Positions 1-64,000 of a stretch of 64,000 bases of DNA are shown here, piece by piece (the stretch's first letter is position 1; each line of letters opens with the position of its first letter). The stretch is from the NCBI RefSeq assembly GCF_002113885.1, contig NW_018407245.1, positions 126,775 through 190,774 of the forward strand, written 5' to 3'. A program made the translations under genes and the position numbers. The notes beneath the pieces are model-generated. The model did no database searches, was not told the origin of the DNA, and saw only the letters and a program-made list of their open reading frames with translations. Origin of the DNA: Mizuhopecten yessoensis (taxonomy: Eukaryota).

Positions 1-9
1 CTCTTCCAG

Positions 10-3000
10 CCAAGAGTATGATCCCGAATCAAACTACTCCACCTCGACCAAAGTCCACCACGTGTCCGTTCCACAGGTTGGCCGTCCCTCCTACAGCAGT
101 AAGAGGTCCTGTAGCTATGATCCTGCAAATGTCAAGTATAAAAAACCGGTTCTCAAAAGACAACGTGTGGCTTCATTCTTTGATGCAAAATTTAGTTCAG
201 ACGAAGAAGAAGAAAATAAAAATGTTGAAAAAGATGGAAAAGATGAAAAAACAGTTTCAAGTGATAAGGAAGACAAATTTCATCTGAAGGATGTCAATTA
301 CTTTGAGAAACTTTTAGATGGACCCAAGGATGTGGATGAAAAGAAAAGTCGTGTTAAGGTTGAAAGTGATGATTCCTTGGATTCTCTGGATGAAGATGTG
401 GATGTCACACCGTTACTTGAAAAGTGTCGAAGACGTTCACAGTCTGGGGGAAACGAACAGGACAGTACAGAGGAGAAAACAGATGTTAAATCCAAAGTCT
501 CCAATGTAGATACAGGGGACAGTTCCTCTTTACACTCTAAAACAGAAACCGTCTCTAAGAAAGGCAAAGAAAGCTCTGATTTAACTGATAAAAAGACAAA
601 GAAAAAATCCACAGCTGAATCGGTCCCCAGTACTGGTGACAAAAATGACAAATCTACTGAAATTTGTGATAGAAATGACAAGAAAAATCATATTGCTTCG
701 TCATCACATTCAAAATCTTCCCATCATGGATCAAATAAATCACAGAAGGAAACTTCATCATCAAAAATATCTCAGGGGAACGGGATTTCAACTCATAAAT
801 CAACTAAGGAGTCATCGAAAAATTCCCAACCTGGGACTAGTAATTCATCTCACAAATCTTCAAAGGAGTCGTCATCGAAATCCTCACATCATCACAAAAC
901 CGAATATAGCAAATCTTCACATAACAGTGATAAGAGCTCACACCACTCTTCATCGAAAAAGCCTCATTCAAGCACATCGTTATGTAAGGTCAAGGACAAA
1001 AGCAAATCCCGAGATTCACAAGACAGCAAATCGTCAGAAACTGAAAATCACCTTGTGTGTGATACTGACAAGTCAAACGATTTATCAAAATCATCATCAT
1101 CTTCATCATCATCAAATAATCATCGCAAACATTCACGACATTCAAATTCTGAATCATCGTCGTCATCTTCAGACAAACACCAGCATAATTCAGAAAGAGG
1201 TCACGATACAAATTCTGTTCACACTTCGTCACATAGCTCGGGGTCTAGTAAAGGTAGCAAGGACATGAAAAATAGAGCCAAACAAAAAGACGACAAGACT
1301 AGTAAAAACGATAAAAAGCGGACCAAGTCGGTGAGTTCTGAAAGGCGGAAGTCTTCAGAGACGATCAAGAAAAAGATTGTGGACATCAACATTGATCTTT
1401 TTGGTGCAAACAGTGAGGACGAGGAGGACGATGAGGATTTGGTGGAGGTGCCGATGGCGTCAGACGGACATATATCGGAGAGTGACATGGTGGCGTTTCT
1501 CAATGATAGTGATTACTCCGATGAAGACATTGACAGATATGATGAGTGTTTAAGAATCTTTCAGGAAAACAAAGGAGTAAAGAATAACACCAACAAAAAG
1601 GTATAGTACTAGCTAGTTCACACTTTTAAAAGTAAATGACATCTGGTAGAAAGCTTAAGGCTCATGCATCCTCAGGGTGATGATATTTTGCCTGCAGCAT
1701 GCATGGGCGAATCAAAAGCTATTAGTTTTGTTCTATCCTGATTAACAATTCACAAGGTCAGATGTACAAGTGCTGAAAATTTTGAACAATTTCTTTTGAA
1801 TAGCCGAGAGGCCTAGCTAGCTAGGCTGATCTTTAATTGACTAGTAAAGCATGCTGGGAAGAATGGCTACCAAGTTTCTTTTGAATAGCCTGGAGGCCTA
1901 CATTGTAGCTAGCTAGGCTGATCTTTAATTGACTAGTAAAGCATGCTGGGAAGAATGGCTACCAAGTTTCTTTCGAATAGCCTCCAGGCCTACATTGTAG
2001 CTAGCTAGGCTGATCTTTAATTGACTAGTAAAACATGCTGGGAAGAATGGTTACCAAGTTTCTTTTGAATAGCCTGGAGGCGTACATTGTAGCTAGCTAG
2101 GCTGATCTCTAATTGACTAGTAAAGCATGCTGGGAAGAATGGCTACCAAGGTTCTTTTGAATAGCCTCGAGGCCTAACTAGCTAGGCTGATCTTTAATTG
2201 ACTAGCATAGCATGCTGGGAAGAATGGCTACCAAGGTTCTTTTGAATAGCCTCGAGGCCTAACTAGCTAGGCTGATCTTTAATTGACTAGCATAGCATGC
2301 TGGGAAGAATGGCTACCAAGTTTCTTTAGAATAGCCTCCAGGCCTACATTGTAGCTAGCTAGGATGATCTTTTATTGACTAGTAAAGCATGCTGGGAAGA
2401 ATGGCTACCAAGTTTCTTTCAAAAGAATAACCTTTATAGCTTTCCTTTAACAACCTATTTTCAATAACCAAAAGTCATGGGTTGATGATATTTGGGATTA
2501 AGGGCTATATACATGTACAGAGTTTGTTCAACTGAATGACCTCGCAAGACTTTCAAAGTCACTGGGGTCAAATGTGTTTAAATCTTGTATCAGATTGTTT
2601 TGAATAACCAAGAGTCAATATTAATGCAGAGGTAAGAATATTTAGCCTGTAGCTGCAGCTGTATTTAGGCTATTTAAGTGTTTTTGACCTTGGTCCACTT
2701 TTAAGCATTAAAGTGTATGATAAGTATCAAGTGATCACATGAATACTGTAGGCCCATTGGGCCTCTTTTCTAGTGTTTTAAATAAGTGTTATTTTTAACT
2801 TATTTGTGATCATCAGGCATACAATAAATGGCTGTCATTGTGTGGCCATTTTGAAACTTTTAACTGAAGAACGTTAATGCTGAAGCCAGGAAACGATATA
2901 TCAAGTGATAGCATCTGTAGGCCTTTTGTTAACACTGGTATATATATATATATACTGTTACAGTGTTCAAGCTAAGTAATTAATGTAATATTTGGAATTA

Positions 3001-6000
3001 GATTCATTAAAAACAAAACAAAATTAGCATTTGTTAGTGTTCATGTATATACTGTAGATTTTATTGTCACATAAATTGAAAACTTCTGTGTGAAAGCTAA
3101 ATAAATTAGTTGCTATGATATAATATATCCTCTGTGTATACGAACGGTATCAATATAATTGATGAATTTCATTGGGACTAATTGCAATTTCCCTCTACCA
3201 TTTTCTTTGTCAGAAATCATCTCCAGAAAAATCTCATGATGCACAGAACCCATCAGCTCCTTCTGGCAAGCAACGTATGGCACACAAGAAAGAATCAGAG
3301 GTATACATACACTTCACTGAATATATTAGCTTTGTCCAGAAATATACAAGATGCAGTATACGATCGTTGGGCCCTGTTGTATAGATTGTGTGACCCTTTA
3401 TGTGTAGATAATGAGATCATTTAATTTATTATTTTAGATTATGAGGAAACTAAAGGTGTTTGAGAAACCAAAGTCGAAGATGTCTCCGGCCGAAGTGATG
3501 CACAACCGTTTCCTCCAGATACAGGAGAAGGCTCGGAATGCTGCTGCTGCTGCTGCTACTTCAAATAATGGAACAGCCTCGTCCTCAACAGTGAGTCTAC
3601 CATTATATGTCCTACTGATACGTATATTTCAAGAAACCTTTATTTAATATTCCAGCTGTCTTCCATGGTTCTGGAGCAAGTTACACGGTTCATACATGTA
3701 CAGGCCATGAAAAGTGCTGGAATCAAGGACAGTGTTTGAAAATTAAAGAACGGTACATGTACTGAAAATAGGTGTTTTCTGGAAGCATGGACTGGAGACA
3801 ACTACATACCATGTATTTTTTTCTAAGGTTTCAGGTGAGACCTACATGGGACGGTCGACTATTCCCTGTAGTGTAGTGCAGGGTTAATATGAAAATTTGT
3901 TAACAACTCGCTTGCCTTCAAGTATGCTTACATGTATATGAAAAAATACTCTGTTGTACTATCTCTATCAAGAATTTCCACAAGTCCATATATAGATTTA
4001 CAATCAAAACTGACGGGAATAATTCATGTACAATTTGTATTTGTAACATGAAACCTGATTGATTAAATGCATTTGTTACCTATGCCAATCTTTTCTTCAG
4101 ATTGTGTATAACGAATCGCGTTATATGTTGATGCAAAACATATATATATATAACTGTATACTGATTCTCTGATTGGCTATTTCTGCAAGCAGTATAGGTC
4201 TGTTCAATCAGAAAAGTATTGAAATTAATACACTTGGAATTTAAGCTGACTTAAATTGTACTTGATCAAGATTCTAGATAACAAGGGTCAAATGTATTAG
4301 TATCAACACACTCTGGACCGGGGAATCGTGTTTATCTTATAAAAACAATAGATATCAAGTTTGTCCAAATAAATGACCTTGACCCACTTTGGTCACTGGG
4401 GTCAAATGTGTGAAAAAGCTGAAACATAATTTTCTAAAGGTTCTCATAACCCAGGCCTTGAGTAGAAACATTAAACCTGTAGATTGCTATGATAAAAAGT
4501 TTGTTTGTCCAAATAAATGACCTTGACCCACTTTGGTCACTGGAGTCAAATGTATGAAAAAGCTGAAACAACTTTTTCTGCACGTTTTTGTATACTATAG
4601 GCATTGAGTAGGAACATTGACCTTGTAGCTTGCCGTGATAACTTTTTGTTCAGATAAGTGACAGTGCATTGATCAACTTAGAAAGTAGTGTTATCTTGCT
4701 TGCTATCAAATTTGTTTCAATTAAAACCTTTGAAAGTCAGAGATGTGCAATGCGTTTGCAAACAGGATTAAATGACAGGTGAGCAATGTTGGCCATTTCG
4801 GATTTTATTTGATTAGAATTTTTTTTTTTGTAAAAAGACAATAGTAGATAGTATTACAGTTATATTGCAAATTGTGTTCCTTTAAAATATTTGGTATAAA
4901 TTAGTACAATCAGCTGATGCATGAATACATGCAGTTCCTGTATATACTGGAATATATTTTGTCAGATCTATATTTAGAATAGCATGCTGAAGTAAGCATA
5001 TCTATATATTTAACATACAAATTACATACTGTATATTCTTTGTATGTGTAAAGTACAAAGTGTATGTGTATTAGAACTCTGGGTTATAAATAGCTTTGAG
5101 TTATATGTAAATTAGTACCATATATATCATTCAGCTGGTACATAGTTCCTGTACTCGGATATATTTTGTCAGATCTATTTTAAGAATAACATGCTGATGT
5201 CAGCATAGTCCCTCATAGATAGTCTTGATATTTAACATACTGAATGACTATTCTTTATACATGTATGGTAAACGGTGAATGTGTATTAATACCCTGGGCT
5301 ATAAATAGATTTGAGTCATGAAGCCTTTGATCGGTGGTGCAATACCTGATATACCTGTGTAGTAGTATTATATACCTGTGTGTTATATCCTACCTGGTCT
5401 AGTGTGTCAGCCCACTGCAGACATCAGCTGTTACTGTGATAGGGCTGCCATGGATTTTCATGTAAATGTCATGTATGATAGTTACATATGACATGACAGT
5501 GTGAAAGTATGACTTAATCTTTTGTTAAAAAGGTCAATATTTTTGTTATAACAGTATTGGACAACTTCTACAAAATAAAAAAACATTTAATGCTATGATG
5601 GTTTTGGTGTTCAGTGTGAAAGGTTGAGGAAAAGGTGGGGTGCAGGGACAGGGGCGAGGGCAAGGAGGTGGTGGGGGAGCTATCACTAGTTAAAGTCCAA
5701 CGATACTATTTTGGTCTTTTGCTAAAACAATGAATTTATTTGCAGGCAAAAACATTTATGCTGTCTGGGAGTAAAAAAAGGACTGCCCACAACCTATCTA
5801 CCTCAAAAAGTAATGGAACCTCCACAGATAAAGCAGTTATCAGCACAGCATCGCGGACAGAAAAGAGGAAGGCACGCACCCCTCATGTTGTAAGTTATTG
5901 TACAGGAACATTCGTCACATTTAAAAATAAAATCATCAATCATATCTAAGGATGTATGCTATCTTACAACTTATACTTTGAATTTTTGTTGCATTCTTGT

Positions 6001-9000
6001 AAGTTTATTACCCAAATTGTATCTGCATACAATACCGGGTATCTTGTGTACCTTACAAATATGAAATAGAAAACAATTTTAATACTACTTATCATAAAGG
6101 ATCCCTGTACCAATGCCAAAAATACTAACTATCCAATGGAAATTATTTCTAAGCTTGACTTGCTAACGCTTAAGCTTTAATAAATCATTTCTGAAAAGAT
6201 TAAGGGGAGGTAACTGCATATATGAAAAATTTAGTCGTTTTTTGCCCACATTGGGACAGGTATTCTTAAAGATATTTAACCATTCCTTAGTGTTGAACTC
6301 TTACAGGGTATGTGAATTAGATACCTGTTGCGGAGGGTAGTATATATAGATGAAAGATATTCTGAAGAATAAAGAAAATGAAACTGAATGATTGAATTTT
6401 AATGAACTTGATATGTGACATGATCCCTACCAAAAGGTTTGTTAAGGCCCCGTATCGGAGATACGGGTGCCCTATAGTAATCACTCTGTCTGTCTGTCCG
6501 TCTACAAATTCTGTTCTTGGTTGATAACTTTGGTATTTATTGACCGATGTTTATGAAACTTGGTCAAGAGGTTATATACATTGAGGTAAAAATTCAAGGT
6601 CAAAGGTCAAGGTCATTAGCTTCAACGGTCAAGGTCAAATTTTACATCTTTTCCCTGATGAACATTTTGTTATGATATCAAGAAGCCAAGTTGGTCGGAA
6701 TTAAAGAATAAGTCAACTGATCAAAGTTCAGGGGCACTATGTTAATGGTCAAGGTCATTTGGCTCCAAAGGTCAAAGACAAAGTGGATCTCTGACTTTGA
6801 CCCTGGCTCTTGATGTAGGAGGTATCTAAGGTGAAATAAAACAAATCAAAGCTAACAAATTAGTATTGCACCGGTATTTACATTTCTGTTAGCCCAGCAA
6901 ATATGGAGGTGGAAGGAAACAAGACTCCGATCATAGCACATGTAAAATGTATATTTTGCTTCCTTGCGATTTATTTTGGAAGTCCAAACGTCAAGCTCAG
7001 CTATATGGGCAGATTGCTTCTTGATGACTATGGGGGATATATTGCCACAAGACGGGGCCCTTACTGACCTGTCAGTGTTCTAGTTTAAACTCGTTTCTTT
7101 TTTCATCTTTTTCAGTCTAACTTGGCAAGACCAACGATTCCATCAGAGTTTGGGGGTAAAGTGCCGATGAACGTCCGTCAACGATATCTCAATCTCATCA
7201 TCGATGATTGTCTCAAAATTTACGATACTGATAAGGAAGCATTTGATAGGGTTTGTAAAACACATATTATATATCCATTCATGTAACATAGCCGTGTAGT
7301 GTCATCGTTTATGCGATGTTGCGTATGAAGTGGTATATATGCTGTGTTTAATTATAATATATTTGGGTTTTAAACGTACAGACATTTCTTTGCCACTTTG
7401 AGTGATTACATATAAACAGCAAAGTGTATGATATCTATATATATGATCGTGTAATGTTAACAATAAGATACAGAATTTGTATACCTGCAAATTTATAAAA
7501 AAAATATCTCGAAAGAGTTTCACGTAATTGGGTAATTTTCATTGAAATAATACACGAAAGTAATATACAGTTAAACACACTTTAGTGAAAATATGCTCAA
7601 TTCATTAGCCAGTATTGACCAATCAGAGCGGACCGAGGGAAATAAATGGATACATTTTTTTCAGCATTACAGGGTCTACTCAGGAAGTATTACACCATAT
7701 ATTGATATAAATTGTTATAGGATCTCCCACCTAAGTTTTAATAACCTCATTCTATATTGATATACATTGTTTAATATCTGCATTGTTGCATGTGAAACAC
7801 AGGAAAGAAGAGCATTAAGTAGCTGTACTCTCTATTGTAGGGCCAGCAGGAGGAGTCTGCGGTCTACAAGAGGGCTTCCAGTAAGACTGTTTACCTCAAC
7901 ATTGCTGTCAACACCATTAAGAGACTTCGTTCCGAGCAGGCTGGCCCATCCAACTCCAAAAAGCCAAAGCAAACTGTATTCACACTGTCACATGAGCAAA
8001 TTCTCGGGGGCAAAAATGCCACAAAGACTACTTTTACAATCAATCGATCTGGGGGTGGTTCTAAAATACAGGAGGAAAACTTTAAAGGTAAATACTAGTG
8101 TTTAGTATATGGTTTTAAGTTAAGAATCATTATGTATAACTTTTGTATAGTACAAGATACTCTCAGAAATTTCATTCATTCAAATAAATCCTTGGTTGTG
8201 ACCATATAATTTATTATATAATTCGATAATGATTTAATTTTGGCCTTGAAACTAGGAAGTGGAAAATTTTTGAAGTGTAAAAAATCTCATGTTATTCGGA
8301 TTGAGTAAATAAGTGCGAATGGATCCACACACGAGTGTTTATTCAAAAATTATATAAATTAAAGACATAAAGATTATTATGATGTAGATTCAGAGACACT
8401 GCCGACGTGAACATTTCCACATACAAAAAATTCCACTTTAACAGTATAATACCAACATAGCAGTGTTCCAAACTAAATTTTCCCCCAAAAAAACTCAAAC
8501 GTGAACTGACTTTTAAAAAAAATATTGAAAAAGTTTTCGTTCCTTCCTTTTTAATTATGATATTTGATTATAGTGGATAAGAATTAATTGACTTTGTGAA
8601 TGTTATGTATCACAGCTGTCATAACATTGTTTTTTTTCTTCTAAGGTGCTGACTTGTACAAGCGCCTAAGCCGATATATTCTGGTAGAGGAACAGATGAA
8701 GGAGAATGGTTTTCCTAGACCCTCTCCCACTGAACCAGGCTCAGCAGTGTTCTTTGTGGAACCAAGGAAGAAAATCAATGTACAGTCGTCTAAACCAACA
8801 AGTGAGTAGTCTGTCTAATGTTATCTGAGAAAGATATTTTGTGTTGTAATTATTTTAATGTTATATTTGGTTAAACATACATCTTTTCTATATTCAAGGA
8901 CACTTAAATTTAAACGATTATAAATATGAATAAAATGTATTTCTAAGTGTTGTTATAGAATATTTCAGTGAACAATTTATGTGAACCTGCCCTACCACAT

Positions 9001-12000
9001 GGATTTTCTCCGGGTACTCCAGTTTCCTCCAACATTAAGACCCCCGCGCTAACATCCGGGTCAACAAGAGTGATTGATATAAGTTGAAATAACTTATCAC
9101 ATAATTGTTGTAAAATAAACAAAGTTTATGTTATATTATATATAATTTATGTAAATCTCTTTCTCCAAATTTATTTGAAGCTCACAACTTACATTGTATA
9201 GAAGAAAACTTGTTTGATTATATTTAGAATTTTTGATATTAATATCAATTTACAATAAATTTATGCTATAATACACTGGATTGTTTGACATGGATCTCCT
9301 GGCCCTGGGCAACATATCTGCAATCGTACATGTATGTATTAAGTTATTTTGTTTTTACAGACTATGAGAAACTCTGTATCCGATGTGGCAAGATGTTCAC
9401 CGTGTACCCCAACGGAACGTATGCCAAAACGGAGGAGTGTACCTTTCACTGGGGCAAGGCATGGAAAAAACGTGGTAAGTCTTCTTTCCCAGTCTCAGCA
9501 GACATGGACTATAGTCTAAAAACATTGACAGGAAATCAATTAGTTAATGAGAAATCAATTTAGATTAACTTTAGGAACGTGGAGATATTCTTTGAAAGCA
9601 TTTCTTGTTGATAACATATATAGGAATGTGTGATTTGCAGAACTTGTTCAGTGGTCACTGTCACTTATAACTTATGGAAATATATTTCTGTGATTTCAGT
9701 TGCTGGTATGATTGACACTAGGTATACGTGTTGTCAAGGTGACCTAACGACAGATGGTTGTCAGATTGCCAAGGTAAGCTTGTAAGCTTATCACTCAGAC
9801 GTTGAACCAGTTTGAGATCAAACAGAGTGGTCATTGCTGTTCCTAATTGCAATTTCACGAAAATTCCTGAACTCGAGGAAATCCCTTAATTCAAGATTTT
9901 CCATTGGAAATCATTGCTAATGTTGAATAAAATTGACCTAACCTAAAGTTTTTTTCAAAGTCTAGCATTTGAAAATTTACTTAAAGGAATTTCTTTAAGT
10001 TAAAGGGGGCGAGAGGTGGGGGGGGGGGGGGGGCNNNNNNNNNNNNNNNNNNNNNNNNNNNNNNNNNNNNNNNNNNNNNNNNNNNNNNNNNNNNNNNNNN
10101 NNNNNNNNNNNNNNNNNNNNNNNNNNNNNNNNNNNNNNNNNNNNNNNNNNNNNNNNNNGGGGGGGGGGGTGCTCAGTTTCACATATGTTCCATAACGTAA
10201 GGAATTCCTGAACTGAACTTTTTTGTTGGAAAGCATATTTTGGAATTCAGGGCCTCAGTAGCCAAGTGGTTAAGGCATCTGATATTCTGCTACTACTAGC
10301 CCTCCACCATTGGGTCGCGGGTTTGAGGCCTACGTGGGGCAGTCGTCAGTTGTTTTTTCTACGGGAACTCCGGCTTTCCTCCACCACCAAAACCTGGCAC
10401 ATCCGTAAATGACCAAAGCTGTTAAAAGGACGTAAAACAAAAACAAACGAAACCAAAGTTGGAACTCAGGAAAATTTCTTAAACTACCGTAATTGTCATT
10501 CCTTTAGAAAAACAGAATTTATAAAACAAGAGCAGAGAAGTAAAGATTTATAGCAATTATTCATCATACAAAAATGTTTGACAATAAAAGGCAATCACAT
10601 TGTACATAACATAACCTAGAATTTTGAAGTCTTGGTTAAGTAATATAGGCCCAGCTGAAAACTATGCATGTATTATTATATATGGCATATAAAATGTACA
10701 GTCTTTAAACAATAGGGCTGTATGAACTGTGTGAAAAGGCTTGTGGCTTTGTTATAATTCCGGTGAAGCCCACTGTGGAATCAAACTAAACAGGGCAATC
10801 CACTTCCTTAATGAAAAAAAATTCTTCAAGGTAAATATAAGGAATTATGAGAGTAGGTCCTGATCACACATCTTGTATTTACCTGTACCTCTAGTACAAC
10901 ATGTGTGAATGGTATCCAGATTTATCTACATTTTGTTGTGTTTTGGTTACAGGGCCATGTCCACGAAACCAACAAATGGGAGACCATGTCTGGGTACATG
11001 AAGACTTTTCCATGCTCACCACCGTGTGATGGGGACTACGGGGTGTTTGCTATGGACTGTGAAATGGTAGGATACTTTTCAAACTGAATCTGTTTTCATT
11101 TAAGAATGTTTCAGAAATGGCCTGACAGTTGTAATCATATAATCCCGAGAGCTCTTTCTGTTCTACAGGTTTACAATTCTATCAGAATGAATTAATCTAA
11201 CGACGGATAAGTGTGTTAATTAATTCTTTAAAACAAAAATGGTATCTGATTTATTCTCCCTAGATTAGAAGATTTTTCTTCTTTTATTTAAGGTGTACAC
11301 AAAGTTTGGAATAGAGCTGGCGCGAGTTACTGTGACTGACCCAGAAAATGACTGTGTGTACGAAACACTTGTCAAACCAGATGCTGCTGTCGTGGACTAT
11401 AACACAAGGTAGACATTGTTCATTATTTTAGTGACCTAGGCCCCTTTCTCGTATCTAGTTCAACCAGTTTGTCTGTTTTGAAATGTAACATTTTTCGGGT
11501 ATAAATCCCGGTGGACCTGCAAATATTTATGCAGGCCTTGAAAGGCTTTGTCAAGGTTTGTCTGAAAGCAGCATTAGTTTTATACAGTAGGTCTGTCCTT
11601 ATAACCGGTTTCGATTGCGATAAACTAATGCGGCCCTATATAGCACTTAAGGGATAACCTTACAGAGATTTGTGGTGGTATTTCATGTTTTCTTATAACA
11701 GATTGAGTTTTGAAATTTGAGAAATATATATTTTCAGTTCATAAATTATTTGATCTTAACATCATACCAATCAATTAAAATACAGTTGATTCCTTTCTTA
11801 ATCAAACTTCAATATTGATTGGCCTGAAAGGATGCACAACTTTTGTAAAGCAGTCAAAACCAGATTTGTGAAAGATGTAAAATGTTTGTATTACACGGCC
11901 ATAAACATTTGCCTCAAGTCCAATTAAAACAAAGTTGTTACAAAAAGAATATTTTTAGAATGCTAATTATAGCAATTCAAATTAATGATTCAATTACTAC

Positions 12001-13199
12001 AAATTGAATATATATTTGTGGGTAGATAGAACAGGGTTTAATAGGTTGATAGGATCAATGTGTTAAGGTAGATAAAATAGGAATGTGTAGGTCGATATAG
12101 ATCTTTGTGAATATGTATGTCTAAACAGCATTTTGATGATTAAAGCTCTTTATCGGGTCAAACTCGGTATTTAACATGAGAACTTGACCTTCTTGGATTA
12201 CCACCATTGTAGAATATTGTCCTGCTCAGTGCTGACTGTCTAGTATAAAACCTGGATGTTTGTGCATTGTATACAGGTTTAGTGGACTGACAGAAGAGAT
12301 CCTGAAAGACGTGACTACCACGCTGAGGGATGTGCAAGCTGTACTGCTCAGCCTCTTCTCCGACCGAACCATCGTCATGGGACACAGTCTTGAGAGTGAT
12401 TTCTCTGCTGTTAGGGTAAGCTCTCTGCTCAACCAAGTAGCTCCTAGGTCTGGATCTGTAACTGTATAGGTGTTTAAGGACTCTGTGTGGGCTGGACTTA
12501 ACTAGAACAAGAAGAATGGTATGAGTGCATGTATAAGCTGTGGTCAATTTCCTAAGAATTTTCTGTATGTGTAAGCTTTGTCAGAAACTTTTATAAATCG
12601 ATCAAATCTTGAAAATAAAATAAAATTATAGCTGAAAAAATGTTTATGATCCTGCTCGTAAGCAACTGAGAGTTTGAATATTTTCATTTGAAAATTATAC
12701 GTTCACACTTCTGTTATATCTGAACAACATTATTACAACAGCTGCTGCACAACACGGTCGTGGACACCTCAGTGGTGTTTCCTCACAAGATGGGACCACC
12801 CTACAAGAGAGCCCTCAAGACACTCATGGCGGAATACCTGAAGAAAATTATCCAAGATGACGGTCAGTTCGCAAATATGGAATACATATGTTTTACATAC
12901 AGTGTTTATTTATTGTCGTTTAGCATCAATCTATGACATTCGGTAGATGGTTCTTTGAATGCTAACTTTGGCGTACATGTTTTTCGATTTGTCTGTTGCC
13001 ATTACTGTTATCTCCTTTCAACTTTCAAACATTTACAATGGAATAATATTCAAATACTTGATACAGAAAGTAAAATTTGTAAATTTTGGGATTTTTAATA
13101 GTTGGTGGCCATGACAGCAAAGAAGATTCCACATCTTGTATGGAGCTGATGCACTTGAAAATTAAAGAAGATGCGCGTAAAGAACCAAGGCGAAGTTAA
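10..13199 (+). CDS. REXO1: RNA exonuclease 1 homolog (DEDDh 3'-5' exonuclease, Elongin A-binding protein 1), 5'-partial, 14 exons in window
   Basis: GT/AG exons in frame: 10-1600, 3214-3300, 3438-3590, 5746-5889, 7116-7250, 7841-8087, 8646-8801, 9361-9474, 9700-9773, 10953-11066, 11293-11408, 12277-12415, 12742-12862, 13102-13199 (TAA). Translation has REXO1-type motifs [52 protein letters not shown] and CIRCGK..CTFHWGK..YTCCQG..GC, plus DEDDh catalytic motifs FAMDCEM, DYNTRFSG, GHSLESD and GHDSKED. Confidence 0.95.
1790..2420. repeat. Intronic tandem repeat, ~80-90 bp unit, ~7 copies
   Basis: Repeated ttcttttgaatagcctggaggccta(cattg)tagctagctaggctgatctttaattgactagtaaagcatgctgggaagaatggctaccaag in the REXO1 intron after the large exon. 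Confidence 0.9.
6438..7086. mobile_element. Non-autonomous Helentron-like (HINE/Pearl-type) element in a REXO1 intron
   Basis: 5' hairpin ccccgtatc-gga-gatacggg followed by (TCTG)n/TCCG microsatellite; internal ggtcaaggtca motifs; subterminal inverted repeat aaggccccgt / acggggccctt; ends in tctagtt. This is the architecture of bivalve Helentron-associated elements. Confidence 0.65.
8985..9130 (+). mobile_element. 5'-truncated V-domain SINE (same family as 32385-32622)
   Basis: ggattttctccgggtactccagtttcctcc V-like core and tail cataattgttgtaaaataaa shared with the full copy at 32.4 kb. Confidence 0.75.
10035..10158. other. Assembly gap (N run) flanked by poly-G
   Basis: Run of Ns with G homopolymers on both sides, inside a REXO1 intron. 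Confidence 0.99.
10250..10450 (+). mobile_element. tRNA-derived V-domain SINE (RUDI-like)
   Basis: Pol III A-box-like tagccaagtgg, degenerate B-box-like ggtttgaggcc, V core ttttctacgggaactccggctttcctccacc, tail ggacgtaaaacaaaaacaaac. Confidence 0.7.
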
Positions 13200-13881
13200 T
13201 CATTTACATTCAGAGCGGTGGAAGGTCGTAGGTCATAATTGAGTAGCAACTCATTTTTTTTTTTTTTAACCTTTTGTGTATAAAACTGAACGACAGGAAA
13301 TCTCTGCTTATCTTAATTCATCAGGTATTCAGTATTTTCCCTTTGTCATAAACTATATCCCGTGTCACAATAGAACGGGTACTGCTATATTTGCCTGACA
13401 TTGATATTCCAGGAAACTTTTGAGACAAAAAAATCATATAAACAAGTCTCTGTCTTGGACCTGGATTCCTTGTGGCTCAAGATCATGATGTAACCACAAA
13501 AAACACTTGAAAAAACCTTTACAATACTCTTAAACAAACTTAGATGTTCATATTCAAATATGTTAGCTCTTCAGGACACTAATGTCCAACTCCGGCAACA
13601 TTATAAAGGCCCACTTTCGGCGCCTCATTAGCCAAAAAATATGTGTATGGTTTTATTTCGCATAAACATCTTGAAATTCATGATTCAAAGCTTAAAAACA
13701 CAAAGGTACAATTTATTTGTTTACAAGAAAAGTTGTGTATTTTTTTGTGAGGCCCAGTGTTACATTTGGCGCCCAACAAAACATACCTACAGAAGGTGGT
13801 ATAGGGTCTCGTGTGTCTTCGGGGTTGAAGAATTTGTTAAAGGAGTGAGGAATGTAGCGGAACAGGACTGGGTCGATCGTC

Positions 13882-13960
13882 GGCGACCGGATAACTCAAT
13901 TGGTAGAGCATCCGTCTAGAGTTGGAGGGTTCCGGGTTCGAACCCCGGTCTGGCCGTGCA
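13882..13960 (+). mobile_element. tRNA-derived SINE head / tRNA pseudogene in the REXO1 3' region
   Basis: A box taactcaattggtagagc and B box gggttcgaacccc, but the acceptor and anticodon stems are imperfect. Confidence 0.6.
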
Positions 13961-16344
13961 TTTTTCCTCTGAGGACCAGTGTAAACATTTCAAAGTTTGA
14001 TTGTGACGTTAGGAAAAAGAGCGTAAATGTACATTTGGCATGTGATATAGTAATGTTTCGTAAAGGTTGTCTTCTTTCTAAATGTAGGCAAGATATGCAC
14101 CATATGTCAGTATAGCATTGTAACCTACTTCTAGGTTCTGAAAAATATATTCAACCTATTTTTGGTTCTAAAATATTTAAGAATAATTGTTACGTCAATT
14201 TAGTGAAATTAAACTGTAATGTATCTACAGAACATTTGATTACTTTGAAAGTATTGTTTTCTACCAAAGATTTATCTTTAAAATATTTATATCTTTGTAC
14301 AGGGTTGTATTAAATTGAAATATTCATATTTCATTTAAATATTTATTTAATGGGAAAGAGAGGCCAATATCATAATAATTGTGATCATTTTAGAAAAAGA
14401 AGCAGCTATTTTCATTTTTCATATGTTGTACATAACTTGTATGTGTCGATGAACCAGCGCTGTTACCAAGATAGATCCTGTACATATTGGTAGATAGGTA
14501 GGTTCGTGTGTACTTGTTGTTACCAAGATAAAAACATGTATAGAACTTACCCGTTATACATGTATATTACATTATATGTACAGAGCTGTGAGAGTATTTA
14601 TTCCATTATTGTCTAACCTGTTTCTGTATTGTTTACAACTCAGCATGGCGAGGCTAATGATTAATATATACATATTGATGTTGTACTTGTGTTTAGATAC
14701 ATGTAGAACATTTTGCTGGCAAAAATCCAGCTATTTTGTAGTCATTTTTACCCAAGTAACCAAATAGAGAAAAAAATCATCGCTGATATACTGTAGATCA
14801 GAAAACTTTCGCCCAGTTAAATATTTACCCTTTACTGGTGAAATCCATGTTCTCCAAGTGTTAATTTTGCCCTTAAAATGTATTAACTATATATATATAG
14901 GGTATGTTGTTTACTTATATTCACTGTTAAGATAAATTCGCCGACAGTGCGAAGGGCGAAAAAAGTGCGGAAACAACTCTGGGTGAAATTTCCTGGTACA
15001 ATAAAGTATTCTTTGAAAACCTAGAGGAATGCAGATAGTCTGGTATTATTAAACCAATCATTAGACGTTTGTAAACCTAGAGGAATGTAGATAGTCTGGT
15101 ATTATTAAACCAATCATTAGACGTTCGTTTACCATTACATTCTGTTTCACAAATATGATCATTTGACAGCATTTCGTTTACAAAAATAAAACTAAATCTA
15201 CTTAAACATGTTATTATTCATCATCAGCATAATACTACGGTGAATCATATCAGTGTTTAGATTACAATATATCATTTGTTTTGCAATTCATTATCAATGT
15301 TATTTATTATGCCACGACAGATATTGTTATTAATATACAAGACTCATAAATGTTAGTTTTTGTTACCAAATGTTAGTCTCTAAATCTGTACAAAATGGAA
15401 CTATTGTTTGCTTTTATCAGATACATTTGCTGATGTCAGTTTTGTAAGAGATGATTTCAAGATATGAAAATAAATACTGGATTGAAAATGATGGTGGTTA
15501 TTGTATTAATTATGTTGCTACATGGAAGTACAAGTGTTTACAACAGCTGAGCTTATAGTTTTACAGTCTAGTAAAGTGGTCAGCACATATAATCTCTGAG
15601 CTTTTAGACATGTTTTGGAGGTCCAACGGTTAGCACACATGACATCTTATCCATGTTATTTTGGAAGTTAGCTTACTTCCACATTCGACTCCTGAGCTAC
15701 TGATCGTACTTTTAAGGTTTGTTGGTAATTAGGGTTAACGCAGTTGGGGGTAGTTTGGTTGTCACATATGACCAGCACTGATGGTTCATTGTCGTACGCC
15801 AATTGCTATAAGTTTGAAGATCTAATAGTGAAAATAGTAAATCCCTGCGCCACAGGCTGTAGGTGTAGGTTGAAGGCCTAAAGTTATGCACTTACAGGAA
15901 CATAGATTTTGAGCCGAATACGGTAGGTTGGAGGAAAATAGTAAGTATGTATGAGCCGAGAAATCTCGGAATCAATGTTCACAGACTAGAGATATAGTGG
16001 TAAAATAAATAGTGGTAAATTGAAGCATATACAACATCTTTGCGAATTGTGGTAGTGTCGTGTCAGTTTCCAACAAGATGTCCGCTTCTTGCATTGGAGG
16101 TGTTGAACTCGGATGATCGTAGTTGCATCCCGAATTTAACGGCAAAATAGAGAGCTTGGATGGAAGCACTCCTAACATGATTCTCTCAAAATCACATTTG
16201 CAAATTTAATTATATACCCAATTTTACTTTTGACCATGGTGACATTTTACATTTTAATGTTTACCTGAAGCAAAAGCATAAAATAGAATAAAAAAAATCT
16301 TATAAACCTGATCCATTACATACAATCATGGACTTGGATCTAAT

Positions 16345-18880
16345 TCTGTGATACAATACACTAGTAAGGCTGTGGGTATGGTACTCTATATCAGTGATAC
16401 AACACACTAATAAGGCTGTGTGTATGGTACTCTATATCAGTGATGCAATACACTAGTAAGGCTGTGTGTATGCTACTCTATATCAGTGATACAATACACT
16501 AGTAATGCTGTGTGTATGGTACTCTAATTCCGTGATACAATAGACTAGTAAGGCTGTGTGTATGGTACTCTAATTCTGTGGTACAATACACTAGTAAGGC
16601 TGTGTGTATATAAGTACTCTAATTCCGTGATACAATACACCAGTAAAGCTGTGTGGATGTTACTCTAATTCGTGATACAATACACTAGAAAGGCTGTGTG
16701 TGTGGTACTCTATATCACTGATACAATACACTAGTAAGGCTGTGTATATGGTATTCTAATTCCGTGATACAATACACTAGTGAGGCTGTGTGTGTGGTAC
16801 TCTATATCAGCGATACAATACACTAGTAAGGCTGCGTGTGCGTTACTCTAATTCCGTGATACAATACACTAGAAAGGCTGTGCATATATAAGAAGAAAAC
16901 TGGACACAAACAATGAACATTGGCGTGGTGTATTTTCTGTATATGACATTGTAATGTTGTGGAATCTTCTTAGTTACCTCTTCAGCATCCTCCCCTGCAA
17001 ATTAAAGCGGAAGTTTTAAGTGTTTTTGCCAAGTCTTGATGACCAATTCCGTGATACAATAAACTAGTAAGGCTGTGTGTATGGTACTCGAAGTCCGTGA
17101 TACAATAGACTAGTAAGGCTGTGTGTGTGGTACTCTACATCAGTGATACAATACACTAGTAAGGCTGTGGGTATGGTACTCTATATCAGTGATACAATAC
17201 ACTGGTAAGGCTGTGTGTATGGTACTCTAATTACGAGATACAATACACTAGTAAGGCTGTGTGAATATAAGTACTCTAATTCCTTGATACAACACACTAG
17301 TAAGTCTGTGTGTATGGTACTCTAATTCCGTGGTACAATACACTAGTAAGGCTGTGTGTATGGAACTCTAATTCTGTGGTACAATGCACTAGTAAGGCTG
17401 TGTGTATGGTACTCGAAGTCCGTGATACAATAGACTAGTAAGGCTGTGTGTGTGGTACTCTATATCACTGATACAATACACTAGTAAGGCTGTGTATATA
17501 TAAGAAGAAAACTGGACACAAACAATGGACATTGGAGTGGTGTATTATCTGTATATGACATTGTAATGTTGTGGAATCTTCTTAGTTACCTCTTCAGCAT
17601 CCTCCCCTGCAAATTAAAGCGGAAGTTTTAAGTGTTTTTGCCAAGTCTTGATGACCAATTCCGTGATACAATAAACTAGTAAGACTGTGTGTATGGTACT
17701 CTAATTCCGTGGTACAATACACTAGTAAGGCTGTGTGTATATAAGTACTCTAATTCTGTGGTACAATACACTAGTAAGGCTGTGTGTATTGTACTCTATA
17801 TCAGTGATACAATACACTAGAAAGGCTGTGTGTATATAAGTACTCTAATTCTGTGGTACAATACACTAGTAAGGCTGTGTGTATTGTACTCTATATCAGT
17901 GATACAATACACTAGAAAGGCTGTGTGTGGTACTCTAATTCCGTGATACAACACACTAGTAAGGCTGTGTGTATATAAGTACTCTAATTCCTTGATACAA
18001 AACACTAGTAAGGCTGTCTGTATATAAGTACTCTAATTCCTTGATACAAAACACTAGTAAGGCTGTCTGTATATAAGTACTCTAATTCCTTGATACAATA
18101 CACTAGTACGGCTGTGTGTATATAAGTACTCTAATTCCGTGATACAATACACTAGAAAGGCTGTGTGTGGTACTCTAATTCCGTGATAAAATACACTAGT
18201 AAGGCTGTGTGTATATAAGTACTCTAATTCCTTGATACAACACACTAGTAAGGCTGTGTGTATATAAGTACTCTAATTCCTTGATACAAAACACTAGTAA
18301 GGCTGTCTGTATATAAGTACTCTAATTCCTTGATACAAAACACTAGTAAGGCTGTCTGTATATAAGTACTCTAATTCCTTGATACAACACACTAGTAAGG
18401 CTGTGTGTATATAAGTACTCTAATTCCGTGATACAATACACCAGTAAAGCTGTGTGTATGTTACTCTAATTCCGTGATACAATACACTAGTGAGGCTGTG
18501 TGTGTGGTACTCTATATCACTGATACAATACACTAGTAAGGCTGTGTATGGTACTCTATATCAGTGATACAGTACACTAGTAAGGCTGTGTGTGGTACTC
18601 TATGTCTGTGATACAATACACTAGTAAGGCTGTGTGTATATAAGTACTCTAATTCTGTGGTACAATACACTAGTAAGGCTGTGTGTATCGTACTCGAAGT
18701 CCGTGATACAATAGACTAGTAAGGCTGTGTGTGTGGTACTCTATATCACTGATACAATACACTAGTAAGGCTGTGTATATGGTATTCTAATTCCGTGATA
18801 CAATACACTAGTGAGGCTGTGTGTATATAAGTACTCTAATTCCGTGATACAATACACTAGAAAGGCTGTGCATATATAAG
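16345..18880. repeat. Minisatellite array, ~41-45 bp unit, with embedded copies of the gene A terminal exon
   Basis: Unit gtgatacaatacactagtaaggctgtgtgtatggtactctaattcc. Interrupted at ~16888-17045 and ~17500-17657 by a ~155-bp unique segment also present at ~18878-19032. Confidence 0.95.
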
Positions 18881-18969
18881 AAGAAAACTGGACACAAACA
18901 ATGAACATTGGAGTGGTGTATTTTCTGTATATGACATTGTAATGTTGTGGAATCTTCTTAGTTACCTCT

Positions 18970-21900
18970 TCAGCATCCTCCCCTGCAAATTAAAGCGGAA
19001 GTTTTAAGTGTTTTTGCCAAGTCTTGATGACCATAGTTGACAATGCAAATGGGGCTACAATTCTTTAAATCGAGCAGTGCTGTGATCTTTTCTAATAACG
19101 ATAGAAAATCATACTTAACATTTTAAAAATAAAAAGAGAAAAATGTAGATATTATTAAGAGGAGCAGTGTTGTGACCTAGTGTAATTCACGATGAGGCAA
19201 CAAATGCACTGAGAGAAAGTAAGGGTAAAGATATAACTTTTAAGGTCGTCCAGTGTTGTAATCCATCTGAAGACTTAGTAAAAACATGATTATTTTGATT
19301 TCTAAATTATCTTTTTTTCTATGCGTGTATTTTCCTTCACTTTTGAATTAAGACGGACGATTCAACATGTAAAGAATATTGTATTACGTAAATCAAAAAT
19401 CCCTAGGCAATAGATCCCACACTCACCTACAAGTAGCGTAACAGTTGTCGGACATGAAGGTAGCATAGGCACTGCGAGGGGAACAGAAGCCCTGCTGTTT
19501 CTGGTCCTCACAGTACGACTTGGGATAGTTGTCTCCACATGGCACTTAAACAGAAAATACAACATTAAATCTTTAAGTTCTAAACTTAATTTATGTTACG
19601 GGAACGAGACTAGTGTGCTTCAAACGGGGATCGATCCAGTGACCCCCACCATCCCCGTCCGCCGCGCCTTACCGATTGAGCTAAAGGGTAATTCCCCATA
19701 ATGCGAAGCCAATTGAAATCTGCCACAATGATAAAAATTCTATTGCAGTAAAAACAAAACACAATGCAATGCTCCTCACTGATCGTTGTTCGTTAGATTT
19801 GGAAGTTTTCCGGTACCACACGGTAAGTAGGGCATTGCGTGTGTTGTCTGTGGCTTGACAAATCTTGTTGAAACAAAAGAGCAATTGTGACATCAAAAGA
19901 ATGGTCATCGTTCGGCAAGTGTTTGCGATTAGGAGATTTCATAACTTAGATTTGATCTAGATTTACATGTCGGGTGTTGTCGATAAAGCAGAAGACGTTC
20001 ACCCTTCCGAAACACATGGTTTTATTCTCTTTGTACCCTTTGAAGGGTCTTCATGTAAATATTTCGTTTATACATATTTTCCCATATTTATCGAATTTGA
20101 ATTCCATTTACAGTTTTATTGATAATTTTTTTTTAATTCTTGTGTTGCTTTGTAGATACAGGGTTCTGACTGGCGGAATCTGGCAATTTTACAAAGACGT
20201 ATTGTATTTAGATACAAATTGCTTTTGTTACACCCTACCTTCAGTGAGTGGTGAGTATTGGTGACATTATTTAGATACAGAGTTCTACTGTCATACCCTA
20301 CCTTCAGTGGTGGTGAGTATTGGTGACATTATTTAGATACAGAGTTCTACAGTCATACCCTACCTTCAGTGGTGGTGAGTATCGGTGACATTATTTAGAT
20401 ACAGAGGCCTTTTGTCACACCCTACCTTCAGTGGTGGTGAGTATTGGTGCCATTATATAGATAAAGAGTTCTACAGTCATACCCTACCTTCAGTGGTGGT
20501 GAGTATCGGTGACATTATATAGATACAGAGTTCTACAGTCACACCCTACCTTCAGTGGTGGTGAGTATTGGTGCCATTATATAGATAAAGAGTTCTACAG
20601 TCACACCCTACCTTCAGTGGTGGTGAGTATCGGTGCCAAATGTAAGTCATCCTTGCTGATAAAGCCCATCTCTAGCAGTGTGGTGACGTACTTCTGTGTC
20701 GCCATACTCATAGCCTCCTAGCAGTCGTACAGAAATTGGAATTAAAAAGAAATTTTAAAACAGGAAGCAAAACTTGTTTGTGGGTTTGTAAAAATGTATG
20801 GACGTTTTTACAAGCGTGAATCAAATTGAATCAATTGTCCTAACATCCCTGCCGTCCTGTCAGTGTGTTTTATACTTAGGTAATCGACTAGGGGGATAGA
20901 AATATAAGGAATCTGGTGTGAACCCGCATACCCCATCTGACAGTGAATATCATCATTTTGTTAATATCTTTGCCCATCGTTTAATAAGTTTTTGTTCTTA
21001 ATGTAATATGGATATAACCTTAGACGGGAAGTAGTATCGCTTGTTAACATACCGGATAGACGAAATTATATCATGAAAGGTAAACTGAGTTTTGTTTTAT
21101 AGTCCTTACGTCTACTGTGGCACCTGTCCCGACCACTGTTATTCCACTGGCCACGTCCTGAATAGATATGGTGGTACCTGTAGCATGAATCCTAACACCT
21201 CGTCCTAGGACTGTGTGCTGGAAAAAACATATGTTTCGCTTATCAAAAGATGCATGTTTTGATTGCGGATCAAATGTATTCCGTCTTTGCGTATTGCAGA
21301 GTTATCTTCTCTTGAGAACAGGTATTGATTGTTACGTCATTTGTTTGTGTGAGAAAATTACGTCGTTTTCTCAAAAATTGATGACGTTACTCTCACCCTT
21401 CCAGTAATCGGTTGATATATTTCTGTCGTACTAAATAAAGGATTAACGGTCTAAGTTGCATCTGATAAATAATATTACTATGGTGCTGAAGTGATTTTGA
21501 AATTCAATATATGCGTCATAAGAGACTACTGATCTGCTGTGACTAAAAGTAGTAACATCGAGTCAATATCACAAATCACTTACATGAACTTGATTAGTAT
21601 TCAACAAATAAGGATGTAGGGAAGCAGTGTTAACCAGAAGATGGCCTATCCTACTTACAAATGGATGATTGCCCAACATATTTTCGCTTAGATATGACAT
21701 AAACTGCTTCTCAAGTTGTACAACTCCATCTACCAATGGAGCAAGGAATACTGATGCCGCCCCGGCCACCGGGTTCACTGCCATAAGTGCAGCGCTGACA
21801 GCCGCTGAAGCAGCCGATGCCCCGCCTGCTGCCGCTGCTCTCTCGGACGACGTTCCCGCCTTCCTCACGATTCTGCCTGTCGCTGAAGCCAATATTTTAT

Positions 21901-21979
21901 GTAGACCCCGGGATTCATGACTATATACGTGGCATACAAAGATGACCAAAATCAAAACTGCAAAACACAACAAAGACAT
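18970..21979 (-). CDS. Gene A: secreted 246-aa protein with signal peptide, Ala-rich region, putative ALF-like domain and C-terminal ShK (ShKT) domain
   Basis: Coding exons (minus): 21979-21584, 21217-21110, 20717-20612, 19544-19427, 18982-18970, all GT/AG and in frame. Likely non-coding first exon ~22620-22565 with TATATAA ~22630-22637. Signal peptide MSLLCFAVLILVIFVCHVYS. C-terminus CGDNYPKSYCEDQKQQGFCSPRSAYATFMSDNCYATCRGGC* has the six-Cys ShK pattern (CxD..C..C..M..CxxTCxxxC). Confidence 0.85.
19622..19692 (-). mobile_element. tRNA-derived SINE head fragment in a gene A intron
   Basis: Reverse strand TAGCTCAATCGGTAAGGCG (A box) and GGATCGATCCC (B-box-like); no complete cloverleaf. Confidence 0.5.
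20200..20640. repeat. 62-bp tandem repeat (~7 copies) spanning the 3' end and splice donor of gene A coding exon 3
   Basis: Unit gtgacattatttagatacagagttctacagtcataccctaccttcagtggtggtgagtat(c/t)g. On the minus strand each unit carries ACTGAAG|GTAGGG. Confidence 0.93.
21280..21396. mobile_element. Truncated copy of the hairpin MITE found intact at 44759-44943
   Basis: tccgtctttgcgtattgcagagttatcttctc...gtattgattgttacgtca matches one arm plus the centre of the 44.8-kb element. Confidence 0.8.
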
Positions 21980-23050
21980 GATTGAATTGCTACAAAATGA
22001 ACGTGAAAATCAGTTGTGTATTAAATATCTACACAAACAAATGTTAACATAAACGTCTGTAGTCTTTGCCACGCTACCTCACTAACAACGTCTTCGTAAT
22101 GTGACATTGATTATATTTAACGTCATGGTTTACTTGTCCGTCTACAACTTGTGCAACATATATGATCTCCCCGAGATGTCGTTTTCTTTATATTGTAATA
22201 CCAATTTAAGTAAAGCTTATCTGTCGCTGTACAATTTCAACGTTTTACATGATTGTATAGGCACCTTCATATCAATCGGAAAAAAACCAGACAAGAAGTT
22301 TCATCAGTTTTAATTCTTTTGAGCTTTAGTATCACTTGTGAGTCCTGATTGGAAGAAATGGCCATATGGTACAGCCAAATGTTAATTTTGTAACAAAATT
22401 TTCAAATACGTGTTTCTGTTTTCATATTTCTATTGATTGTTAAAAATCAGCTCATAACGACCGCTGTTCCTGTTCCCCCTTCTGTATAATTAGATTTGTT
22501 TGTTACAAGTGGAAATCTGTTGGAAAACAATGTTATTTATTAGATTATATTTATAAAGTCTTACCTGTCAACCTCATCGTGGCAGGCCTTAGTACTGTGG
22601 TTATCTAGTGTGTGTACTGTGTAAACACGCTTATATATCGCTGGGATCTTACAGCTGATAAACGAACAGACCTCAGTAAGATTCTCTTTAAAATAAAACT
22701 TAATGAATGTAAAATAATTTTTAATCAATCGAAAAATTCTCAACAATGTGTCACGAAGAATTATTAATATTATTAATTGCCTTAAGATACTCGGGCTATT
22801 TTTGTAATTTTACTACATTCTCAAACGCATATGTTAGCAGTAGAAGAATCAACCAATCATTTCTTTCTTGTAAAATATCTTTATTGCAAAGAAAGGGTTT
22901 AATTCAAAAGTGAGATCAGTACTTTTCGTATGTGTAAATATCGAGCGTCTGTTTAAACGGATAGCGGGTGTGGTTTTACAGATGTGTATGTGTAGCGTCA
23001 TGCTTGATAAGAATAAGTATCGAAGTCTGTACAACATTTAACCTTTAGAG

Positions 23051-25082
23051 ATGAAAGGTATTACAAGAACCCTACTCGTCCTTGCTGTTTCGGCCCTTCT
23101 CGGCCTCTTTTGGAGCACAGACGGAAGAACAATAAAGAGAACTGGCGATAAGTATGATACTATTTTGATCGTTTTCTTTATTATAGTGTTTTTAAGCAAA
23201 GAAACTAAGATGATTCAGTAGGGTTTTAAATGTCTATACACTGATGACGTGACTGCTCCTGCACTTCTTATTTTGTTGAAATTGATAGATTTTCTGCACC
23301 ATGTACGTTATGAAGCTTGATAATAATACTGTTGTTTTCAACGCATGTACATATTCATTTCCGAAATCGATACTTTTAGCGAATCATACTATGCTAATTG
23401 TGTATTACTTTCAAGGAGCATCAATATCTTCAAATAGATATATAGTCAAATATAAATATTTCACTTCCTACAAAGAGAAGAAAAGGCTGAATGATTACGT
23501 AGCGTTTAAATAGTTTAAATTAAGATGTTACCGCTTGATAGCTGTTAAAACATGCAGGGTAAATGTTGACTGGGACTTCTAGTTATTGTGACGAGCTATT
23601 TGTTCTTTAGTTCCAATTGGTGCTGTGAAGTGGAGCCGACCAGCTCGTCGTCCAATTTCACTTCGATAGAAATACACCAGTTTACGAAAGTGATCTGGGA
23701 GGTGAAAGTAGGTCCTATTCACCAATGTGCGGACGGTGAGGACACGACTGTTGGACCGATCGGTGTGTACTGCCAGGGTATGGTGAACGTCTCCAGGTCA
23801 GTGAGTTGTTGTCGTTAAGGGAACGCTCCATTGTCAGCGTTCTGTTACTAATTTGATAAGTCTATGCTACTATTTTTAAAGTGTCTTTCTTCTCTTTGCA
23901 AATAGATAGAGGTATTTAATTGTTTCCCGCTGAATAACATATAATATATATTACGTATTGTATTCAACGGGAAAGTCATTTAACTTTCCACTTGGACATT
24001 TTAAAGTACACACAGCGATGAAAATTTTACCGCCACAGTGCAGGAACTAACAAGGGAAATTTTTGGCGCCATATTTTAATGAAGTTACTCTCAAAGACAA
24101 TAGGTCTGCGCGCTAGTTTGAATAAGCTACTCAACACCAAGTTACCGTTTTCTGATATCATTTGGCAAGTTTTACAAAATTTTTTATCAGTTTTGTAGTA
24201 AAGTAATTGAATACAGATGTATGGAAATAGCAACTTCGTTTGATGTCGCTTTATTTGCATCTGAATAGAAAATATATGGCCCCCATCATTCTGTTTGGTC
24301 AATACCAAAATTGATTCTTAATGTTTGTCAAAGTGTGATATGATGTATCAGAAAAGTCCCTAGAATCCAATATATCACAAGCAAAAATGTAATGGCAGGA
24401 GTTTGAACGATTTCTGTGACGTTCACACGAGAAAATATTATTACAAAAGGAACCTTGTGTAGGGAGTTCATTGCAGTTTTAAAAATTCCTATTCTTAATT
24501 TGTTAAACAGGGAAAAAAAAGTTTCAATGTTATTTAACTTAAATGCAGAAAGTAACTAGTATGTCATTTTGCATACAGGACAGTTATCACATACCAACAG
24601 GTGCCCGTGGTAAAACCAGTGATACAGCAGGGCGTGTGTCCCACGGAACACCTAGTGTGTTGTGAGGGTTATGTCAAACACCAGGACCAATGTCTAAGTA
24701 AGTTACTAGCCCACACTTTACAATACTTGTGTGCGTATACTTCTATCATTCATAAACATATATAAGTGCTGTCGATTGCTGTAAAGTCACAACTCTTCGA
24801 ACAGATAAATGTTTTTAATCACATGCACGTGTCTAACGTTTAATCTTTCTAGACGTTTGCGATGTGATATACTAGTGTTGACTTTTCATTATATGTCTGG
24901 TATGTATTGGTTTTATCTATTTTATTTCATTTTACCATAAAATGTCAATTGCGATTGTTAGATAAGATGAATAAGACCTATTAAATACTGCTTCTGCTGC
25001 CGATAATTTCAAACTTGTTTCAACAGAATCCTCGGCCATTGACTCCCTCCAGGCCCTTATTGACGCTGGTTTGATCGGATAG
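23051..25082 (+). CDS. Gene B: secreted 8-Cys EMI-like protein, 153 aa (paralogue 1)
   Basis: Exons 23051-23151, 23611-23796, 24579-24697, 25027-25082 (phases 2,2,1). MKGITRTLLVLAVSALLGLFWSTDG-RTIKR-TGDNSNWCCEVEPTSSSSNFTSIEIHQFTKVIWEVKVGPIHQCADGEDTTVGPIGVYCQGMVNVSRTVITYQQVPVVKPVIQQGVCPTEHLVCCEGYVKHQDQCLKSSAIDSLQALIDAGLIG*. AATAAA at 25125. Confidence 0.88.
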
Positions 25083-25764
25083 TTACTGGCAATCAATTTC
25101 ATGTCATCTGTATAACGCATCGGAAATAAAGATATCTACAATTTAAATATTGTGTTGCGTTTCTGTTTCTTATCTATAAGTCGATATTTGATTTACGTGT
25201 CACTGAACTTGCCAACAATTCAAATAAAATAATTCAAATTGATATCTCTGTCATGTTTCGTCTTTTTCTTGGATTTCTCTTAGAACCATTTTTAAATCGA
25301 TCTACATGTAGTGAATATGTGATAACGCAAAATAGAAAACAAACAAACAATAGTGTCGATGAATATGATTGAAATATATTTTAATACAGAGTAAATGTTT
25401 TTCCATACACATTGATATTAAAAAGAACACAGTTCGTATACATTATTATATAATTACGCATAGCACATCGTTTAAACAAAAGAAAGCAGTTAAAACAGTA
25501 CATGTACATGTATTTAAATACACAGTGCACAATTTTTAAAACGTATTACAATTTCTGAGTAACAATATATATGTTGATGCAAAGTTTATATTAAAATACA
25601 TTTAAAGTACACAATATATATCAAAATGTTACAATTGTTTACATTATCACTCTGTAAAAACGTTTATGTCATATATTTGCATATGAACTCGTGGAATGTT
25701 ACATATTGTGGTCGTTGTCATCAAAAAGTTGTGAACTGACGTCACAGACTCCCAAATTATATCA

Positions 25765-39479: not shown

Positions 39480-41739
39480 TATATTCCTATTCAAGCTGTA
39501 TTTATAGATTGAACGTTAAAAGAACAATTTATTCATTTCATAATATCAATAGCTGAATAAAATCTAAACAAAAAAGGATTAATGATAAAGAAGATATTTC
39601 AAATTTATAGCTGTTTTTGGTCGATTCTGTTTGTCATCAATTATCAGGAACACAATAAAACTGTTTCCCATTTGCTGTTGACTGTAACAACATACCAAGA
39701 CACTAACTTTACCGCATTCACCCCTGAAGACACATTTGAACTCTTCCAATTGTAAAGTTATAATAGCCAGTTTATTATGAAATTTCAGGGGTGAATAAAT
39801 TGAAAGAACGATTTGTAAATGTATGACCCAATGAGTAGAGGACATCTTTCTAGTGCTACCAATGACCTTGACCTTTTGTAAAGAAAGACGAGAACTAAGC
39901 ATGTGTATGAGAAATAGGGGTCTATTTCTCTGGACATTACCTTACTATCTAAACCAAACCTATTACAAACCGCAACAGCTGTTTACTTACAGGTAACTGT
40001 ACGTGGTCAGAGTAAGATTAAACGATATCCGGGATTAAAGCGTGCAAGCCAGTCACCTTAGATATAAGTGCTAGTCATTTTGTTGCTTTTAAAAATTTGT
40101 GTGTACAAAAGGTAAAATAAAGAAATACAAATGTGTACGTACAATATCAAATGAGCAATGCATTGTATCATTATCTTCAGGGAGTTTTATATAAAACTAT
40201 GTGTTTTTTTGGAAAATATGGAGTTACTTTATCCTATTTCTGTAAAAATCAATCTTTACAAGGGCGAATTGTGTCACCACTTTTATTTAAATCCATAAAT
40301 TTAAAAAAAAATCAATTTAAACAATGAGCACGTTCTTGTATGTGTATGCTGATGCTATGGTGCCACTGGCCTAAGCTTCTAAGGTTACATTTTCAAGCAT
40401 TTGTTGTTGACATTAAAAAAACTAAGCAACATTACATTTACTTTATCATTTGAGTAGTTTTCCGTTAGGAGTTGGTTTAAGTGTAACTCAATATGACTTT
40501 CTCATTCATATGCTAAAGGAGCTACGACTTAAATCTAGGTTTTTTCATTGCAATTGCCAATGTAACTTCTGTATCAGACGTGGTGTAAACACAAACACAT
40601 ACTAATTCAACAGTTTGCTTTATAATGGACTCAATGACACCGGTATATTAGAATTATAAAATATTATTAAAATAAAAAGCTAATTATTATAAAGAACGAA
40701 TTGACCTGACTATGTCAAGGAAAGATTTGTTACCGGAGAACAACTACATGATATATTTTTGAAGTGTGAATGATGAATGAATAATTCCGGTAAAATTATC
40801 TCAGATAGACTTTAAAGAAAACAAATAAATAAACAAAACATAAACTATTTACTGATTCTTTTTTAGGCTCTTAGGCTTTTATTTTATAACTTGCATTATC
40901 CAAAATTTGAAAACCAAGGAGTAAAGATGGATCCATTTTAAGAACTAACTGTTTATCCAGGGATTTTGCGCGGATGAGCTTCAATCTACTCTGAGAAAAA
41001 AACTGTTGTCATAATGATCTGAGTACCTGATCTTTCAGTGTCTTTCATAGTTGAAGACTTGCTCACTATGTCTAAGATAATCAGTGATATATGGACTTCA
41101 CAAGCATCGACGGGAGATTCGTGATGTAAAGAATAACTTATTCCACGAATTTTTATAGAGATTCTTCAGTCTTTGTTATTGTCTTCTTTCTCCTTTCTTT
41201 CTTTAAATGTCTCCTCTGTTCGTTTTTTTGTACTTTAGAAGGTTTTGATTTTGGATGTCTTCTTTGTTTGTTACCAATGTGGTATGCTTGTGTATTTTGA
41301 TTGAAGGTATAAGGTATCCCATGCACCGTTAATATCACGAAGAAGAGTTTCATTTCAGAGTTCTGTTTTCTGGACTTAGATTATAATCCCTTCCTTTTAG
41401 AAGATGAAGCAACAAAGCATTTTTTTTGGCTTACAGTTACTTCTCTAAAGATTACAACATTGGCAGAGTGTTTGGTGGTCATCTCCAGTATTTTTGTCCT
41501 CATTTAGTTAACTGTTTTTTACAACTACTCAATTTTGAACAATTACTCTAGAAAGTGCATCGTATATACATAATTTGAGTGGTTTTTTTCAATATCCTTC
41601 AATAAACATTTAATAAAAATTAGTTCTCAAGTTTTTAAAATTATAGGTTTATTTCTTTTTCTATTGGCAAAGCATCATTATGAAAATTGAAAAATAAAAT
41701 GCAAGTGTTTGTCTTGGATGTGAATGTATAGGGATATCA

Positions 41740-42932
41740 ATATATTTATTAGACAGTAGGTGTAACCATGCAATAAATAAAATTAATCAGTGTATTAAGA
41801 TAAACAGTTGGTGCTACATTGTGCCCAGCCATGAAAACAATGTATCCGTGTATTTAGATAAAGAATAAGTGTTACCTTGTCATAAAATACAATGTGTCAA
41901 TGTATTTAAATTGACAATTTGTTTTACCCTGCCTTAAAATACATTGTATCAATGTATTAAGTAGACAGTAGATATTACAATGCAACAAATGCAAAGTATC
42001 AGTGTATTTAAATAAACAGTAGATGTTTCCATGCTGTAAAAACAATGTATTAGTTTATTTGATAGATAGTAGGTGTTACCTTGTCAAAAAATGATATGTA
42101 TCAGTGTATTAAATAGACAGTAGGTGTAACCATGTCATGACATATAATATACCCATGTATTGACATAGACAGTAGGTGTTACCATGTCATGAAATATAAT
42201 ATACCCATGTATTGACATAGACAGTTGTTGTTACCATGTCATAAAATACAATGTATCAGTGTATTTAATAGACAGTAGGTGTAACCATGTCATGAACTAT
42301 AATATACCAATGTATTGACATAGACAGTTGTTGTTATCATGTCATAAAATACATTGTTTCAATGTATTGACATAGACAGTTGTTGTTACCATGTCATAAA
42401 ATACAAAGTATCAATGTATTAAATAGACAGTAGGTGTAACCATGTCATGAAATATAATATACCCATGTATTGACATAGACAGTTGTTGTTATCATGTCAT
42501 AAAATACAATGTATCAATGTATTAACTAGACAGTAGGTGTTACCATGTCATGAAATATAATATATCCATGTATTGACATAGACAGTTGTTGTTACCATGT
42601 CATAAAATACATTGTTTCAATGTATTGACATAGACAGTTGTTGTTATCATGTCATAAAATACAATGTAGCAATGTATTAACTAGACAGTAGGTGTTACCA
42701 TGTCATAAAATACAATGTTTCAATGTATTGACATAGACAGTAGGCGTTACCATGTCATAAAATACAATGTATCAATGTATTGAATAGACAGTAGGTGTTA
42801 CCATGTCATGAAATAAAAAATACCCATGTATTGACATAGACAGTTGTTGTTACCATGTCATAAAAAAACATTGTTTCAATGTATTGACATAGACAGTTGT
42901 TGTTACCATGTCATAAAATACAATGTATCGAT
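41740..42932. repeat. 52-bp minisatellite between genes D and E
   Basis: Unit tagacagtaggtgttaccatgtcataaaatacaatgtatcaatgtattgaca; homogeneous on the right, degenerate on the left. Confidence 0.93.
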
Positions 42933-43707
42933 GATGTACAAGTAGTTAATCAAGCATTTTCTTTGCTTTATCTTACAACAACACCATATATAAGTACAAG
43001 AAGTCCTAACTGATATTTTCATCCAGAGATTATTTAATAACCGCTGAGATAGACATGAATGGCTGATTTCTATAATTTAATATTATGGTTCTATCGTTGG
43101 TAATAACGTAGCAAGATATCAAGTTTGTTTAATAATTGAACCTAATTATTACTGAAAATGAAGAGTTTATTTACAATTTTCTTATTTAAACCACCTTCTT
43201 TATATTCACAAGCAAAAGGGCATCAACGATGCTCCGAGCTAAACATGCCAACTAGGCACATTTTCACATTTAAGTCTTAAATTTAGTAGCATAGTTGTTA
43301 AAAAGGGGCATATCAGTTCTAACAATGTGCCCTGGCACGTTGGAAACAAAATATGATAATTGTTGACTTCAATTTGAAACAGTGCCTAGTTAGAATCTTT
43401 AGCCTGGGAAATTATTGATGCCCTATTGCATATAAATACCTTAGATGTTTTACCATAGGTGTAAAAACCAGGGGCCCAGAGGACCTGTATCGCTCACCTG
43501 TTTCTTTTGTTACATGAAACTGACACATAGGTAATTTAAGACCAAATTTGGTATTCTGATATTGTTGTTTGAAATTTGAAATCATAATTTTAAAGATTTA
43601 ACCCATGTTGACCTTTGACTCCTACTAGCACTTAAAGTTAACCTTTGACCTCACTACTGTAATTTAAAAAAAGATTAACACAGTTGGTCTACATTACATT
43701 TTAACAT

Positions 43708-44186
43708 GGGCAGATTGGTCGAGTGGTTAACACTCCGGACTTCCAACCAGGCGGCTGGGGTTCGATCCCATAAGTCGTCGTACACATGGAATATATAGAG
43801 AATGTGTTTTTCTCCTGCCCACACAACTCTAAACCCAGGTGGAGTATAAAATGGTCTTGCGTTGATGTTGCGGTATCTGTGCTGTGGCTTTCAAGTGGGG
43901 TGGCACTATAAATTATACCGTTGGAAGTACGGTCCCACTACAAACAGAACACAATACATCTCCAGCACACACACAGGCACTCACACTTTATAGCACTTCA
44001 TCCAGGTGGTATAGGACTAGTAGTTATCGCCTGATAAGGCAGCTCCTGCGAATTCCTCAAAATTGTATTGATTAATGTATATGCTAATTGTATTCATTGT
44101 ATTAAATTGTATATCTTTGTACAGTAAAGTACTTTAGAGTGGCTTATGTTAGCTAGATAGGGCGCTATATCAATTGTTGTATATCA
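43708..44186 (+). mobile_element. tRNA-derived SINE with L2-like tail inserted in the HINE
   Basis: A box tggtcgagtgg, B box ggttcgatccc, core acccaggtggagtataaaatgg, tail gggcgctatatcaatt; TAACAT target-site duplication at 43702-43707 and 44187-44192. Confidence 0.8.
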
Positions 44187-44758
44187 TAACATACCAAAGT
44201 ATCATCGCATCATGACTCTAGACTAAATGGTTCTTAAGATATTGTTGTTTGAAGTTTTTCACATAATTGACCCCTGTGACCTTGGAACTAGGTCAAGGTC
44301 AATTTACTGAGGAAACGTTATAGCACTCTATCCCAGGTACCTACTGGCCAAATATCATAACCCTGGGCCTTATGGAACTTTAGAAGAAGATTGTTAAAGC
44401 TTTTAACCTAAGCTGACATTTGACCCCCGACTAACACTTAAAGTTTACCTTTGACCTCATTACTGTAATGTAGAAAAAGATTAACACAGCTGGTCTACAT
44501 AACATACCCAAGTATTATGACTCTAATCAGAATGGTTCTTAGGATATTGTTGTTTGAAGTGTTTAACACATTTGACCCCTGTGAGCTTGAAAGTAGGTCA
44601 AGATCATTTTAATGAGGAAACTTTATAGCACTTCATCCCAGGTACCTACTGGCCAAATATCATGACCCTAGGTTCTCAGTTCTTCGGAAGATGTTGTTCA
44701 AAAGAAAAGGTTGACGGACGGACGGACGGACGGACGGACGGACGACGGAGTACGGCAT

Positions 44759-44943
44759 TCCGTCTTTGCGTGTTGCAGGGTTATCTTCTCGTATGAGCAG
44801 GTATTGATCGTTACGTCAATTGTTTGTGAGAGTAACGTCATCATTTTTTTGAGAAAACGACGTAATTTTCTCACACAAATCAATGACGTAACAAACAATA
44901 CCTGCTCATAAGAGAAGATAACTCTGCAAAACGCAAAGACGGA
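44759..44943. mobile_element. Hairpin MITE (almost entirely inverted repeat) inserted in the HINE
   Basis: tccgtctttgcgtgttgcagggttatcttctcgtatgagcaggtattg ... caatacctgctcataagagaagataactctgcaaaacgcaaagacgga. Confidence 0.85.
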
Positions 44944-45576
44944 TTAAGCTCACACGGCCCTTCGGGCCAGGTGAGCTAAAACCCGGTACACCAGAGTTCT
45001 TACGATGTTACCTGGCGCTTTGAACGTAAAAACACAATGATTCAAGAGCGTGCCCAATATGGACATCGTTAGCCTTGAGTATCGTTGATGACATTTGCAT
45101 GCAGATAACTCAGACAAGGATTTGTTGTATTATATGTGTTAAAAAGCTGCAAAACCGTTTTGGAAAGTCTCATTGAATCCTGCTGGTTAATTGCAAAAGA
45201 GTCAAGATTCTAAACAAGTAAGAGTTGTTGGGCCATATAGACCAAAAAATAAACAAACAAATACTCGTGAAAGATGTTGAGCTAACAATATGCGTTATTC
45301 CTGCTCCACTGAAAGATGGTGTCTTTGTGCATATACTTTTTGTAAACTTTATTTATTTCTGAATAAAATTTACATTTCAATTTACATCCAATTATTGCTC
45401 AGAAACAGCATATAATATCAGAGTGAATTTGATAATTTTGACGAAACGACAATTCAGTTGGCTTCAGCCGGCCACAGTATAATTGTAATGGTAAGAGTTA
45501 AGTTGATTATCTATTAACAATTAAAACATAAACTCAGTATGCTGAAGTCTCGATTTATTTCAACTGATAAATGTGT

Positions 45577-47840
45577 TCACCCTAGAAGTCCGGCACCTTG
45601 TAACTTGAGCAGGGCATCGGTCAAGGTGCTGAGGTATTGTCCCTCCGCCGCTGTGGAGAAATGTACAATAATAAAAATCTTATGAATCAAAACCAAACAA
45701 ATCAATGTATACATATGTGTTCGTGCGTCCACTAGGTACAAAGACGATGGCAACCAGCGAAAAGAAAACAGGACATAATTTCTACAGGGTCAGACTCCGA
45801 AAATATCCACACGAAATATTTATTTATAGAGTTGCAGAATATATCTATTTCAGAACTATTGCCAATGCGAACATTTCCACACTGCAATCAGTTTAAAGGT
45901 TTACAACGCGAACATTTTCACACTGCGATCTGTTTAAAAGGTTTACAACGCGAACATTTCCACACTGTGGTCTGTTTAAAGGTTTACAACGCTAACATTT
46001 CCACACTGAGATCTGTTTAAAGGTTTACAACGCGAACATTTCCACACTGCGATCTGTTTAAAAGGTTTACAACGTGAACATTTCCACACTGCAAATTATT
46101 TAGAGGTTTACAACGCGAACATTTCCACACTGCGATCTGTTTAAAGGTCTACAACGCGAATATTTCCACATGCGAACATTTCCACTGTTACAGTATATAC
46201 ATCTCGTAAAATAAGATCTGACCGATACTGTTATTTTTGTTATAAACTCTTAACCTGATAACTCGGTAATTTATTTCATAACTTTATAACCTGATAACTC
46301 AGCAACATCTGGGTCAAAGTAATACCAGGTCGGGTAAAAGACAACATAGCAACAAGGCATACTAATGAGTATAATAAAAAAAATCTACCTTACCTGATAA
46401 CTCGATTATTCTAATGAAGTTGTCAGGTGTAATATATCTTTGAGATTTGTGTTAGTAATTTATCTTGGTAATATTTTGCATATACCGATGTTATACGTAC
46501 CCAAACAATTATCAACGGCAAGTATGAATCCGTTACAGCACGTGATCTGTTCGTCTGGACAGACGCTCTTGTTAGGGACGAGCTGGGTGTCGATGTAGGT
46601 TATCAGTTTCTCACTGTATTGAAACAATATAGCTAGTGATGTAATGCTAGGAACAAAGTCAATATGTGATTTACTCTCTGATATCATAATATATAACTAT
46701 TCATTAAATGATATGTAATGTTGTGACTCTTTCTCCTCGAGTTTCATGTGTTCATCTTTTTCTCTTTTAGTCCAGTAGACAAATCAATTGCGGAAGCAAA
46801 ATAACGAATTGTTTAATTGACCAAATGGAGACGATTTCTTGGTTAAAATATTTTAACAGATTTCAGTACATTAACAGATAATAACGGAGGTTATTTTAAT
46901 GTCTTAGAAGACCCTGGTAGATATTACTGTAAAATGACTTACACATATTGTATATTCGTAGTTTCACACTTATGGCTGTTCATGAATCCGCACGAGTCCT
47001 GTGTGTGTACCTGGACTGACTCCCGAATTGTTTTTGCTACGATCTTTGTCATCTGGGTGTTTTGTACCACCTGGTCAGCACCGTTCTTACAACACCAGTT
47101 ACTGTAACAGGTAATGGCATAGAGGAGTTTAATAATTAGAAAATGTTACAAGTAACACTACCTCTCTTTGTTTCCAATATTGATAAGCTATCTATAAAAT
47201 TAAAAACCTGCCAATTTATAACTTGTTCCATAAATATATGCAAAATATTCACCAAATTCTGATCATGTGTAGAACTATGATACTATGGTACAATTATCAA
47301 CTAAAAATGTTGAGGATTTACAGGTTATATCTAACATACAAGCTTTTTACTTCAAAAATTGATCAAGTATCATTTTTGATTCTAATATTTGACCAATGTC
47401 CACCAAAATTACATCAGAATTCTATGGTATCATACCATGATGTAAAATGCATTAAATCTGTTGTGGTATCATGGCATATCTTGTACATAATATTTTTACA
47501 AATTGCTGACAAAGCAATTATCATATAACAACCTCTACTAAATGGGGTAATATCGAAGAATATTTTAGAACGATCTTTATATTGATAAAGAGGTGTGATT
47601 ATATTGATCAGAATACACTTTTCCACTATACACTAATTTTAAGAATATGTGTGTTTTTATACAGAACCTGCTGTCACCCATTTTCTTCCCTCTCTTCAGC
47701 ATCAGTTGCAGATGTCGGGGAACCTGGTCATAGTGCACTCTTGCTAATAAATCAAGTTCATCCTGTGTATATACACGAGACTCGGAAACATTCCAGAGTG
47801 CGAACACTACCAGAAGCTGTACCAAAAACAATTTGTACAT
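45577..47840 (-). CDS. Gene E: secreted 8-Cys EMI-like protein, 172 aa (paralogue 4)
   Basis: Exons 47840-47668, 47101-46943, 46613-46501, 45650-45577 (phases 2,2,1). MYKLFLVQLLVVFALWNVSES-RVYTQDELDLLARVHYDQVPRHLQLMLKRGKK-MGDSSNWCCKNGADQVVQNTQMTKIVAKTIRESVQVHTQDSCGFMNSHKCETTNIQYVEKLITYIDTQLVPNKSVCPDEQITCCNGFILAVDNCLAAEGQYLSTLTDALLKLQGAGLLG*. AATAAA at 45559-45554. Confidence 0.9.
45865..46186. repeat. ~41-bp tandem repeat in gene E intron 3
   Basis: Unit aaggtttacaacgcgaacatttccacactgcgatctgttta, ~7 copies. Confidence 0.9.
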
Positions 47841-48337
47841 TTTGAGGCGCAGATCGGATCTGATTGTCGAGCTTCCAGAATACACCTTACTTTAAGTAGT
47901 ATGATAAACAGCTGTCGACACCTGTACATGCGTATACCAGGTCACCTCAAGTCAGTTACACAGATAAGCAATATCCGTCTACAATAGACAACTTAATACT
48001 TGATAAATGTATTTAGCTACTCAGTTTTATCAATTTATTACATGCAATTAACTAATTGAACAACACGTAAAATGTAAGTCGAACTAAAGAATTTTGTATC
48101 ATTAAAATATCGTCCGTTTTCTTTTTTTTGTTTTGTTTCCCTACAATAAAATGACAACAATACCATTTGAAAGTAATAAAAAGTTCACCAAACAGCACAA
48201 TGGGTCTCTCTTCAGGGGGAGGGGGTTGAAAAACAATGTGTAACAAATAAGTCTGTAATAGGTGAGAAATTTCTCGAGGAAACATTGATAAGGCCGCTAC
48301 ACATTGTCACCACCGTGCCAATGTCACGTATACCAAC

Positions 48338-51300
48338 ATGACACATGTAAGTCCGAAAACGTTACTTTGTAAAGCTATTGTTTTGATCAATAGTCACAGA
48401 GTTTTCGTTGGTGTTTCTCTCTTGGTAGCAGTATTATCGTTTATATATTATCCTTCCTCGGAGTTCCTGGGTGAAACAGTAAACGAGGTAGAGCTATTCG
48501 ACCATTTTGATGTCGACAAGGATGGCGAGATCAACAGAGCAGAGTTCTGGTCACTAGTTCCACACTTACAAAAGGTATGTAGTAACCTATCGTTTAACGA
48601 TGAGTATGAAATATTTATATGTGCGTTTTTTTTAAATTTTAAGTGAATCAATCAGCAATAGTATTATGAATGTCATATCAATCGACGTTACCTATAAGCT
48701 TTATATACTGTATAGTCCATTGTAAAAGCTAAATTACGGTCTTTTGTTATCTTAGATAAGTTCAATGCTTAAATTATAGCTTTGCAGTAGTAAGTTTTGC
48801 ATGCAGAATAAACATAAAGGTATAGTCTATTTAGGTTATTGCGGATGAAAATAATACGTAAACATTCATATCCTTTTTCTAAACTTTCTTCTGGTAGTAT
48901 GTCGATAGCACTTCGAGACGAATATGAACTGCATTAACTAACAGTTCCTTCAGGATGAGTGTTTTATTTATTGTAATTGGTAGCCAACAACTGAAAGAAC
49001 AAGAGCGATTGCCAGTACGGAATACCTCCGAATATGCTGTGGCTTTGTTCCCTTGGATGTCCACACCTTGAGATCTGCAGAGCTAGACCAACTAGAATTC
49101 TTACTGGTAAAATGGAATCAAAGTTTTAGTTCTGCAATTATACGTTTCACGTTCATGTTTTTTTGGGCTGTGCGTGAATATTTCCATATAGAGGGTCACA
49201 TTAAGTGTTGAATATTTTGATAATATTAAAGAATGAATCTTATATCCGATCTTGTGAAACATTTGCCTATGCACAATCGTCCCTGTTTAAAGGGATATAA
49301 CTCTTGTCATGATTCACAATTATAGAATATGAACATCTTAAATTCATTCAACTTTATATTAAACGTGTTGTTTCCTTTCATTTTAATGTTATAATACAAC
49401 TATTTATAAAGTCATTGTGCTTTCTTTCCTTGCATGTAACAGAATCAGAGCGCTAAAGGTTCGTTTGTCAATATCATTGAAAATTATAGGTCTAGTCTGC
49501 CTTTAAATGAATTAACTACGTTTACGGCAGAGCGTTCCAATGGATATCTCCCTTTTTTCTGAAGAAAACTTTTCCAAGTTGAGTGTACATCTTACCCTTT
49601 GAAGGTTTCAGTCGTTTTACCACATTTTTTTGGCTTAAAGCATGTATCCTTTTTAATATTACTAAATTTCAGAACGATACCTCATTAGAGGCCCTGCTAT
49701 CGTGGACGAAACCAGAGACCAATCAATTTCAAGTCCACGTGGGAGATCTAACAACCTTTCTACCTGCCAGCAGGGACATAGAGGTTGGCTATGTTTGGAG
49801 TCTTTATACCCCTGAATCCTCCCCTCCCCTAAGAGCTGATCCTCCTCATACAGAGGGTATTCAAGCCGTCCTCATACGTCTCCTCTCCTCCTTCCATTCA
49901 AAACCATTTCTTCAGACGAGATTCCAGCCTCGAGGAGGATTTGCTATTCTCAGAGCGCGTTCATCTACTAAATTGGACATCACGTTTCGGTAAGTTATCT
50001 TAAGAAAGCAATAGAAATTCTTGATTGCACTCAAATTAATATGATGTTTCATCGAATTTCCAGTGAATATCTTGTATTTGCTTCTTCCAAATGCTCTGTC
50101 TTCCTGTGCAAAGAAATCACCCTTCTTAAAACGTCATGGTCGGAATATTTTGCTGTGTTCGACCGTCATGTGAATATTGATTGTACCCGTCTTTAAATCT
50201 ACATGTTTTTTTATGCAGATTCCACGCCGAATTTCAACTGAATGACAATTCTAAACAACCATTCTGGTTCACGCCGTCTCAGTTTGCTGGAAGACTTGTT
50301 ATAGAGGCAGACGGGTCTCATGTTGACTTCTTCCACGTGACCGTCCCCTCCGATAAATCCTTAAACGTTGGTAAGGTGTAAAGCTGTACATTGAATACAA
50401 TGGATTGCATCACTAAGATATAAATTGTGCATTTTTTTATATCCTTATCATGATGATCAATGATATCAGTCAGAAATTTTCTTGATGTAGCATGAGAAAG
50501 CTGACATTTGGTCTGAAAGTAAAATTTAGCAGACACATTTTAGTTGTGTAGATAGCCCGAGTTTCTTTAGAACCTGACACCAAACATAGGCATTTTGACA
50601 AATAGATGTCCACACCAGACTACTTGTAAAAATGTCTAAGTCTGGTGTCAAGGCCAGAGGAAACTCGGGCTTGCTGTGTAGACAGTTTTGGTACTCCTGT
50701 TTCACGCATATTGTGTTGTTAACTCTCTTGTTTTACTCTATTGTATTACTTAATTAGTTTACAGGAGTCCAAGTTTGCTTACGCGTCTCATATATTCAGT
50801 TGAAACATCTTTTTTCCTTTAGACATGGAATGGACGTCTGACACTGGCATTGATGGAAATGATGAAACTTTGACAGTTGAGATCGGTTACATGAAGCAGA
50901 TGGAGTTATCCTCCCTTGAACCATCCTCTACTTTCCCTCGAGCATCCTGTGGTAAAGAATCAAGTATGACGATACCAAATATTCAATGGGAACAAGAAAT
51001 ATCGCACCACACTGCAGAATTACAGCTTCAGAAAGCCTTCTTCCCATTTAAACAGGTTCGTTAATTATTTCCTTTTTACCAGTGAAGAATAAAAAGTTAT
51101 GATGGAAAGAAGAAGGATTTTTTCTACTGTGACAAATAAGAAAAATAATGCAAAGATAAGCAAGTGAAATATTTTCCATATTTTACTCGTGCTTCGCACT
51201 CGTGAACAAATATCATTCAGTCGTGAAATATAACATTTATTGATCAAGAAACCAAGAATATCCTCTGAGAACTTCGGACTTGAATATTACCATATTAACG

Positions 51301-64000: not shown

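Follow-up and report, generated by a model that had tools for sequence, protein, structure and literature searches.

The scallop Mizuhopecten yessoensis carries, in the stretch of 64,000 nucleotides analysed here (the window), a tandem cluster of four genes, each expressed or annotated, whose products are probably processed, secreted EMI-fold ligands or adaptors, of putative function, belonging to four ancient spiralian subfamilies. New in this analysis are the 94 cluster representatives of the family, a basic site that lies ahead of an HWCC motif and a candidate C-terminal amidation signal, all three read from sequence.

The four neighbouring genes, B and C on the forward strand and D and E on the reverse strand, were all rebuilt from the window sequence, and each has four coding exons separated by introns of phases 2/2/1, all 12 of which are GT-AG. 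In gene B, exon 1 (23051..23151, +) contains the ATG, the predicted signal peptide and a short pro-part with a KR end, exon 2 (23611..23796) extends from SNWCC to C-x14-C between an acceptor AG and the donor GTCAGT, exon 3 (24579..24697) encodes CP-x5-CC-x9-C and closes with the last Cys codon and a Leu before the donor GTAAGT, and exon 4 (25027..25082) encodes a tail ending in LIDAGLIG, with AATAAA at 25125-25130. Gene C begins with an exon (30638..30807, +) encoding the predicted signal peptide and a pro-region with an LP motif and RESR, followed by exon 2 (31447..31599; DHWCC to CGFLHLGRC), exon 3 (32174..32286) and exon 4 (32696..32766), the last with a tail ending in HNHDIVVG and AATAAA at 32774-32779. 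Gene D consists of exon 1 (38678..38868, -), exon 2 (37998..38150; QHLCC to CGLLSTGHC), exon 3 (37546..37658) and exon 4 (36943..36986; tail ending in ELTMQLIG), with AATAAA at 36916-36911, and gene E of exon 1 (47668..47840, -; predicted signal peptide, pro-region, KRGKK), exon 2 (46943..47101; SNWCC to CGFMNSHKC), exon 3 (46501..46613) and exon 4 (45577..45650; tail ending in LKLQGAGLLG), with AATAAA at 45559-45554. The third exon is 113 nt in C, D, and E and 119 nt in B, the products are 153 (B), 168 (C), 166 (D), and 172 (E) residues long, and the stop is followed by AATAAA after 42, 7, 26, and 17 nt in B, C, D, and E, respectively. The exon and intron design, the signal peptide and the propeptide with its basic end had all been described in an earlier sequence-only reading of this DNA, with which the rebuilt models agree, and the polyadenylation signal that it had placed 8-45 nt after each stop is present in all four genes, at a measured 7-42 nt. 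A second, syntenic cluster of four genes is found in the same genome (contig C216), in which B′, C′, and E′ have the same exon lengths as B, C, and E, and clusters occur also in Crassostrea virginica and Pecten maximus. The four-gene observation is far beyond chance, as exon lengths recur in the second cluster and orthologues exist in other scallops. Gene D also contains tandem 57-bp copies (37761..38051, -) whose units comprise the 3′ end of exon 2 and its donor and which extend into intron 2, and the same array is seen in D′, the paralogue of D, at a higher copy number.

The products of B (P0012), C (P0001), and E (P0006) are identical in sequence to the M. yessoensis RefSeq entries LOC110454401, LOC110454419, and LOC110454431, respectively, each of which is titled "uncharacterized." Scallop annotation gains gene D, which is apparently expressed, and D′, neither of which has a protein in the collections searched (for D, no M. 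yessoensis RefSeq entry). Contigs of run X1, presumed to be RNA, contain all three D junctions exactly (36986|37546, 37658|37998, and 38150|38678), and the word depth of D in this run is 270-2100 in the exons and ∼5 in the only covered intron, while two other raw RNA runs contain no D reads. RNA reads across all 12 junctions had been proposed as a check, and those of D are seen in a presumed RNA run, while for B, C, and E it is identity to RefSeq proteins that backs the models. A further gain concerns the UniRef name "Hydrophobin" given to the product of gene B, which is a misannotation. Fungal hydrophobins resemble this product in having eight Cys with two adjacent pairs, but their order is C-CC-C-C-CC-C rather than the CC-C-C-C-CC-C of the family, and no family member matches the Pfam hydrophobin profile at E ≤ 1 to 10.

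The eight-Cys frame previously proposed for the four proteins is matched exactly, with spacings of 33/14/27/5/9 in B, 29/7/25/5/9 in C and D, and 32/7/25/5/9 in E. All eight Cys are invariant across 63 aligned family members, and therefore probably form four disulfides, and there is little or no variation in WCC, CC-x-G-[YF] and the last Cys. The precursor would begin with a signal peptide, usually followed by a putative helical pro-region of 30-40 residues with a conserved Leu-Pro motif, and then by a basic site, often dibasic or R-x-K/R-R, located 5-7 residues N-terminal to the invariant (H/N)WCC, which would release a mature portion of ∼105-120 residues. The core of the latter is predicted to be a divergent EMI-like module, in which C-x7-C (CGFxGxxxC) would close the tip of a long twisted two-stranded β-hairpin and a knot of WCC, CP, CC-x-G-Y, and the last Cys would lie at its base. 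C-terminal to this core, where 22-27 residues remain in the window proteins, a probable amphipathic helix (L..L...G-hydrophobic-hydrophobic-G) would usually end in Gly or in Gly with Lys/Arg. Together with HWCC, the CGFxGxxxC tip and an end of the GLLG type, the invariant Cys frame would give a family definition from which a Pfam-type profile could be made.

The 94 relatives were recovered as cluster representatives at E ≤ 1e-3, with 47 of them at E ≤ 1e-10, and most are 140-200 residues long and match over their full length, which supports the description of these as free-standing proteins. The family includes 15 scallop proteins, and its other named members come from oysters, mussel, pearl oyster, chiton, annelid, nemerteans, bryozoan, and rotifer, all of them spiralian. 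The search of other proteomes suggested in the sequence-only reading does find relatives, in several spiralian phyla, and the family was rightly called unnamed: the titles of the named members are all "uncharacterized" or "hypothetical," no member scores at or above a Pfam gathering threshold, and literature searches by LOC number or accession found no paper. A tree resolves four well-supported clades that each include non-bivalve members (supports: B, 98/95; C, 97/94; D, 100/95; E, 95/95), with oysters, chiton, nemerteans, and annelid represented beyond the scallops. Judged from these sequences, B, C, D, and E are four ancient subfamilies that are older than the mollusc/nemertean/annelid split.

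Fast-evolving defense or recognition peptides built on a constant Cys scaffold had also been proposed; such peptides might be membrane-active by means of the long amphipathic hairpin. The paralogues in the window are indeed only 23-33% identical once the Cys frame is set aside, while the best matches among solved structures are the stems of β-pore-forming toxins (E 0.08-0.3). The orthologues, however, are conserved, with 81% identity between D and its counterparts in Pecten and Ylistrum and the E types little changed across three scallop genera, and the dN/dS ratios of the duplicate pairs are 0.42 (B/B′), 0.19 (D/D′), and 0.21 (E/E′). The family is under purifying selection, and the age of the clades together with these low ratios in recent duplicates indicates that the divergence, which had been taken as typical of defense, adhesive, matrix or recognition proteins, is old rather than fast. 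The toxin matches were rejected as a candidate relationship, since they are non-significant (E ≥ 0.08, TM ∼0.2, Z ≤ 3.3) and involve only a generic hairpin stem, and the hairpin of the family is apparently clamped by Cys at both tip and base and is not accompanied by a cap domain. A defense or recognition role, which would also have to be reconciled with four types already distinct before molluscs separated from nemerteans and annelids, is thus very improbable.

The relation to the EMI domain, whose fold is a twisted, disulfide-rich antiparallel sheet that includes an extended β turn, is partly supported, mainly by predicted models. AlphaFold2 gives the same long hairpin with a Cys-closed tip that had been deduced from the sequence (pLDDT 70.6 and 73.4; strands 13-38 and 44-69 in mature-part numbering). 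In an Atlas fold search the first row is the rotifer cluster of the family itself, and all nine non-family rows (2-10) are EMI-bearing proteins (MEGF10/11/6, Draper, EGFL7/8) that superpose over 60-86 residues with an rmsd of 2.7-4.2 and a TM by query of 0.40-0.52, in comparisons of predicted with predicted models. Pfam EMI (PF07546/IPR011489) is the commonest sub-threshold match, seen in six of the 63 members (lowest E, 0.16), and P0068 and P0076 cover positions 2-68 of the 69 in the profile at 12.8-13.2 bits, but the gathering cut-off of 25 bits is reached by none of the 63, neither the proteins of the window nor their individual exons give an EMI match, and the window genes are missed when the genome is scanned with PF07546. 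Alignment of the family profile with one true scallop EMI by hhalign gives a probability of only 5.7%, the best VIA Z-scores against solved structures are 3.6 and 2.7, and Foldseek against solved structures yields generic long hairpins with a best E of 0.08. A true scallop EMI likewise has no match by sequence among PDB chains, so that no solved EMI-like structure was found for comparison. Because the searches of solved structures were empty, the EMI link is one between predicted models, with TM ∼0.5. The description of these proteins as EMI-like therefore has some support at the level of the fold, where the nearest predicted neighbors outside the family are EMI-bearing and the weak Pfam matches span the profile, but not as membership by sequence.

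The landmarks themselves point both ways. The family shares with the EMI domains of EMILIN/Multimerin, MEGF10/11/Draper/CED-1, EGFL7/8, and EMID1 the order of an aromatic-W-C start, a middle C-x6-7-C loop, Tyr-rich strands and, in the C-terminal half, CC-x-G-[YFW] with the last Cys 8-9 residues on, as well as the predicted twisted antiparallel hairpin. EMI sequences have a Cys ∼10 residues past the first W-C Cys that the family lacks, and the family has extra Cys in WCC and CP and a domain that is ∼15 residues longer. It also stands alone after a cleavable pro-region, in proteins of 153-172 residues in the window, while EMI is a single-copy module at the N-terminus of large multidomain matrix or receptor proteins. 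The CC is regarded as a hallmark of EMI (bioRxiv 10.64898/2026.05.13.724420), and the domain is described as having three disulfides (PMC11949838), unlike the different arrangement of eight invariant Cys found here. An independent Cys-rich fold, consisting of a long hairpin and a small knot that mimic EMI spacing and CC-x-G-Y, would account for this added second WCC Cys and CP Cys, for sequence tests against EMI that all fall below threshold and for the modest TM-scores to EMI-bearing neighbors. Such convergence is nevertheless rather unlikely, as the Atlas neighbors are exclusively EMI-bearing and include no EGF-only proteins, the weak Pfam matches are colinear and coincide with the domain limits, and the EMI order is reproduced from the W-C start through C-x7-C to the CC-x-G-[YF]-x7-C end. 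EGF-only proteins are far more common than EMI-bearing ones.

If the EMI-like reading is adopted, a small EMI-like protein has a parallel in the vertebrate microfibril proteins MFAP2 and MFAP5 (MAGP-1/2), whose matrix-binding domain was assigned an "EMI-like" fold by iterative Foldseek but lacks the characteristic CC that the spiralian family keeps (bioRxiv 10.64898/2026.05.13.724420). Like the family, these proteins are secreted, have fewer than 200 residues and a disulfide-rich twisted β sheet as the sole folded part, and show little sequence likeness to true EMI, although no Pfam MAGP match is found in the family. Structural or accessory components of the extracellular matrix, of an adhesive or of a shell or egg coat, with a module that binds matrix polymers as MFAP2/MFAP5 bind microfibrils, are a possible if doubtful alternative to ligands. 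In size and layout, at ∼170 residues with an acidic N-terminal half and a Cys-rich C-terminal half, the family recalls the MAGPs, which are not known to have a terminal-Gly signal. EMI and EMI-like domains are modules of matrix proteins (PMC11949838; bioRxiv 10.64898/2026.05.13.724420), and the depth of D in X1 (up to ∼2100), with its absence from the two other RNA runs, would fit a product of a gland or secretory epithelium. On the other hand, the family alignment contains none of the repetitive or low-complexity sequence that is common in matrix and adhesive proteins, the four old subfamilies, which are single-copy-like and subject to purifying selection, are more like a fixed set of ligands, and a conserved convertase-type site with a Gly or Gly-basic C-terminus is typical of peptides of regulated secretion.

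These processing signals are widespread. A basic site N-terminal to HWCC is present in 53 of the 63 members (35 dibasic or R-x-K/R-R, and 18 monobasic) and absent from 10, and 45 end in Gly or Gly with Lys/Arg, the amidation signal, which the other 18 lack. The motifs of an amidated secretory prohormone, namely signal peptide, basic site and C-terminal Gly or Gly-basic, are thus all found, and we infer that the pro-region may be removed by an enzyme of the furin or prohormone-convertase type and that the C-terminus may be amidated from the terminal Gly. The same layout of signal peptide, pro-peptide, basic site and disulfide-rich mature protein is seen in the precursors of Cys-rich protein hormones (CHH/ITP, crustacean female sex hormone, neurotrophin-type), among which CHH/ITP is amidated at its C-terminus from Gly, although no relation of sequence or fold to the family was found, and the mature part of the family exceeds most amidated peptides in size. 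None of the 63 neuropeptide precursors that have been described in scallop ganglia belongs to the family (PMC5996578). Outside the cell, the mature protein would act as a binding ligand or adaptor, by analogy with the EMI and EMI-like modules of EMILIN, EGFL7, MEGF10/Draper, and MFAP2/5. The processing signals would lean toward a hormone- or cytokine-like ligand, at rather less than even chances, over a bulk matrix protein, which is less probable again. The most specific form of this proposal, that the proteins are newly recognized spiralian protein hormones or cytokine-like ligands, made as EMI-fold pro-proteins that are cut by a convertase and C-terminally amidated, with types B, C, D, and E fixed before the divergence of molluscs, annelids, and nemerteans, kept clustered in bivalves and each presumably acting on a receptor, is put forward tentatively.

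If the reading of these proteins as processed EMI-fold ligands or adaptors is correct, the EMI fold, familiar as a module at the N-terminus of large matrix proteins and engulfment receptors, would also exist in a free, small, proteolytically processed and probably amidated form that is conserved across several spiralian phyla. The "uncharacterized LOC" proteins of oysters, mussels, scallops, chitons, nemerteans, annelids, bryozoans, and rotifers would thereby acquire a family definition, and four orthologous ligand types would become available to spiralian endocrinology and matrix biology.

The four clustered genes, B and C on the + strand and D and E on the − strand, were rebuilt from the window, which spans C3918:126775-190774 and is ~35% GC, and whose proteins are exact matches to RefSeq entries of Mizuhopecten yessoensis (Yesso scallop). 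A six-frame list of its ORFs holds exon-sized pieces only, and gene models were made by listing GT-AG combinations in which the Cys frame is preserved, then finding the last exons and closing each model from each ATG. Every gene has four coding exons with intron phases 2/2/1, as the sequence-only reading had claimed, with GT-AG at 12 of 12 introns: exon lengths are 101/186/119/56 nt in B (153 aa), 170/153/113/71 nt in C (168 aa), 191/153/113/44 nt in D (166 aa) and 173/159/113/74 nt in E (172 aa), and AATAAA follows the stop at 42, 7, 26 and 17 nt, respectively. The Cys spacings given in that reading are an exact match to all four rebuilt proteins, and each of its observed details that was checked was confirmed. 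After splicing, B, C and E encode exactly the RefSeq proteins P0012 (LOC110454401), P0001 (LOC110454419) and P0006 (LOC110454431), and their junctions are based on this identity and on conservation, with reads compared for D only. P0001 demonstrates that the GTAAG donor directly after the last Cys is in use and that the tail is encoded by a short fourth exon; a model with the third coding exon as the terminal one and a 27-nt exon in intron 1 is excluded by P0001 and the conservation of this donor. The intergenic spacers are filled with long minisatellites, with arrays of 1.2–2.5 kb at window 25766-28122 (53-bp units), 33671-36179 (39 bp), 41735-42933 (52 bp) and 16339-18870 (46 bp), three of them in spacers between family genes and one upstream, and long but spurious ORFs appear on both strands when they are translated. 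At window 10035-10158 there are 124 consecutive N, an assembly gap or masked sequence.

Gene D has no M. yessoensis protein in the protein collection searched, where its orthologues are from Ylistrum and Pecten only (each 166 aa, 81% identical). Contigs of the sequencing run X1 join window 36986|37546, 37658|37998 and 38150|38678, all CT..AC on the + strand, and all three junctions predicted for D are thereby present. The depth of D words in X1 is 270–2100 in exons vs. ~5 in the sole covered intron; that X1 is RNA is a guess, but contigs that skip introns at a depth of several hundred-fold would be hard to account for otherwise. Since two raw M. yessoensis RNA-seq runs (X21 and X24) have zero reads on D, its expression appears to be restricted by tissue or stage, and a further run, X4, gives thin, DNA-like cover. 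In intron 2, the 3′ end of D exon 2 is repeated in tandem as five 57-bp copies, each with its GT donor (window 37761-38051), and an array of ~20 of the same copies is found in D′, the D paralogue in a second cluster of the same genome (G000:C216:1171061-1172097). Thin X1 cover on these copies (depth ~12) hints at their occasional use. One X1 contig of 1361 nt matches D exons 2 and 1, departs from the genome 10 nt inside the CDS (window 38858-38868) and continues for >1 kb in letters that are not those of the genome, with a protein start of M-V-V-S vs. M-K-A-L-V-V-S; it may reflect a variant allele, an alternative first exon or a chimeric assembly. In addition, a further copy of a D-type third exon lies on a small contig (G000:C74618:1422-1565); as it scores the same as D′, this copy is probably an unplaced haplotype or a duplicate.

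The extent of the family was determined starting from an ORF running from C exon 2 into the intron, which retrieved P0001; P0001, P0006 and P0012 were used for C, E and B, and alignment with the exon pieces gave 15 scallop family proteins. A profile of these, searched against 1.84 billion cluster representatives, matched 94 proteins at E ≤ 1e-3, of which 47 reach E ≤ 1e-10; most of the 94 are 140–200 aa long and align from signal peptide to tail. Among 30 representatives that were looked up, 6 are unnamed JGI/IMG metagenome proteins and 24 are named, from the bivalves Crassostrea virginica, Saccostrea, Mytilus edulis and Pinctada fucata, the chiton Liolophura, the annelid Owenia, the nemerteans Tubulanus and Lineus, the bryozoan Bugula and the rotifer Seison; because labels cover no more than roughly one-third of the 94, a description as spiralian only is provisional. 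All 24 are termed uncharacterized, unnamed or hypothetical. The earlier claim of a free-standing, unnamed family of secreted proteins is upheld. Literature searches by LOC number and UniProt accession found nothing, and broader ones, covering molluscan EMI and Cys-rich prohormones, yielded no account of the family. UniRef gives P0012, the product of gene B, the name 'Hydrophobin', which looks like a misannotation, as the protein has no match to a hydrophobin profile and a different Cys order. The eight Cys are invariant in the 63 members that were aligned, whose consensus is ...LP...(basic site)..GD(N/S)S-HWCC-x30-G...CGFxGxxxC-x6-Y-x5-Y-x12-CP-x4-VCCxGY-x6-C-...L..L...G(L/I)(L/I)G.

The relationship of this module to the EMI domain, proposed from the sequence alone, was examined at the levels of sequence and predicted structure. 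The sequence comparisons are negative or weak. No family member reaches the Pfam cut-off for EMI, exon-by-exon Pfam scans of the window genes gave zero matches, and the Pfam EMI profile run over the genome recovered, on a different contig, an exon of a true EMI domain and missed the family genes, with weak fragments only in a scan for further EMI exons. Alignment of the family to a single true scallop EMI domain (L001) by hhalign has a probability of 5.7%, pairing HWCC with HVC and CGFLHLGRC with CGTLDWRRC. EMI is the commonest weak Pfam match (6 of 63 members), and in one nemertean and one chiton member it covers profile positions 2–68 of 69, exactly over the Cys domain.

AlphaFold2 models built with 15 and then 63 sequences are concordant (pLDDT 70.6 and 73.4) and both reproduce the long hairpin with a Cys-closed tip that had been anticipated: two strands of 26 residues with the C-x7-C loop at the tip are predicted; beyond them, short strands make up a small C-terminal knot, and the tail contains a helix. 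Searches of solved structures gave no counterpart, as Foldseek with both models against the PDB found just long hairpins (pore toxins and flagellar rings, E ≥ 0.08), and the best Z-scores in a wide VIA-align search were 3.6 and 2.7. A profile search of PDB sequences returned a chance match alone (E 0.44). The true scallop EMI domain itself matched no PDB chain by sequence, and hence this search supplied no solved EMI for comparison. A structure search of the ESM Atlas ranked the rotifer cluster of the family itself first, and then nine other rows, namely MEGF11 (two), MEGF10 (two), Draper, a 136-aa EMI+EGF protein, EGFL7, MEGF6 and EGFL8, with TM by query of 0.40–0.52 over 60–86 aligned residues and rmsd of 2.7–4.2. 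An EMI domain is present in all nine: three of the clusters have a Pfam EMI entry, and MEGF6/10/11 and Draper are EMI-bearing proteins. EGF-only proteins, of which the Atlas is expected to hold far more, are absent from these rows, and the aligned lengths exceed one EGF repeat. According to PMC11949838, EMI is a domain with three disulfides that occurs once, at the N-terminus; CC has been treated as a hallmark of true EMI, and the small proteins MFAP2 and MFAP5 have EMI-like folds without sequence likeness (bioRxiv 10.64898/2026.05.13.724420). In our view, the module resembles EMI in its predicted fold and in the order of its landmarks. It is not a Pfam EMI member as defined, its Cys set, length and context being different.

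In the maximum-likelihood tree, built from the mature parts on a short alignment of 119 columns that leaves the deep forks open, the four types form supported clades (UFboot/SH-aLRT) that include, besides scallops, Saccostrea, chiton and Tubulanus (B-type, 98/95), oysters and chiton (C-type, 97/94), chiton, Owenia, Lineus and Tubulanus (D-type, 100/95), and Mytilus, Crassostrea and Pinctada (E-type, 95/95). By this phylogeny B, C, D and E are clearly placed as members of four old lineages, and therefore their mutual identity of 23–33% reflects age. Scans that covered the 987.6-Mb assembly (82,659 contigs) revealed the second cluster, at C216:1162917-1186999 (loci L002-L005), which has the order and strands of the window. 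Exons 2–4 of B′, C′ and E′ equal those of B, C and E in length, and D′, when built on the exon boundaries of D, is intact with 166 aa and, like D, is without an M. yessoensis protein among its matches. Between the clusters, dN/dS by Nei-Gojobori is 0.42 for B/B′, 0.19 for D/D′ and 0.21 for E/E′, at dS of 0.26–0.34, and this is purifying selection; C/C′ is saturated because C and C′ are different old C sub-lineages, both of which occur in Ylistrum too. The fast divergence that had been read from the window is contradicted by the four old, supported clades and by these ratios of 0.19–0.42. Clustering of the genes is likewise old, with at least five family genes in 21 kb in C. virginica (L015, CM130320.1:8311570-8332640) and the order E, D, C retained in Pecten maximus (L016, LR736841.1:6994839-7018844). 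One of the C. virginica genes is D-like and apparently intronless over the matched part, and the Pecten locus also holds a C1-type gene that is absent from the protein matches.

The aligned members share features that resemble processing signals. A hydrophobic N-terminus, read as a putative signal peptide, is present in every one. A dibasic or R-x-K/R-R site (such as RQRR, RKRR, RSKR or KR) lies ≤12 residues before HWCC in 35 of 63, and in 18 more the site is one basic residue or R-x-x-R; the 10 without a basic site mostly lack a pro-region, the signal peptide abutting the mature part. The C-terminal residue is Gly in 33 of 63, with Gly plus Lys/Arg (GK, GR, GKKK or GRKRK) in 12 more, and B, C, D and E each finish with two hydrophobic residues and Gly. 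The frequency of Gly in proteins generally is ~7%, and a terminal Gly is the standard signal for amidation, by carboxypeptidase and then peptidylglycine alpha-amidating monooxygenase. The basic site before HWCC and the terminal Gly or Gly-basic are candidate signals for cleavage and amidation. In the mechanism proposed, the signal peptide would be removed and the eight-Cys module would fold oxidatively, a convertase would cut off the pro-region and the amphipathic C-terminal helix would be amidated, such that a released protein of ~105–120 aa would bind an extracellular partner via its long hairpin and tail.

EMI modules mediate both multimerisation and the binding of ligands (Doliana et al. 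2000, cited by PMC11949838), and by analogy the family protein may be a ligand or an adaptor. A hormone- or cytokine-like role is tentatively put forward, at somewhat less than even chances; no family member and no WCC-bearing precursor is among 63 neuropeptide precursors from scallop ganglia (PMC5996578 supplement), so that a neuronal source is mildly weakened. Service as an accessory of the extracellular matrix is somewhat less likely, and defence, one of the settings for which fast divergence on a fixed Cys scaffold had been considered typical, is very improbable. As judged from its candidate processing sites, the family looks more like hormone precursors than the sequence-only reading could see, and it is also wider and older than was then apparent, spanning several spiralian phyla in four ancient types.
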